64,000 bases of DNA, from positions 1 through 64,000 of the forward strand of contig JAYZAL010000026.1 in assembly GCA_036339735.1 (NCBI GenBank), read 5' to 3'. Source of the DNA: Candidatus Poribacteria bacterium. Lineage in GTDB: Bacteria; Poribacteria; WGA-4E; UBA9662. The first letter of the stretch is position 1. The number at the start of each line of letters is the position of its first letter. The notes under the pieces were generated by a model. That model ran no database searches and was not told the origin of the DNA. It worked only from the letters and a program-made list of their open reading frames with translations. The position numbers were made by a program, and so were the translations under genes. Positions 1 through 64,000 of the stretch are shown in pieces.

Positions 1-531
1 GACCTGATCGGACCGGATCTTTTAGGCATTAATACTCTATTCTTGTGGAAAGCGCCTAAAATCGGCCTAGGTTTCCCTTGGCATCAGGATAAATTTTACT
101 TTCGTAGTCGTTTTCGAACCAAAACTACTGTTGGAACGTGGACTGCCTTTGATGCTGCCGATCAGGATAATGGTTGTTTATACGTCATCCCTGGGAGTCA
201 TAAGGCAGATATCTTCCAGCATGATGATCTCGACGGCCCACAACAGCAAGAGTTCAAACTGGCTCGTGGAGTTAGAGATCAAGATGGAGTGCCTATCGAG
301 GTTGAACCGGGATCAGTAGTCTGGTTTCATAGCCATTTATTGCATAAGAGTACTGATAATCACAGTCAACGTTTTCGGCGTAGTTTTGTGGCTCACTATC
401 TGAGTGCTCAAGCTGAATGGTCAAGTCCGGATAAAGCTGGAAAAGGTCAGCCTGTAATGTGGATTCGTGGACAAACTTATGCTGACAAAATTTACCCCAC
501 TCAGATGGATGTATTACCAATGCCTTGGTGA
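1..531 (+). CDS. Phytanoyl-CoA dioxygenase (PhyH) family 2OG/Fe(II) dioxygenase, 5'-truncated by window edge
   Basis: Frame is open from base 1 (DLIGPDLLGINTLFLWK...). Motifs WHQD, NGCLYVIPGSH and distal LLHKS give the HxD...H triad. Confidence 0.9.
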   Translation, partial: DLIGPDLLGINTLFLWKAPKIGLGFPWHQDKFYFRSRFRTKTTVGTWTAFDAADQDNGCLYVIPGSHKADIFQHDDLDGPQQQEFKLARGVRDQDGVPIEVEPGSVVWFHSHLLHKSTDNHSQRFRRSFVAHYLSAQAEWSSPDKAGKGQPVMWIRGQTYADKIYPTQMDVLPMPW

Positions 532-729
532 ATACTAAACTGAAAATTCGAACAACATTATAATTAATTCCAACTTGTAAGTACTGTTAAATATATTCTG
601 ACTTCTAATCGTAAAAAATAACTTCTGACTAGGCTTTTGTTTAGTGTACCAAGTGGACAAATCTTCGAACTCCTCCTTTAACGGTTAATCTTTTCAATAG
701 AACTACCATGACGAAAAGAAACGAATAGT

Positions 730-1590
730 GTGATGTTGAGACAAAAACTAGGTTTAATCTTACTAACTACCTTTTTATTGGTTGGGTGCGAATCGACTGA
801 CGTAATGGAACAAGAATCTTTAGTTTCTGGAGCAGAGCCTAGGTTTGAAAAAATAACATGGGACAAAGACGGTTCCCAAATGGCTCTGATACCTGCAGGT
901 TCCTTTGCAATGGGGGATTCGAAAAATGAGCCAGAAAATTGGATGGAACGGTCAAGGCCTATACACACAGTACAACTAGACGCATTTTATATGGATATCC
1001 ATGAAGTGACAGTAGGTCAATTCAGGAATTTCGTCGAACTAAGCGGCTATCAATATGATGGTGATTGGGATGATATAGCTAAGTTTTCTCCAGGGAAAGA
1101 CTTTCCAATGGTACAGGTGAGTTGGAATGACGCTACAGCTTATGCCAAATGGTCTGGCAAAAGGTTGCCTACCGAGGCGGAATGGGAATATGCTGCGCGT
1201 GGTGGATTGTTAGGGAAACGGTATCCTTTAGGTGACGAACTAACAGATGATGATGCCAATTGGATGAATACGATGATAGGTAAAGATCAATGGAAATATT
1301 GTTCGCCCGTAGGTAGTTTTGAAGCTAACGGCTACGGATTATACGATATGGTTGGCAATGCGTTTGAGTGGTGTGCCGACTGGTATAGTAAGAATTACTA
1401 TAGCCAATCTCCAGTTGACAATCCTCAAGGACCGAGAACAGGAGAATTTAGGGTAGTGCGTGGTGGCTTTTGGAGTAACTATGAAAATATCTTATGGGTA
1501 GCTTTCCGGGATGGTATAGCTCCGTTTAATAAGATTGATGATCTTGGTTTTCGTTGTGTAGCAGCAGTTCCAACTGGAAAGTCGGACTAA
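730..1590 (+). CDS. FGE-sulfatase (SUMF1/formylglycine-generating-enzyme-like) domain lipoprotein
   Basis: Lipobox-like LLVGC; motifs F.MG, RLPTEAEWEYAARGG, NGYGLYDMVGNAFEWCADW, RVVRGG, LGFRCV. Confidence 0.9.
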   Translation: MMLRQKLGLILLTTFLLVGCESTDVMEQESLVSGAEPRFEKITWDKDGSQMALIPAGSFAMGDSKNEPENWMERSRPIHTVQLDAFYMDIHEVTVGQFRNFVELSGYQYDGDWDDIAKFSPGKDFPMVQVSWNDATAYAKWSGKRLPTEAEWEYAARGGLLGKRYPLGDELTDDDANWMNTMIGKDQWKYCSPVGSFEANGYGLYDMVGNAFEWCADWYSKNYYSQSPVDNPQGPRTGEFRVVRGGFWSNYENILWVAFRDGIAPFNKIDDLGFRCVAAVPTGKSD

Positions 1591-1944
1591 CTTGGATGGA
1601 ACTACAAAACCTTTTAACATCATGAAACGCGTGTTCTCTTAATGAAATAATTGAAGTCGTATTTCCTGGTTAGATCACTTACCTCTGATCTTCATTAGGT
1701 AGCTGAAACTTTTCTGATTGCATTCATCGATTCATACTTGGTTGGGCTGAATACTTTGACTTTCTGTTTCTACACTGGCATGATTGGAAAGCCAACTACT
1801 AATCACGACATCTTTCATTAATATAAACCATGGGTATTAGTTTCCAGATGGGGTGTTACCATTGATATGATGGTAGACTTCTGAAAGATTATACTTTCGA
1901 TTGTGATAAAACAGACAACGACAACGAAAAGAGAGCCGTAAACT

Positions 1945-2364
1945 ATGAGTGACCCCAAACAACTATACGAAGGAAAAATCAACGAAACACGAGAAGAAAG
2001 AGAAGCACTAATTGAAATCATGACCTCTCTTTCAAAAAAACATACGTCATCTATGGAAGAAGGTCAAAATCTGAAATTCCTAGAGATGAAGATCGCTAGC
2101 GAATTTGCCAGTCAAGAACAAGAGCAAGCGTATGAAAATCTTCATTTGGAAAACACGTATGCCAAATCAGCCTTCAACACTGCTACTTTTCAAACGGTGC
2201 TAAGTATCCTTGACCTGGCATATGATATTTTGAATTATGATTCCTTGTCTGATGATATTGACTGTGCTAAACGTTACTTGAATTCCATTACCAAAAAGCG
2301 AGAAGCCGATATTCAGAGCCTGTTATCAGACTCTCCAGTACCTCCTCGTCAATCAAAAAAATAA
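1945..2364 (+). CDS. Hypothetical helical, acidic protein (139 aa)
   Basis: ATG start with purine-rich AAGAGAG upstream; protein-like composition; no family recognised. Confidence 0.65.
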   Translation: MSDPKQLYEGKINETREEREALIEIMTSLSKKHTSSMEEGQNLKFLEMKIASEFASQEQEQAYENLHLENTYAKSAFNTATFQTVLSILDLAYDILNYDSLSDDIDCAKRYLNSITKKREADIQSLLSDSPVPPRQSKK

Positions 2365-2382
2365 TACTACTGATTTCGCATC

Positions 2383-2438
2383 TCGGGTTATCTTTACTAT
2401 TGGATTTATTACTGTATATATCCAGAGTAAATACCCGA
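2383..2438. repeat. Imperfect inverted repeat (long hairpin) downstream of the 1945-2364 gene
   Basis: Arms TCGGGT..TTTACT..TGGAT pair with ATCCA..AGTAAA..ACCCGA. Confidence 0.5.
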
Positions 2439-2677
2439 AAGATTACAAATTTTCACATTATATTTCGGTTATCCCCACGGTATATTGTAGAAACGCTATT
2501 GTTCACTAAATAATTAAGTTAAATGTATCGATGCCGGTCGGTAACTAGCTAACAATTGCTATTGAGCCCTGACTAAAAGCTTGTTTTATTTGAAATCCTT
2601 TTTCTTTCTTCGGTCGACACCAAAAATCAGCCAACATATCACCTCTAAATTCATCAAAGATGAGCTAAAAGCAATTT

Positions 2678-3424
2678 ATGTCTTCATTGGAACTTTCAGA
2701 ACAACAAATACAACACTTTAAAACTCACGGCTTTCTGATTTTGAGGAATCTGATTGATCAATCTTCTCTTGACCAATGGCGAAAGCAAATCTGGTACGAA
2801 CTGGAGGCTTGTTTGAATCAGGTAGAAAGTTGGCCTAGAAATCGAAGTGGATTGGATGGTTACCAGTACAACCCACCAGAATCAGCTTTAGTCCACCATC
2901 CGGCTCTAACCCGCATTATACAACAATTAGGCGGCGGGAAATTTATTGCCGGTGATGGTATCCCTATCATTCGTTGGCCGGAGCCAGAAAAAAAATGGCA
3001 GATGCCTAAGTCCGGGCATATTGATGCTTACGGAGGAAAATGGTTACCCTTTATGATTGGAGCTACCACTTACTTGTATGATGTTGAACCAAGAGGTGGA
3101 AGTTTCATATTTTGGCCTGATAGTCACCATGCTGCCCATCGATACTTTCGACAAAATCCAGCTCATGTAGACGGTAGCTTCATGAGAGAAGAAGGATTCG
3201 CTTGGGACGTTTTCTGTGATAACCCAGAGACTGGAGGTAGAGAATTCATAGCTAGTGCCGGTGATGTGGTACTTTGGCACTCGTATCTGACTCATGAGGG
3301 GTCAGTGAATATCAATAATTCGCCACGGATAGCACTATTTGCGCGTTGGGATCATCAGCGAAGAGATGAAACTGCATTTCGGTACGAAGTACCAGAAGAT
3401 CTGTGGAAATATTGGGCGGTGTAA
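2678..3424 (+). CDS. PhyH family 2OG/Fe(II) dioxygenase
   Basis: N-terminal 'QIQHFKTHGFLIL'; GHID; GGSFIFWPDSH; AGDVVLWHSYLTH. Confidence 0.88.
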   Translation: MSSLELSEQQIQHFKTHGFLILRNLIDQSSLDQWRKQIWYELEACLNQVESWPRNRSGLDGYQYNPPESALVHHPALTRIIQQLGGGKFIAGDGIPIIRWPEPEKKWQMPKSGHIDAYGGKWLPFMIGATTYLYDVEPRGGSFIFWPDSHHAAHRYFRQNPAHVDGSFMREEGFAWDVFCDNPETGGREFIASAGDVVLWHSYLTHEGSVNINNSPRIALFARWDHQRRDETAFRYEVPEDLWKYWAV

Positions 3425-3630
3425 TGATCTCGTCAACATAGGCTGTTTTGAAATCAAGCTCAAGTTTTCCGTTTTGGTCTGAGTCTATCGTCCTAGTCCT
3501 TCTATTGCATCCCCGTCATTTTTTAATATTTGAGTTATGATCAAATAGGCACGCGTCTATGCTGGTTAGCCAGGTTTTTACTGGACTAACTAAATCCTTT
3601 CCGTCTTATGTTTCACATGTTAAATTGGGG

Positions 3631-3648
3631 TGATTGGTATACCAATTT
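3631..3648. promoter_or_regulatory. Candidate GntR/FadR-subfamily (UxuR/ExuR-like) operator
   Basis: TGATTGGTATACCAATTT contains a perfect 14-bp palindrome ATTGGTATACCAAT (3633-3646) and matches the UxuR/ExuR consensus AAATTGGTATACCAATTT at 16/18. Confidence 0.6.
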
Positions 3649-3652
3649 GGAT

Positions 3653-3680
3653 TTGATATGATGCGGTTGATTGTTATAAT
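3653..3680 (+). promoter_or_regulatory. Putative sigma70 promoter with extended -10
   Basis: TTGATA (3653-3658), 16-nt spacer, TATAAT (3675-3680) preceded by TGn. Confidence 0.55.
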
Positions 3681-3867
3681 CACCACATGATTCATTAAGA
3701 CTTATTTGTTGTCGGCCAAAGCAAATAGTGCTAGAATGTCGCAATTTCACCCACAGGCAAAGAGGTTAAGACAACCAAGATGGCTTGCCAATTCTGAAGC
3801 TATTAGTCTCAGAAACAAATTGTATTTAAGAGCTGGATAAAATTATGATTTTACCAGCGCCAGGGTA

Positions 3868-5070
3868 TTGAAAAAAACTACACCAGATAAATTTACCATG
3901 ACAACACAAACAAGTTTCTATAAACATCCTGACCTCCCTTACTCTATTAGTACTGGTATCCCTGAACATGGCCATGCTGAAATCGAAGGCTACTTAAAAT
4001 CACTACGTGTTCAAGGTTTCTGCGTCATCGATCGTGTGATCCCTGAAAACGAAGTTGCCATGGCTCGTGAAAATGTCCTCAGCGGGCGTCAATTGTTGCA
4101 GAAAGATCGTGAGCTTGAAAGGCGAAAACGCATTGATTTGGAACACCAAGCCAATTCTAGTGATGATAAAAACGATAATCCCAACAGGTTGGACAACTGG
4201 CATTCAAACCCAGCTCGTCCACCATTGCCACCACATGCTGAAATTTGTGATATTGCTCGGTGTGAGATATTTGCCGAGTATCTAGCTGCACCACGTATGC
4301 TTGAATTGGCTAGAGCTATGCTCGGGCCACACATTCGTATTATGCAGACTGAAGTCAACAAGTCTTCCCGGCCAGCCAGAAAACCAATCTCTGAGGACCA
4401 ATTGAAGCGCCGCGGCTGGCACTCGGACTGGCCACATGACTTGACTGCCTACGGCCCTAATACAGAGCAGCCTTGGAAGCACTGCGGTGCAGTTGCACAA
4501 CCTTTCCCTGATGTTTGTATGGCCTTGTCAACAGTATGGTACCTAGGCCCTGAGGATGTAACCCCCTTTAACGGTGGAACGTGGGTGGTACCTGGATCCC
4601 ACAAGGATCCACGTAACCCACGTGGCCCCGATGATGGTATCGACCAATGGTCGCCTATCCCCGGAGAATTTCAAATTTCTGCACCGGCTGGATCAGTTTA
4701 CATACAGGACTCCCGAGTCTGGCATTCAACCACACTCAACCAAAGTGATTACGAACGTACAGGAGTAGTCTGCCGTTATGCACCCTGGTGGTTGTCAGGT
4801 AATGAATTTGCTAATTTACACTCAGGCGGGCATACATTACGTACCTATGTGCCACAAGACGTTTACCAGAAATTCTCTCCAGAATTACAATTGCTTTATC
4901 GTCATTTGGCCGAAGGTGAGATGGATACCCTACAGCCAGGTAGTCAAAGTGATGCTGTTCGGGCTCAATCTCTACGGCACTCGGAGGAAACTGCTGGCAA
5001 CAGCCATCTGGTTGTTGGTGGTATGAGCATAGAGGAGTGGGAAAGCCGCAGGAGTCAGCGTAAAATCTGA
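3868..5070 (+). CDS. PhyH family 2OG/Fe(II) dioxygenase (long form; start may be ATG 3898)
   Basis: GFCVIDRVIP; GWHSDWPH; NGGTWVVPGSH; AGSVYIQDSRVWH. Confidence 0.88.
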   Translation: MKKTTPDKFTMTTQTSFYKHPDLPYSISTGIPEHGHAEIEGYLKSLRVQGFCVIDRVIPENEVAMARENVLSGRQLLQKDRELERRKRIDLEHQANSSDDKNDNPNRLDNWHSNPARPPLPPHAEICDIARCEIFAEYLAAPRMLELARAMLGPHIRIMQTEVNKSSRPARKPISEDQLKRRGWHSDWPHDLTAYGPNTEQPWKHCGAVAQPFPDVCMALSTVWYLGPEDVTPFNGGTWVVPGSHKDPRNPRGPDDGIDQWSPIPGEFQISAPAGSVYIQDSRVWHSTTLNQSDYERTGVVCRYAPWWLSGNEFANLHSGGHTLRTYVPQDVYQKFSPELQLLYRHLAEGEMDTLQPGSQSDAVRAQSLRHSEETAGNSHLVVGGMSIEEWESRRSQRKI

Positions 5071-5380
5071 GACAGTCTAATGAAATACCGATACCAAACT
5101 AATTAATGAACCGTGGCAACCCAGGTTAGTTTCTGCTTCTTTACGTAGGTATATTGGAAACACTAGTCTTTGACTGTGTGTTTTCCGAATGACAACATTC
5201 AAAGGATTTCCATTGAGATCTTCGTAACCGTTAAACTCGAGAGCGCCTTATGTTTGGTCTTGTTTCTTGGAACTGGGTCATTTGATCTTCTCTATGAGTC
5301 GAAAGAATAATCTTCATTCACTCCATTAAATAGTGATACCATCAAAAAGCTAAATATATCTTTGTGGGAGATGCATCTAT

Positions 5381-6313
5381 ATGGATCGAGAATCGTTTCG
5401 CCAATTACTACTTGAAGGTCTTGGCGGAGAGTGGCCAACAGATACAAATCTAGAGGTACAAATCTCAAACAGTATTGATGCAGATGGTTACAATATCGAG
5501 TGCCTCCGTTACCAGTCGGAGCCTAACGATTGGGTACCCGCATACCTGCTGATTCCAAGTGGAGTCTCAGCTCAACGGCCAGCTCCGGGTATTGCTGTCT
5601 GGCATCAACACGCTGGCCAATATCACTTAGGTAAAAGTGAGCCTGCCGGGTTGGCTGGTAACCCTATGCATCATACTGGTGTTGCTCTTGCTCGCGCAGG
5701 CTATGTGGTCATTTGTCCTGATGCGCTTTGTTTTGAAGAACGAAGAGATCAAAAATTGAATGATGGTGACTACGAACGATTTGAATTTCTTAGGTATGTG
5801 GTCAATGGTCAGTCATTAGCTTGGAAAAATATCCTAGACATGAAACGAGCCATTGACCTACTCAGCCAACGACCAGAGGTTTTGTCCGATAGATTAGGCT
5901 GCTATGGCCATTCGATGGGGGCTACTCATACCTGGTTGGTTGGCCCTTGGGATGAGCGATTGAAATGTTTGGTTGGAAACTGCTGTTTGCCAACCTATGA
6001 AGCTGTTCATCGTCATCGTTTACTTCACTGTTTCCCTAATTTTATACCTGGACTAGGGGGTTACGGGGATACGCCGGATATTGCAGCTTTAATTGCTCCG
6101 CGTCCACTTCATCTCAATTTTGGCGAGTTAGACGGTGGCAGTCCAATTGAAGAAGTGAAAAAAGCCGTAGGTGTGATTTCCGAAGCTTATACCCAACAGA
6201 ATGCGTCTGATAAATTTTCTTGCTATATTGAAGCAGGAGCTGGGCACATTCTGTCAAGTGAGATGTGGAAACGAACCAAGGAATGGTTTGATCGATACCT
6301 TTTACCTGATTAA
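5381..6313 (+). CDS. Alpha/beta hydrolase (dienelactone hydrolase / acetylxylan-esterase-like)
   Basis: Nucleophile elbow GHSMG; VPAYLLIP; ALIAPRPL; C-terminal GAGH; GGGAG RBS upstream. Confidence 0.85.
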   Translation: MDRESFRQLLLEGLGGEWPTDTNLEVQISNSIDADGYNIECLRYQSEPNDWVPAYLLIPSGVSAQRPAPGIAVWHQHAGQYHLGKSEPAGLAGNPMHHTGVALARAGYVVICPDALCFEERRDQKLNDGDYERFEFLRYVVNGQSLAWKNILDMKRAIDLLSQRPEVLSDRLGCYGHSMGATHTWLVGPWDERLKCLVGNCCLPTYEAVHRHRLLHCFPNFIPGLGGYGDTPDIAALIAPRPLHLNFGELDGGSPIEEVKKAVGVISEAYTQQNASDKFSCYIEAGAGHILSSEMWKRTKEWFDRYLLPD

Positions 6314-6483
6314 TAAATTAGGGTTACGCATCGACGAATATTGAATAATTTATTACCCTAGAATGAGCTTTTAACCGATAATCAGATTATTACGGTTAGG
6401 TCTAGAAGGGAAATAATCAAATAGATTCCCAATATTCTGATCTGTGTTGTTGTTTTTTAGTAGGAAGTGAGATCGCAGACTAA

Positions 6484-7329
6484 GTGGTTTTTTCTATGAA
6501 TATTGTTGATACTCATGCTCATATATATTCTGAGGATGTTGACCAATATCCCCAAATTTCCGAGCCCTATTTGCCACCTACTGGTCACGGTACGATAGAA
6601 CATCTGAAAGAAGAAACCGAAAGAAATAGTATTAATAGAGTGGTCGTGGTTCAAACCTTCACTGCTTATCAGCATGATAATCGATTGCTGATTGATACGG
6701 TGGAAAGAAATAGGCATTGGTTGACGGGTGTACTTAACCTGGACCCTTTTGATATTGAGTCAGTCGAAATAATGAAATCAGCTAGACAGGTTGGTGTGGT
6801 TGGCAATCGAGTCTCGGAAGGTTGGACTACAGATGGTACAATTCGGCCAGAACATGACCGCTTATGGTCTACAGCCCACGAACTAGGAATGGTGATTTGT
6901 GCTTTACTAAATCCGCCCAACTGTCAATCCTTAGCCAATTTATTGGAGGCTTACCCTGAAGTACCAGTGGTTTTAGATCACTGTGCTAACCTCAAGTCAT
7001 CTGACTCATACCAATCTAACAATTTACAAACCGTCTTGGATTTGGCTCAGTTTAGCAACCTATACGCCAAACTTTCTTTTTTGGTTACGGGTTCAATCGA
7101 AGACTTCCCTTGCTCAGACATGTTTTCCATAACTCGACAGATTATAGAAGCTTATACGCCCGATCGCTGTATCTGGGGCAGCGACTTTCCAACGACTCTA
7201 TGGATTCCGAAAGTCACTTACCAACAACATCTTCAAATCTTTGATCAACATCTGAACCTCTCGAGATCTGAGAAAACAGCGATCTTGGGAGACACTGCTA
7301 TGCAACTGTGGTTTTCATTAGAAAAGTAA
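6484..7329 (+). CDS. Amidohydrolase_2 family protein (sugar lactonase-like; likely start ATG 6496)
   Basis: IVDTHAH metal motif; VVLDH; NLYAKLS; RCIWGSDFP. Confidence 0.87.
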   Translation: MVFSMNIVDTHAHIYSEDVDQYPQISEPYLPPTGHGTIEHLKEETERNSINRVVVVQTFTAYQHDNRLLIDTVERNRHWLTGVLNLDPFDIESVEIMKSARQVGVVGNRVSEGWTTDGTIRPEHDRLWSTAHELGMVICALLNPPNCQSLANLLEAYPEVPVVLDHCANLKSSDSYQSNNLQTVLDLAQFSNLYAKLSFLVTGSIEDFPCSDMFSITRQIIEAYTPDRCIWGSDFPTTLWIPKVTYQQHLQIFDQHLNLSRSEKTAILGDTAMQLWFSLEK

Positions 7330-7380
7330 TTTAGAATCCATAATCTTTCAGCTAATTTATCAGGATCAGGGAGAACCTCG

Positions 7381-8496
7381 GTGATTATTAAACAAATTAA
7401 ACCATTTTTGGTTGATCGCTTTTTATTGGTTCGTGTCTATACCGATCAAGGTATTGTCGGCAATGGAGAGGCTGGACTTTGGGCGCACCAACAAACGGTT
7501 TACCACGCCATCCAAGAACTAAGTGCCTATTATATTGGCCAAGATCCAACCCGAATTGAGCATCATTATCAGGCTGTTTCTAGAAATACACACTTTATGG
7601 GATCCGTTTTAAGTGCGGCTATGAGTGCCATCGATGTAGCTCTATGGGACATCCTGGGTAAGTCAGTAGGTTTACCCGTTTATCAACTACTGGGTGGTAA
7701 GTGCCGGGACAAGATCAAAGTCTTCAATAATGTCTCTGGTAATACTTTGGCCGACCGTGCTGAAAGTGCGGTACAAAACGTCGCCGCTGGATTCTCCTCT
7801 TTGCGTACAACTCCCTTTTTCCCGAATTGGCAACATCAGAATTCCACACAGGTCATTACGTCGGCTATCGAAATTGTTGATACCATTCGCCAAGCTATCG
7901 GTTACGATGTTGACTTAGGGCTAGAGATTCACCGTAACCTTTCTCCCAACGATGCGGTTATTTTGGCCAACGAATTAGCACCTTTCCGGATTCTTTATTA
8001 CGAAGACCCGCTAGCTCCACAGAGTATTGACGCGTTGGATTACGTTGCCCAGCACTGTAATATTCCAATTGCCACTGGAGAGCGATTTTATAGTCTGCAA
8101 CAATTTAAAGAATTGATTGATCGGAAAACTGTTAGCTTGATTCGGCCCGACGTGTCTCTAGCTGGTGGTTTTACCCAGAATAAGAAAATTTCTGCTTTGG
8201 CCGAAGCTAACTTTATCGGTGTTTTTCCTCATCTGATGGGCAGTCCCGTCAACACTGCAGCTTTCGCTCAACTAGTGACGTCTATTCCTAATTATGTGTT
8301 AATGGAAAGTAATCTTGGGTCAGAGGTTTTTAACCAAATTGTCGATCTGCCAATCAAACGTGAGGGTGGCTATTTATACGTGTCCAACCGACCCGGCATT
8401 GGTCTCGAAATTGATGAATCGCAACTTGATAAATTTCCCTTCCAATCGAGACAGATCAATGGGAATTTGAGTTCCGATGGTAGTATAGCTCACTAA
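7381..8496 (+). CDS. Mandelate racemase/muconate lactonizing enzyme family, galactonate-dehydratase-like acid-sugar dehydratase
   Basis: VRVYTDQGIVGNGE; SAIDVALWDILGKSVGLPVYQLLGG; EDP; PIATGERF; RPDVSLAGG; RPGIGLEID; AGGGAG RBS. Confidence 0.9.
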   Translation: MIIKQIKPFLVDRFLLVRVYTDQGIVGNGEAGLWAHQQTVYHAIQELSAYYIGQDPTRIEHHYQAVSRNTHFMGSVLSAAMSAIDVALWDILGKSVGLPVYQLLGGKCRDKIKVFNNVSGNTLADRAESAVQNVAAGFSSLRTTPFFPNWQHQNSTQVITSAIEIVDTIRQAIGYDVDLGLEIHRNLSPNDAVILANELAPFRILYYEDPLAPQSIDALDYVAQHCNIPIATGERFYSLQQFKELIDRKTVSLIRPDVSLAGGFTQNKKISALAEANFIGVFPHLMGSPVNTAAFAQLVTSIPNYVLMESNLGSEVFNQIVDLPIKREGGYLYVSNRPGIGLEIDESQLDKFPFQSRQINGNLSSDGSIAH

Positions 8497-8688
8497 CTTC
8501 TTCGAATCTTAGTTTTGGTTTTGTGTCAGCCACACCTAATCTAGCTATCGTCTTCAGCCAAGCTAACACTACCAGTAATCGTATCAATGCAGAAATTTAT
8601 TTCACGTTGACTAACGAGCGGAACATTGATCTAGCTCAGAAAACTAAAATATCAATTGTAGTAATAAATTCGATATATACAATACAGA

Positions 8689-9936
8689 TTAAAATCTAGG
8701 TACAGTCAAGTCTACTGTTTCAACCTTAGAAACCCGAGCGGTTGCTTTCTCGTGATCTACTGCGATATGTACCTGAATTCCAGTTCTGCCTTCTATGACT
8801 GATTCCTTGAATGTTTTTGCTCGATCTAGAGGAATTGCCAGTTGCCAGCGATAAGGGGGCACAACACTGGATTCATTAACTTTCACAACTGCATTAGGAA
8901 AAATCTCTTTCTCCGCATCGTATTTGCCAAAATCAAATTCGAATTGGGTCTTATCCAAAATAAATTCTGTTCTTATAGAGGCTAGTTGACTCTGGTATTT
9001 TTTAGACTGAGCATCTATTCGTGCAGCCGCAGAATTTTGAATAGCCTTTTTGTCCATCTCATATTTTTGTTTGTTTTCTAAATCTTTCTGTTGGGTCTCC
9101 TTGACCCGTTTCTCATACATAGCCCGATTCTCGAATTCACCCTTAGGCATTATCTTTGTTGGCAAAGGTTTAACCAAACTCGCAATCTCTTTTTCTATTT
9201 CCGTGTTGACTTCTGAATCTAACATTTCGATCTTTTCTCTTATGTTTTTAACTCTATTTAGTAGTGAGCTAATAACCCCAGCCTTATATTCGTCCAGTGC
9301 TCTAGAGGCCTCGGGTGTATCAATTCTCCCTAAAGCACTTATGACATTTTCTCTAATTACTTCATTGGAGTCATACAAAGCGTCCATCAAAACAGTAGTA
9401 GCTTCTTTTGCTCCTGACCCAATTCGAGACAGTGCTTCAGTAATAATCAACCGGGTTTTGAGATCATTGTTAGAAGTTAATAGAGGTATTAATTCTGGGA
9501 CAGCGAGTTCTCTCAGTGAAACTAAGGCATCCAAACTACTTCGCTGAGTGAATTCAATCCTATCTCCCAAAGACAACTCTATCAATTCAGGGATTGCATT
9601 TGCGACGTTAGGATCTTCGATCTTAGATAGCGCAAAGGCTGCACTTCCGCAAACTATATCTTCTTCATCTTTTAGGAGGTCAATCAAAGAAGGAACAGCT
9701 GATGATGCGGGTTTCCCTATTTCAGCCAGAGCTAGGGCGGCCTTGCGTCTAACTTCGGGTTGTGGACTTTTAAGTTTGACTTCGATCCGCTTAACTTTTT
9801 GTTCTGTTCCACAACCTAGTAATACGAAACTGACGACGAAAAACAGTGAGAAAAGAAATCTAATTGTCTTTACAAAAGAACATTTTGAATCTTTAAACTT
9901 CATACATTGATCCATGTCAATTAACTCCCAAAACAC
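8689..9936 (-). CDS. HEAT-repeat lipoprotein with C-terminal coiled-coil/unknown domain
   Basis: Hydrophobic signal ending VLLGC; repeats VRRKAALALAEIG, AAFALSKI, ITEALSRIG, VISALGRI; later KGEFENRAMYEKR. Confidence 0.8.
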   Translation of the reverse strand: MFWELIDMDQCMKFKDSKCSFVKTIRFLFSLFFVVSFVLLGCGTEQKVKRIEVKLKSPQPEVRRKAALALAEIGKPASSAVPSLIDLLKDEEDIVCGSAAFALSKIEDPNVANAIPELIELSLGDRIEFTQRSSLDALVSLRELAVPELIPLLTSNNDLKTRLIITEALSRIGSGAKEATTVLMDALYDSNEVIRENVISALGRIDTPEASRALDEYKAGVISSLLNRVKNIREKIEMLDSEVNTEIEKEIASLVKPLPTKIMPKGEFENRAMYEKRVKETQQKDLENKQKYEMDKKAIQNSAAARIDAQSKKYQSQLASIRTEFILDKTQFEFDFGKYDAEKEIFPNAVVKVNESSVVPPYRWQLAIPLDRAKTFKESVIEGRTGIQVHIAVDHEKATARVSKVETVDLTVPRF

Positions 9937-10617
9937 TTCTTACCTGATTCTTCAATATTTCCATCTTACCATTGCTTTAGTCCTAAATCGATCAGATTTA
10001 TTATAGCCACTTTATTCTAATAAGGCAACCTAGCAATTTCCCCCAGATGTAAATTTTTATCATCTTTTTAAGTCAGATTCGAAGCTATAAAAAACACCAG
10101 CTAAAAGTATCGTTCACAACTTTCGAAATTAGGAATAACCAAATCAAAAATCATTAATTAAACGGTCGAAAATCACTTCCCAACCGATATACAGATTGAA
10201 AAAAGATATAAGGTATAAGCCTCAGATTTATTTACATATCTAGATTTTTCTCTTTTTTTGAACGATATGTTCTATCTGTATTTTTATCGGTTAGCGTTGG
10301 CAAATATCACTAATTTATGAAGAGATAAATTTACTGTAACTTCAAGTCTAATTTGGGTTTAATTTATGGCGCTTTGATTAAAGTTCAAGTGATTATTCTG
10401 AAGTATTAGGTAAATATTTAGAAGCTCATTTGGATTGTTATTTAATTGATTTCAGCTTCTAATTATTCGGTTGGGTTTACATATATCGTCTATGTCTTAT
10501 AGAAATTAGTATACATTCTCATTATCAACCGCTAGTTATTTTTTAAGCTAATTCATGAAAGATAGCATATACTACTGATTATCATAAGAGTAAGAAGCAT
10601 AAAGTACAAAGGTAATT

Positions 10618-10833
10618 GTGATGGAAGAAAGTAAAAAATGGGAATGTCCAAAGTGCCAAAATTCTACATATCAAACTGATGAAATTTCTGCAACAGGCAC
10701 TGGATTAACTAAATTTATGAATATGCAAAATCGAAAATTTGTAGCGATTACTTGTGATCGATGTAAGTATACTGAGTTCTACAAAGGAGAATCATCAATG
10801 CTATCCAATATCTTAGATGTATTTGGCAACTAA
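10618..10833 (+). CDS. Small zinc-ribbon protein (DUF2082-like)
   Basis: CPKC...ATGTGLTKFMNMQNRKF...CDRCKYTEFY...LDVFG fits the DUF2082 pattern. Confidence 0.85.
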   Translation: MMEESKKWECPKCQNSTYQTDEISATGTGLTKFMNMQNRKFVAITCDRCKYTEFYKGESSMLSNILDVFGN

Positions 10834-11133
10834 AATACCACACCAAATGTAAGATAACGTTGATTAAATACCAAGCTGAGTTTCCAACTAACACCTAAAG
10901 AAAACGAAAAGTTCACATCTAAAAGTCCCAATATCCTGATAGGGTTTCACCCATTTAGGCGTAACAATCTAAAACTTAGATTCTTCAGAAGAGTCAATCA
11001 AGCTAACGTACAAGGTTAGGAAATACTGAAAACTTCACAAGCAATATAGAAATAACTCAGATAAAAAATTTGGCTCAAATTAAAACTTTACTTAAGATCA
11101 ATAACCCCTAACAAACATTTTGATAATTAATAT

Positions 11134-11174
11134 CCTATGACATAGGTCAGTTATTCAATAGTACTGTTGAATAA
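11134..11174. promoter_or_regulatory. Two adjacent palindromes (candidate operators) upstream of the Nif3-like gene
   Basis: CCTATG-A-CATAGG (11134-11146) and TTATTCAATAGTACTGTTGAATAA (11151-11174, one mismatched pair), 10 nt before the GAGG RBS. Confidence 0.55.
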
Positions 11175-11195
11175 GTCATACAACGAGGTAGCTGT

Positions 11196-11996
11196 ATGTA
11201 TAAAGCTAGCGCTATAGCTAAGGTCTTCGAAGAGATTGCGCCCAAAGAAATTGGTCTTAAAAATGATGAGCTAGGTTTCATTTATGGCAATCCTGAAACT
11301 GACGTGACCAGTTTAGCCTGTCTATGGAATATTCATACAGAAAGTATTAGTTCGTGTATTGAGAAAAAAGCTAACATGATAATTTGCCATGAAGGAATAT
11401 GGTTAGCAGAGCAAAATAGTAGTTGGTATCAAGGCCCAAGCAAGAAAGATATCTATTCTAACAATGTGAGAAAAGAGCTACTTGATCAACATAAAATTGT
11501 CGTATATAGAAGCCACTCTAATTGGGACGCACTAGACCAAAATGGCACTTCTGATCAAGCTGTCTTGGCACTTGGAATCCAAGACCTCCGCCTAAAAGTT
11601 AAACAAAAATTCTTTTCTGTCCAAGAACTACCACGACGAATGTCGGTCGTAGAATTGAGTAAATATGTAGAGGATGGTTTAGCATTCAATTCATGTCGTA
11701 TTTTTGGTGATGCTAAGAAATTCATTCATAGTTTTGCTTTCCTGATTGGTGGATTTGGAGAAAATCAACTACATATGCCCCAAGCCGCCCGAGATATGGG
11801 GGCAGAAGCCATAATCATTGGTGAGATGAGCGAATTCATCGTCATCGCATGCCTTGAAATGGGTTTGCCAGTCATAGAAAGTTTGCACAGTGTCAGTGAA
11901 ATACCAGCAATTAAGAGGCAAGCGGCCATTATGAAAGAAAAATTCCCTGATCTACCTACACATTATATCCCAAGTGGTGTACAGTCCTTTCAGTAA
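11196..11996 (+). CDS. Nif3-like dinuclear metal center protein (YbgI/YqfO family)
   Basis: FEEIAP..; GFIYGNPETDV; MIICHE; VYRSHSNWD; HSVSE; GAGG RBS. Confidence 0.85.
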   Translation: MYKASAIAKVFEEIAPKEIGLKNDELGFIYGNPETDVTSLACLWNIHTESISSCIEKKANMIICHEGIWLAEQNSSWYQGPSKKDIYSNNVRKELLDQHKIVVYRSHSNWDALDQNGTSDQAVLALGIQDLRLKVKQKFFSVQELPRRMSVVELSKYVEDGLAFNSCRIFGDAKKFIHSFAFLIGGFGENQLHMPQAARDMGAEAIIIGEMSEFIVIACLEMGLPVIESLHSVSEIPAIKRQAAIMKEKFPDLPTHYIPSGVQSFQ

Positions 11997-12180
11997 GTCA
12001 ATCTAAGAACTAGTTATCAGAACACATCAACGACCCAGTCAGTAAGTATTTATTGCTAACTGATTAAAATTGCTACAACGTTGAACATAGATGAATCTTA
12101 AAAGAAAAAAGTGTCCAGTCAGTATGAAAATTAATAGACTTATTTTCGTGTACAGGTAATAGAAAAATGGAAACTAAGTT

Positions 12181-13194
12181 TTGACCCAACAAGTACAACT
12201 ACGAAGCATCGTTTTTAAGGATATCAACCAAGTAGAACTTGAAACAAAAGTGAAAACATTTAAGCTTGGTCCAAGTGAGGTTCTGATCCAGACTCTATAC
12301 AGTTGCATTAGTGCTGGCACAGAGGTGGCCAAACTAAGCGGACTTCAGAAAGTATCCTACCCACTGTACGTAGGTAATCGCGCAGTTGGACATGTTATTG
12401 CAATTGGTACTGAGGTTGATCATCTTACCGTTGGCGAATTCGTTTTTAGCCATATTCATCATCAAAGCTATTCAATTGGTCAGCAACTTGTATGTCCGTT
12501 GCCTAACCAACTTGAGCAACCTGTTGCTGCTATGTTGGGCATGGGATTAGTAGCAATCGCTGGTATACAAACGGCTCAACCGGAATTAGGAGATGTTGTC
12601 ATAGTTACTGGGGGCGGACTCGTTGGTCAACTCACTGCACAATTGACGGTCTTATCAGGTGCGACTCCTGTCCTAATCGATATTGTTGATGAGCGCTTAC
12701 ATGTTGCTCATTTATGTGGTATTAATACAACGATTAATCCAAATCGAGAAGATCCCAAAGCATATATTATGGAACTAACTAGCGGAAGAGGGGCTGACAT
12801 AATTCTTGAATGTACTGGTGTCCCATCGGTCTCACTATCCGCGATTGATTATGCTCGACGAAACGGTAAGTTTGTCTTTATGGGTTCACCACGTGGTCGC
12901 TATCAAACTGATATCACTCCGTTTTTAGAAAAGGTACACCTGTGGAAACCTGGGGGGAATTTGACTTTACTAGGAGCCCATGAGTGGAAACTACCAGTAA
13001 AACAAAATGATTTTTGCAAACATAGTATGGAGCAAAATTGTAAGCTTTTGTCGCGTTTGGTAATCGAAAAAAAACTTAGACTGGATCCACTTATCTCACA
13101 TATATACAAACCAGAAGAAGCACAAGAATCATATCAAGACCTGATTGAGCATCAAAATAAGGTCCTAGGCGCAATTTTCGATTGGAGGGATTAA
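12181..13194 (+). CDS. MDR-superfamily dehydrogenase (BchC-like subtype)
   Basis: SCISAGTE; Rossmann GGGLVGQL; TSGRGADIILECTG; PLISH. The classic GHE zinc motif is absent. Confidence 0.85.
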   Translation: MTQQVQLRSIVFKDINQVELETKVKTFKLGPSEVLIQTLYSCISAGTEVAKLSGLQKVSYPLYVGNRAVGHVIAIGTEVDHLTVGEFVFSHIHHQSYSIGQQLVCPLPNQLEQPVAAMLGMGLVAIAGIQTAQPELGDVVIVTGGGLVGQLTAQLTVLSGATPVLIDIVDERLHVAHLCGINTTINPNREDPKAYIMELTSGRGADIILECTGVPSVSLSAIDYARRNGKFVFMGSPRGRYQTDITPFLEKVHLWKPGGNLTLLGAHEWKLPVKQNDFCKHSMEQNCKLLSRLVIEKKLRLDPLISHIYKPEEAQESYQDLIEHQNKVLGAIFDWRD

Positions 13195-13195
13195 T

Positions 13196-14053
13196 GTGTC
13201 GGCTGCTGTAGAGTACATTCGGCTAGGGTATGGTAACTATGGAATGAGAGATGTAAACATTGACAATATACTCTCAACTATCAAGGGAATAGGTTACGAG
13301 ACAATCGAAATAACCGCAGCCGATGGTTGGCCAACTTCACCGGACGTATTAAATAAGTCAGATCGGTTAATACTGAGGAACAAGATTAATAATCTAGGTT
13401 TTCCACCTCCGGCAATTCTTGCTTTGCTTCCCTTGTGTCAATCAAGGATATCACATGTAGAACTTCTCCATAAATTTCGTATCATTTGTAGGTTTGCTCG
13501 CGATCTCAGTTGGACTGATAGTCCAACTATTGTCACCACTACACTCGGAGCTAACAGTTCAGAATGGGAATCAAGACAGGATCAGATTTTAGAAATGCTT
13601 ATTCAGTTTGGAGATATTGCACGTGATTTTAAGGTGATACTGGCAATAGAACCACATGTTGGAGGAGCCATCGATAGTCCAGAGAAAGCCAACTGGCTAA
13701 TGAAACAAGTAAATCATGAGTCCCTTAAACTCAACTTTGATATTAGCCACTTTCATCTTCAGGGCATGGATATGGTTTACTCTGCTGAACTGTGTCTTCC
13801 ATATACGAAACATATTCACATCAAAGATGGATACTATGACCAGACTGGTGCTGTTCAGTTTCTATTGCCAGGTGAGGGAAATCTTAACCTGACTGAATAC
13901 CTGAAAATTTTGGTCAACCATAAGATAACGCTATCAGTTACTGTCGAGGTCAGTGGTATGATTTGGAACCGATCTGATTATAACCCTTGGGAAACGATGC
14001 AAAAGTCCTATACCGCTCTTAATGATGCTAGAAAAGCTCTGCAACCTCTTTAG
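13196..14053 (+). CDS. Sugar phosphate isomerase/epimerase (xylose isomerase-like TIM barrel)
   Basis: GYETIE; LAIEPH; LNFDISHF; HIHIKD; LPGEG; VEV. Confidence 0.88.
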   Translation: MSAAVEYIRLGYGNYGMRDVNIDNILSTIKGIGYETIEITAADGWPTSPDVLNKSDRLILRNKINNLGFPPPAILALLPLCQSRISHVELLHKFRIICRFARDLSWTDSPTIVTTTLGANSSEWESRQDQILEMLIQFGDIARDFKVILAIEPHVGGAIDSPEKANWLMKQVNHESLKLNFDISHFHLQGMDMVYSAELCLPYTKHIHIKDGYYDQTGAVQFLLPGEGNLNLTEYLKILVNHKITLSVTVEVSGMIWNRSDYNPWETMQKSYTALNDARKALQPL

Positions 14054-14145
14054 GATTGAGTCTTGACATCTTAAGAATCAAACTTCTAGACGGACTTAGT
14101 CAGGTAACTACTTCCAAAAAGGGAAAATCTGGGTGGTAAGAATCA

Positions 14146-14181
14146 CAGTGGATGCAAGTTCCGGTAGCTTGTGATCCACTG
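14146..14181. terminator. Hairpin between convergent transcription units (possible terminator)
   Basis: CAGTGGAT-g-CAAG...CTTG-tg-ATCCACTG; only a short T tract follows. Confidence 0.35.
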
Positions 14182-14192
14182 CACTTTCTGTA

Positions 14193-14390
14193 CTAATGTT
14201 CCGGTGGATGAAAATGTTGGGTTTGACGTAAAATTCGATGTAGGCGCTGAATCGGATGATAATCAGGTAAGGGTTGTTCGAATATTGATTTAGTACGGAA
14301 GAAGCGTTTCCACCAAGCTGAGCGGTTTGAGTACACAACTGGTAATTGTACCGACCGCTTAGACACTTCGATATTGTTTCCTACAGACAT
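14193..14390 (-). CDS. Possible small basic hypothetical protein (65 aa)
   Basis: ATG-started ORF in an otherwise empty region; no clear RBS. Confidence 0.35.
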   Translation of the reverse strand: MSVGNNIEVSKRSVQLPVVYSNRSAWWKRFFRTKSIFEQPLPDYHPIQRLHRILRQTQHFHPPEH

Positions 14391-14473
14391 ATTTATTTAA
14401 ATAAACCAATGGGCCGAAGATTCTTGAATGACGTTTAGTAACTAGGTTATAGATTGTGTAAATCGACCGAATC

Positions 14474-14650
14474 CTAGTTTTGTTTTTTTTGAACTGTTGG
14501 TTGTGGCTGATTGTTGCTGATGTTATTGATCCTTCCCGACCGAATATCACGCTTCGTGGTTTCAATTCCTTTAATCTTTCCTGCCCGTACGCTTCGTTTT
14601 ACCCCTTCAATATTAAGTCGTTTTTGAATCGTGTGTTTTTTTATTGTCAT
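14474..14650 (-). CDS. Small basic hypothetical protein (58 aa, MTIKKHTIQKRLNIEG...)
   Basis: ATG at 14650 preceded by AGAGG RBS 5 nt upstream; K/R-rich product. Confidence 0.5.
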   Translation of the reverse strand: MTIKKHTIQKRLNIEGVKRSVRAGKIKGIETTKRDIRSGRINNISNNQPQPTVQKKQN

Positions 14651-15090
14651 GCGAGCCTCTTTGAAAATTGATTTATTTGTCAAAGTATGAGCCAATTCTA
14701 GTTGGAACTACGTTCCCACAACAAAAACCGTTTCGGTTAAAAACGATTAAGACAACAAAAAGTCCTAATTTTTGCAATTTAAGATGATTCTGAGAGGTAT
14801 CTTTTTCCACTTCAGTCATTTAAGAATCTGTAAATTACTGATTTGTAAGGAGATAACTCTAAACAATTGCCAGCCAACAGATGGAATCTGTTTTAAGGAT
14901 GAAAAACTCGGAAGTAGTGGAACATATAAAGTTTGGTTTTTCCTATGACTCAATTAGAGAAATATAGAATCCGGAATTTAAATATTTTTTCAGTATCAAC
15001 ACAGATTACAGTGAGCAGAGTCGAGTGAAGGAATGAAGATTACAGACCCTGGGAGAAGATCATATCTTTTTAGATTAGATTAGTATTGGG

Positions 15091-15603
15091 TTAAAGGAAA
15101 ATGTTAGTTGGTCTATTTTGGAAATAACTTTTCACGTTATCGTGAACCTCTGGGTGGTCCAAAATATTCTCTGACTGTAGCCATTCAATGTGATGATGTT
15201 GCTCTAACATGGAATCCTCAATAATGGCAATTTTTTCCTTTTGAGACAGAGGAAGTTCAAATTGACAAGCAATGGTAACGTAATGAGTGCCACAGCTGTC
15301 ATCTTGAAAATTGTTCTCATAGATGTGGTCGTAAATACCTTTTAATCGTAATTGACTAGTATGTAATGGAAACCCAATCTCTTGTGTAGAGATTCGCTCT
15401 AAGCCTTCTGATAAATATTCATTTTTGTATACTTTTCCACCAGGGACAAAAAGACTGCCTTGAGCTGGGTTGTTACTTCTCTCACCGACCAATAATTTGT
15501 TTTGAAAAAAAATGAGTAAATCGATCGAAACCAGTTGTGTCAAGCTTAATGCTTGAAAATAGTCTTCCCGACTTAAACGTTTCTTTTTCATAAAATCCTT
15601 CAT
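15091..15603 (-). CDS. gmm: GDP-mannose mannosyl hydrolase-like NUDIX protein
   Basis: LVSIDL; RSNNPAQGSLFVPGG; modified Nudix box; YDHIYENNF; THYV; QH; VHDNVKSYF all typical of Gmm/NudD/WcaH. Confidence 0.8.
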   Translation of the reverse strand: MKDFMKKKRLSREDYFQALSLTQLVSIDLLIFFQNKLLVGERSNNPAQGSLFVPGGKVYKNEYLSEGLERISTQEIGFPLHTSQLRLKGIYDHIYENNFQDDSCGTHYVTIACQFELPLSQKEKIAIIEDSMLEQHHHIEWLQSENILDHPEVHDNVKSYFQNRPTNIFL

Positions 15604-15883
15604 AAGTCTTGTTCCAAATATTTATAAACAGTTCGAAACTGGATATTCTAATTATACTTTCTGAATATCGATCTTTCTATCATTCTTGATTTGTTTTACC
15701 GTCCCCTATAAACCTAGCTGTAGGTATACAAGAGATATAATACCAAGGTCCTTATGAAACAAACCATTTGTGCTTACTAGGTGAAAGGATAACAAATATT
15801 TCATCGTCCACTTAGTAGTTTGCTTCAACGCTGCTAAATCATTTGTACTTTTCGGGATATCAAAAATGTGCTTAATTAAGTTT

Positions 15884-16666
15884 TTAAGGTTGATTAAAAC
15901 GGTAGATGTTTTTGCTGATATCAGGTAAAGATTGCCAATTATCTTCGGGCAAAGTGTATCGAAAAGTAGTTGAATTATCCGGTTCATGATGGAATCGGCG
16001 AAAATATACTAACGCTAACATTGGTCGAGGTTGGGCTGTTTTATTGGGCATTCCTCGGTGCCAGCAACGCATATCTCTAATCACCAATGACCCCGCGGGT
16101 ATTAGCATTCGCACTGAAGCTAAACCTTGGGCTCTTTTTTCTAAACTTAGCTGACTGTCTTCAGGCCGATCAACCATTAGGTGAGAGGAAGGCCAAACTT
16201 CGGTCGCACCATTTTTTTCAGTGAAATCGACTAAAGGAATGTTAACTACAGCTTTGGTCATAGGTAGAACATACGGTGTATCTGGAAATAGATGGCCTGC
16301 GTCCCGATGAATATGCTGAATTGAGCAATTCGGCCAAGCGGTGTTATTACCATAAGGTAAATAGCTAAAAAAATTATCCCCCAATGTCATTTGCAGAATC
16401 TGCATAGCAAACGGATTTTGTACAATTAGTGGATCTAAGAATGGTTCCTTCATTGGAGGACTAATACCGCCATGATTGTTGGGCCATTGCTCGCCGTATT
16501 CTTGCTTTGCTTGATCCAGATATTGGTCAAACAATTCGGTAATCCAACCAGGATCAAAAACCGACTCCAGTACTACATAACCGACTTCTCTTAGTTGCCG
16601 ACAGGCTATTTCTAAGCTACTAGTATCCAATTGACTGGATTCTCGTTCATTTGGTGAAATTTGCAC
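15884..16666 (-). CDS. PhyH family 2OG/Fe(II) dioxygenase
   Basis: GYVVLE; QHIHRD; NIPLVDFTEKNGATEVWPSSH; RDMRCWHRGMPN. Confidence 0.9.
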   Translation of the reverse strand: MQISPNERESSQLDTSSLEIACRQLREVGYVVLESVFDPGWITELFDQYLDQAKQEYGEQWPNNHGGISPPMKEPFLDPLIVQNPFAMQILQMTLGDNFFSYLPYGNNTAWPNCSIQHIHRDAGHLFPDTPYVLPMTKAVVNIPLVDFTEKNGATEVWPSSHLMVDRPEDSQLSLEKRAQGLASVRMLIPAGSLVIRDMRCWHRGMPNKTAQPRPMLALVYFRRFHHEPDNSTTFRYTLPEDNWQSLPDISKNIYRFNQP

Positions 16667-16778
16667 TGTTAATCTCCTTTCTAGTTTTTCATTCTTCGTC
16701 TAAACTTAGACTCAGCCTATTTTCCAAGTATAGCAGATAACAAATTAGTTATACCATTGCAGGCGCAAAGGTTTTGGA

Positions 16779-16807
16779 TTGATTGAATTGTCGGGTTTTG
16801 ATATAAT
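16779..16807 (+). promoter_or_regulatory. Putative sigma70 promoter for the large exoprotein gene
   Basis: TTGATT (16779-16784), 17-nt spacer, TATAAT (16802-16807) preceded by TGn. Confidence 0.55.
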
Positions 16808-16816
16808 CCAGACATT

Positions 16817-19800
16817 GTGCTGAGTGTTAGTGTGCCATTAAAATCTCCTCCTTTTTACTTGATCGTTTTCTTAACTGTGTGTTTGGTAGACCCAGTTTGG
16901 TGTAAAATCATCTATGTGCCGAAAGATTTTCTCACGATTCAGACGGCTATCGAAAACTGCCAAAACAAAGATCAAATCATCGTCGCACCCGGCCACTATC
17001 GAGAAAACTTACGGTTCAACGGTCAGGATATTATTCTGCGTTCAACCAATCCAAACGATCTAGAAATCGTTCAACAAACAGTGGTTGATGGCGGTGGAAT
17101 ATCGGCTGTTGTTACTTTGTCTGGAGATGAAACCTCAGACTGTCAAATTGCTGGATTAACTTTGACTAATGGACGAAATGCTATTGGGGCTGGCATTTCA
17201 GGTAATGGGTCAGCAGCGACTATCGCTCTCAATCGGATCATTGGTAATCGTGCTATTTCCGATGACGGAGGTCAAGCACATGGCGGAGCGATAGCTCAAT
17301 GTAACGGAACAATCACAAGCAACCAAATCCTGAGTAATTGGGTTGAATCAACCACGGCTAGTGGCAGTGGTGGTGGAATCTATCAAGCGAATGGAACCAT
17401 TGTCAATAACATTATCGCAGGTAATACTGTTTCAGTACTATGGAACGCCAGTGGTGGCGGAATCTCAACTTGTCAAGCAGACGTCATTAATAATACGATT
17501 GCTTACAATCGTACTGTTACCTTGTCGGCGCTGGATGGATATACTTTCGGTGCTGGAATTAGTAATTGCACAGGCCTAATTCAAAATTGCATTCTTTGGG
17601 GTAACGTATCTGGTAAAAATGGGCAGATACACAATAGTACAATCCCCATGTACTCTTGTTTAAACGATGAAAATGGAAAGGATAACTATAATATAGATGC
17701 CGACCCACTTTTTATATCCAAGACTGACCTTCGTTTGCAAGCTGAATCACCGTGTATCAACCGAGGTAACCCAAAAAATTCACCAATAACCGACCTAACT
17801 TACTACCGCCGAACACAACCGGATATTGGGGCCTACGAATGGAGGCCGACTCCTATAGTTAATACATTGCCAAGTGAATTAAGTAAGGGGCAAATATGGT
17901 TTCGAGGTTCAATAGATCAAGGAGTCGATAAAAAACTGAAAGCTTTTTTTGAATATGGACCTACTCTAAACTATGGATTGAAAACACCTATTCAATTGAT
18001 CCCCCTCCAAACGCTCGACGAGTTGATAGAAATCCAACAGGTAATGACCAATTTACAAGCAAACACTACGTATCACTTTCGCTTGGTAGTAGTCTATGAA
18101 AGAGGGCGTAGCTATGGTCAAGACCAGATTTTGATGTTGGGTCAGCCTCTCGTGAGAGTTCCAGATGACTATTTAACTATTCAAGAAGCCATCGATGATG
18201 TACCTAATGGCTACCGAATTGTAGTCCGAGACGGGACTTACTATGGCAATTTGGATATGAAGGGAAAAGCATTACTGTTGCAGTCTGAGAACGGCGCTGA
18301 GAATTGCATTATTAACAGTCAAGCTCAAGGAAGGGGAATTGTCTTTCAAACTTCGGAGACTAATGAAACAGTTATCGAAGGTTTTACCATTACTAATGGC
18401 CAGGCTGACGAGGGTGGTGGAATTGCTTGTTTTGGATCTTCACCAATTATTCGTGATTGTATTGTGATCGAAAACGTAGCTAATCAATATGGTGGTGGAA
18501 TTTATTGTCAAAGCGCCGAACCAATTTTGGAGAATTGCCACGTTTTGCAGAATAAGGGTGGTGGCATTTACAGCTTGGACGCTTCACCTAAAATTAGCCA
18601 TTGTTTGATCGAGCGGAATATAACAGCTGGTGATGGTGGTGGAATTTACTGCCATAAATCGAACATTCAAATTGACAGCACCGTCATTCGTCGTAATCGA
18701 GCTGGTTATTCTGGTGGTGGGTTATACTGTCGGGATGCTCAGCCACATTTGGTCAATTGTATAATTGATTACAATGTAGCCACTAAAGGTGGTGGATTAA
18801 GCGCAAATTTCTACGCTTTCCCTACACTGATCCACTGTACTGTTGTTTTTAATTACATTGATACTTCAACATTAAAAGCCGCCAGTGGTGCTGTATACGC
18901 TGACAAAACAGCTTCCCCTCGAATCTACAACTCAATTCTGTGGTTAAATGGAGACAATCCTATTGAATTTTTAGGCGATGTTTTGCAAATCAGGTATTCG
19001 GCTGTTGAAGGCGGTTTTCCTAACATTGGTAATATCAATGCGATACCAATCTTGGCTGATATTGAACAATATGAATACTACGTCTCAGATCAGAGCCCTC
19101 TTATTGGTGGGGGAAGTCCAGATTGGGCGGTTGCTATCGATTTTGAAGGAAATCCCAGAGCCAATTCTCCAACTATTGGTGCTTACGAAATTGGCCGTTA
19201 CATACCGGAGATGCATTTAATCCAGACACAATCGGATATTGGGTCTACCATTACGCCCTCAGGCGAAATTTCAGTAAGACGACTGGAGAATCAGAATTTT
19301 CAGTTCACAACTCAAGTTGGATATCAACTGGTTGACATATTCGTTGATGGTAATTCTGTTGGTCCAGTTGAAAGCTATAGTTTCGAAAGAATTAAAAAAG
19401 ATCATCTCATTACCACTACTACGGTCAGTTATCCGGTGAACCTTCAAGCCGAGGCTTCTATAGAAACTTATCAAGGGAAACCCATATCGATTGAACTAAC
19501 TTTACTAAATATACGTGGTGAACCTACAGTACCACTGAGCCCGATTCGACTGGCATTGGACTCAGATACTGAAGGTATCTTTATGATAGGTAATGTCATG
19601 AACCCACCAGCCACCGAATTGGTCATACCCGTTGATCAAAACTCAGCTACTATATTTTTTTCTACCCATCAACTTGGACAAAACCTAATTCGTATTAGCC
19701 ATCTCGCGAACGATGAACGCTCTAAAATAAATCCTGTTACCCACAGTTTACAGGTCGTTACCGCACTTGAACGAATTCAGGTGGAGGGTAGCCCAATAGA

Positions 19801-21685
19801 TATCGGACAGACAGCAACTATCACGTTAATTGGTAAACCAAGTGAGGATCAATCGGCTGCTACTTTTTCTATCCTGGGCTTAGTTGAAGATGTGGTTGCA
19901 ACTGCCAGTCAAGATCAGCCTACTCACTATGTTGGATACTTTACTCCCATTTTAGACCAGCATCTGAAAGGTATATACGATGTAGTTGGCCAGATTGGCC
20001 ATAGCAAAGAAAAATTAGCTGGTTCGATCGAACTCATAACTGAACCTCGGTTATTGTCTCCACAAATCAATCCACAAACTCGGAGTGGAGAACAAATACA
20101 ATTATCAGTTGCCGCCAATCGACCCGGTTTACGGGTTATAGCCGACATTTCAAATCTTGATACCACACAATCAAAGCCAATTTTACTAAAAATAACTGAG
20201 GAGAGTGACGTAGATGATGTATATATCTATTCGGCTACGCACACGATTAGTTATCAGACAAAGGCCAGTGATGGTAGTAAGGCTGTACGTTTTTCCGCGA
20301 CTGACCCGCAAGGTGATCCGGCTACGCCGATGTTAGCCCGAGTTCAGCTCAAAAATGAAGTCTCATTTGAATTAAATATCCCCGAAGATGTAAGTCTCAT
20401 TTACCTGCCCTTGGTTGTTGATCAAGTCAATCAACAAAAAAAATCGATTCGTCAGGTTTCGGATTTATATGAGGTGCTTAGCCCAGCAGTAAACTTTTTA
20501 GTTACCTACCAGCCCGAAACAGCTGATTGGGTTAGTTACTTCGGGGATCATCCAGCCAGTTTCCGAGGGAACGTACCGATTACTAATACTACTGGTATAA
20601 TCACTGTCATGAAGCACCCAGTGACATTATTCTTGACCGGAAGAGTAATAGACCACAGACTCAGACTGAAAGGGGGGTTGAACCTTATCGGGTTACCGAG
20701 GCAAGATCCACGATTAACTGAAGTAGGCGACCTGATACAGTTAGATTCAGTGGGTGATTCCATCACGCATCTGATTGTTCAGTCGGACATAGTAGACCCT
20801 GCTGATCGAGCTAAAGATCAGTATTTTCGTCGTTTTTTGGCTGTTGCTTTCCCTGATTCGGATGGCACCATTAATCTCGTACGAAATGAACCTATTCAAG
20901 CTGGAAAAGGATTGGTAATGATTACTCGCGAACCAGAAACGATTGTCGTTCAAGGTGATCCCTGGCCGAGTAAAACAGATACATTGTCTTCAAAGGCTGC
21001 TCCCACCATTTTGTCTGTTGAACCTGTTTGTGACTTGATTCTACTGAGGGGGGCTTTACCGACAGTGTCCTTCCTTTCGGGCCGGAGCTTAGTAGTAGAC
21101 AGTGTTAGAGTTGTTAATCGATCTAACCACCTAGTTGCAAATTCTCAATTGGGTAATAAGTTTGCTCTGGATCCTAATCAACGGTCAATGGATTTTTCGC
21201 TAACATTAGTTGGATTAAATACACAGTTCGACAAATTAGATTCAGATAGATTAATTCATCAACCAACACAAGTCGGCGATCAACTGGAAATCCAGATATT
21301 CTATACTGACGGTTCCACTCATAATTTTTACCACTCTGTAACAGCTACTGAGTTGATCAATCGATCGATTGATTTAGGATTGCTACTTCATCATAGTCAG
21401 TTACCATCGAAAACACAATTACTAGGTAATTATCCTAATCCTTTTAATCCGGAGACGTGGATCTGTTACGATTTAGCCGACCCAACCCAAACGACAATTT
21501 CAATCCATAATACTAATGGCATGTCAATACGACAAATTAACTTGGGCAACCAACCTGCTGGTACTCACACTTATCATTGGGATGGTAGAGCCGAAAACGG
21601 TGAGTTAGCCGCGAGTGGGGTCTATTTTTACACCTTAAAAACTCTGGAATTTGAGTCAACGAAAAAAATGGTAATCCTCAAATAG
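16817..21685 (+). CDS. Large secreted protein: two right-handed beta-helix modules, Ig/Fn3-like domains and a C-terminal FlgD-Ig/T9SS type-A-like sorting domain
   Basis: Signal peptide; VPKDFLTIQTAI and VPDDYLTIQEAI module starts; many GGGIYC repeats; DIGAYE/TIGAYE module ends; C-terminal LLGNYPNPFNPETWI...WDGRAENGELAASGVYFYTL. Confidence 0.88.
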   Translation: MLSVSVPLKSPPFYLIVFLTVCLVDPVWCKIIYVPKDFLTIQTAIENCQNKDQIIVAPGHYRENLRFNGQDIILRSTNPNDLEIVQQTVVDGGGISAVVTLSGDETSDCQIAGLTLTNGRNAIGAGISGNGSAATIALNRIIGNRAISDDGGQAHGGAIAQCNGTITSNQILSNWVESTTASGSGGGIYQANGTIVNNIIAGNTVSVLWNASGGGISTCQADVINNTIAYNRTVTLSALDGYTFGAGISNCTGLIQNCILWGNVSGKNGQIHNSTIPMYSCLNDENGKDNYNIDADPLFISKTDLRLQAESPCINRGNPKNSPITDLTYYRRTQPDIGAYEWRPTPIVNTLPSELSKGQIWFRGSIDQGVDKKLKAFFEYGPTLNYGLKTPIQLIPLQTLDELIEIQQVMTNLQANTTYHFRLVVVYERGRSYGQDQILMLGQPLVRVPDDYLTIQEAIDDVPNGYRIVVRDGTYYGNLDMKGKALLLQSENGAENCIINSQAQGRGIVFQTSETNETVIEGFTITNGQADEGGGIACFGSSPIIRDCIVIENVANQYGGGIYCQSAEPILENCHVLQNKGGGIYSLDASPKISHCLIERNITAGDGGGIYCHKSNIQIDSTVIRRNRAGYSGGGLYCRDAQPHLVNCIIDYNVATKGGGLSANFYAFPTLIHCTVVFNYIDTSTLKAASGAVYADKTASPRIYNSILWLNGDNPIEFLGDVLQIRYSAVEGGFPNIGNINAIPILADIEQYEYYVSDQSPLIGGGSPDWAVAIDFEGNPRANSPTIGAYEIGRYIPEMHLIQTQSDIGSTITPSGEISVRRLENQNFQFTTQVGYQLVDIFVDGNSVGPVESYSFERIKKDHLITTTTVSYPVNLQAEASIETYQGKPISIELTLLNIRGEPTVPLSPIRLALDSDTEGIFMIGNVMNPPATELVIPVDQNSATIFFSTHQLGQNLIRISHLANDERSKINPVTHSLQVVTALERIQVEGSPIDIGQTATITLIGKPSEDQSAATFSILGLVEDVVATASQDQPTHYVGYFTPILDQHLKGIYDVVGQIGHSKEKLAGSIELITEPRLLSPQINPQTRSGEQIQLSVAANRPGLRVIADISNLDTTQSKPILLKITEESDVDDVYIYSATHTISYQTKASDGSKAVRFSATDPQGDPATPMLARVQLKNEVSFELNIPEDVSLIYLPLVVDQVNQQKKSIRQVSDLYEVLSPAVNFLVTYQPETADWVSYFGDHPASFRGNVPITNTTGIITVMKHPVTLFLTGRVIDHRLRLKGGLNLIGLPRQDPRLTEVGDLIQLDSVGDSITHLIVQSDIVDPADRAKDQYFRRFLAVAFPDSDGTINLVRNEPIQAGKGLVMITREPETIVVQGDPWPSKTDTLSSKAAPTILSVEPVCDLILLRGALPTVSFLSGRSLVVDSVRVVNRSNHLVANSQLGNKFALDPNQRSMDFSLTLVGLNTQFDKLDSDRLIHQPTQVGDQLEIQIFYTDGSTHNFYHSVTATELINRSIDLGLLLHHSQLPSKTQLLGNYPNPFNPETWICYDLADPTQTTISIHNTNGMSIRQINLGNQPAGTHTYHWDGRAENGELAASGVYFYTLKTLEFESTKKMVILK

Positions 21686-21695
21686 AAAATCAATA

Positions 21696-22970
21696 ATGCC
21701 CAGTAATAATAAGGAAATGGTTTTTGGTTGGTATATGTACGATTGGGCTAACTCTGCCTTTGCCACAACTGTGATGGCTGCAGTTTTACCCATTTACTAC
21801 AGCCAAGTGGCTGGCGCAACGCTTGAAGGTAATCTAGCTAGTTCATATTGGGGGTATACGAACACAATTGCTTTGTTAATCAGCGCATGTTTAGCACCGA
21901 TTTTAGGTGCTATCGCTGATTTTTCAGGTTTAAAAAAACGCCTCTTATTATCATTTGCAGCATTAGGCATCTTTTTTACAGCTCTTCTTTATTTTATAAG
22001 AAATGGGGATTGGCTTTTTGCGTCACTTCTATTTATTTTTAGTAGTGTGGGGTTCAGTGGGGCAGATCTTTTTTATAACTCACTCCTGCCACATATTGCC
22101 TCGCCCGATGAAATTGACCAGATCTCTACCAAAGGTTACGCACTGGGCTATCTCGGTGGAGGAATCTTATTAGCCATTAATGTCGCTATGATTGAGTTAA
22201 TCGGAGGCGAATTTGCTGCTCGGTTATGCTTTTTGAGCGTTGCAGCATGGTGGGCTGTATTTACTATTCCTCTTTTGCTTAATGTTAAAGAACCAGCGAT
22301 ATTTCATCAAGCAGATTCTTCAATCAACCCTGTGAGAGCCGGTTTCCAACAGTTGAGAAAAACATTTAACGAACTAAAACAATACCGTCAACTGTTGTTA
22401 TTCTTAACAGCTTTCTGGATTTATAATGATGGGATCGGTACGATAATCAAAATGGCAACAATTTACGGTGCCGAAGTTGGTATTAGCCGAACGGATTTAA
22501 TTGGAGCCTTACTCTTAACCCAATTTGTTGGGATTCCTTTTGCTATCGGGTTTGGAAAGTTAGCAAAGCTTGTTGGTACTAAACCTAGTATTTATGTTGG
22601 CTTAGCAGTTTATACTCTTATTTCCATCGCTGGTTACTTCCTATCAACGGCTCTTCACTTTTGGATATTGGCGTTTATGGTTGGTACGGTTCAAGGAGGA
22701 ACACAGGCCTTGAGTCGATCATTATTTGGATCGATGTCCCCTAAAGCAAAAACCGCTGAATTTTTTGGATTTTATGGTATGAGTTCTAAGTTTGCTGGAA
22801 TCGTAGGCCCACTTCTCTTTGCGATCGTAGGGCAGGTCACTGGCTCTAGCCGTCTGAGTATTGTTGCCTTGGTTATTTTCTTTGTATTAGGCGGTATTAT
22901 TTTGAGTCTGGTTGATGAAGAAGAGGGGATTCGTGTTGCCCGCGCCGCAGATACGGCTGTTGGATTATAG
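21696..22970 (+). CDS. MFS transporter, UMF1/ATG22-like family
   Basis: WYMYDWANSAF; APILGAIAD; FYNSLLP; GYALGYLGG; YNDGIGTII; QGGTQALSRS; EFFGFY; about 12 TM segments. Confidence 0.92.
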   Translation: MPSNNKEMVFGWYMYDWANSAFATTVMAAVLPIYYSQVAGATLEGNLASSYWGYTNTIALLISACLAPILGAIADFSGLKKRLLLSFAALGIFFTALLYFIRNGDWLFASLLFIFSSVGFSGADLFYNSLLPHIASPDEIDQISTKGYALGYLGGGILLAINVAMIELIGGEFAARLCFLSVAAWWAVFTIPLLLNVKEPAIFHQADSSINPVRAGFQQLRKTFNELKQYRQLLLFLTAFWIYNDGIGTIIKMATIYGAEVGISRTDLIGALLLTQFVGIPFAIGFGKLAKLVGTKPSIYVGLAVYTLISIAGYFLSTALHFWILAFMVGTVQGGTQALSRSLFGSMSPKAKTAEFFGFYGMSSKFAGIVGPLLFAIVGQVTGSSRLSIVALVIFFVLGGIILSLVDEEEGIRVARAADTAVGL

Positions 22971-23028
22971 AAAATAGAAGAAGATCCGAAATATATTATA
23001 TCTTTGTACCAGCATTGCTAGCAAATAA

Positions 23029-23196
23029 ATGGTTCAAAAAACTATGGGTGGGAACTCAAACAGAAAAAAATCGCTACTTGTCAGAACAAGTTCAGAAGAT
23101 GAGTTAATGGGATTTCAATTCTACCAGATGTATCCGAGTGAACATGAAGAAGAAACCCTCACGCTTGTTGAGGTATCTCAAAGCTTCATGGATTAG
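23029..23196 (+). CDS. Possible small protein (55 aa), below the ORF track cutoff
   Basis: ATG 23029 (or 23044) to TAG 23196: MVQKTMGGNSNRKKSLLVRTSSEDELMGFQFYQMYPSEHEEETLTLVEVSQSFMD; fills the gap if the TPR gene starts at 23255; no clear RBS. Confidence 0.3.
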   Translation: MVQKTMGGNSNRKKSLLVRTSSEDELMGFQFYQMYPSEHEEETLTLVEVSQSFMD

Positions 23197-23254
23197 GAAC
23201 GGAACATTGATACCGTATAAGCTAGATAATTTCTGTCGGCTCATTGCATTGACC

Positions 23255-23860
23255 ATGAGTCTTTCACTGCCAGCTATTGCAACAAAGTCAGTTGGGGTCT
23301 GTTTAATCTTTGGACTAGGTTTTTCAGCTTGCAGTCCCGACTTACCTGAACCGACCTCCGATTTTTATTCCAAACAAGGTTGGAGTCAATATAAGAATGG
23401 TCAATACGATGATGCCAAAAGCAGTTTCGAATTAGCTCAGCAGTTAAATCAGGACAGCGTAGAGGCTTCATTAGGTTTAGGTTGGTTAGCATTTGTAGAG
23501 TCGGCAGATCTGCAAACAGCTAAGGAACAGCTAGAAAATGCTTTATTATTAGCTGACCAAGATGGTAACCAGGATTTGCTCAACGATGCTCGTGCTGGTC
23601 TAGCTGGTATTAATTTATCATTAGAGCTATATCAGGATGCGATTAAGTATGGTGAACAGATTGAAGATGGTTATCGGTTTACCAGAGGAAAGCCTAATTT
23701 TGGGTATAGAGAACTGACTTTGTTGCTAGCTATTAGCTACTTTCACTTAGGCAACTACGAAGAGTCAGTTGAAAAAATTCAACAACTAAATCCGAAGTTT
23801 AGCTGGCAACCTGAAGATTCACCAAGCAAAATCTTGAAAGAACTCGAAAAACGGAGTTGA
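23255..23860 (+). CDS. TPR-repeat lipoprotein (ORF track starts at 23138; ATG 23255 better fits the signal peptide)
   Basis: Lipobox-like FSAC; TPR-like GWSQYKNGQYDDAKSSFELA, ASLGLGW, LAISYFHLGNYEES. Confidence 0.8.
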   Translation: MSLSLPAIATKSVGVCLIFGLGFSACSPDLPEPTSDFYSKQGWSQYKNGQYDDAKSSFELAQQLNQDSVEASLGLGWLAFVESADLQTAKEQLENALLLADQDGNQDLLNDARAGLAGINLSLELYQDAIKYGEQIEDGYRFTRGKPNFGYRELTLLLAISYFHLGNYEESVEKIQQLNPKFSWQPEDSPSKILKELEKRS

Positions 23861-23869
23861 ACAAGACAT

Positions 23870-24730
23870 TTGACTATCCAAAAAACTCTATTTCACCATA
23901 TGAAGCTTTTAATTTTACTATTGGGTCTGGCTTTTTCCAGTTTCTCGGTATCAGTCAGTCAAAGTGACCAGTTGACCGATCAGCATTCACCGATTGATAG
24001 TTCACTTCCCGATAAGGTTTTCGTTATTGATGTCATTGGACCGATTATTTACTTCAATTTAGGTTTCGAGCAAGGCGTCAAAAAAGGAATGCGATTTGAC
24101 ATTCTGAGTGAGACTAACGATGCAGAAAACAAGGTGGATCTGCCTAAAAAAGGTTGGATAATTGTCTCCGAAACCTACGCCGATGTTTCCAAAGGTGAAC
24201 TGAAAGAGATTAGCGGACATGCACCAGAAATTGGCGACCTGATGGTGTTTCATCCACAAGCTTCGGCCTTACTGACAGATACTGTTCGAGAAATAAAGAC
24301 GCCTGTTGCCCAAAATCAAACATTAGAGAGAACTCGAAAATTACCTCAAATTTCAACTATTAATTGGAAGCAATGGGGGGTAGTTGGTGTAGGCCTCGCT
24401 GCAGGTTACTTATCCTTAAAGTCTCATCGTTCGATGGAACAATCACTTGGAACCTACAATGATGCCATGAATGAGGGAAAATTGGCAGAAATGGATACGG
24501 CGAAATCTAAGATAAATGAATATCACAGAAATCGATTGATTTTTGGTGTTACTGCTGCCAGCCTGTTAGGTTTTTCCAGCTATCAAAAATTTTTAAGCTC
24601 CAATATTTCCAATATTGAAGAAAAGATTTTTTTTAATCATATTTCCAAACCTCACGATCTTAATTTTTCTGCTACCTACATCTCAATTTCTAGCTCCTTA
24701 TTTGGCATTGTCTGGCACTCAAGTTTTTAG
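23870..24730 (+). CDS. Exported/membrane hypothetical protein with FlgT-C-terminal-like beta domain
   Basis: Signal peptide MKLLILLLGLAFS; VIDVIGPIIYFNLGFEQGVKKGMRFDI motif; C-terminal hydrophobic segments. Confidence 0.7.
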   Translation: MTIQKTLFHHMKLLILLLGLAFSSFSVSVSQSDQLTDQHSPIDSSLPDKVFVIDVIGPIIYFNLGFEQGVKKGMRFDILSETNDAENKVDLPKKGWIIVSETYADVSKGELKEISGHAPEIGDLMVFHPQASALLTDTVREIKTPVAQNQTLERTRKLPQISTINWKQWGVVGVGLAAGYLSLKSHRSMEQSLGTYNDAMNEGKLAEMDTAKSKINEYHRNRLIFGVTAASLLGFSSYQKFLSSNISNIEEKIFFNHISKPHDLNFSATYISISSSLFGIVWHSSF

Positions 24731-24762
24731 AAAAGATTCGTGGATAATTAGCCCAATTATGG

Positions 24763-25863
24763 GTGACCAAATTGATAAAAAAGAACTATTACCAAATACT
24801 AGGTATTCCACCTAACGCAACCTCAGATGAGATACGGCAAGCGTACCGCCGTGCGGCTGTTCGTTATCATCCAGATAAAAACCCGAACGACCGTACAGCG
24901 GAAGATAAGTTTAAAGAAATTTCGGAAGCTTATGGTGTCTTGAGCAACCCGAATACACGACGCGAATATGATCGGTTAGAAGGCTTTTCTAATATTTCAT
25001 CCAGTAGTAGACGAAATATGGACCCAGTCAATTCGAAATCTACTATCAACGATATTTTTAATGATCTGTTTAAAAATAAACCCAGCCGAAAGTTCAACGA
25101 TAAAAACAGCTCCGCAAAAAAACAAGAATCATCAGTTAATCGTAATACTCCCACCCATCACAAAAAGAAAGGCTCTAATCTTCAGAGACACATTACAGTG
25201 TCTTTTCGCGAATCAATCTTGGGTGGTGAAGCGGTGCTCCAAATCAATCGTGATGAACCATGTCAAAAATGTAATGGAGAAGGAATAAAATCAGATTCAA
25301 CCAAAGCTCCTTGTCCTCGTTGTATTGGAACTGGTAAGGTAAAAGAAAATGATACCTGTCCTCGTTGTCGAGGAACTGGCATTATCATTCATCAGCCTTG
25401 TATTACATGTAGTGGTTGGGGAGTCACCGAAAAAGAACGGAAGTTGAAAGTCAAAATCCCACATTCAATTGAGGAGGGAAAATCTCTGCGGCTAGCGGGG
25501 CAGGGACATTCTGGTCCATTGGGTGGGAATAGTGGCGACCTAATAGTTGAGATTAGGATTTCACCCGATCCATTTTTTGAGAAAGATGGAAATGATTTGC
25601 GTGCCGAAGTACCTATTAGTTTCGCCAAAGCTGTGCTTGGTGGGCAGGTAAAAATTCCTACACTCAATGAATCGGTCGTGTTTTCAATTCCCAAAGGGAC
25701 ACAACCAGGACACACGTTTCGTCTGAAGGGGCTTGGTGTTTGCCGAGAAGATCAACAGGCCGGAGATCTTTTGATCACTGTCAGTATTGATGTGCCAAGG
25801 ACAGTCAACAACAAACAAGAGCAATTATTGCAAAAACTTTTGGACTTGGAGGAGCAAAATTAG
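24763..25863 (+). CDS. dnaJ: DnaJ (class A-like) chaperone with zinc finger
   Basis: J domain with HPD; four CxxCxGxG repeats; C-terminal DnaJ domain. Confidence 0.9.
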   Translation: MTKLIKKNYYQILGIPPNATSDEIRQAYRRAAVRYHPDKNPNDRTAEDKFKEISEAYGVLSNPNTRREYDRLEGFSNISSSSRRNMDPVNSKSTINDIFNDLFKNKPSRKFNDKNSSAKKQESSVNRNTPTHHKKKGSNLQRHITVSFRESILGGEAVLQINRDEPCQKCNGEGIKSDSTKAPCPRCIGTGKVKENDTCPRCRGTGIIIHQPCITCSGWGVTEKERKLKVKIPHSIEEGKSLRLAGQGHSGPLGGNSGDLIVEIRISPDPFFEKDGNDLRAEVPISFAKAVLGGQVKIPTLNESVVFSIPKGTQPGHTFRLKGLGVCREDQQAGDLLITVSIDVPRTVNNKQEQLLQKLLDLEEQN

Positions 25864-26904
25864 GTGAGCGGTAAAAACTCGGTCCGCGTAGCAGTTATCG
25901 GAACAGGCCGAATTGGCCAACTACATATAGAAAACATTATTCGTCATATACCCGAAGCAGAGTTGATTGCAATTGCTGATGTTAACCCTTCATCAGTTGA
26001 ACGCATAGCACAAAGGTTTACTATTCCAACTGTCTCAACTGATTACCACGAGTTATTAGACCGGTCAGATATTGAAGCTGTTGTTGTTTGTTCTTCTACC
26101 GATACTCATGCTCAGATTATTCAAGATTCGGCACAAGCCGGTAAGCATATCTTTTGCGAAAAACCAATTGATTTTGATTTAGAACGGATTGACCAAACAC
26201 TGAAGATCGTTGACATAGCTGGTGTAAAATTACAAATCGGTTTTCAGCGCCGCTTCGATGTAAATTTTCGACATTTGAAGGATCTTCTATTGAAAGATCA
26301 AGTAGGGCAATTGCATTTGCTACGTATCACCAGTCGCGATCCTGCTCCGCCCTCCATCGACTATATAAAACTTTCGGGTGGTATCTTTTTGGATATGATG
26401 ATCCACGATTTTGATATGGCACGTTTCATTACAGAGAGTGAGGTCGTCAAAGTTTACGCCAGTGGAGCGGTTCTGGTTGATCCAAATATTGGCTCCGTCG
26501 GTGATGTTGATACGGCCGTTGTAACACTCGAATTTGCAAATGGGGCCATTGGAAGTATCGATAATAGTCGGCAAGCCGTCTATGGCTATGATCAGCGAGT
26601 TGAAGTCCTAGGTAGTAGTGGCATGCTAAAAGCTGAAAATGACCAGAAACACACAGTAGCCGTGAGTAAAACTGACTACATCCAACGGTCTTCTCCTCCT
26701 TTCTTTTTTATTGAACGATATCGCGTGGCATACGTAGACGAGATTAAATCTTTTATCGATTCGATTCAGAACGATCGTGTGCCACTAGTAACAGGTGAAG
26801 ATGGAAGAGCGCCAGTAGTCATTGGGTTGGCAGCACAACATTCTTTAACTGAGAAACGGCCAGTTTATCTAACTGAAATCGAGAATATGAAATCAGTCAG
26901 CTAA
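25864..26904 (+). CDS. iolG: Inositol 2-dehydrogenase (Gfo/Idh/MocA family)
   Basis: GTGRIG; HIFCEKP; GFQRRFD; ITSRDP; SGGIFLDMMIHDFD; YGYDQRVEV. Confidence 0.88.
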   Translation: MSGKNSVRVAVIGTGRIGQLHIENIIRHIPEAELIAIADVNPSSVERIAQRFTIPTVSTDYHELLDRSDIEAVVVCSSTDTHAQIIQDSAQAGKHIFCEKPIDFDLERIDQTLKIVDIAGVKLQIGFQRRFDVNFRHLKDLLLKDQVGQLHLLRITSRDPAPPSIDYIKLSGGIFLDMMIHDFDMARFITESEVVKVYASGAVLVDPNIGSVGDVDTAVVTLEFANGAIGSIDNSRQAVYGYDQRVEVLGSSGMLKAENDQKHTVAVSKTDYIQRSSPPFFFIERYRVAYVDEIKSFIDSIQNDRVPLVTGEDGRAPVVIGLAAQHSLTEKRPVYLTEIENMKSVS

Positions 26905-27148
26905 GTTGATCTTAGAAAATGATATAAGTCATATTCGATTTTTTTCTTACAATTAGTGAAGTGCCAACAATGAACATTATTATAAAGTTGAACAGACGCA
27001 CAAACATGATTGTCAACCAGAATTTGTAACAACGTATGTATCTAAATACTCAGTTCCCATGGGGTGAAAATTGTAGTCTAGCTGAGATATAAGCTGTTCA
27101 ATGAATTGTTAAAGTAGAATTTAATCACTATCATACGGGAGTAACAAA

Positions 27149-27919
27149 ATGAAACAGATCATAAAAATATTGAGTAGACAAGTGAAATTTGCTTGTCTCA
27201 TTCTCACCCTGACGTGTTCTTTATCCTTAGCTAAGGAGACTTTTTATTCAGCTTTGGAAAGTAAGGCCGAAGTGGAAAAAGAGGGTGGGCAAGTTTTAGG
27301 AACCGCTAAATTTGTTGAGGCCAAATGGGGAAACGGATTTCTAGCCGCTGAAGGAAAAGATGTAGTTGCTTTTCCGGTTGAAGATCGTTTTACCAAACTA
27401 GAAGAGGGTACTGTTGAATTATTTGTTAAAATGGGCGTTGATGCTAAACAAATGACCGGTGAAATTTTCTTTTGGTTCACTTACAAAAGAGGAACTGATG
27501 CTATTTTCTTACAATTCGATGGTCGTAAGGGAGCGGGTACAACCGGAATGAGGATCAAAAGTGGTGGTGGTTGGCATGATGCGTACAGCAAACCCGTCAA
27601 ATGGAAAAAAGGAGAACTGCATCACATGGCTGGAACTTGGGGGCCTGATGGTATAAAGCTATACCTAGATGGGAAGCTAGCCGCGGAAGATGAGTTCAAC
27701 GGTGGACCAAAGCAGTTTGCAAAAACTTTTAGTATCAACAATGTAGAGCCAGAAAAAGTCGGAAATTTTGCTTCCAAGTGCGTCATTGACGAAGTTCGAC
27801 TATCCGACCATCAAAAAAAGCCAGACGAGTTAATTTTGAACCCTAAAGAATTTTTTCCAGTTCACCCAATGGGAAAAGCAACTACAACTTGGGGTTATTT
27901 CAAAACACAGGCTAACTAG
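27149..27919 (+). CDS. Secreted LamG-like jellyroll (ConA-like) protein with C-terminal TTWG tail
   Basis: Signal peptide; EGTVELF; HHMAGTW; IKLYLDGKL; IDEVRLS; ends PVHPMGKATTTWGYFKTQAN; GGGAG RBS. Confidence 0.85.
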   Translation: MKQIIKILSRQVKFACLILTLTCSLSLAKETFYSALESKAEVEKEGGQVLGTAKFVEAKWGNGFLAAEGKDVVAFPVEDRFTKLEEGTVELFVKMGVDAKQMTGEIFFWFTYKRGTDAIFLQFDGRKGAGTTGMRIKSGGGWHDAYSKPVKWKKGELHHMAGTWGPDGIKLYLDGKLAAEDEFNGGPKQFAKTFSINNVEPEKVGNFASKCVIDEVRLSDHQKKPDELILNPKEFFPVHPMGKATTTWGYFKTQAN

Positions 27920-28372
27920 TAGCACCTGCCAGGTTCGTTGGTTGAAATGAAACTAGTAGTAAAGGGTTCCGATTTTTTTGGTATTTACATTAACCGGTTG
28001 GGGATGTGGTTAGGTAGATTAGCTTTCATTTGATCAATTTGGTAGTACCCAGGCAGTCTCTTCTGGAATGGAAGTTTTCGTGTTTATCAATAAGTTGTTC
28101 CAATGAAGTTGGAGTAAAGTTCGGCCTGGTTTAATTGGGGGTTAATTTAGCTAAACTGTCACCAGTGAATCATTTTCTATGATAATACTTGAGACAGTTT
28201 GCTAGGAGACTACTGTAGAATAGTGACTTTTTTGCATGTGATATTTTTGGTGGAGCTATTTATTTTAGTGGTTGATTTGATAGATTGAAGAAATTCAGTT
28301 TGAGTGCAATAACCATTTTACTAACACCCTATTTTCTGGTCATTTGTTAAATAATTAAGGAACAAAGTTATC

Positions 28373-29422
28373 ATGAAAAATAAGATTCGATTCGGTATTA
28401 TTGGCATTGGTGGTACTATTGGTGGTACAGCTAAAATTTTAGCGAATGAGACAGAAGCGGAGTTAGTAGCGCTAGCTGACCCAGACCCAACTCGCCGAGC
28501 ACGTATTCTAGACGAAACACAAGGCGTCGAAACTTTTGATGACTACAAGATAATGTTACAAAAAGTTCAGCTTGATGCGGTTTGTATAGGTCTGCCAACC
28601 TGGATGCATGCATCTGCGACTCAGGATGCACTAGAATCTGGCTTACATGTCCTCTGTGAAAAACCACCTGCCAATAATGCAGAAGAGATGAAGCCCTTGG
28701 CTCGATTGGCATCAGATAAAAATCTGTCCTGTATGTTCGTTCGTCAATCACGCTTTACTCCACAACTGATGGAAGGGCGACGTTTAGTTGCCAGTGGTGA
28801 ATTAGGCGATGTTTATTATGTAGATACTCGTTGGGTTCGTACTCGGTGGTGTTCAGCTAAGGGTTGGAGACATGACAAGGCGAAAGGTGGAGGTGTTTTG
28901 CTAGATTTAGGCATTCATGCTATCGATAATGCTTGGTTTATGATGGGTTGTCCTAAACCGATAGAAGTTACTGCGGGGTTGTACAACGCTTTTTCAGATT
29001 TAGCACCAGATGGACAAACTTATACTGCCGATGATGCAGCTTGTGGTTTGATACGATTCGACAATAATTGTGTCTTACATTTTACTGTTGCTTTCTCGCT
29101 TAATACGGCTGACGGAAAAACCTCGGAAGATAATCAACCAATCACAACTGAATATCAACGTGTTAGTTTACATGGGACAAAGGGTGGATTAGAAGATGGA
29201 TGTCAGTTAATCGGTACTGCTCAGGGGGTTGAAGTGAAACCTATCGACACATCAGCCTATAGTGGTGATGCCGTTACTTTACAAACCCGTGAATTCATTC
29301 GGTCAATTAAAGAAGAAGATCAACCACTCAATTCTGCCGATCAAGCCGTCATGTTGATGCAGATGCTAGATGGAGCTATGGAATCGAGTGATACTCGATG
29401 TGCGGTAGCAATTGAAGAGTGA
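28373..29422 (+). CDS. Gfo/Idh/MocA family oxidoreductase
   Basis: RFGIIGIG; HVLCEKP; GGGVLLDLGIHAID. Confidence 0.9.
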   Translation: MKNKIRFGIIGIGGTIGGTAKILANETEAELVALADPDPTRRARILDETQGVETFDDYKIMLQKVQLDAVCIGLPTWMHASATQDALESGLHVLCEKPPANNAEEMKPLARLASDKNLSCMFVRQSRFTPQLMEGRRLVASGELGDVYYVDTRWVRTRWCSAKGWRHDKAKGGGVLLDLGIHAIDNAWFMMGCPKPIEVTAGLYNAFSDLAPDGQTYTADDAACGLIRFDNNCVLHFTVAFSLNTADGKTSEDNQPITTEYQRVSLHGTKGGLEDGCQLIGTAQGVEVKPIDTSAYSGDAVTLQTREFIRSIKEEDQPLNSADQAVMLMQMLDGAMESSDTRCAVAIEE

Positions 29423-29507
29423 CAAAGCTATGTGATATCATTCCGTTCACTGTTGTTTTTCGACTGAATCGGCAATCAATTTTTTCAATTCTATTTCAGG
29501 AGTTTTT

Positions 29508-29897
29508 ATGGCTATTTTCCTCCACACCCGTATTCGCGTTAGTGATTTAGACCAGTCTATCAAGTGGTATCAAGACCATCTTGGATTTCAAGTGATTAGT
29601 AGAAGTGATAAATCACCCGCAGGTAACCAAATTGTTCACCTAGAGTTACCTGGTAATGACCACACTCTAGAGCTAACTTACTCCGAAGATTATGACGTAA
29701 ATGTGCCAGAAGACCTGATGCACTTTGCAATTGGTGTACCTGATTTGATTGCTTTCTGCGACCAATTAGAAAATGAAGACGTAGAAATTTGGCCTAGCGA
29801 TTGGCGCCAGACCTTCCCTACAGGACGTAAAATGGCATTTATCGACGATCCAGACGGATACGAGGTTGAACTGCTAGAGCGCGCTGAAGAAAACTAA
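29508..29897 (+). CDS. VOC family protein (lactoylglutathione lyase/glyoxalase I-like)
   Basis: FLHTRIRVSDLDQSIKWY; LELTY; HFAIGV; FIDDPDGYEVEL; AGGAG RBS. Confidence 0.9.
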   Translation: MAIFLHTRIRVSDLDQSIKWYQDHLGFQVISRSDKSPAGNQIVHLELPGNDHTLELTYSEDYDVNVPEDLMHFAIGVPDLIAFCDQLENEDVEIWPSDWRQTFPTGRKMAFIDDPDGYEVELLERAEEN

Positions 29898-29902
29898 GTC
29901 TT

Positions 29903-30835
29903 TTGAATTCGCCATTTACTAGTTCGTTTTCCTCTCTTTTAACTGAACAGGAAAATGAAGATTCAGTCGACATTGACTTAAAATCGAGTACTGAAATTGT
30001 TTCAATCTTCCAGAAAGAGGATCAAAAGGTGCTGTCTGCTGTTGAAGAGCAGGCTTCCGCTATTGCGACTGCTATTGATATGGTGGTGATGGCCTTTCGA
30101 AATGGTGGACGACTTCTCTACATGGGAGCAGGAACTAGTGGCCGGTTAGGTGTATTAGATTCTTCAGAATGTCCACCAACATTCAATACTGAACCAGGTC
30201 AAATCCAAGGACTAATTGCTGGGGGGGACCAAGCTTTACGCCGATCAGTAGAAACAGCCGAAGATAGCCAGAAAATGGGGAGCCAGGTCATCCGGGACAA
30301 CTCAGTCTCTAACGTTGATATCGTAGTAGGCATTGCTAGCAGTGGACGGACACCTTACGTTTTGGGCGGACTAGAACAAGCTCATCTGCTTCGAGCCCAA
30401 ACTATTCTTATATGTTGTGTTCCCTCTAGTCCAAGTGATGCCGATATTAATTATATTGACCATTATATTCGACCCCAGGTTGGTCCAGAAATTATTACAG
30501 GTTCAACTCGTCTCAAGGCAGGAACAGCCACTAAGTTAGTTTTAAATATGTTGACGACCGGAGCTATGATTCAAACAGGGCACGTTTACGGTAACTTGAT
30601 GGTCAATATGCAAGCAAGCAATAGTAAAATCAGAGATAGGGCAATACGGACTGTAATGAGTGTTACTGGCTGTGAACGACCAACAGCGGAGTCTGCTTTA
30701 AATCAGGCTGATGGGCGTGTGAAGGAAGCGATTGTCTGCTTGATTCGGGGAGTCGATGTGTCAATAGCGACCGGATTATTAGAGGCGGAAAATGGCTTTT
30801 TACGGCCTGTTTTAGCCAACCCAGATTCCAGCTAA
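29903..30835 (+). CDS. murQ: N-acetylmuramic acid 6-phosphate etherase
   Basis: GAGTSGRLG; ECPPTF; GIASSGRTPYV; VGPEIITGSTRLKAGTATKLVLNM. Confidence 0.95.
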   Translation: MNSPFTSSFSSLLTEQENEDSVDIDLKSSTEIVSIFQKEDQKVLSAVEEQASAIATAIDMVVMAFRNGGRLLYMGAGTSGRLGVLDSSECPPTFNTEPGQIQGLIAGGDQALRRSVETAEDSQKMGSQVIRDNSVSNVDIVVGIASSGRTPYVLGGLEQAHLLRAQTILICCVPSSPSDADINYIDHYIRPQVGPEIITGSTRLKAGTATKLVLNMLTTGAMIQTGHVYGNLMVNMQASNSKIRDRAIRTVMSVTGCERPTAESALNQADGRVKEAIVCLIRGVDVSIATGLLEAENGFLRPVLANPDSS

Positions 30836-30847
30836 TTTCAGCCCAAA

Positions 30848-31354
30848 TTATCTTTTGGGCTGAAGAACCAATCGATAACGCGCTGTGTCATAGGCTAATT
30901 GATCTTTAGTAGACAACTGAATTGGTGGTGTCTCTCCGTTAATTAAGAACTCCTCCCCTTTTTGTGGGTACCTTTGAATGTAGCGAAGACGTAATTCATT
31001 CCAAGGCATTGACGTCCAATCAGGACTTCCTGGTTGGCCTAAGTCTTCTTGTAAATCGTAGATGCCATAATAATTATTGGGGTTTTCAAAGAAATACGTC
31101 AGTAATTTATCACAGTCAGCTAGGCGATAGTGAGTTCCCCACCCTTCATTCCGTGCTAATGGTAAGCTACTAGATGATTTGGAATTAGTTGGGAGAAGGT
31201 GATTCGTTGTTCTCTCTACTTCGTTTGTATTTGGTGATTGAGTGCTTATCAATTCGCTGCTTTTGTTCAAATTGAGCCTAATTATCAGAGAGATAATACT
31301 AACAACCAACAATAAAATGCCTATAATAAAAAGGCGAACATGCTTGATTTTCAC
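30848..31354 (-). CDS. Hypothetical protein with N-terminal membrane anchor
   Basis: GTG start after AGAGGA RBS; single N-terminal hydrophobic helix followed by a Ser/Thr-rich linker. Confidence 0.7.
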   Translation of the reverse strand: MKIKHVRLFIIGILLLVVSIISLIIRLNLNKSSELISTQSPNTNEVERTTNHLLPTNSKSSSSLPLARNEGWGTHYRLADCDKLLTYFFENPNNYYGIYDLQEDLGQPGSPDWTSMPWNELRLRYIQRYPQKGEEFLINGETPPIQLSTKDQLAYDTARYRLVLQPKR

Positions 31355-31403
31355 GACTTTATCCTCTATACATTGCTAGTTTTTGACTAACGGAGACCAA
31401 ATT

Positions 31404-32135
31404 TTGAAAATTGCTTACTTCGATTGCTTTTCTGGTATTAGTGGAGACATGACACTAGGTGCTCTAGTCGATGTTGGAGTTGATCCTCAACATATTACAG
31501 AAGAGTTAACTAAACTCAATGTAAATAATGAATTTACTTTGACTTTTGAACATACGAAAAAACAGGGGATTTCCGGTACAAAAGCCTCGGTGAATCAAAC
31601 GAAAGATTGCCATCATAGTCGTCATCTGACTGATATTTTTTGCTTATTGGACGAAAGCAAATTAGATGAAAAAATAATCGGTCAGTCGAAAAAAATTTTT
31701 GATCGGTTAGCTACAGCAGAGGCTACTGTTCATCAGATGCCCAAGTCAGAAGTTCATTTGCATGAAGTTAGCGCGATCGATTCAATTGTTGATATTGTTG
31801 GTTCGGTTATCGCTTTAGATATATTGAATGTTGAAAAAGTATTTGCTTCACCGATTTCGGTTGGTACCGGATTCGTTCGTTGCTCTCACGGACTAATGCC
31901 GGTTCCAGTGCCAGGAACAATGGAATTGTTGAAGGACGTTACAATTCGACAGACCCAAATCCGAAAAGAACTAGTCACACCAACAGGGGCAGCAATTGTT
32001 ACTACATTAGCTGCTGGTTTTGGGCCAATGCCAGAATTGACGGTCATGCAAACGGGTTACGGTGCTGGTAGTCGGGATCTACCTGATACACCAAATCTCC
32101 TTAGGGTCATTATCGGAGAAAAAAAAACGGCTTAA
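31404..32135 (+). CDS. larC: Nickel pincer cofactor biosynthesis protein LarC, N-terminal part (LarC1)
   Basis: KIAYFDCFSGISGDMTLGAL; AEATVH; VHLHEVSAIDSIVDI; HGLMPVPVP; ELVTPTGAA; GYGAG; PNLLRV. TTG 31404 has GGAG 8 nt upstream. Confidence 0.93.
   Translation: MKIAYFDCFSGISGDMTLGALVDVGVDPQHITEELTKLNVNNEFTLTFEHTKKQGISGTKASVNQTKDCHHSRHLTDIFCLLDESKLDEKIIGQSKKIFDRLATAEATVHQMPKSEVHLHEVSAIDSIVDIVGSVIALDILNVEKVFASPISVGTGFVRCSHGLMPVPVPGTMELLKDVTIRQTQIRKELVTPTGAAIVTTLAAGFGPMPELTVMQTGYGAGSRDLPDTPNLLRVIIGEKKTA
32119..32127 (+). other. A9 slippery tract (A_AAA_AAA); candidate -1 recoding site joining larC1 to larC2
   Basis: GAA AAA AAA ACG GCT TAA in frame 0; the -1 frame reads AAA AAA AAC GGC TTA ATC CCG GGA AAA ACC CAA ATG with no stop into larC2. 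Confidence 0.75.
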
Positions 32136-32152
32136 TCCCGGGAAAAACCCAA

Positions 32153-32608
32153 ATGTCGTCTCTAATTGATCAGATTGTGGTCATCGAAACGAACGTAGAC
32201 GACCAGTCAGCTGAAATTACGGCCTGGGTTATGGATCAACTGCTCGCAACTGGAGCTTTAGATGTTTTCTTAACGCCCATACTAATGAAAAAAGGTAGAC
32301 CCGCCACTAAAATAACAGTCCTTTCAACAATAGAACAACAATCTGCATTAACTCAATTACTTCTACAACAAAGCACCACTTTTGGTGTTCGCTCTTATTT
32401 AGCAGATCGTCAGAAACTCTCCCGAGATTTTATTGAAGTAGAAACTGAATGGGGGATAGTAAAAGCTAAGCGTGGATTTTTGAATGACTCCATCACGAAA
32501 ATTGTGCCCGAATACGAAGATTGTAGACGGCTAGCAGAAGCCAATCAAGTCCCACTGCGAACCGTCTACGAGACCGTTATACAGGAAATCAAACTAGATG
32601 AAAATTAG
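32153..32608 (+). CDS. larC: LarC C-terminal part (LarC2)
   Basis: IETNVDD; GALDVFLTPILMKKGRP; TTFGVR; VETEWGIVKAK; PEYEDCRRLA. Confidence 0.92.
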   Translation: MSSLIDQIVVIETNVDDQSAEITAWVMDQLLATGALDVFLTPILMKKGRPATKITVLSTIEQQSALTQLLLQQSTTFGVRSYLADRQKLSRDFIEVETEWGIVKAKRGFLNDSITKIVPEYEDCRRLAEANQVPLRTVYETVIQEIKLDEN

Positions 32609-32630
32609 TCGGTTGATTCGTAAATCAAAC

Positions 32631-34142
32631 TTAGAAAGTACTAGCTTTATTAGTAGAAGTACACCACCGCATGGTCATCAGATGATCAATCAGTACACTT
32701 TTGGCTTCTGGTGTACCAATATACTTCAACGCTTCAACTCCATACCCACGTACGTAGCGGTCATTATCCTTTAATGCATCCTTCAGTGCGGGGACTGCCT
32801 CTTCCGCAACTGGACCTATTCGAGCTAAGGATAAAGCTGAGGTAAACCGAGTCTGCTTATCTTCATCTTTAACAAGCGCCCTGGCTAAAGCAGGTACTGA
32901 TGTATCAGTGTTTCCTTGAATAATACCTAGTGCTTCAACCACATTTCGACGAATATTCACTGACTCGTCGTCTAACAAAGAAACCAAATTTGGTACCGAG
33001 TCAACTGCATCTATTTCGCCTAAAATGTAGGCTGCATAACCTCTAGTATCAGCTGATTTGTGATTAAGTAATTCAGTTACTCTTTCTTCTACTACCGAAC
33101 CAACTGCGGTTAAAGCATAAGCTGCATGACGTCGAACCGTTTCGTTTTCGTCTTGCAAAGCATTGGTTAATGGTTCGATAGATTCCGTGCCGATTGCACC
33201 TAAAGCATAGGCTGCATTCAAACCAACGGGTTCAGATGGATCCTTTAGAGATTGGATTAAAGTCGAGATCGCTTCACTTCCATTTTCTCCTAATGCACCT
33301 AGACGATTAGCTGCTTCTATCCGTTCTGGTTGGGTACCAATACGCAAAGCATTAATCCATTTACTAATTTCGACTTCGGTAGCCGAAGCTACTGTTTTAT
33401 CTTCACCTCGTCCACTGGACCAATTCCATAAGTGGTGCCACATAATACTTTGATCGTTTAACAACTGAGAATCGGATGGTGGGCACCAGTCTGTATCCTG
33501 ATTATTCCAAGTTGGAATCGTTGGCGGTTTCATCCGAATAAATTCGAATTTGAGCATGTAACGGGTCAAGTCAGTTTGATTTGCTGTGGCTTGATGCCAC
33601 AAATCATAATGTATAATTGCCATGGTGCCAGCTTCACCAACGGCCGAAAACTTAGTTTCAGATGAGTCTTGTTGTCGAGAAAGATAATACGGACTTCCCG
33701 GCATGACAGCTGTCGGACCGATCTCAATCGGTGTGTCTTGTGGGTAATAAAATGCCATGGCCCACCAAGTACGATGATTACGAACTTTGCCGTATCCCCA
33801 GTAACTATCTTTATGCCAACCACCACCACTACTTCCAGAGCGATTCGTATGTGGATGTCGATGTGGATGCATCATATAATTAGGCCCAATGACACTGGTG
33901 AAAGCTCCACGTACAGTTGGGTGGTTAAACACATCTTGAATTTCTGGTACTCGCGGCAGTAGATTATTACCGGGATTGCCATCCATATCGACAACTTCAT
34001 CTAGTTTTTGATAAATTGTGTCATGAATGCTCTTAGGCAAATCTGGTTTAATAATCACGAAGCCATTAGTCAAAAACTCACGCATTTGCTCATCAGTGAA
34101 CAAGTCATCAGAACTAATAGGGGGTAAATTTGTATCAACCAT
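32631..34142 (-). CDS. PhyH dioxygenase fused to C-terminal HEAT repeats
   Basis: N-terminal GFVII, WHKD, GPTAVMPGS, HYDLWH; then about seven repeats such as AAYALGAIG, VRRHAAYAL, AAYILGEI, SALSLARIG. Confidence 0.9.
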   Translation of the reverse strand: MVDTNLPPISSDDLFTDEQMREFLTNGFVIIKPDLPKSIHDTIYQKLDEVVDMDGNPGNNLLPRVPEIQDVFNHPTVRGAFTSVIGPNYMMHPHRHPHTNRSGSSGGGWHKDSYWGYGKVRNHRTWWAMAFYYPQDTPIEIGPTAVMPGSPYYLSRQQDSSETKFSAVGEAGTMAIIHYDLWHQATANQTDLTRYMLKFEFIRMKPPTIPTWNNQDTDWCPPSDSQLLNDQSIMWHHLWNWSSGRGEDKTVASATEVEISKWINALRIGTQPERIEAANRLGALGENGSEAISTLIQSLKDPSEPVGLNAAYALGAIGTESIEPLTNALQDENETVRRHAAYALTAVGSVVEERVTELLNHKSADTRGYAAYILGEIDAVDSVPNLVSLLDDESVNIRRNVVEALGIIQGNTDTSVPALARALVKDEDKQTRFTSALSLARIGPVAEEAVPALKDALKDNDRYVRGYGVEALKYIGTPEAKSVLIDHLMTMRWCTSTNKASTF

Positions 34143-34172
34143 TGTTTTAATTCTCCAGTATTTAAATTTAGA

Positions 34173-35663
34173 TCAATTTACTGCACCTTCTATTACTTGG
34201 TCAACCGCAGTTTTCCAGCCAGCCAACTTCTCTTGTCGAAGAGATGTGCTCATGGAAGGCGTAAAAACTTGGTCCACTTTTCGGTACTTTTCGAGTTCAG
34301 CTACATCACTCCAAACACCGACGGTTAGTCCGGCCAGATAAGCAGCACCAAGAGCCGTTGTTTCAACCTGCTGAGGGCGTTCAACTGGTCGATCTAGCAG
34401 GTCTGCTTGGAACTGCATGAGAAAATTATTATTAACTGCACCGCCATCTACTTTCAGGTAGTCGAAAGGTAGATTCGCTTCTGCTGCCATTGTCTGTACA
34501 ACATCGACTGTTTGATAGGCTATTGATTCGAGTGTGGCCCTTACTATCTCTGCTCTCCCAATACCACGAGTAAGATTAACAATTGCGCCTCTAGCTGACG
34601 ATTGCCAATAGGGTGTTCCCAAACCAGTAAAAGCGGGCACAACATAGACACCACCGGTGTCTTTTATGCTGTTAGCTATTTGCTCCGTTTCCTGAGCGGT
34701 CTCGATGATTTGTAATTCATCTCGCAACCACTGAATAGCGGCACCTGCTATAAAAACACTTCCCTCTAAAGCGTACGATTTCTGATCAGAAGTAGAGCAG
34801 GCTAAAGTCGTCAATAATCCAGACGAGGACGTCATCCGCTGATTACCAGTTTGCATTAACAAAAAACAACCAGTTCCATACGTATTTTTGATACTACCAG
34901 CTTGTGTACAAAGTTGGCCAAAAAGGGCTGCCTGTTGATCCCCTGCTATACCTGCAATAGGAACTTGGTCAGGTAGACCAACAACACCTTTTGTTGTACC
35001 GAACTGACATCTAGAAGGATATACCTCAGGGAGCATAGGAGCAGGAATCCGAAACAAATCAAGGAGATCAGGAGACCATTTTAATTGATCAATATCAAAC
35101 AGTAACGAACGAGAAGCATTGGTTTCGTCTGTTGCGTGAACTAATCCATCTGTTAGGTTCCAGAGCAACCAAGTATCGATTGTGCCAAAAGCTAACTGTC
35201 CTTGATGAGCTTTTTGGCGATTAACGTCCACTTGGTCTAGAATCCAAGCAATCTTAGTTGCAGAAAAGTATGGGTCTACTACTAGCCCGGTTTTTTGTCG
35301 AACCCACCCCTCGTGCCCATCCAATTTTAGCTGAGAACACATGTCAGTAGTTCGCCGACATTGCCAGACTATAGCGTTGTAGACTGGCTGCCCAGTTTGA
35401 CGATCCCAAACCACTGTCGTTTCCCTTTGGTTAGTGATTCCAACGCCAACGAAATTTCTATCAGATCGAGTTAGTTGAATAATCAGTTTCTGTGTTATTT
35501 GCCAAATTTCGATTGGGTTGTGTTCTACCCAACCAGGCCGTGGGTAGATTTGTGTAAATTCACTGTAAGCCCGATCGACAATTCGGCCATTAACGTCAAC
35601 TACCAGTACGGTTGTACCAGTTGTTCCTTGATCTATAGAAAGAATATAGTCGGCAGTCGCCAT
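34173..35663 (-). CDS. glpK: Glycerol kinase
   Basis: SIDQGTTGT; GITNQRETTVVWD; NAIVWQCRRT; GDQQAALFGQ; KNTYGTGCF; YALEGSVF; VDGGA. Confidence 0.96.
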   Translation of the reverse strand: MATADYILSIDQGTTGTTVLVVDVNGRIVDRAYSEFTQIYPRPGWVEHNPIEIWQITQKLIIQLTRSDRNFVGVGITNQRETTVVWDRQTGQPVYNAIVWQCRRTTDMCSQLKLDGHEGWVRQKTGLVVDPYFSATKIAWILDQVDVNRQKAHQGQLAFGTIDTWLLWNLTDGLVHATDETNASRSLLFDIDQLKWSPDLLDLFRIPAPMLPEVYPSRCQFGTTKGVVGLPDQVPIAGIAGDQQAALFGQLCTQAGSIKNTYGTGCFLLMQTGNQRMTSSSGLLTTLACSTSDQKSYALEGSVFIAGAAIQWLRDELQIIETAQETEQIANSIKDTGGVYVVPAFTGLGTPYWQSSARGAIVNLTRGIGRAEIVRATLESIAYQTVDVVQTMAAEANLPFDYLKVDGGAVNNNFLMQFQADLLDRPVERPQQVETTALGAAYLAGLTVGVWSDVAELEKYRKVDQVFTPSMSTSLRQEKLAGWKTAVDQVIEGAVN

Positions 35664-35709
35664 CTGATTTTACGTGCTAGGGCTAAAATACCCCTTCGGC
35701 TGGTTAAAT

Positions 35710-36663
35710 CTAGCTGGAAAGCTGGCCCACAGGATTAGATAAGGTACCAAAACCAGCAATCTCAATTTGTACCAAATCGCCATCTGCTAACGGCAGGTCA
35801 GATGGAGTTATGATACCGGTTCCCGTAGAAACGACTGTACCCACAGGAACCGGGTTATGTCTCACGAGGTATTCAGTTAATTGCTCAAATTTCCAGTTGA
35901 TCTGATTAGTATTGACTTCTCCCTGATAAATCAATTCGTCGTTCCGTATTATACGACATTTAATATCCAGATCATATGGATTATCTACTTCCGATACCGT
36001 TAATAGCATTGGCCCTAAGGCACAACAACCAGCATAAATTTTGGACTGAGGTAAATAAAGTGGGTTTTCCCGTTCAATATCCCAAGCTGAAACATCATTA
36101 CAAATAGTATAACCGACGATTTCACCATCCCGTCCGAGGATATATGCTAATTCAGGCTCTGTTGCAGTGAAGGTTGAGTCACTGCGAATACCAATTGTGC
36201 CCCCAGAGCCAACACAACGCTCAGATGTAGCCTTGAAAAATAGCTCAGGTCGATCAGAGTTATAAACCTGACTGTAGATATCTGATTGGCTATCATCATC
36301 TCGCATATCAGCGCTCCGCTTGTAGGTAACACCAAAGGCCCAGACTTCTGGTGCATCAATAGGAGCAAGGAGATGAGGTAGATCGGAACTAGGAGGGTTA
36401 TCAAGCTGAGAGAGCTTTAGTTTACCATTTGTACTCGTTTCTTTCTGATCCAAAGCGATGGAAGGTTGCGGAGAATTGACGGATAGCTGTTCCTGAATAT
36501 CAGCTAAGATGATTCCTAGGCTAATACCTTCTTCAATGGAAACTTTCAATAAATCAAGTACTGTTGAAGATTCCTCAGTAGTCACGTCCACGATCTCATT
36601 TTCTCGTGTAACAACACCTACCCGCTTGCCTTTTTTCGGTAAATGATATTGGATCAGCTTCAT
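35710..36663 (-). CDS. Fumarylacetoacetate hydrolase family protein (2-keto-3-deoxypentonate dehydratase-like)
   Basis: EVWAFGVTYKRS; RPELFFKAT; PELA; GYTICNDVSAWDIERENPLYLPQSKIY; STGTGI. Confidence 0.88.
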   Translation of the reverse strand: MKLIQYHLPKKGKRVGVVTRENEIVDVTTEESSTVLDLLKVSIEEGISLGIILADIQEQLSVNSPQPSIALDQKETSTNGKLKLSQLDNPPSSDLPHLLAPIDAPEVWAFGVTYKRSADMRDDDSQSDIYSQVYNSDRPELFFKATSERCVGSGGTIGIRSDSTFTATEPELAYILGRDGEIVGYTICNDVSAWDIERENPLYLPQSKIYAGCCALGPMLLTVSEVDNPYDLDIKCRIIRNDELIYQGEVNTNQINWKFEQLTEYLVRHNPVPVGTVVSTGTGIITPSDLPLADGDLVQIEIAGFGTLSNPVGQLSS

Positions 36664-36682
36664 GATTTATTCCTTTTCAGCT

Positions 36683-37138
36683 TTATTCATACAATACAGC
36701 TGTGTCAATTCTTCTATAGTCAAGAATCTCTACTTCAGAAAAGAAGATTTCTATCTCTTGTATAGCGTTCTGAACAGAATCAGATGCATGCACTACATTA
36801 TGAGCCAAGTGATTGGAAAAATCACCGCGAATAGTACCTGGGCTCGATTCAGATGGGTTCGTAGCACCATTGAGCAAACGTACAATCTCCACAGCATTTT
36901 GCCCTTCTAAACATATGGCAACTATTGGGTCAGTAGTCATAAAATTGACTAGGGATTCGTAAAACGGTTTGCCAAGATGTACTTTGTAAAGTTCCATAGC
37001 CATCTGTTCCGACAAATGAAGCAGTTTTAGTGCGACCAGTTTTAGCCCTTTGCGTTCATACCGGTGGACAATCTGACCTACTAGGCCACGTTGAACTGCA
37101 TCAGGCTTAATGAGAACTAGTGTTTTTTCCGTTTTCAT
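36683..37138 (-). CDS. ndk: Nucleoside-diphosphate kinase
   Basis: EKTLVLIKPDAVQRGLVG; GATNP; PGTIRGDF; NVVHASDS. Confidence 0.97.
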   Translation of the reverse strand: MKTEKTLVLIKPDAVQRGLVGQIVHRYERKGLKLVALKLLHLSEQMAMELYKVHLGKPFYESLVNFMTTDPIVAICLEGQNAVEIVRLLNGATNPSESSPGTIRGDFSNHLAHNVVHASDSVQNAIQEIEIFFSEVEILDYRRIDTAVLYE

Positions 37139-37141
37139 TAG

Positions 37142-38332
37142 CTATCCTTCCAATGCTTTCTGAATACGATCTAAACCTCGATTAATTTCTGTCTCTGAGG
37201 TCGCAAAGGAAAAACGCATATGATTATCGGCACCAAAGCCGTCGCCAGGTACGGCTCCAACTTTAGCTTCATCCAACAAGTATGTCGCCAAGTCTTGCGA
37301 GCTATTAATCGAATGGCCACTAATCGTGCGACCATAATGAGCTGAAAAATCAGGGAAAATATAGAACGCCCCTTGTGGCCTAACATAGGCAATACCATCG
37401 ATATCGTCCAGCCTTTGACAGATTAGATCTCTCCGTTTTTGGAAAGCTTTTACCATTTCCACTACTGGCTCCTGTGATCCAGTAATAGCTGCAAAAGCGG
37501 CTTTTTGTGCAATAGAAGTTGGATTAGATGTGCTATGAGACTGAATCTTTGACATGGCTTTGATTGCATCTTCTGGTCCCGCCGTATAGCCGATTCTCCA
37601 GCCAGTCATCGAGTAAGCTTTAGATACACCGTTGACAACGAAAGTAAGAGACTTAACAGCTTCACCAAAACTGGCTAAACTTTGATGTTTCGCTCCATCG
37701 TAGAGCAGAGCTTCGTAAATTTCGTCAGAAATTAAATAGAATTGGTGTTCAACAGCCAACTCTGCGATCATTTGTAAACTTTCTGTTGAGTAAGTCGTAC
37801 CAGTTGGATTACTCGGACTACCAATAATTATTGCCTTGGTTTTTTCAGTAACTGCCGACTTGATCTGATCTGGTGTCAGGGCAAAATTCTGATCTGGAGT
37901 AGTGTTAATTACAATAGGTGTAGCATCGGCTAATTTCACCATTTCGATATAACTAACCCAATAGGGAGCGGCAAATATAACTTCATCTCCTGGGTTACAG
38001 ATAGCCTGTAGAATGTTGTAGATGGTATGCTTAGCCCCACAAGAAACGATAACCTGATTAGCTTCGTAACTAAGGCCGTTATCACGTTCAAATTTATCCA
38101 CAATAGCTTCTCTAAGTTCCGTGATACCTGCTACTGGCGTATACTTGGTGAACCCTTGATTTAGCGCGTCAATAGCCGCCGATTTTATATGGTCTGGGGT
38201 GTCAAAATCGGGTTCACCAGCACCAAACTTGACCACGTCTAATCCATCAGCCACCATGGCATTGATTTTTGCTGTCAAAGCCAAGGTAGAGGAAGGGGCA
38301 ACTTGTTTGCTTTTATCAGAAATTGAAATCAC
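37142..38332 (-). CDS. aspC: Aspartate aminotransferase (PLP-dependent, class I)
   Basis: GEPDFDTP; SPSNPTG; SDEIYE; NGVSKAYSMTGWRIGY; PQGAFY. Confidence 0.9.
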   Translation of the reverse strand: MISISDKSKQVAPSSTLALTAKINAMVADGLDVVKFGAGEPDFDTPDHIKSAAIDALNQGFTKYTPVAGITELREAIVDKFERDNGLSYEANQVIVSCGAKHTIYNILQAICNPGDEVIFAAPYWVSYIEMVKLADATPIVINTTPDQNFALTPDQIKSAVTEKTKAIIIGSPSNPTGTTYSTESLQMIAELAVEHQFYLISDEIYEALLYDGAKHQSLASFGEAVKSLTFVVNGVSKAYSMTGWRIGYTAGPEDAIKAMSKIQSHSTSNPTSIAQKAAFAAITGSQEPVVEMVKAFQKRRDLICQRLDDIDGIAYVRPQGAFYIFPDFSAHYGRTISGHSINSSQDLATYLLDEAKVGAVPGDGFGADNHMRFSFATSETEINRGLDRIQKALEG

Positions 38333-38388
38333 GTTCTACAATGTCCTTTTAGTTTTTAAAGTTAAGTTTAATTCGAATAACTATACTT

Positions 38389-39288
38389 TTACAAGAGTTG
38401 GCCTAATTTTTCATACAGCTTTCTTTCTTTTTGTGTTAACTTTTTTGGAATTTCGACTTGGATTTTGATACGCAGATCGCCACAACGACCAGTACGATCA
38501 ACAACCCCTTGCCCTCGTACTCTTAGTTGATTACCGGGCTGTGTACCTGGCGGTATTGTCAATTCTACACTGTTAACCTCATCTTGACTCAAGGTGGGTA
38601 TTCTAACCTTACCACCCAAAACAATAGTAGGGATTGGAACTGAAACTTGCGTAACTAGGTCTAGATCTTGCCGTTCAAAGCTGGGGTGAGGTTTAATCTT
38701 GACCTCTAAGAACAGAGCGCCCCTTTTTCCGTCTTGTCTTTGGCTTCCTTGACCTTTTAAATTAAGCTTGTTTCCGTCTTGAACGCCCGGTGGAACTTTT
38801 ACCCGAATGCTTCGACCTTGAACCTGAATATGTTTTTCTGTTCCGTATACCGCCTCAGATAAAGAAATTTCTAACTTGGATCGGAGATCTCCTGTTGGTT
38901 CGCTACGACGGCTACGAGCTCCTCCAAACAGATCGTCAAACGCATCATTAAAGTCGCCAAATCCTGCCTGACGTCCAAATTCAGAATTCGAAAACCCTCT
39001 ACGTCCAAACAAATCTGAGAAGTGCGAAAAAATATCGTCGGTATTATGGAATCCCTGAAAACCACTATTATGTACACCTGCATGACCATGCTGGTCATAA
39101 ATCCGTCGTTTTTGGGAATCGGACAGAACCTCGTAAGCATTGGATGCTTCCTTGAATTTATCCTCAGCCGCCTTATCGCCGGGATTTTTGTCCGGATGGT
39201 AACGAACCGCAACTTTACGGTAAGCTTTCTTAATTTCGTCTGGCGTGGCATTCTTGCTAATACCAAGAACTTGGTAATAGTCTCGCAC
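38389..39288 (-). CDS. DnaJ class B / CbpA-like J-domain protein (no zinc finger)
   Basis: [18 protein letters not shown]-rich linker; C-terminal DnaJ domain; no CxxCxGxG. Confidence 0.9.
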
Positions 39289-39309
39289 AATCTATTTAGC
39301 TCCGTGAAC

Positions 39310-40320
39310 TTATTTGGGAATATTCAACAGTCGCTCAGCAATTTGAACAGCATTTAATGCTGCTCCTTTTCGCAAATTATCAGCTACTACCCACATATTA
39401 AGACCGTTCTCGATTGAAACATCTTCTCGTATTCGACCCACGAATACGCTGTCCGAACCTGCTACATCAGTTGCTAATGGGTACTGGCGTTCAGCCGGTT
39501 GATCCATAACTACCACACCCTCTGAAGCCTGAAGAATCTCACGTGCATCATCAGCACTTAACTTTTCTCGAGTTTCTACATTAATCGATTCTGAATGAGC
39601 GTAAAAAACTGGAACGCGAACTGTCGTTGGTGATACACCAATCGAATCATCTTCAAAAATTTTGTGCGTTTCATGCACCATTTTCATTTCTTCTTCGGTA
39701 TAGTCGTTTTCAGCAAATGGCCAATCAAATGAAACATTAAATGCCATTTGGTGAGGAAAATTTTCACACTGCACTGGTCGACCGTTGAGAGCAGAAGTAG
39801 TTTGTTCAACTAACTCATTGATACAAGCACCACCTTTACCCGAAACACTTTGGTATGTAGAAACAACGATCCGTTTTATACCAACCGCATCATAAATTGG
39901 TTTCAAGGCGACCAACATCTGGATAGTTGAGCAATTCGGGTTTGCGATAATACCTTGATGATCGTGAGCAGCATGCATGTTGACTTCCGGAATAACTAAA
40001 GGTGTATCCGGGTCCATGCGAAAAGCACTCGTATTGTCGATAGAAATGCAGTTATTTTTGACTGCTGTAGGTAAGAACTCTTTACTTATTGACCCCCCAG
40101 CCGAAGCCAGTACTAAATCAATATCTTCGAATGAACCATGTGTTAGTTCTTCAACAACGACGGTTTCATCCTTAAAAGACTTTAGAGCACCTGCAGACCG
40201 GTGCGAGGCTAGCAATTTTAACGAGGCTACTGGAAAATTTCGTTCCTCCAGTATTTCCAACATAGCAGTTCCGACAGCTCCTGTTGCTCCCATCAGGGCC
40301 ACCCGATATTCACGACTCAT
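39310..40320 (-). CDS. asd: Aspartate-semialdehyde dehydrogenase
   Basis: GATGAVG; IDNTSAFRM; IIANPNCSTIQM; STYQSVSG; VRVPVFYAHS; DNLRKGAALNAVQIAE. Confidence 0.97.
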   Translation of the reverse strand: MSREYRVALMGATGAVGTAMLEILEERNFPVASLKLLASHRSAGALKSFKDETVVVEELTHGSFEDIDLVLASAGGSISKEFLPTAVKNNCISIDNTSAFRMDPDTPLVIPEVNMHAAHDHQGIIANPNCSTIQMLVALKPIYDAVGIKRIVVSTYQSVSGKGGACINELVEQTTSALNGRPVQCENFPHQMAFNVSFDWPFAENDYTEEEMKMVHETHKIFEDDSIGVSPTTVRVPVFYAHSESINVETREKLSADDAREILQASEGVVVMDQPAERQYPLATDVAGSDSVFVGRIREDVSIENGLNMWVVADNLRKGAALNAVQIAERLLNIPK

Positions 40321-40528
40321 AATTTTCTCTCAACGAATATACTCAGTATAATTTGGAATTATTCCGTTTGAAACTATATCTCTTTAACAAAAAACGGCTA
40401 AGAATGTAGCCACCTATTTTAACACAGGATACAAAATGGTGCAAAACAAAGGAAACCAGTCTATTATTCTATTCTCCTATAGATCGTATAAAGAAAGAGC
40501 GTCAAGAATCTGATCTCTTAGTTTGAGG

Positions 40529-40557
40529 TTGCCACTGTCTTCCTAAAGTGCTATACT
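40529..40557 (+). promoter_or_regulatory. Putative sigma70 promoter for the PorV-like gene pair
   Basis: TTGCCA (40529-40534), 17-nt spacer, TATACT (40552-40557) preceded by TGn. Confidence 0.55.
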
Positions 40558-40602
40558 CAGCTCGGATACAGCTCCCACCAATGCTAACAAAGTAAACTGT
40601 CC

Positions 40603-41529
40603 ATGTGCCGTACTGTTTCCCTCCTACTAATCACTTTCATCTGTACGGCTCAACTGTCCGATGCAGCTTTTGAACGTATCCAGCTTTCTGCACGTTCGAT
40701 TGGTATTGGTGGCGCAAGTGTTGCCTTGACTTCTGGAGCTGATTCAGTTTCCCAAAATGTAGCTGGACTAACGGTAGATTTATACGACCCCGAGCTGGCT
40801 TTGAGCTACCTAGAATTGTATGGATTACTTCACTACAATGCAATTTTTGCAGCTATCCCTATTTTGCCAAACAATCGGCAGGAATCAGCCCTTGGACTTC
40901 ACCTAACTAGCTCTACTGACAAATCTGGTGCATATCAAGAACTCGAGATGGGTTGTGCAGTAGGACGGCAAATTTCCTCATTGACTTATCTTGGTTTTGG
41001 ATTTTCTTATCTAACATCTCAGGCTAATTTAGGGATTATTCAAGTTGGTACCGGTCGAGGATTTTCTATGGATGTCGGAATTCAGCATCGATTGGCTAAT
41101 CAAAAAGTTGTGGTTGGTGCTTCTATTGCTCACTTGCTTTCTTATATTGATTATGATCGTAAGCAAATTGAGGGGACTAAATCACGCCAATACACTGAAA
41201 AATTGAGTCCTCATATTCGCTTAGGTGGAATTATGAGTCTCGACTTGTTGTTCAGTCAATTACATTTTCCAGAATATAGATTCATTACTCCTGCGCTGAA
41301 AAAAACGGTAATTGCCCTTGAATTAGCAGGTCGCCGTTTTTCCTTAGGACTGGAATCAGAAGTACAGAATGGTTGTTTAAGGTTTGGTTATCGATACAAT
41401 GGTGGACTAGATCAAGGAGTTTGTGCAGGCTTTGGCTACAAGTTTCACCAGTTCAAAATCGACTATAGTTGGGCTAATGGCCATTTTGGTACATCGTCTC
41501 ATTTGGTTTCTATCACCCTTCGTCTTTGA
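40603..41529 (+). CDS. Outer-membrane beta-barrel protein, PorV/PorQ/FadL-like
   Basis: Signal peptide; SARSIGIGGASVA...SVSQNVAGL motif; alternating beta strands; C-terminal IDYSW...SHLVSITLRL. Confidence 0.75.
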   Translation: MCRTVSLLLITFICTAQLSDAAFERIQLSARSIGIGGASVALTSGADSVSQNVAGLTVDLYDPELALSYLELYGLLHYNAIFAAIPILPNNRQESALGLHLTSSTDKSGAYQELEMGCAVGRQISSLTYLGFGFSYLTSQANLGIIQVGTGRGFSMDVGIQHRLANQKVVVGASIAHLLSYIDYDRKQIEGTKSRQYTEKLSPHIRLGGIMSLDLLFSQLHFPEYRFITPALKKTVIALELAGRRFSLGLESEVQNGCLRFGYRYNGGLDQGVCAGFGYKFHQFKIDYSWANGHFGTSSHLVSITLRL

Positions 41530-41544
41530 GATCGGCAGGCAGTT

Positions 41545-42666
41545 TTGATGCAAAAAAAATGGGGCTTGTGGTTTTTAGGAGTTCTAGTCTTTTTACCAGC
41601 GATTCAAGCCGATTGGGTAAAAGGGAACGAGATAGTTCGCTTAGCAGGCTTGGGTAATACGCGTGTTGCTACCAGCCGCCAAAGTGGTAGTTTAGTTGGC
41701 AATCCAGCAGCTTCGATTAATGGTAATAATCTTTCATTCCAATGGGGTCTTGCCAATCTAGACTACCAGTCCCTGATTCCTCAAGCTGGTTTTCATACCC
41801 AAAACCGGATTAGCCTAGATTTTTTGCCTGGCTTTTACTACGCTAGACCATTTGGTAGATATAATCTCCACATTGGATTTATTGGGCGATTCAAAAACAA
41901 AACCCAAATTGGTATGGAACATACAGGTTCAGAATATATCATTAATGAACAAAGGTTCTTGGCAAAAGCAAGTTTGGTCTCTACTTATGACCTTCTATGG
42001 CAATCCGCATGGTCGTTTGGACTTAGCCGCCAGATCGGTACTAATCATTTAGGGTTCCGTATAAAGGCTTCAACACAAGAAGCCAAGGTTGGCCAAATTT
42101 TATCATCTCTAAACCTCGATGCTCAACATAACAGCGACGTCAATGTCAACGACCCAAGAGCACTGATTCCAGCTGTTATTGATAGCCTCGACTTTGCTAA
42201 TCCATCCCAATACTTAGAAAGGCTAGACGACTCCCGAATTAATCAGAAGATTACTAAATACGACTTAGATTTTGGATACCAAAGTTACTTCTCATTTCGG
42301 AAAGTTGATGATTTTTGTGTCGGTATAATGGTAGAAAATATGTTGCAACGTAAGTTAATTCAACAGTCATTCACTCAATTTGGTGTTGGTATCAGCTATC
42401 AGCCCAACAATTGGATGCTAAGTGGAATCGATATATTCCGAGGTGCCCAGCGTTTTAGCTTCAATTTTGGACTGGAGGTTGGAACAAGCTGGGAAAAGGG
42501 ATTTAATGGAGGTGTAGCAGTACGTTTCGGTATTCAACAAAATAGAGAAACGACCCCTTCATTAGGTGTCCAAATAGCCTTAGGCGGATCAACCTGGAAT
42601 TATGCCTGGCAACGTAAAACGACTTCAATAGGGCAGCATTTTTTTGGTTCAGCGATTCGATTTTAA
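41545..42666 (+). CDS. Outer-membrane beta-barrel protein, PorV/FadL-like paralog
   Basis: Signal peptide; VRLAGLGNTRVA...LVGNPAA motif; amphipathic strands; terminal Phe (HFFGSAIRF). Confidence 0.7.
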   Translation: MMQKKWGLWFLGVLVFLPAIQADWVKGNEIVRLAGLGNTRVATSRQSGSLVGNPAASINGNNLSFQWGLANLDYQSLIPQAGFHTQNRISLDFLPGFYYARPFGRYNLHIGFIGRFKNKTQIGMEHTGSEYIINEQRFLAKASLVSTYDLLWQSAWSFGLSRQIGTNHLGFRIKASTQEAKVGQILSSLNLDAQHNSDVNVNDPRALIPAVIDSLDFANPSQYLERLDDSRINQKITKYDLDFGYQSYFSFRKVDDFCVGIMVENMLQRKLIQQSFTQFGVGISYQPNNWMLSGIDIFRGAQRFSFNFGLEVGTSWEKGFNGGVAVRFGIQQNRETTPSLGVQIALGGSTWNYAWQRKTTSIGQHFFGSAIRF

Positions 42667-42670
42667 GCCA

Positions 42671-43699
42671 CTAACTCCACTGACGATGGTTTAATGACAT
42701 AGACCAATCGGTCAAAGGTAGACCTTTTCCTTCAATCCAATCTGCAGTCAAAACTACGTGGTCGATGGTTCGGCGATTGTTGGTAAACGTCACATGTATT
42801 AACCCATCATTACTTTGAATAATAGACGGATAATGAAAAGACCCTTCTCCTTGAATCAGATCTCTTTTATGTGGCCAGGTTTGTCCTCCATCGTAGCTTA
42901 AGCCAAGTGTCAAAGGATTTCTATCTTCGGGATGGTTGTTCCAAGCCATAACAATCCGACCATCCTTTAGGATGATGGCATCCAAAGCTGAAAATGGGCA
43001 GTAATTATCAGTTATTTCTGCCTTGGACCAAGTACGACCTTGGTCTTGAGATAAGCTCCTGAGTACCCTCGGATCCTTTCCAGAAGGACGGATTAGCGCT
43101 AGGATTGAACCATCCTGAAGTGAGATTAGAGCAGGATGTTGGTTTCGTTCGCCCGGTATTTGCCCGCGAACTTTCCAGCTTCGTCCGTCGTCTTGACTCG
43201 CCCACACCTGCGAATGCCAAGTCGTAAACTCAGTACCAAACAAGATATCACCGTTAAGAAGATGGATCGGCTGGCATCTCGGGACATGGCCCCAATCTTC
43301 TTCGATTACTTCTACAGCTGACCAAGTGTAGCCATTATCAGTTGACTTTTTTATTCGCAAATCACAAGTTACCCAGCGTACACCGGGACCGGCCTTCCCC
43401 TCTAATTTTCCATGCATCGTTCCATAAATTAGTGAAAGTATGCCATCCTTGTTTTGAAGCAGAACGCCATTACCTTCAGGTTTGCCTGAGGTGTCTGCAA
43501 TGGAAACAAGCTGCTGAAATTTCTGATCTGTTGGGCTACGACGTGCTAAGACCCAAGCAGCATCAGGCCGGGCTTCACCTTCTCCAGCATAATAACCAAC
43601 TAACAGATCTCCATTTTTCAATTCAATCATAGTTGAACAATGACAACTAGGATAGCGTTCAGTCGGCTCAGCAATTGCTTCCCACAGCAAAATTGACAA
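42671..43699 (-). CDS. Sialidase-like / BNR-repeat (Asp-box) beta-propeller protein
   Basis: Asp boxes STDNGYTW, SQDDGRSW, SQDQGRTW, SYDGGQTW; HCSTMIELKNGDLL; FHYPSIIQ. Confidence 0.9.
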   Translation of the reverse strand: MSILLWEAIAEPTERYPSCHCSTMIELKNGDLLVGYYAGEGEARPDAAWVLARRSPTDQKFQQLVSIADTSGKPEGNGVLLQNKDGILSLIYGTMHGKLEGKAGPGVRWVTCDLRIKKSTDNGYTWSAVEVIEEDWGHVPRCQPIHLLNGDILFGTEFTTWHSQVWASQDDGRSWKVRGQIPGERNQHPALISLQDGSILALIRPSGKDPRVLRSLSQDQGRTWSKAEITDNYCPFSALDAIILKDGRIVMAWNNHPEDRNPLTLGLSYDGGQTWPHKRDLIQGEGSFHYPSIIQSNDGLIHVTFTNNRRTIDHVVLTADWIEGKGLPLTDWSMSLNHRQWS

Positions 43700-43862
43700 A
43701 ATATTTCACCTTCCAATTTAATCCGTAAATAAGATAGGTCCGCTACTAGTCAAGAAGTAAAATGGACCTGATTTTTAGGACCGATCAGCCATCAACTGAT
43801 AATTTGTGTCGATATACATTCCACTTAAAACATTTTCGCCTTTCCTATATTTTACGTCAATC

Positions 43863-43891
43863 TTGACAAATATAGCAAAATGATTTATAGT
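43863..43891 (+). promoter_or_regulatory. sigma70 promoter for the 43954-50095 gene run
   Basis: TTGACA (43863-43868), 17-nt spacer, TATAGT (43886-43891). Confidence 0.7.
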
Positions 43892-43953
43892 TTGGCCCCA
43901 TGGTTGTTAGATATTTCGAAACTATACGACTTATCTACCATTGAGGTTCAGTC

Positions 43954-44988
43954 ATGCGGATTCCCAATATAATTATGTTATTGGTACTGTGGGCGGGGAT
44001 TGGACTTTCACCGTTGAAGTTGTTAGCACAATCCACCGACCAAAAGAGAATGACCGTTTCTCCTGATAGGCCAATAACAATTCCTTCAGCGGAGCCATTC
44101 ACGCCCTCTACACTTTCTTCTGGTGGATCCTCTCTTGATACAAACTTAATTGGGCCATCAAGTGGGTTCCACTTTGGGCAAGATATTCAGCTTCAGTCTG
44201 ATAAAACAGTAGAGCAAATTCAACTTATTCTGGGATCTGCTACCGTTGATGGTCATGTTCGAGGGGATGTGTTTGTGTTCGGAGGCAATCTAGCAGTAAC
44301 TGAAACTGCTAGGGTAGAAGGAAAAACTAAGGTTTATTTGGGCCGCATTATAGGGAAAAAAAATCTTAGTGCTGGAACCTTCCAAGAGACTAATGGCTTT
44401 AAACTAGTTTTGGGAGTCATCAAGTTCATTCAGTACCCCGAGCGTGTTTGGTTTGGTAATTCATACCCGTCTACCGTTTGGCCTATTGCTAGCATTAGCG
44501 TAATGTTCGTAGTCTATTTGATGATTGCTGGTATTCTACCTACTCAAATGACAACTATGGAAGAGGCCATCTCTCGTCGCATTATTGGTAGTACAATAAT
44601 TGGGTTGTTAATTTTTCTTCTTTTAACGGGTTTGTTCTGGTTCGCTGTTTTTTCTATTATTGGTATTCCCTTGTTAATTTTACTTTTCTCGTTGTTAGTA
44701 CCAATGGCAATATACGGGAAGGCTGCTGTATTTACTTCACTTGGATATAGTTTGATACCTAGAGATAAATCATTACTGTGGGCTGTTGCCTTTGGCTATA
44801 TTCTTTATCAACTAGCTCTTCGTGTTTGGCCATTGCTTAGTTTGCCAACTTTTGTGTTAGTGAGTGCATTGGGTGTTAGTGCAACTATTCGGACAGTATT
44901 TGGCTCAAGACCACTACGAAATCGTACACCATCTCTCTCCTCCCAGAATTATAGTTACTCATCTCGTAACCAGTCTACCCGGGATTAG
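43954..44988 (+). CDS. Membrane protein with bactofilin-like (polymer-forming) beta-helical segment and multiple C-terminal TM helices
   Basis: Signal peptide; GSATVDGHVRGDVFVFGGNLAVTETARVEG; about 5-6 hydrophobic helices; GAGG RBS. Confidence 0.72.
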   Translation: MRIPNIIMLLVLWAGIGLSPLKLLAQSTDQKRMTVSPDRPITIPSAEPFTPSTLSSGGSSLDTNLIGPSSGFHFGQDIQLQSDKTVEQIQLILGSATVDGHVRGDVFVFGGNLAVTETARVEGKTKVYLGRIIGKKNLSAGTFQETNGFKLVLGVIKFIQYPERVWFGNSYPSTVWPIASISVMFVVYLMIAGILPTQMTTMEEAISRRIIGSTIIGLLIFLLLTGLFWFAVFSIIGIPLLILLFSLLVPMAIYGKAAVFTSLGYSLIPRDKSLLWAVAFGYILYQLALRVWPLLSLPTFVLVSALGVSATIRTVFGSRPLRNRTPSLSSQNYSYSSRNQSTRD

Positions 44989-45047
44989 GTTCTGGCAAGT
45001 GGCAACTTAAGGCTTGTTAGGTTATAATCCTTTTCCCACAGAGTACC

Positions 45048-45665
45048 ATGGAGCTTATGCGAATATCATACCGAAGTCTTGCTTATTTAATTTTAGTTGT
45101 GTCAGTTTTTCTTTGTGGATGTGCTGCTTTCGAAACTACGAAGATTGAACCGGTTTTTGACCCAGAAGCAACCGTTCTACCCCGTTCTGGTACAATCGCC
45201 TACGCTAAAAATGGAATAGTCGCTCTGGCAGTTCCTCTCAACGATGTTAAGGCTGCGGATGCCTTTGCGGTCATTATTTATAACGGAACTGACCATTTCG
45301 TTTCACTGAAACGGAAGGAGTGTTGGATGCTAGATGGTACTGGTGGGCAGACTAAACCCATCCATCGATCAATGTATACAGCTACTCTGGGAAAAAATTA
45401 TAAACCCACACTGCCACCAGAATTTAAGTCTGAAGTATTTCGCTGGAACCGATCTATTCGGATTTATGGAGACACTGCGGCTTTACCAACTGAGGATGTG
45501 GAAACGACACGGATTATGCCAAAGCAAAAATCTCAATTCTTCCTCTATTTCCGGACCCGTAGTATCAAGTCTTCAAACCTACGAGTTGTTGTGCCTAAAA
45601 TCTACAGTGAATATGATCAGAGCGAAACCACTTTTGTATTCAAGTTCCGGGTAAAAAAAGGGTAA
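45048..45665 (+). CDS. Hypothetical lipoprotein
   Basis: Lipobox LCGC; beta-rich mature region. Confidence 0.75.
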   Translation: MELMRISYRSLAYLILVVSVFLCGCAAFETTKIEPVFDPEATVLPRSGTIAYAKNGIVALAVPLNDVKAADAFAVIIYNGTDHFVSLKRKECWMLDGTGGQTKPIHRSMYTATLGKNYKPTLPPEFKSEVFRWNRSIRIYGDTAALPTEDVETTRIMPKQKSQFFLYFRTRSIKSSNLRVVVPKIYSEYDQSETTFVFKFRVKKG

Positions 45666-45670
45666 CGACC

Positions 45671-46666
45671 TTGCCAAATGCGACTTTCGGCCGTATTGGT
45701 CAGTCGCCTATAACCAATTTTAGCCTGTATTTCTTCCTTTGCATACCTCTGTTCGTCGCATCCTATTCGTGTCGTAGTTTGCCAAAGTTGGTTCATTCGA
45801 ATAGTCGAATTAATCAGAAATTAGAGAGTAGCCAGCCAATGATCAACTTTGTAGGTGAATTTGGTGGTATAGGTCAAAGTGCTGGTCAGTTCTTGTATCC
45901 AATGGACTTGGCTACTGATGTCAATGGACTAATCTATGTAGCTGATATGGGTAATAATCGTATCCAAGTATTATCTCCTGAGGGTGATTTTCAGTATGAG
46001 TTTGGTTGCCAAGGCTGGAAAGTTGGAGAATTTGACGGCCCGACCGACATTGTAGTTGGTGATCAGTTAACGCTTTTCTGTACCGATGGAGGGAATAATC
46101 GGGTGCAAACCTACCGAGTAATTGATTCCCAACTTCAGTTATTTAGCCCACACCACCCACTACAAACAGACACCAACTGGCTTGATCAACCAACAGGAAT
46201 CAGCAGATCACCAGCTGGCGAAATCTACGTAGTTGATCAAGGCCATCATCGCTGGTTAAAATTTGATACCAACGGACGCTTACTGTTTCAGTGTGGCCGC
46301 TATGGTGACGGTATTAATCAATTTAATCAGCCCACTGATGTTGCTACAGATCGTACCGGCAATTTATACATAGTGGATTCAGGAAACGGACGAATCAAAA
46401 AATATGATTTTAGTGGTAACTTTATTATGCAATGGTCTGAAAACTTGCACTATCCTAACCGGATCGCGGCTTACGATTTCATCTATGTTACAGACAAGCA
46501 GTCAGTGAAAGTTTTTACACCCACAGGTACTTACGTAACCGAGATCGGCCCATTTGATCAACCTGCAGGTGTAGCAACTTTCGAAGATCGTTACCTTTAC
46601 GTTACTGACTTACTGCGTAATACGATCTCTGTTTTTGATTTAAAATCGATACCTTCTGATCAATAA
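45671..46666 (+). CDS. NHL-repeat (six-bladed beta-propeller) exported protein
   Basis: Repeats GQFLYPMDLA..IYVADMGNNRIQV, FDGPTDI, LDQPTGI, QFNQPTDVA..LYIVDSGNGRIKKYD. Confidence 0.9.
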   Translation: MPNATFGRIGQSPITNFSLYFFLCIPLFVASYSCRSLPKLVHSNSRINQKLESSQPMINFVGEFGGIGQSAGQFLYPMDLATDVNGLIYVADMGNNRIQVLSPEGDFQYEFGCQGWKVGEFDGPTDIVVGDQLTLFCTDGGNNRVQTYRVIDSQLQLFSPHHPLQTDTNWLDQPTGISRSPAGEIYVVDQGHHRWLKFDTNGRLLFQCGRYGDGINQFNQPTDVATDRTGNLYIVDSGNGRIKKYDFSGNFIMQWSENLHYPNRIAAYDFIYVTDKQSVKVFTPTGTYVTEIGPFDQPAGVATFEDRYLYVTDLLRNTISVFDLKSIPSDQ

Positions 46667-46669
46667 ACC

Positions 46670-49600
46670 ATGCCGTCCATTACCTTGCTAATCTTGTTTT
46701 TTTTAGCAAATAATTGGTCAAAACAAGAAAAATGGTCGCAGGTGTTTTCTTTGACTCAAAAACATGAACAGTTTCAGATTGATGAATCGACGAAAAAAAT
46801 CCGGTTAAAATCGGTTCCAATTATCCAAGAAACTGAGCAAATTTTGCTTGACGACCAAATACTAATACGTAACCAAGATTACCGAATTGACTACGAGGAA
46901 GGATTAGTCGAATTCAATCTTGTCCTAGTAAATAACCAGAAAGTAACCGTTATTTACCAAACGCTACCTTTTCCAGTTTCACCCATTTATGAAAGAGATT
47001 TTTTGTCAGCACCAGCTACAACGTCCTCACCTGAATTAAATCAATCTAATGCGACTGATCCAATAGACTTACTCAAAGCCGATTCACAAACAACGATCAA
47101 TGAACAACCAACTCTACAGGTTGCAGGCTCACAAACTTTTGGTGTTTCAGTCGGCACAGCTCAGTCGTTGTCCCAAAGCCAGGAACTGCGGGTTAATATC
47201 TTCGGTAATATTTCGGAAGACATAGAAGTTGTGGCTATGCTATCCGATCAAAATCTACCCATTCAGCCTGAAGGAACAACTGAAAATATCCAAGACTTTG
47301 ACCAAAAACTAATTCGCATTACTAGTCCAACTATCAATGGTACTTTGGGAGACTTAATAGCCGATATTGGCAACACCGAAATTCAATTCCCGATGGCTTT
47401 GGAAGGTGTATTTGTTGAGGGGGATTTTCGCTATGGGTCATTTCGTTTGATTCCAAGTGCTGTACCCAAAGGCCTATCAACGAGTAAAACTATACAAGGC
47501 CAGGAAGGACGGAGCCAGTACAGGTTAGATGTTGAGGGGCAATTCGTAGTAGCCAAGGCTGACAGCGAAATAGTTTGGCTCAATGGCGAAAAGATGAGAC
47601 GGGGACAAACTAACGATTATGTAATCCGAGATTATGGCGATCCAATCATAGAATTTACCAATCGACATATTATTACTAATAATGACCTGATAAGGGTTGA
47701 CTTTGAGTACATCCCTGAAGATTTAGTTTACCAACGTAGTATAAAAGGCTTTCGGGGTTTGTTTCATACACCTGATAGAACAGCAATAATTGGACTTTCC
47801 TATGCAAATGAAGCTGACCACGACAATCTGGATGATAATTTTGTACTTCTATCAGCCCAAGATTTGCGAGACCTACGGCAGAATCAACATGATAGTCGTA
47901 GCCTGATAGCACCTCAGCAACATACTGTGTGGGGAATTGAAACCCAGCTAGGACTATCCGATCTAGCTACACTAGATGGGCTAATGGCTTTTAGCACAAC
48001 CGATACCAATACACTGTCAAATCAAGACGCACGTTTGCATGGTCGATCTTGGAAATTACATTCAACAACTCAATATCCCTCGAGCGAAAAGCCCAAATTG
48101 GTTTTTAATCTTACCTATCATGATTTAACGTCTAATTATCGGCCGGTTGGAGCCTCGAGCCAAAGTCGAAACCGATATCAATACAGTTCACAATACCAAA
48201 ATCATAATTTTGACGACCAGTATCTAGGGACACGTCAATCAACAACCAACAGCCAGATAGTGCAGGAAGATGTTGGCACTGATGAGCGTCAACTGTCAGC
48301 AAAACTTCAGTTATTACCTTTTACTTGGATGAACTTAACTGGGGGGCTTGGTAAAACAAGAACTAAGCAAACAAATGCTGAGTTTCATAATTTCGCATTA
48401 GACTTGGTTCCTAAAAGCCTTCCTCACCTATATCTCAGTCAATACAACAGCCAAAATTCCAACAAATTATCTGCCAACGTTTCAACCACTAACCAAAAAT
48501 ACCGGCAACAAGGAAACTTATCATATCGGAAATTACTTACACAGGATACTGAATTAAGGCTTCATAGTGGAATTGAGCGGCTTTTTTCTAAACCAACTAT
48601 TAACGGTACTGGGACTCCTATGTCCCCACAAAAAAGACAAATCAATCGTCTTCAAGTCGACCTACAATACCACAAATTAGTTACTCTCGATTACAAGTAT
48701 GCACAAGAGAGGTCACAAACGAGACAAACTTTACTGGCCGTCGATAACCGGCCTTTGATGCTTTCGGACTGGTTAAAAACTTCTCAGGCACAAACTTGGT
48801 CAATTGGCAACTTTTCTCAAGTACGCCGTTGGGTCAATTTTTCCAGTAATTTGTCTCGCCGAAGATTTAAAAATTACGGCCGTACAGATAGCACCGTACC
48901 TCCCGACACGACAACACAATTAGCTGATATTAACTGTCGAGTTACACCACTGAATGGAGCCATTAACTTTCAATTCACCTACGAACTTGACAAAAAGCTA
49001 GCGACAAAACGAAGAGAGGTTTATACTGATATTAATCCCTATACTGGGCATCAAATCCGGCCAGGAGAAGGTCATTATGTCAAAATTGACGAATTGCACT
49101 ATGTCGAAGATTATGAAAAAGGTCAGTTTATCAAAATCATCCAAAATCTAGCAGATAAACCCGTTACGGCAATTGACACCAAAGTACAATTGCGAGTGCG
49201 ACCTAGGTCTTCTCGACCACAAATTTCACCTAAATCACTGAATCGGAAAAGCTCCTCTTCGTTGGGTAATTCACCTTCATTTATTGAATCACAAAGATGG
49301 TGGACCATTTGGTTGAAATGGGTTAGCTTTTCGATGCGACACAGCCTAACAGAAGAACAAGAAGACGCTGACCAACTGGCCTTTTATCTTCTTCAACAAA
49401 GGCAGTCTCAGCGTACAGTTTACGGTCGGCATAACCAACGTTACCAAATCACTGTCTCTCCTTCACCCAAATTCACTTTGGACTTCAACTATGTGGAAAA
49501 TCGGAGTCTAAACCGTCGAGTTAACAATCGACAGCGTCAACATCAAGGGCGAAATTGGAATCTAAGGACTACTATCAACCCAACCGTTAGGCTGTCTCTA

Positions 49601-50095
49601 AATTGGCAATCAGAATGGCGGTACGATTTGGAGTTGTTCGACCGAATTGGCCAATTAAATTCATCTCTAGAGCAACTATCAAACTTGGATCAGATTGAAC
49701 AGAGAAACGAACTCGATCTTCGTTATGAATTGAATCAAAAATTTCGTCTTAACTGGGTCGGAATATATCAACAGACCAAAGATACGGACAGCGTAACTAA
49801 TGACGCAACGGCTTATACCCAGACCTTATCTCTTGAAAATCGGTTAACTTATTCAATGGTTGGAAAAGGTCGTTTTGATATGTCTTATCAGTTAGCGCAT
49901 GGACAAAACCGAGGTGGGCAACCTTTCATCCGTTACAATTTTTATTCAGGATTTAGTCATCAAGCTAAGTTTACTGTCAACTATCGTGTAGAAAAATATA
50001 CTGATTTACAGTTGCGATTTAATTATCGCGTCTTGGCAACCGAAGTCCAAAAAACAGAACACCGAGCTGAAATGGAGGTTAGGGCTCAATTGTAA
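46670..50095 (+). CDS. Large outer-membrane protein (1141 aa) with SprA-like N-terminal motifs and predicted beta-barrel C-terminus
   Basis: Signal peptide; LIRNQDYRIDYEEGLVEF and MRRGQTNDYVIRDYG..IEF motifs; GNISEDIEVVAMLSDQNLPIQPEG; long amphipathic strand series ending HRAEMEVRAQL. Confidence 0.72.
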   Translation: MPSITLLILFFLANNWSKQEKWSQVFSLTQKHEQFQIDESTKKIRLKSVPIIQETEQILLDDQILIRNQDYRIDYEEGLVEFNLVLVNNQKVTVIYQTLPFPVSPIYERDFLSAPATTSSPELNQSNATDPIDLLKADSQTTINEQPTLQVAGSQTFGVSVGTAQSLSQSQELRVNIFGNISEDIEVVAMLSDQNLPIQPEGTTENIQDFDQKLIRITSPTINGTLGDLIADIGNTEIQFPMALEGVFVEGDFRYGSFRLIPSAVPKGLSTSKTIQGQEGRSQYRLDVEGQFVVAKADSEIVWLNGEKMRRGQTNDYVIRDYGDPIIEFTNRHIITNNDLIRVDFEYIPEDLVYQRSIKGFRGLFHTPDRTAIIGLSYANEADHDNLDDNFVLLSAQDLRDLRQNQHDSRSLIAPQQHTVWGIETQLGLSDLATLDGLMAFSTTDTNTLSNQDARLHGRSWKLHSTTQYPSSEKPKLVFNLTYHDLTSNYRPVGASSQSRNRYQYSSQYQNHNFDDQYLGTRQSTTNSQIVQEDVGTDERQLSAKLQLLPFTWMNLTGGLGKTRTKQTNAEFHNFALDLVPKSLPHLYLSQYNSQNSNKLSANVSTTNQKYRQQGNLSYRKLLTQDTELRLHSGIERLFSKPTINGTGTPMSPQKRQINRLQVDLQYHKLVTLDYKYAQERSQTRQTLLAVDNRPLMLSDWLKTSQAQTWSIGNFSQVRRWVNFSSNLSRRRFKNYGRTDSTVPPDTTTQLADINCRVTPLNGAINFQFTYELDKKLATKRREVYTDINPYTGHQIRPGEGHYVKIDELHYVEDYEKGQFIKIIQNLADKPVTAIDTKVQLRVRPRSSRPQISPKSLNRKSSSSLGNSPSFIESQRWWTIWLKWVSFSMRHSLTEEQEDADQLAFYLLQQRQSQRTVYGRHNQRYQITVSPSPKFTLDFNYVENRSLNRRVNNRQRQHQGRNWNLRTTINPTVRLSLNWQSEWRYDLELFDRIGQLNSSLEQLSNLDQIEQRNELDLRYELNQKFRLNWVGIYQQTKDTDSVTNDATAYTQTLSLENRLTYSMVGKGRFDMSYQLAHGQNRGGQPFIRYNFYSGFSHQAKFTVNYRVEKYTDLQLRFNYRVLATEVQKTEHRAEMEVRAQL

Positions 50096-50463
50096 ATTGT
50101 CTGGCTTCGTAATTAGTTCATGATTGATTGATAGTTACGATGACCGTAAACTGTTTACTTTATTTCGTCTTCTCGTTTATCATTCTGTTAGGGGACTGTT
50201 GCTCACATTTTTCATATTCGTTTAGTCAAAAAAATCGCTGTTGTGTTGAAATAGAGAAACAGCAACAACCCCTATATTATATCTATAGGACAAAATTTTG
50301 GTGGTAGGCTTCCTTAGCTTTGAACGACGACAATTGTAGTTTGCATTTATGCTCAAAAGTAGTGAAAAATTATCGACTTGCCCCCAAATGACCTCTTAGA
50401 TGAATTCTTCATCTAATGGTTATACAACTTGTATCGACAATATACCAAAATAGAAGCCAATAT

Positions 50464-51768
50464 TTATTTAATTGACTTGGCAATTTTCTTTGCTAGGTTA
50501 TAGTTACTCTTTGCTTTTTGGTCCCATGTTTGTTGATACTGATTAGATGATCCCGACCAATTCTGGTTAAACTCTATTGAACTGACCAAATCCTCATTAA
50601 TTGGCAACCGTGATACTAATTGTCTCGCTTCATTGAGTTTTTCTTCCATTTGTTCCACGTCTTTACCTCGGCTACGTTTCTTATCCAACTTTGCCTCTGC
50701 TTTGTAAATTTCTTTCCAAGCCCGTTGAAGTTCTTGAAGCCGAAAAGTTATAAACCAGTCGAATAAGGAGTTAAGAACCTCATAACGCCTCTGAGATAAG
50801 TCGGCATCAAATGGGACTGACTTTTCGATCTGAAACGGATTAGGAAAGCCATTAGGTGCTTGATCATACAGATCAGGAATAATCGGTAGACGGCTGATAC
50901 TATCAGTAAAGAGTAAATTTTGGCCGGTTCGACTAATTACAAAATCGATGAATTTTTGGGCAGCATTAGTGTTCGGACTTCCCTTGATCAGAGCAATATT
51001 AGCTGGCACCATCGGTGTAATAGAAGGATAAACAAAACCAACAGGTTGGCCACTTGATATAGCCGATAAACCAAAAAAATCGACGACTACACCAATTCCA
51101 AACTCACCACTCGCAATACCTTGTGGGACTCCAAAACTCCGTTCGGTAATAACCGTCATGTTGCCAGCCATTTGTAGTAGCAAAGCCCAGCCTTTTTGCC
51201 ACCCATACCCCTGCAGAATTGATTCTACAGTTAAATGGGTGGTCCCACTACGAGAAGGAGAACACATAGAAAGATGATTATGATATATAGACTTGGTTAA
51301 ATCAATCCACTCTCTGGGGAATGGAAGTTGATAAGCTTTCATATACTCATTGTTCCACATCATTCCATATCCACTCAAAGCAAAACCAAAAAAGTAGCTG
51401 TCAGGATCGTGGATAGGGTAGTCTCCAATTGTTTTTGCAGTTTGGTCGATTAATTCTTTGGGTGGAGTATAAAGAGCTAATAAATCTTCTTTTTTAAGTA
51501 AAGCGAACGCATCAACAGCACTAGCCCAAAAGATATCGGAATTCGGTTTCGTAGCGGTCTCTCGGATATATGTCACTGCAGCTGATGTTTTCTTGGAACG
51601 AAAAACCAGTTTTATGTCTTGGTGTTTTTCTTCAAATGCTGTTTGATAGGTATCGAAAAGGTCCTTGGGAAATGAAGTCACAATCACTACTTCTGCCGAA
51701 AAAGTAGTTGAGCATGTTAGTAAAACTAAAAAAAATAAGGACGTCAAAAGCTGAATTCGATTATTCAT
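50464..51768 (-). CDS. Extracellular solute-binding protein, PgtC / Fe(III)-ABC SBP-like
   Basis: Signal peptide; VVIVTSFP; DIFWASA; SPSRSGTTHLTVESILQGYGWQKGW; ERSFGVP; AAQKFIDFVIS. Confidence 0.85.
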   Translation of the reverse strand: MNNRIQLLTSLFFLVLLTCSTTFSAEVVIVTSFPKDLFDTYQTAFEEKHQDIKLVFRSKKTSAAVTYIRETATKPNSDIFWASAVDAFALLKKEDLLALYTPPKELIDQTAKTIGDYPIHDPDSYFFGFALSGYGMMWNNEYMKAYQLPFPREWIDLTKSIYHNHLSMCSPSRSGTTHLTVESILQGYGWQKGWALLLQMAGNMTVITERSFGVPQGIASGEFGIGVVVDFFGLSAISSGQPVGFVYPSITPMVPANIALIKGSPNTNAAQKFIDFVISRTGQNLLFTDSISRLPIIPDLYDQAPNGFPNPFQIEKSVPFDADLSQRRYEVLNSLFDWFITFRLQELQRAWKEIYKAEAKLDKKRSRGKDVEQMEEKLNEARQLVSRLPINEDLVSSIEFNQNWSGSSNQYQQTWDQKAKSNYNLAKKIAKSIK

Positions 51769-52089
51769 TTTATTTTTTGTTCCTACTTAAAGAAATTACC
51801 GTACTGGAAACTAAAAAGATATATCAATATATGAAATTTAGCTCTGGTAAAAGTTGAGAAGATTTTTTACCTGCTACACAAGTCGATGTAAGGATACGGG
51901 TCAAAAGCCTTTACATATTTTACTTTGAATATGAATAGAAAATGAAAAACCATTTCTAATACTTATTAAGATAATCAAAGAATACACCTATACCAGTTGA
52001 GGTCGTAAATTCAATCATTTGATTCCATCACCGATGGTAAAAGACGTGTAGATGAAATATGCCTAAAATTTTGGTTCAATGCCAAATCC

Positions 52090-52497
52090 CTAGTATTTGA
52101 ATTTACCGGACAACCATCGTTCAATTGCAATCGATAAAGATAATCGTTTCGAAGTAAACAAAGCCATGCAAGCAGTGACCAAAATCGATAAAATTATAAA
52201 AACCTTTAGATTTAGGCGAAAGAACAAAGCAACGATGAGGGGAAATAGGAAAACTGCTCGATCAATAAATATCAAAAACGCCCAACTATCTCCATTGTTT
52301 TTTTCAACTTTTGCGCCACAAGCCTTACAATATTCCTTTATCCTAAAATAACCTTTAGTTATGTTTGCTTCACGACACTCCACACATAATCCTTTCAAAC
52401 CAATCATTATGTAGTTTATCAATGTAGGTTTGAAGCGTGACACGACTAATACAAAATTAGCAAAACTTAGGCAATACAAAAAGGGATGCATTAGCAA
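52090..52497 (-). CDS. DUF983-like membrane protein (start uncertain)
   Basis: GLKGLCVEC...GYFRIKEYCKACG...GDSWAF followed by two TM helices. Confidence 0.7.
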   Translation of the reverse strand: MLMHPFLYCLSFANFVLVVSRFKPTLINYIMIGLKGLCVECREANITKGYFRIKEYCKACGAKVEKNNGDSWAFLIFIDRAVFLFPLIVALFFRLNLKVFIILSILVTACMALFTSKRLSLSIAIERWLSGKFKY

Positions 52498-52753
52498 CTC
52501 TGGTTGCAGAGCTTTTCACTAGGTAATACACCAAATTTCATGTGTATAATGGCATTCTGTTCCGGTTATTGATAAATGGATTACATTACTGATGTATAAC
52601 GACCATCACGATGACACAATCCAAAATTAGTTTTTATGTTAGCTTTGGTAATGAAAAATAGGTGTTCGCTTATAGTATTCATTATAAAACGACTATGCTT
52701 TTTCTTCATGAAGTCAAAATTATTGATCATTTTGTTAAAACTAGTGAATACTG

Positions 52754-52781
52754 TTGACTCTCACGACTGAGTATTTATACT
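52754..52781 (+). promoter_or_regulatory. Putative sigma70 promoter
   Basis: TTGACT (52754-52759), 16-nt spacer, TATACT (52776-52781). Confidence 0.45.
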
Positions 52782-52846
52782 TATTGAAAGTAATACTATA
52801 CTGTGGCAGAATGCCACAATTATAGCATCAACCAAATAGTCCAGCA

Positions 52847-54070
52847 ATGAGCGCATCAAACTATCAAGTTAAACGTTTAAATGACCAACCCCTTGTTTCA
52901 GATGGTCATAATACTAATGGTCCATCAGTGATCAAGGTGCCGACTTGGTTGGATGTCGACCAGCGCCCATTTACAACCAAAAATGGCAAAAAAATCATCG
53001 CCAACTATTACCTATATTACGCAAACCACAATGGAAAATTCATCCACATGGCTTGGAGTCATAAAATTGACTCCGGGTGCTGGTTCAAATTTAACCGGCC
53101 AGATTTAGGACTGAATGTAGCTGAAATACCTGGACGAGGTGTATTAGATTTGGCTAATGGTCCACAAAGGATCCATCTAAATTCGTCAAGGTCTATTTAT
53201 TTAGGCAAACCCAATGGGAAATCGGGGCACATCGCTTCCCCTGATGTTCATGTTGATCATCAGAAGAAACGAATAGTCATGTATTTTCACGGAAACGGTA
53301 GTGGGGTAGCTTTTCGACGAAATTCAAACGGTCAACGCATACCCTACCCAGCCAACCAAAACACTTATGTTGCTACATCGGTTGACGGTCTAAATTTTAA
53401 CCCTGCTGATCTAGGTGGGCAAACTAAACATGGTATTTTACCTGTTTGTATCGGTCGAGCTTACATGAGAGTGTTTTCCTATCGAGGCCAAACATACGGA
53501 TTTTCACGGTCGGCCCTCATTAATATTTCACCTCGTAATCCACTAGCCCTTCCAGATCCTGATTTTCCAACCGAGTCGACATGGACTGCCAGCGGAATTC
53601 AAGAAGAAACAGAACTATCTCAGTATTTTCGTGAATATTATTTGCCTAAAATTAATCATTATCGTAGCGAACTAAATCAACCAAGTTTCAAACAGGTTGA
53701 TTTAGAGGGACAGGTTTTTCCTCGCCACCTTTGTGTTAGAAGACTACCTGAGGACCATCATTTAGAAGTTTTCTTTAGCGTAAAATTCAAAAAAGGAGGT
53801 AATTTTGAGCAATGGCGGCCTCCAGATGATTCAGAAAAGATTCTAAGAGTCGTCTATGATCTGAGTTGTGAACCTTGGCAAATACAACGAGAAGACACTG
53901 GCCAGATTAGGATTGAAGAAATATTGAAGGCAGAAAAATATTGGGAGTTGAAGGGCCTTTGTGACCCTTTTGTTTTTGTAGATACTGATAAGCGCATCTA
54001 TCTTTTCTACGCAGGTGGACCGATTCAGTCGGAAGGTGCAATTGGTATGGTAGAATTAAGTCCTAAGTGA
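52847..54070 (+). CDS. Putative five-bladed beta-propeller glycoside hydrolase-like protein
   Basis: NGPSVIKVPTWL; YYLYYANHNG; HIASPDVHVD; MYFHG; ATSVDGLNF; YMRVF; DPFVF..IYLFYAG..EGAIG. Confidence 0.7.
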   Translation: MSASNYQVKRLNDQPLVSDGHNTNGPSVIKVPTWLDVDQRPFTTKNGKKIIANYYLYYANHNGKFIHMAWSHKIDSGCWFKFNRPDLGLNVAEIPGRGVLDLANGPQRIHLNSSRSIYLGKPNGKSGHIASPDVHVDHQKKRIVMYFHGNGSGVAFRRNSNGQRIPYPANQNTYVATSVDGLNFNPADLGGQTKHGILPVCIGRAYMRVFSYRGQTYGFSRSALINISPRNPLALPDPDFPTESTWTASGIQEETELSQYFREYYLPKINHYRSELNQPSFKQVDLEGQVFPRHLCVRRLPEDHHLEVFFSVKFKKGGNFEQWRPPDDSEKILRVVYDLSCEPWQIQREDTGQIRIEEILKAEKYWELKGLCDPFVFVDTDKRIYLFYAGGPIQSEGAIGMVELSPK

Positions 54071-54117
54071 ATTGATACAATATTCTTGATTTAAAAGTAT
54101 TAAATTTTTTTTCATAA

Positions 54118-55965
54118 GTGGGACCTAGAACTGTAATCTTTTGTTTCTGCATTTTCGCTATGTTTAGTTTAATTTGCGAATCTAATCACAATCTTTCTAT
54201 TGATAAAGTTGAACCACCCAATTGGTGGGTAGACATGAAATGGAATTGTGTTCAGCTAATGATCTATGGAAAAGGGTTAACTAACATATCAGCCGAATTT
54301 CAAAATGATCAGCTCGCAACTACTGTCTTAAAATCCAGTAATTCCTACGCGTTTGTCCAAGTGAAAATTCCAGATAACCTACCTCCCGCAACCTATCTTC
54401 TTGAAATCACCGCATTGGGCCAAAAGGCCGTAATTGATTTCCCCATTTTATCGAGAGACACCAGTCCGTACCGACACCAGGGTTTTAATAATGCGGACGT
54501 CGTTTATTTAATTACGCCGGATCGGTTTGCCAACGGTGATCTCACTAACGATCTAGCTGATGGAGTCGTCAGTGATTTTGATCCAAACAGCATATCAAAA
54601 CGACAAGGCGGCGATTTGTCAGGTATTATTGATAGACTGCCATATCTACAGGATTTGGGCGTTTCAGTACTTTGGCTAAATCCTGTTTTGGAAAATAATG
54701 GAACTAATAGTTATCATGGTTATGCCGCTACTGACTTATATCGTATTGATCCTCGCTTAGGGAGTAATACTGAATATAAAGAGCTTGTCGATCAGGCACA
54801 TGCTCACCAAATCAAAATTATTTTTGATCATGTTAGTAACCATATTGGTATTGGGCATCCTTGGGTTCAAAATTTACCATCCGAAAATTGGTTGAATGGA
54901 AATATCACTGAACATAGTAGTGATAAGCATTACATATCATCGATCAATGATCCACATGCAGATCCTAATACAGTGAAACTGCTTCAGTCTTTTTGGTTTG
55001 TCGATTCTATGCCAGATCTTAACCAAAGAAACCCATATTTAGCAAATTATCTAATCCAAAACACTTTATGGTGGATTGAGTTCACTGGGATTGACGGAAT
55101 CCGTGAGGACACTTACCCATATGCGGATCAGGAGTTTTTATCCCGATGGGCTGCAACAATTTTGAGTCAATATCCAAGTTTTAATATTGTGGGAGAGATC
55201 TGGACTAATTCACCAGCTTCTGTAGCCATGTTTCAAAAAGGAAATTTGTTACATCAGCAAAAAGAGACTAATCTACCATGTGTGATGGATTTCCCTCTGT
55301 GTCAGGCATTTCGTCAATATTTGATGGGGACCGGTAAGTTACAAAATGTTTACGAGGTTCTTGCCCAAGATTTCTTATACTCAGATCCCAACAATTTGCT
55401 CACTTTTTTTGATAATCACGATATGCCTCGCGGTGTGTTTATTGCCAAAGAAAATATTCAAAAGACTAAACAGGTGATAGCAATGCTGTTGACCCTACGT
55501 GGCATTCCACAGCTATTATATGGGACAGAAATTAATATGGTTGGTGGCGAGAGCCATGTACAACTACGAGCTAATTTCCCAGGAGGGTTCCCAAATGATA
55601 TGCGAAACGCTTTTGATAGAAATGGCCGAACGGAAGCAGAAAACGATATTTTTACATATTTGAGAAAGTTATTGGAAGTTAGAAAAAGGGTTTCTCCTCT
55701 GACTACCGGCAAACTAATTCACTATCCGCCCAATTATCATAACGATGTTTACAAGTATCTTCGGATCAGCGAGGAAGAAATAGTACTAGTTATTATCAAT
55801 GGCCACGATGAGAAAAGACAAGTTGACCTTTCTGAATTGGCTCACTGGTTTGATACAGAATCTAGATTTGTCAATTTGATTACTGACCAAATTTGTACGA
55901 TTAGTTTCACCGAAAAGCTTGTGGTAACAAGTTGGCAGACACTAATTCTGCATCAAAGACCTTAA
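54118..55965 (+). CDS. GH13 cyclomaltodextrinase/neopullulanase (SusA-like)
   Basis: N-terminal VEPPNWW; DVVYLITPDRFANGD; GGDL; SYHGYA; DHVSNH; DGIREDTYPY; VGEIW; DNHD; RGIPQL. Confidence 0.92.
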   Translation: MGPRTVIFCFCIFAMFSLICESNHNLSIDKVEPPNWWVDMKWNCVQLMIYGKGLTNISAEFQNDQLATTVLKSSNSYAFVQVKIPDNLPPATYLLEITALGQKAVIDFPILSRDTSPYRHQGFNNADVVYLITPDRFANGDLTNDLADGVVSDFDPNSISKRQGGDLSGIIDRLPYLQDLGVSVLWLNPVLENNGTNSYHGYAATDLYRIDPRLGSNTEYKELVDQAHAHQIKIIFDHVSNHIGIGHPWVQNLPSENWLNGNITEHSSDKHYISSINDPHADPNTVKLLQSFWFVDSMPDLNQRNPYLANYLIQNTLWWIEFTGIDGIREDTYPYADQEFLSRWAATILSQYPSFNIVGEIWTNSPASVAMFQKGNLLHQQKETNLPCVMDFPLCQAFRQYLMGTGKLQNVYEVLAQDFLYSDPNNLLTFFDNHDMPRGVFIAKENIQKTKQVIAMLLTLRGIPQLLYGTEINMVGGESHVQLRANFPGGFPNDMRNAFDRNGRTEAENDIFTYLRKLLEVRKRVSPLTTGKLIHYPPNYHNDVYKYLRISEEEIVLVIINGHDEKRQVDLSELAHWFDTESRFVNLITDQICTISFTEKLVVTSWQTLILHQRP

Positions 55966-56274
55966 TAAAATAACTGATAATATTGTCATCTTCGTGATTA
56001 CGATTTGATTTGACGAATTTGCCCATGTATCCTTCAGAAAGTAAAATTGTGTGTTTTAGTTTTTTTCTGTGGTAACTTATTTGGGCTTTTCGGACTGACT
56101 TATAAAAACCAAGCACAAAATAATGTCGTTCCATGAGCAGACATACGCCGAAAACTATAATAAATTGACTACTCAGCTTGTAACTGCTGGAGCACATAAT
56201 CCGCGTAGTAGGGTAAATCTTAGATTCAGACTGACATATGAATCCATGTAATTCAAGATACTATTAGATAGAGT

Positions 56275-59031
56275 ATGAAGAATAATCAGTTAACCAACAG
56301 TCGATGGATAAAATTATTGCTTGTCGGTCTGTTTCTGTTAATTCTGAACAGTGCTTACCTGATCAGCTTTGGTAGCCCTAACCTTTTTTATATCGGTAAC
56401 GTGCTACTTCATATTTCTCTCGGTCTAGTTCTGACTATTATTTCATCACTACTGCTAATCAACTGGTGGCCAATTTATGTTCGTAAGCATTTTGGCTTCT
56501 GGCGATTTGGTCATTTACTCCTCGCAGTTGCAATCATCTCTGGTGTTTGGCTGATGATTGTCGGTGGTACGCGCCCCAATCGCTGGCTTTTACTAACCCA
56601 CATCATCACAGCTTCGTTTAGTGTTCTATTTCTACTGAGTTACCTCATCCTGATTTTGAAGTTTTGGGTAAAACCATCTACAATAGTTCTATTAACTTCC
56701 ATATTATTTCCGTTGGGTATGTTGTTATTCCGTCAATACTTGCCTAACCCAGACTATCTAGTCAAAAATCCGACTGAAAATATACCAACTAGCATGTATG
56801 AAGAAGGAGGAGGCTCTAGCAGTCCTTTTTTTCCTTCTTCTGCAGAAACTGACACGGGGCAATTAATTCCAACCAACTTTTTCTTGACTTCAGAAACTTG
56901 TTCTGCCAAAGGCTGTCATACCGACATATATAATCAGTGGCATCAGTCTGCCCATCACTTTTCGTCTTTTAATAACCAATGGTATCAGAAGTCAATCACG
57001 TATATGCAAGATGTAAATGGTATTCAATCGTCTAAGTGGTGCGCTGGTTGCCACGATCTAGCGGTTTTATTCAATGGTGTTATGGATCAACCAATCCGAG
57101 AAAATTTGCACAGGCCTGAAGCTCAAGCAGGTTTAGCCTGTACAGCCTGTCATTCGATTGAAAGAGTTAAGGACACTATGGGAAATGGAGGTTATGTAAT
57201 TAAGTATCCACCTTTGCACGAGGTAGCAGCAAGTAAAAACCCAATTGTCCGGAAACTACATAATTACTTAATACGACTCGACCCTGAGCCACATCGCCGT
57301 AGCTTTTTAAAACCATTTCATCGAGAAAACTCAGCTGAATTTTGTTCAACTTGTCATAAAGTACACTTAGATGAACCAGTGAATAATTTCCGCTGGTTCC
57401 GTGGGTTTAATACTTATGATCAATGGCAAACTAGTGGCGTATCTCATCAAGGCGCTTTGTCTTTCTATTATCCCGAGAAAGCATTGGATTGTGTAGATTG
57501 CCACATGCCTTTAGTTGATTCACAGGATGCTGGTAATGTTAAAGGTAGAATCCATAGCCACCGATTCCCAGCCGCCAATACAGCATTACCCTTTGTGAAT
57601 CATCACCAAGAACAATTAGAAGCTGTAACTGCATTCTTAAAGGACGATCAGGTAACAGTAGATATTTTTGCTCTTAATCGTAAAGGCAAGACAACCCAAA
57701 TTGAAGAAGCTGTATTGCAGCCTGGAGAGGAGGTACGAATTGATGTGGTCGTCAGAACTCGAAAAGTCGGTCATCGCTTTCCAGCTGGTACGATTGACGC
57801 TTTCGACATTTGGTTAGAACTGAAAGCAGTAGACGAGAATGGAGTGGTAGTGTTTTGGAGCGGTTATATCGAGGCAGAAGATGGTAATGGTCCGGTTGAC
57901 TCCAGTGCTCATTTTTACAAATCTCATATGATTGATGCTCATGGAAACCCGATTAACAAACGAAATGCTTGGGCTACACGAACAGTTTTGTACAATCGAA
58001 CTATTCCACCTGGTGCGGCGGATACAGTTCGTTTTAAGCTAAAAGTGCCAGAAAATAGTACAGGAAAAATAAATTTTCAAGCTAAATTGAATTATCGAAA
58101 ATTCAACTGGTGGCACACTCAATGGGCTTACGCGGGTATTCGCGACCCCAATGATACTGATTTTGATTTAGACAAATCCTACGATGACGGGAAATGGGTC
58201 TTCACTGGAGACACATCCAAAGTAGCGGGTAAAATCAAACAGATTCCTAATTTACCAATTGTAGTTATGGCAGAGGATAAGATTTCAATTCCAGTGGGAA
58301 GTACATTTACAACGCCAAGCTTGAATCAATCACCTACAAACAACATTCGTGAACGATGGAACGATTATGGTATTGGTCTTTTACTGCAAGGAGATCTGAA
58401 ATACGCAGAAAAAGCATTTATAAAAGTAACAGAACTTGAACCCGATTATATGGATGGCTGGGTCAATGTCGCTCGCTGTAGAATTTCAGAGGGTGATATT
58501 GCTGGAGCTAAGGAAATGCTGAAAAAAGCTTTTGTCATTCAAAAAGGCTTGGCTTCTACTGACCCAAATCGAGCTAAAGTTCATTATTTTTATGCTCTGT
58601 CTTTGAAGCCACACGGCCTGTACGACGAAGCACTCGAGCACTTACAAAAAGCAGCAGATCAATTCCCACGAGATAAAAAAGTAAGGAATGAAATAGGCCG
58701 ACTATATTATCTGAAGAGAGAATATGATCAGGCTATCATTGAGCTGAAGAAAACCTTGGAAGTTGACCCTGAAAACCTAGATGCTCATTATAACCTGATG
58801 TTGTGTTACCGAGCCGTCGGAAACAAGATCGAGGCTGTGACGGCACAAAAGCTTTACTTACGTTTTAAAGCCGATGAGTCGGTTGATCAAATCACTGGTT
58901 TGGCACGACGAGCGGACCCAGACGCCAACCGAGAGCGACAGCCTATCCACGAACATACCTCAAATTATATCTCAGCCAGAACTTCGGCTTCTCTTTCCGA
59001 GCAATCCCCATTAGCGCAAAACTACGATTAG
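56275..59031 (+). CDS. Membrane-anchored multiheme cytochrome c (c554-like) with C-terminal TPR repeats
   Basis: About five N-terminal TM helices; CAGCH, CTACH, CSTCH, CVDCH plus atypical CSAKGCH; VGHRFPAGT; TPRs from RWNDYGIG to AHYNLMLCY. Confidence 0.88.
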   Translation: MKNNQLTNSRWIKLLLVGLFLLILNSAYLISFGSPNLFYIGNVLLHISLGLVLTIISSLLLINWWPIYVRKHFGFWRFGHLLLAVAIISGVWLMIVGGTRPNRWLLLTHIITASFSVLFLLSYLILILKFWVKPSTIVLLTSILFPLGMLLFRQYLPNPDYLVKNPTENIPTSMYEEGGGSSSPFFPSSAETDTGQLIPTNFFLTSETCSAKGCHTDIYNQWHQSAHHFSSFNNQWYQKSITYMQDVNGIQSSKWCAGCHDLAVLFNGVMDQPIRENLHRPEAQAGLACTACHSIERVKDTMGNGGYVIKYPPLHEVAASKNPIVRKLHNYLIRLDPEPHRRSFLKPFHRENSAEFCSTCHKVHLDEPVNNFRWFRGFNTYDQWQTSGVSHQGALSFYYPEKALDCVDCHMPLVDSQDAGNVKGRIHSHRFPAANTALPFVNHHQEQLEAVTAFLKDDQVTVDIFALNRKGKTTQIEEAVLQPGEEVRIDVVVRTRKVGHRFPAGTIDAFDIWLELKAVDENGVVVFWSGYIEAEDGNGPVDSSAHFYKSHMIDAHGNPINKRNAWATRTVLYNRTIPPGAADTVRFKLKVPENSTGKINFQAKLNYRKFNWWHTQWAYAGIRDPNDTDFDLDKSYDDGKWVFTGDTSKVAGKIKQIPNLPIVVMAEDKISIPVGSTFTTPSLNQSPTNNIRERWNDYGIGLLLQGDLKYAEKAFIKVTELEPDYMDGWVNVARCRISEGDIAGAKEMLKKAFVIQKGLASTDPNRAKVHYFYALSLKPHGLYDEALEHLQKAADQFPRDKKVRNEIGRLYYLKREYDQAIIELKKTLEVDPENLDAHYNLMLCYRAVGNKIEAVTAQKLYLRFKADESVDQITGLARRADPDANRERQPIHEHTSNYISARTSASLSEQSPLAQNYD

Positions 59032-59981
59032 CTATCAAGCAAGCAGTGTAAGCAATGTTGCCAATATTGTTTGATATAGTCTTGGGTGGGAGCTGGCAAA
59101 TCGGAGAAAAGATGATCTACCCATTTCGATAGTTCGGTTCCGGTTTCAGCTTCGATTGATCGCTTCTCCGGTAGAGATAAGGAACAATGAGTCTTTTGGT
59201 ATTTTTCTGAAGCTTTGTTATCGAAATCCACAACTTCAAATAATAAAAGATTGATGATCAACGCTGAAGTAATTCGTTTAGGCTCATCGAGTTCACCGTC
59301 GCTTATTCGGTGGCTAGAAAAAAGCTGTAGTTTTGGTAATGATCGAAAATAAACCAGTCTATGAAAGAGGTTATCTATTTGTTGATTTGCAACATTAAGA
59401 TCTAATAAATGAGAAATTGGCCGAGGACTGATTTGCAGTCCACACAGAGCTACCTCCGCTTTCTGAATAGTAATCTGTTCTTCTTCTAAATTTTCCAAAA
59501 AATCGGTTTCGTAAGCATTATAGCAAAGGATCGGTTTTAGATCGATAATGGTTTTTGGAATTTCCTCTAGGGTTGGTGGACAAAGCCGGCAAGACTCAAT
59601 GGTTTTAGTCGCTCTTTGTTTTAATTGTGTGATTAAAGTATTACCAATCTGAAAAAATTTCACCAACGGATTTTTACTTATCAGGTCAGGCGCTTTATCA
59701 ATATTCTGGTTGGTCGCGTAGTCCAAACCTAAACTTAGAAACCGAATGCCCTGCTCAACAGCTTTTTGAAGACCTCGAGCTCCAAAGTCGGTTGTTCGCA
59801 TTTTAATCAATTTGTGAGATATTTGGATCACTTGATCTTGAATCTGGTCAGCGAGGGAACGAGAGATTTGCCCCGACAGAACACCATTGCGGATAACACG
59901 GTGGAGGAAAAGCGAGTCACCGTCATTTGGCTCAAGCAACTGTAATGACTCTAATTTATTCTGATTCTGGCTCAACATCAA
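59028..59981 (-). CDS. Hypothetical protein resembling the C-terminal half of DUF6178
   Basis: FLSLGLDY...KAPDLISKNPLVKFFQIGNTLITQLKQRA motif, recalled from DUF6178-type proteins. Confidence 0.65.
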   Translation of the reverse strand: MMLSQNQNKLESLQLLEPNDGDSLFLHRVIRNGVLSGQISRSLADQIQDQVIQISHKLIKMRTTDFGARGLQKAVEQGIRFLSLGLDYATNQNIDKAPDLISKNPLVKFFQIGNTLITQLKQRATKTIESCRLCPPTLEEIPKTIIDLKPILCYNAYETDFLENLEEEQITIQKAEVALCGLQISPRPISHLLDLNVANQQIDNLFHRLVYFRSLPKLQLFSSHRISDGELDEPKRITSALIINLLLFEVVDFDNKASEKYQKTHCSLSLPEKRSIEAETGTELSKWVDHLFSDLPAPTQDYIKQYWQHCLHCLLDS

Positions 59982-60741
59982 CCAAATCTAGCTGATTTAG
60001 ATCAACCTGTTGTTGCAGTTGTTCTTCTGTGACTCTGATCCCGGTAGATTGATCTCTATCTTCTACTCTTACTTCTCTTTCAGATTGAATTTGTATCAGC
60101 CGTTGGCTCGAACTTCTGGGGTCGGATTGATTGAGATCAAATATTTCGCTCATCAAGCGGATGAACAACTCATAGTCAGCCTCCCAAACCGCATAACATA
60201 TTCCACGCGTTCGCTCATCTTCATAGCTAATTAGTTCAGATGTCGGATTTATCAAGCCGGTTTGTATTTGCAAAGCTCGAAACTCACCCTCAATTTCGAC
60301 TCGGCTACGTATCATCTCAGCTAAAACAGTTACATCGATTTGGTAAAGGAAATCAGCTAATTCTTCTGAATCAATATTCATCATTTCGAACAGCCAAAAA
60401 TCAAGTGCATCTTCATCTAGTTGTCCATCTTTCCATAGGGCGACATCCATGATTTCTTCAAATTGTTCCGCAGAAACACAAGACAACATAACCGAAGACA
60501 GGCCGGTTCCTAAGTGTAAATTCAGAACTTGTAAGATGTCTTCAGCTGAACTAGACTGAACCAGCTCAGTACAATCAGGAACTAACTCATATAAAGACTC
60601 TTTCTCGCGGGGGGTCTGGGCATTGGAAATCAAAGCTAACTGGTGATCAGTAGTATAGCTTTGGAATAACATTTCTGCGTGGCGGGTTGGAAGTCGAAAA
60701 AGCTCTTGTGTTTCTTGGTTTAGATCGACAAGCATCTCCAT
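59956..60741 (-). CDS. Acidic hypothetical protein resembling the N-terminal half of DUF6178
   Basis: ELVQSSSAEDI...SAEQFEEIMDVALWKDGQLD...FWL...DVTVLAEMI motif. Confidence 0.7.
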   Translation of the reverse strand: MEMLVDLNQETQELFRLPTRHAEMLFQSYTTDHQLALISNAQTPREKESLYELVPDCTELVQSSSAEDILQVLNLHLGTGLSSVMLSCVSAEQFEEIMDVALWKDGQLDEDALDFWLFEMMNIDSEELADFLYQIDVTVLAEMIRSRVEIEGEFRALQIQTGLINPTSELISYEDERTRGICYAVWEADYELFIRLMSEIFDLNQSDPRSSSQRLIQIQSEREVRVEDRDQSTGIRVTEEQLQQQVDLNQLDLVDVEPESE

Positions 60742-60902
60742 AATAATTACAACAGCCCTCTGTTCTCAGAACGGCCCTAATTCTAGCATAATTTTTCCAC
60801 CGATGCCTGTTTTTTGTCTTTTTACTGACAATGGGCTAGAGTTCGAGGAGACGTGATACAATAGGCTAAATTTTTTAAAGCATAGGCCAGAAGAGATCTT
60901 TA

Positions 60903-61502
60903 ATGAATTTTCTAGCTCACCTATTTCTATCTGAAGAAGACCCCGAAATTATGGTCGGTAACTTCATCGCTGACATGGTTAAGGGAAACAGCTTTTTAGG
61001 ATACCCAAGTACTATTGGCAAAGGTATTAGAATACATAGAAGCATTGATAAATTCACTGATAGCCACCCGACAGTTCAACTTAGTAAAAAGCGCTTACGC
61101 CCGAAGTATCGGAAATATGCAGGAGTTATTGTAGATATGTTCTACGATCACTTACTCGCTGTTGATTGGCACACTTACTCACCGATTCCTTTAGCTAGTT
61201 TTGCTGAGAAAGCTTACAAAACTCTTGGCAGCTACCAAGCGCTAATGCCACTTCGTGGCCAGCGTACCCTATTCTACATGCAAAAAGGAAATTGGTTGGT
61301 TAGTTACGCTGAACTATCAGGGATCAGCCAAGCTTTGGGTGGTCTTTCTAACCGGACTCGATACAAGTCAGGAATGGAACGATCGATAAATGATCTGCAA
61401 TCTGATTATTCAGCTTATCGAAATGAATTCTCTAGTTTTTTTCCTGAGTTAATCGAATTCAACCGATTGGAGTTGAATAAAATTCTAAGCGGAGCCAGTT
61501 AA
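60903..61502 (+). CDS. acpH: Acyl carrier protein phosphodiesterase (DUF479)
   Basis: MNFLAHLFLS; GNFIADMVKG; GIRIHRSIDKFTDSHP; YAGVIVDMFYDHLLA; NWLVSY; FFPEL. Confidence 0.93.
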   Translation: MNFLAHLFLSEEDPEIMVGNFIADMVKGNSFLGYPSTIGKGIRIHRSIDKFTDSHPTVQLSKKRLRPKYRKYAGVIVDMFYDHLLAVDWHTYSPIPLASFAEKAYKTLGSYQALMPLRGQRTLFYMQKGNWLVSYAELSGISQALGGLSNRTRYKSGMERSINDLQSDYSAYRNEFSSFFPELIEFNRLELNKILSGAS

Positions 61503-63094
61503 GAACTGCAGGATAAGGTCGAGCACCCAGGTCGGTTCCGGGCCCATTCTGGCCGTTTAGTGGCGTAGTCGTTTTGGTTAGGTTGTTCATCGTATGGATA
61601 CTGTAACAATTTCAAGAGTTCCTCGATAAACACGTGGTTTCCATTTTCTGCTTCTTCGATGGCCGTTTGGGCCAGATAGTTCCTTAGAACATATTTCGGG
61701 TTAACACGGTTCATCTTATCTCGCCGAACTCTATTAGACACTCCTTCTTGATTTACTTGCTTAATGTAATCAGAAAGCCATTGACCAATTTCATGTACAA
61801 TGTCGTCTGTAAGTTCTTCGGGCTGGTAGTAGGCACTAATTAGTGGTTCCATAAGTTCTCGATAGTTTATATCGGGAACCGGTATCTTCTCAGCGTCAAT
61901 CATGGCTAGCTGGCGATAGAAAATAGTCATATCAGTTTCAGCTAGGGCCAGGATTTTTGGGAGTTGAGTTATTAGTTTTTTGTTTGGCCGGTCTAAACCC
62001 AGTTTCCGGGTCATCATTGATTCCCAGCCTGACTCAAATATCTGCTTGTAACTATCAAGTGCGTTCAATAGCGGTTCTTTTTCCTGAGTTAAACAGTAAA
62101 TCGATTGGGCTAATTGGGCGAGATTCCAATGAGCAATGTGCGGTTGATTGCCAAAACAGTAACGTCGGCCGTGTGCATCGGTGGTATTTGGTGTCCACTT
62201 AGGATCATAGTTATCCAACCATCCGTAGGGTCCATAGTCGATGGTTAAACCCAAAATTGACATATTGTCCGTATTCATTACTCCGTGCACAAACCCAACT
62301 CTCATCCATTCGATTATTAACTCAGCTGTTAATTGGCAAACTTGCTTGAACCAATCAATATAAATTTCCGCTGATGGCCTCCCTAAATGGGGGAAATCAG
62401 TTTGAATTGTGTAGTCAACCAATTGTTTCAAAATATTAGTTTCGCCACGAGCTGCAAATATTTGAAAGCTGCCGAATCGGGTGAATGTAGGAGACACCCG
62501 GCAGACGACTGCTCCTGGCTCCATTTTAGGGTTTCCATCATAAAACATGTCCCGAAGTACCGTTTCGCCAGTGGTAATCAGACTCAAAGCTCGAGTAGTT
62601 GGAATACCAAGATGATGCATAGCTTCACTGCACAGAAATTCACGAATAGAAGATCGTAGGACAGCCAAACCATCTGCTTGACGGGAATATGGTGTAGGTC
62701 CAGCTCCCTTGAGTTGCAAAGCCCAACGATCTCCACTTTGGTTAACTATTTCACCGAGATTGATCGCTCTCCCATCACCTAATTGGCCAGCCCAATTTCC
62801 AAATTGATGGCCGCCATAACAGGTAGCGTAAGGTTGCATACCTGATAGTAATCGGTTGCCTGACATAGTTTGCACGAAGTCGGGTGAATGGCAGGCTTGT
62901 GAACTCAGATCGAGTAAGTTTGCTACTTGCGGGGAATACGCAACCAATTGGGGGTTTGTAACTGATTTCGGTTTCACATAAGAGAAGCAGGCACCTTCGA
63001 CTTGACGACAGAAGTTATCAGCTTCCGGGTCAGAGGGTAATTCTCTGGTGAACCGATTATCAAACTTTAGCTGCTGTAGTTCGTAATACATCAT
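61499..63094 (-). CDS. selO: Protein adenylyltransferase SelO/YdiU
   Basis: YGGHQFGNWAGQLGDGRA; LQLKGAGPTPYSRQADG; RSSIREFLCSEAM; GFVHGVMNTDN; IDYGPYG; NPKYVLRNY; C-terminal LSCSS. Confidence 0.96.
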   Translation of the reverse strand: MMYYELQQLKFDNRFTRELPSDPEADNFCRQVEGACFSYVKPKSVTNPQLVAYSPQVANLLDLSSQACHSPDFVQTMSGNRLLSGMQPYATCYGGHQFGNWAGQLGDGRAINLGEIVNQSGDRWALQLKGAGPTPYSRQADGLAVLRSSIREFLCSEAMHHLGIPTTRALSLITTGETVLRDMFYDGNPKMEPGAVVCRVSPTFTRFGSFQIFAARGETNILKQLVDYTIQTDFPHLGRPSAEIYIDWFKQVCQLTAELIIEWMRVGFVHGVMNTDNMSILGLTIDYGPYGWLDNYDPKWTPNTTDAHGRRYCFGNQPHIAHWNLAQLAQSIYCLTQEKEPLLNALDSYKQIFESGWESMMTRKLGLDRPNKKLITQLPKILALAETDMTIFYRQLAMIDAEKIPVPDINYRELMEPLISAYYQPEELTDDIVHEIGQWLSDYIKQVNQEGVSNRVRRDKMNRVNPKYVLRNYLAQTAIEEAENGNHVFIEELLKLLQYPYDEQPNQNDYATKRPEWARNRPGCSTLSCSS

Positions 63095-63134
63095 CTGTTC
63101 CTTTTTTATTATTCCAATCTAAAAACCAATTTGG

Positions 63135-64000
63135 CTAAAGCTCAAGAATCATTACCCACATTGGATTTTTGCCCAAGTATTGACTACGAAGAAAAGTTAA
63201 CAGACCAGTTTCGGGATCAATTTGATAGGTGGCTAATTTGCCAGAACCTTGACCTGCAGCAAAAAGGAAGCTACCACTTGGGTCGAGGTTAAATGTTCTG
63301 GGTATGGGTTCGGTTTCTTGCCTACCAATAGCTATTAAATTTTCGCCATCATCCGAAACCGAAAAAATAGCGATGCTGTCGTGCCCTCGATTAGCAACAT
63401 ACAGAAATTTACCACTTGGGTGAAGGTGGATTTGAGCACATGTGTTCTCTTCTCCAAATTTATCAGGTAGGGTCGAAAGAGTCTGATTGGCTTTCAAACT
63501 TCCATCGTCAGGATTAAACTGGTAAGTGGTTACGCTGGAACCATTCTCGTTTGCTACATAGATTACATTTTTATCGGGGTGATAGCAGTAATGACGAGGC
63601 CCATCCCCGTCGCCAGCTTTTATGATGGGAACAGGATTAGGATGAAGTTGGCCAGTTTTTACAGAAAATAAAAATTGATAAATCGAGTTAGGTTCGACAG
63701 TATGAGGCACGAAGGCGTAGCGATTACTAGAATCAGTAATTATACAATGTGCATGTTTGGCAGTATCAATCCAGCAAGCCGGTTGAGCATGTACTGTTTT
63801 GTCGTCATTAAGCGGATTGGAAGCAACTCCACCGGCACCATAGTAGGCAGACAATAAGTATCTATCTGTGCGATCTAGAGCGATATAACAAGGGTTAGAA
63901 GGAAGCTTGGTTTGGCCAATAAAGCTGAGATTGCCACTGGGAGCATCGAGACAAAATGTGGCAACTTGCTCGGTCGAGCGAAGCCCTGCGTAAAAATGTC
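63135..64000 (-). CDS. pgl: Lactonase family seven-bladed beta-propeller (6-phosphogluconolactonase-like), 5' end beyond window
   Basis: Frame stays open to base 63998 (HFYAGLRST...RYLLSAYYG); HAHC; GDGPRH; IHLHPSGKFLYVANRGHDSIA; PRTFNLDPSG. Confidence 0.88.
   Translation of the reverse strand, partial: HFYAGLRSTEQVATFCLDAPSGNLSFIGQTKLPSNPCYIALDRTDRYLLSAYYGAGGVASNPLNDDKTVHAQPACWIDTAKHAHCIITDSSNRYAFVPHTVEPNSIYQFLFSVKTGQLHPNPVPIIKAGDGDGPRHYCYHPDKNVIYVANENGSSVTTYQFNPDDGSLKANQTLSTLPDKFGEENTCAQIHLHPSGKFLYVANRGHDSIAIFSVSDDGENLIAIGRQETEPIPRTFNLDPSGSFLFAAGQGSGKLATYQIDPETGLLTFLRSQYLGKNPMWVMILEL

What the first reader, a model, noticed from the sequence alone, without database searches (positions are those of the whole stretch)
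31404..32608. larC split into two ORFs joined by an A9 slippery tract with an open -1 frame: likely recoding
Seen: LarC1 ends ...GGA GAA AAA AAA ACG GCT TAA with nine consecutive As (32119-32127). The LarC2 ORF is in the -1 frame, which is stop-free from the A run to ATG 32153 (KKNGLIPGKTQM). An AGGG lies 13 nt upstream of the heptamer; only weak hairpins follow (CGG-N7-CCG, GGG-A5-CCC). Established: Lactobacillus plantarum larC is expressed as a LarC1-LarC2 fusion by frameshifting, and an A9 run drives transcriptional slippage in Thermus thermophilus dnaX. Inference: this distant lineage keeps recoding at the LarC domain boundary, giving both short LarC1 and full-length nickel insertase, by -1 ribosomal frameshift or RNA polymerase slippage.
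Basis: partly seen in the sequence, partly recalled or inferred. Interest (0 to 1): 0.8.

Follow-up and report, generated by a model that had tools for sequence, protein, structure and literature searches.

The report
Conserved poly-A recoding site in larC
The nickel-insertion gene larC of this marine Poribacteria-like genome is split by a run of nine A's that must be slipped over to make the whole enzyme, a trick already known for this gene in lactobacilli and here kept across dozens of species.

Summary
An A9 run (32119-32127) ends the LarC1 frame, and LarC2 follows in the -1 frame. Together the two ORFs cover the whole Pfam LarC model with nothing missing.

It is not an assembly error. DNA contigs of the genus show A9 in 7 of 7. 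The same genome reads through 76 other runs of 9 or more bases in frame.

It is conserved. 34 related species in 13 genera keep an A9 (27) or A10 (7) run at the same linker codon, always with LarC2 in -1. Their closest named relatives are Candidatus Poribacteria MAGs. LarC2 is under purifying selection (dN/dS about 0.08-0.15), and 27 of 34 have no start codon for it downstream of the run.

Lactiplantibacillus plantarum and Lacticaseibacillus paracasei larC1/larC2 carry an A10 run with a -1 offset at the same domain junction. L. plantarum recoding is published, and Antonov et al. 2013 list this Pfam family (then DUF111) as a programmed-frameshift family.

So this is a new member of a known kind. 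Recoding is about 87% likely. I favour RNA polymerase slippage (about 52%) over -1 ribosomal frameshifting (about 35%). One of four RNA-library contigs shows A10, without matched DNA.

The scan noted split larC before, but not this site.

The parts
31404..32135 (+). LarC1 reading frame (nickel-binding/insertion domain): TTG start, zero-frame stop TAA 5 nt after the A-run
   Evidence: One search aligns it to M. thermoacetica LarC chain residues 19-255, with the His cluster and acidic-pocket residues named in PMC13510736 all matched.
32119..32127 (+). A9 run, the recoding site; it lies at the first codons (G-E-K-K) of the flexible LarC1-LarC2 linker
   Evidence: Conserved as A9/A10 in 34 species. 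Lys codons in the run are never AAG, although the AAG share elsewhere in LarC2 of g8 is 42%.
32105..32608 (+). -1 frame open stretch that encodes the rest of the linker and the CTP-binding LarC2 domain, ending at TAG 32606-32608
   Evidence: One search aligns it to L. plantarum LarC2 (6bwo, E 2.6e-35) and to M. thermoacetica LarC residues 265-405.
32153..32155 (+). ATG in the LarC2 frame; a possible but unconserved internal start
   Evidence: absent in G001, G002 and most other recoded genomes; also absent in metagenome contigs L156 and L157.

Best explanation
larC here is one gene whose full-length product needs a programmed shift into the -1 frame inside the A9 run at the start of the interdomain linker. 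Standard decoding gives LarC1 alone, which stops two codons after the run. A fraction of expression events give the roughly 401-residue LarC1-linker-LarC2 cyclometallase. I think the main route is RNA polymerase slippage on the T9 template, which adds one A to the mRNA (A10) so that ordinary translation runs into LarC2. A -1 ribosomal slip on the in-phase A_AAA_AAA heptamer probably contributes a smaller share. Shown: the site, its conservation, the purifying selection on LarC2 and the lack of a start codon. Inferred: that a fusion protein is made, which route makes it, and that the LarC1 to full-length ratio is the selected trait. Recoding by either route: about 0.87. The confidence given below is for RNA polymerase slippage as the main route.
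For: Recoding as such:
- 34 species in 13 genera keep A9 (27) or A10 (7) at the same codon after PNLLRxxxG, and LarC2 is in -1 in 34 of 34. A 35th genome (G047) shows the same junction beside a stretch of N.
- LarC2 dN/dS is 0.08-0.15 at dS 0.6-1.7.
- 27 of 34 have no ATG/GTG/TTG between the run and the ETN-DD motif, and 22 of 34 have none anywhere in the open -1 frame before it. In 18 of 34 (17 of 18 g8, g13, and G166) the -1 frame opens only inside the run, because a TAA or TGA overlaps its start.
- The three run codons are AAA in 19 of 19 g8/g13 species, while 4 of 6 invariant-Lys columns elsewhere mix AAA and AAG.
- DNA of the genus is A9 in 7 of 7 contigs.
- 76 other runs of 9 or more are read through in frame in the same assembly.
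- No full-length protein above 71% identity to this LarC2 exists among 5.8 billion predicted proteins.
- The pathway partners are present: LarE at 318 bits, a second AIRC (LarB-like) ORF and a weak Lar_N hit.
- L. plantarum and L. paracasei larC1/larC2 have GAA AAA AAA AAC TAA (A10) with LarC2 in -1. PMC13510736 states that the stop is bypassed by programmed frameshifting.
- PMC3711429 measured up to 39% in an E. coli reporter for the DUF111 cluster.

For polymerase slippage as the main route:
- The run is never shorter than 9, although a ribosomal slip needs only 7.
- No conserved stimulator was found. Downstream 70-nt folds have z between -1.2 and +1.3 in 32 of 34, and there is no conserved SD-like box at about 10 nt.
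- One RNA-library contig (X15, 1160 nt, depth 21.9) carries one extra A.
- In PMC3711429, efficiency in a sister case rose with run length (7 A 10%, 9 A 40%, 11 A 63%).
Against: - Three of the four RNA-library contigs over the run (X16 one contig, X17 two contigs) show A9.
- The A10 contig differs from the window at 10 other places and has no matched DNA, so it may simply be an in-frame strain. RNA libraries can also hold DNA.
- In-frame alleles of otherwise recoded lineages do exist in assemblies: P0001, P0002 (g3-like) and P0003 (g11/g15-like).
- Contigs cannot show minor variants.
- The shift direction is always -1, which a ribosomal -1 slip explains at least as naturally.
- The A10 variants contain the classical A_AAA_AAG or A_AAA_AAC heptamers.
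- The L. plantarum literature calls the event ribosomal. I could not read the primary paper, so I do not know how that was shown.
- 76 other runs of 9 or more bases sit inside intact genes of this genome, which argues that slippage at such runs is not very efficient or is tolerated.
- No protein evidence for the fusion exists for this organism.
Confidence: 0.52

Rival explanations
1. The same programmed recoding, but the main route is -1 ribosomal frameshifting: tandem Lys-tRNAs slip back on A_AAA_AAA (or A_AAA_AAG / A_AAA_AAC in the A10 variants), and the mRNA stays A9.
For: An in-phase heptamer is present in 34 of 34 genes. The direction is always -1. Five A10 genes end in AAG, which gives the E. 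coli dnaX-type heptamer. PMC13510736 (passages read) describes L. plantarum LarC as made by programmed ribosomal frameshifting. Three of four RNA-library contigs are A9.
Against: Any run of 9 A's contains the heptamer in every phase, so phase says nothing. No run of 7 or 8 occurs among the 34 recoded genes, although that would suffice. No conserved downstream hairpin (z about 0 in 32 of 34) and no SD-like box at about 10 nt. The GGAG directly before the run in two site types is too close for the known -1 stimulator and is absent in g8. Efficiency rose with run length in PMC3711429.
Confidence: 0.35
2. Two separate polypeptides: LarC1 and LarC2 are translated independently (LarC2 from ATG 32153 or a non-canonical start) and assemble non-covalently. 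The A-run is only a scar.
For: G000 has ATG 32153 and GTG at +49. Stand-alone LarC1 genes exist in other phyla (earlier notes e1-736927 and e1-1157488). Three Poribacteria genomes have an in-frame TGA in the linker. PMC3711429 saw internal initiation alongside frameshifting in some clusters.
Against: 27 of 34 lack any canonical start downstream of the run, and 22 of 34 lack one anywhere in the open frame. ATG 32153 is missing in both congeners. A scar would not keep 9 or more uninterrupted A's at dS 0.6-1.7. PMC13510736 reports that deleting, shortening or stiffening the covalent linker sharply lowers activity in the M. thermoacetica enzyme. No promoter-like excess inside the gene (5 found, 4.0 expected).
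Confidence: 0.05
3. DNA-level phase variation: replication slippage switches the run between A9 (off) and A10 (on) within populations, and the gene is simply off in the sequenced majority.
For: Homopolymers mutate fast. One contig from an RNA library has A10. In-frame alleles P0001-P0003 exist in assemblies for two other recoded lineages.
Against: 34 of 34 species representatives and 7 of 7 DNA contigs of this genus are out of frame, always by the same offset; random switching should leave a good share in frame. LarC2 stays under strong purifying selection. LarC is a housekeeping cofactor-maturation enzyme, not a surface antigen.
Confidence: 0.04
4. Decaying gene: a frameshift mutation has inactivated larC.
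For: G047 (g8) shows extra breaks in LarC1, so decay can happen in this group.
Against: dN/dS is 0.08-0.15 in LarC2 across recoded lineages. All catalytic residues named in PMC13510736 are matched in LarC1. There is no second lesion in the window's gene.
Confidence: 0.02
5. Homopolymer assembly or sequencing error: the true run is A10.
For: The genome is a 107-contig draft. Homopolymers are error-prone on some platforms.
Against: Independent DNA contigs agree on A9. Two congeners and 31 other species, drafts and single-contig genomes alike, share the offset. 76 other runs of 9 or more are in frame in this assembly, and this is the only split.
Confidence: 0.02

Closest known systems
Lactiplantibacillus plantarum larC1/larC2 (LarC, CTP-dependent nickel cyclometallase of nickel-pincer cofactor synthesis)
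   Same: Same enzyme family. Same place, the start of the LarC1-LarC2 linker. Same type of site: an A10 run (GAA AAA AAA AAC TAA) with LarC2 in the -1 frame, read by me in an L. plantarum plasmid and in L. paracasei pW56. The zero-frame stop also comes just after the run. PMC13510736 says the stop is bypassed by a programmed ribosomal frameshift.
   Different: Different phylum. A9 rather than A10 in the window (A10 occurs in 7 of the 34 relatives). LarC1 here lacks the long His-rich insert (243 versus 271 residues). No experiment exists for this lineage. larC here is not next to larB/larE.
GeneTack 'DUF111' programmed-frameshift cluster (Antonov et al. 2013, PMC3711429)
   Same: DUF111 is the old name of PF01969; that equivalence is recalled, and no call shows it. 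The paper names it as one of four new families with programmed frameshifts. It was chosen from clusters rich in A-rich heptamers and reached up to 39% in an E. coli GST-MBP reporter (sections read).
   Different: The member species and exact sites are in Supplementary Table S2, which I could not open, so I cannot say whether any Poribacteria-like genome or an A9 site was included. The paper does not decide between ribosome and polymerase for this cluster.
Thermus thermophilus dnaX A9 transcriptional slippage
   Same: A run of nine A's in the coding strand. Extra or missing A's in the mRNA give a second product from one gene (as cited in PMC3711429, section 23).
   Different: There the shifted product is the shorter one (gamma). 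Here the shifted product is the longer, complete enzyme. Slippage is shown by experiment there and only inferred here.
Escherichia coli dnaX A_AAA_AAG -1 ribosomal frameshift
   Same: An A-rich X_XXY_YYZ heptamer and the -1 direction. The A10 variants in g10, g16 and g22 contain exactly A_AAA_AAG.
   Different: dnaX uses an upstream SD-like box and a downstream hairpin (recalled). Neither is conserved here.
Magnesium chelatase poly-A recoding cluster (PMC3711429; chlD, PMC9227772 listing only)
   Same: A metal-insertion enzyme split at a domain boundary by a poly-A run, with a -1 shift, and with fused homologues in other taxa. Efficiency scales with run length.
   Different: An unrelated protein family.

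Membership tests
LarC (PF01969 Ni_insertion; NCBIfam nickel_LarC1 + nickel_LarC2) | N-terminal LarC1 domain over the curated cut-off | tested here: met
   PF01969 positions 1-237, 309.5 bits. TIGR00299, 209.4 bits against a cut-off of 90.
LarC (PF01969 Ni_insertion; NCBIfam nickel_LarC1 + nickel_LarC2) | C-terminal CTP-binding LarC2 domain | tested here: met
   positions 243-375, 158 bits. NF052512, 145.7 bits against a cut-off of 50; 6bwo, E 2.6e-35.
LarC (PF01969 Ni_insertion; NCBIfam nickel_LarC1 + nickel_LarC2) | His cluster and acidic pocket shown to be essential in the M. thermoacetica enzyme (H72, H108, H116, H118, H160; D15, R71, E104, E119, D124, D128, E187, per PMC13510736) | tested here: met
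   In the alignment (chain number = native number + 18), every one of these positions is matched by the same residue in the window's LarC1.
LarC (PF01969 Ni_insertion; NCBIfam nickel_LarC1 + nickel_LarC2) | Nickel insertion activity; presence of the pathway partners LarB, LarE and a LarA-type user | tested here: inconclusive
   LarE at 318 bits. A second AIRC-domain ORF of 262 aa, LarB-like by length only. Lar_N at only 33.7 bits. Activity cannot be tested here.
Recoded larC (L. plantarum larC1/larC2; DUF111 frameshift cluster) | Two overlapping frames that together make one complete LarC, broken in the interdomain linker | tested here: met
Recoded larC (L. plantarum larC1/larC2; DUF111 frameshift cluster) | Poly-A slippery run at the break, with the second frame at -1 | tested here: met
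   The same holds in the Lactobacillaceae records.
Recoded larC (L. plantarum larC1/larC2; DUF111 frameshift cluster) | Conservation of site and offset across species, with the downstream frame under selection | tested here: met
   34 of 34. dN/dS 0.08-0.15. Run codons never AAG.
Recoded larC (L. plantarum larC1/larC2; DUF111 frameshift cluster) | Fusion protein actually produced | not testable with these tools
   Needs proteomics or a reporter assay.
-1 programmed ribosomal frameshift, bacterial dnaX type | X_XXY_YYZ heptamer in the zero-frame phase | tested here: met
   A_AAA_AAA at 32120-32126. This is trivially true for any A9 run.
-1 programmed ribosomal frameshift, bacterial dnaX type | Conserved stimulators: an upstream SD-like box at about 10 nt and/or a downstream hairpin or pseudoknot | tested here: not met
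   z of the downstream 70 nt lies between -1.2 and +1.3 in 32 of 34 (mononucleotide shuffles, a rough control). The upstream 30 nt share no purine box across site types.
Programmed transcriptional slippage (T. thermophilus dnaX, IS elements, Shigella mxiE/spa) | Homopolymer A or T run of about 8-9 or more | tested here: met
   The run is A9 or A10 in 34 of 34 and never shorter.
Programmed transcriptional slippage (T. thermophilus dnaX, IS elements, Shigella mxiE/spa) | Run length heterogeneous in RNA but fixed in DNA | tested here: inconclusive
   1 of 4 RNA-library contigs has A10. DNA has A9 in 7 of 7. These are contigs only, the strains differ, and there is no matched DNA.

The most novel reading that the evidence does not exclude
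The out-of-frame state is an ancient, actively maintained device that sets the ratio of free LarC1 to full-length LarC. It has survived more than one substitution per synonymous site in several Poribacteria orders, although a single-base gain in a hypermutable run would fuse the gene. The same site type in Lactobacillaceae arose by shared descent, by transfer or by convergence. This would mean that free LarC1 has a function of its own, for example nickel storage or delivery, or filling LarC1 positions around the LarC2 hexamer. The natural in-frame alleles (P0001-P0003, and genera g2, g6, g7, g4, g9) would then be a ready-made comparison set.
Probability: 0.3. Interest if true: 0.6.

Novelty: new member of a known kind. 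Interest (0 to 1): 0.42.

Why it matters
Annotation pipelines call these loci two genes or a pseudogene. In at least 35 Poribacteria species representatives, the essential last enzyme of nickel-pincer cofactor synthesis would then be mis-scored as broken. The case extends a recoding event studied only in L. plantarum to an uncultured sponge- and seawater-associated phylum. It also shows that the same linker codon is used in both groups. Closely related recoded and in-frame lineages occur side by side, so the question of why LarC is made by slippage becomes testable. The 2026 cryo-EM structure (a LarC2 hexamer flanked by LarC1 trimers, with an essential linker) gives that question a structural frame.

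Tried and rejected
- Papers not held. The primary L. plantarum recoding paper (PMC6093250) and four related papers (PMC10626555, PMC8962377, PMC4066177, PMC11925681) were not in the library. How 'ribosomal' was established there is therefore unchecked.
- Papers without relevant text. PMC11796402 has no text on frames. The held part of the Atkins et al. 2016 review (first 300,000 characters) does not mention LarC, DUF111 or nickel.
- Closed supplements. Supplementary Table S2 of PMC3711429, with the species and sites of the DUF111 cluster, could not be opened.
- In-print check. No paper in the library holds Poribacteria together with LarC, lactate racemase or nickel-pincer. The two papers that hold Poribacteria and frameshift (listing only) are unrelated.
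- Local element scans. Rfam gave only a sub-threshold CRISPR-DR24 hit at 33229-33263 (E 0.79), which is chance. The promoter and terminator scan showed no excess.
- Gene tree. Only the quick tree finished: 140 columns, many open forks, 8 changes at least, and a single origin not excluded. I draw no order of events from it. Three outgroup loci were dropped because my motif did not find LarC2.
- Parsing misses. My motif parser missed 2 of 29 uninterrupted relatives (G038, G031). They are counted as uninterrupted only.
- Script error. One search had a walk-back error for g8. One search replaces it.
- RNA cover. Parts of the gene without RNA-contig cover in X15-X17 carry no meaning.
- Other phyla. 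In the 80-locus sample, the two other frame changes are not this phenomenon. L116 has a stretch of N. L140 shifts inside LarC2 at a T-run.
- Earlier scan notes. The first six-word look-up found nothing.
- Not attempted. No structure or complex prediction was run, because the family assignment was already unambiguous.

Full report
**What is there.**
- The window has nine consecutive A's at 32119-32127, in the context GGA GAA AAA AAA ACG GCT TAA.
- The upstream frame most likely starts at TTG 31404, because MKIAYFDC aligns with the first residue of M. thermoacetica LarC. It matches Pfam PF01969 positions 1-237 of 375.
- The frame one base back is open from 32105 to TAG 32606-32608 and matches positions 243-375.
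- NCBIfam names the two halves nickel_LarC1 and nickel_LarC2.
- Nothing of the domain model is lost, so a single-base offset inside the run separates two intact halves.
- The run sits on the G-E-K-K codons that open the flexible interdomain linker.

**It is not an artefact.**
- The window is contig 26 of a 107-contig draft of 4.32 Mb with 40.6% G+C.
- Twenty public runs from 14 studies of marine or seawater metagenomes hold the stretch.
- A DNA-run contig of 4213 nt (X1) has A9.
- A pattern scan of metagenome contigs that allowed A8 to A11 found three contigs, all A9.
- Two other species of the genus have A9. With the window, that makes 7 of 7 DNA contigs, although some may share a source with the window.
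- Genome-wide there are 154 homopolymer runs of 9 or more bases. Under a crude open-frame test, 76 lie inside long intact frames and only the larC run has the split-gene signature. The assembly therefore has no general homopolymer problem.

**Conservation.**
- Named MAGs closest to this LarC1 (54-63% identity) are titled Candidatus Poribacteria.
- In the window's order, 156 of 159 species genomes have PF01969. Of these, 33 have it in two or more pieces, 3 have a single in-frame TGA, and 120 are uninterrupted.
- I read the junction in 32 of the 33 split genomes, plus two split genomes from other orders of the same class.
- All 34 have an A-run at the same codon after the PNLLRxxxG motif, and LarC2 lies in the -1 frame in all 34.
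- Three site types occur:

| Site type | Run | Genera |
|---|---|---|
| GGN GAA AAA AAA ACG/AGC | A9 | g1, g3, g11, g12, g14, g15 |
| GGT/GGC AAA AAA AAA NNN | A9 | 18 species of g8, and g13 |
| GAA AAA AAA AAG or AAC | A10 | g10, g16, g21, g22 |

- The 33rd split genome (G047) shows the same junction beside a stretch of N, and it has further breaks in LarC1.
- Uninterrupted relatives encode a similar G-E/K-K-K stretch at this spot, but with broken runs of 4-8 A's such as GAG AAG AAG. None of the 27 parsed (of 29) has 9 or more.

**The downstream half is expressed and needs the shift.**
- LarC2, from the ETN-DD motif to the stop, has a median dN/dS of 0.08-0.15 within and across recoded groups, at dS 0.6-1.7.
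- 27 of 34 have no ATG, GTG or TTG between the run and the conserved motif. 22 of 34 have none anywhere in the open -1 frame before it.
- In 18 of 34 (17 of the 18 g8 species, g13, and G166) a TAA or TGA overlapping the start of the run closes the -1 frame, so that frame can only be entered inside the run.
- ATG 32153 of the window is absent from both congeners and from two of the three metagenome contigs.
- In g8/g13 the three Lys codons of the run are AAA in 19 of 19 species. Elsewhere in LarC2 42% of Lys codons are AAG, and 4 of 6 invariant-Lys columns mix both. The constraint is therefore on the nucleotides.
- A one-base gain in such a run is an easy mutation. Even so, no full-length protein above 71% identity to this LarC2 is found among 5.8 billion predicted proteins.
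- The genome also has LarE (318 bits), a second AIRC-domain ORF of LarB-like length and a weak Lar_N hit. The pathway that needs LarC therefore appears to be present.

**Relation to what is known.**
- PMC13510736 (passages read) states three things. L. plantarum LarC1 (1-271) and LarC2 (272-412) are distinct frames. Their stop is bypassed by a programmed ribosomal frameshift. In the M. thermoacetica enzyme the linker's length and flexibility are essential.
- I read the DNA in an L. plantarum plasmid and in L. paracasei pW56, both annotated as two genes. Both read TTC GAA AAA AAA AAC TAA, an A10 run with LarC2 in -1. This is the same type of site at the same LarC1/LarC2 domain junction as in Poribacteria.
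- PMC3711429 (sections read) had already named the DUF111 cluster as one of four new programmed-frameshift families. DUF111 is the former name of this Pfam family; that equivalence is recalled and not shown by any search. The paper measured up to 39% in an E. coli reporter.
- The finding is therefore a new member of a known kind. No paper in the library links Poribacteria with LarC.
- In a sample of 80 LarC loci from many phyla, only the two Poribacteria loci with A10 show this junction. Of the rest, 66 are uninterrupted and 9 have LarC1 without a nearby LarC2. One has an in-frame stop that I did not examine. Two frame changes have other causes.

The evidence is indirect.
- For RNA polymerase:
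  - the run is never shorter than 9, although a ribosomal slip needs 7;
  - there is no conserved downstream structure (z between -1.2 and +1.3 in 32 of 34, mononucleotide shuffles) and no conserved SD-like box;
  - efficiency rose with run length in the magnesium chelatase case of PMC3711429;
  - one contig from a metatranscriptome library (X15, 1160 nt, depth 21.9) has one extra A.
- Against RNA polymerase:
  - the other three RNA-library contigs over the run have A9;
  - the A10 contig is another strain (10 other differences) without matched DNA;
  - in-frame alleles of two other recoded lineages exist in assemblies (P0001-P0003);
  - the direction is always -1;
  - the A10 variants hold classical heptamers;
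  - 76 other long runs sit in intact genes.
- I put recoding at about 0.87. Within that, polymerase slippage as the main route is 0.52 and ribosomal slippage is 0.35.

**Evolution.** A quick LarC2 tree scatters the recoded rows along the backbone. It needs at least 8 changes and does not exclude a single origin. The careful search did not finish, so I make no claim about the order of events.

**Verdict.** It is a real, conserved recoding site, but it belongs to a family in which recoding is already in print.

Noticed in passing
L149 (G093), L150 (G090), L151 (G064), in the linker about 70 nt after the PNLLR codons: Three Poribacteria species (two of genus g4, one of g18) have larC in a single frame but with one in-frame TGA in the linker, after a His-rich stretch (..KHAHDH*VSE..). 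This is a second way of splitting or recoding the gene at the same domain boundary. An earlier scan note (e1-1157488) describes a similar TGA in another lineage.
   Followed up: partly
P0001, P0002, P0003: Full-length LarC proteins from assemblies have linkers that are exactly what a frame-restoring change at the run would encode in g3-like (P0001, P0002) and g11/g15-like (P0003) genes. Whether they come from DNA variants or from RNA-derived contigs could not be checked.
   Followed up: partly
L155 (G047, genus g8): The same KKK/-1 junction is visible, but LarC1 is in three pieces and the locus contains a stretch of N. This may be decay or a poor assembly.
   Followed up: partly
L085, L103, L104, L108, L112, L135 (Entotheonella-like) and L122, L127, L128 (Peptococcaceae-like): LarC1 has no LarC2 within 1.2 kb. 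In the four loci I read (L085, L103, L122, L127), LarC1 runs into a His-rich tail, followed by a stop in three of them. These look like genuinely stand-alone LarC1 genes. L128 ends at its contig end, so it says nothing.
   Followed up: partly
L140 (Chloroflexia MAG) and L129 (Deltaproteobacteria MAG): L140 changes frame inside LarC2 at a short T-run, probably a sequencing error. L129 has one in-frame stop, which I did not examine.
   Followed up: no
G000 whole genome: There are 154 homopolymer runs of 9 or more bases (139 of them A or T) in 4.32 Mb, and 76 lie inside long intact frames. These genes would be exposed to the same slippage and could serve as internal controls.
   Followed up: partly
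window 28373-31354 and 32631-36663: larC stands alone. Its neighbours are unrelated ORFs on both strands, and LarE and the LarB-like ORF lie on other contigs. The neighbours were not scanned against any family library.
   Followed up: no
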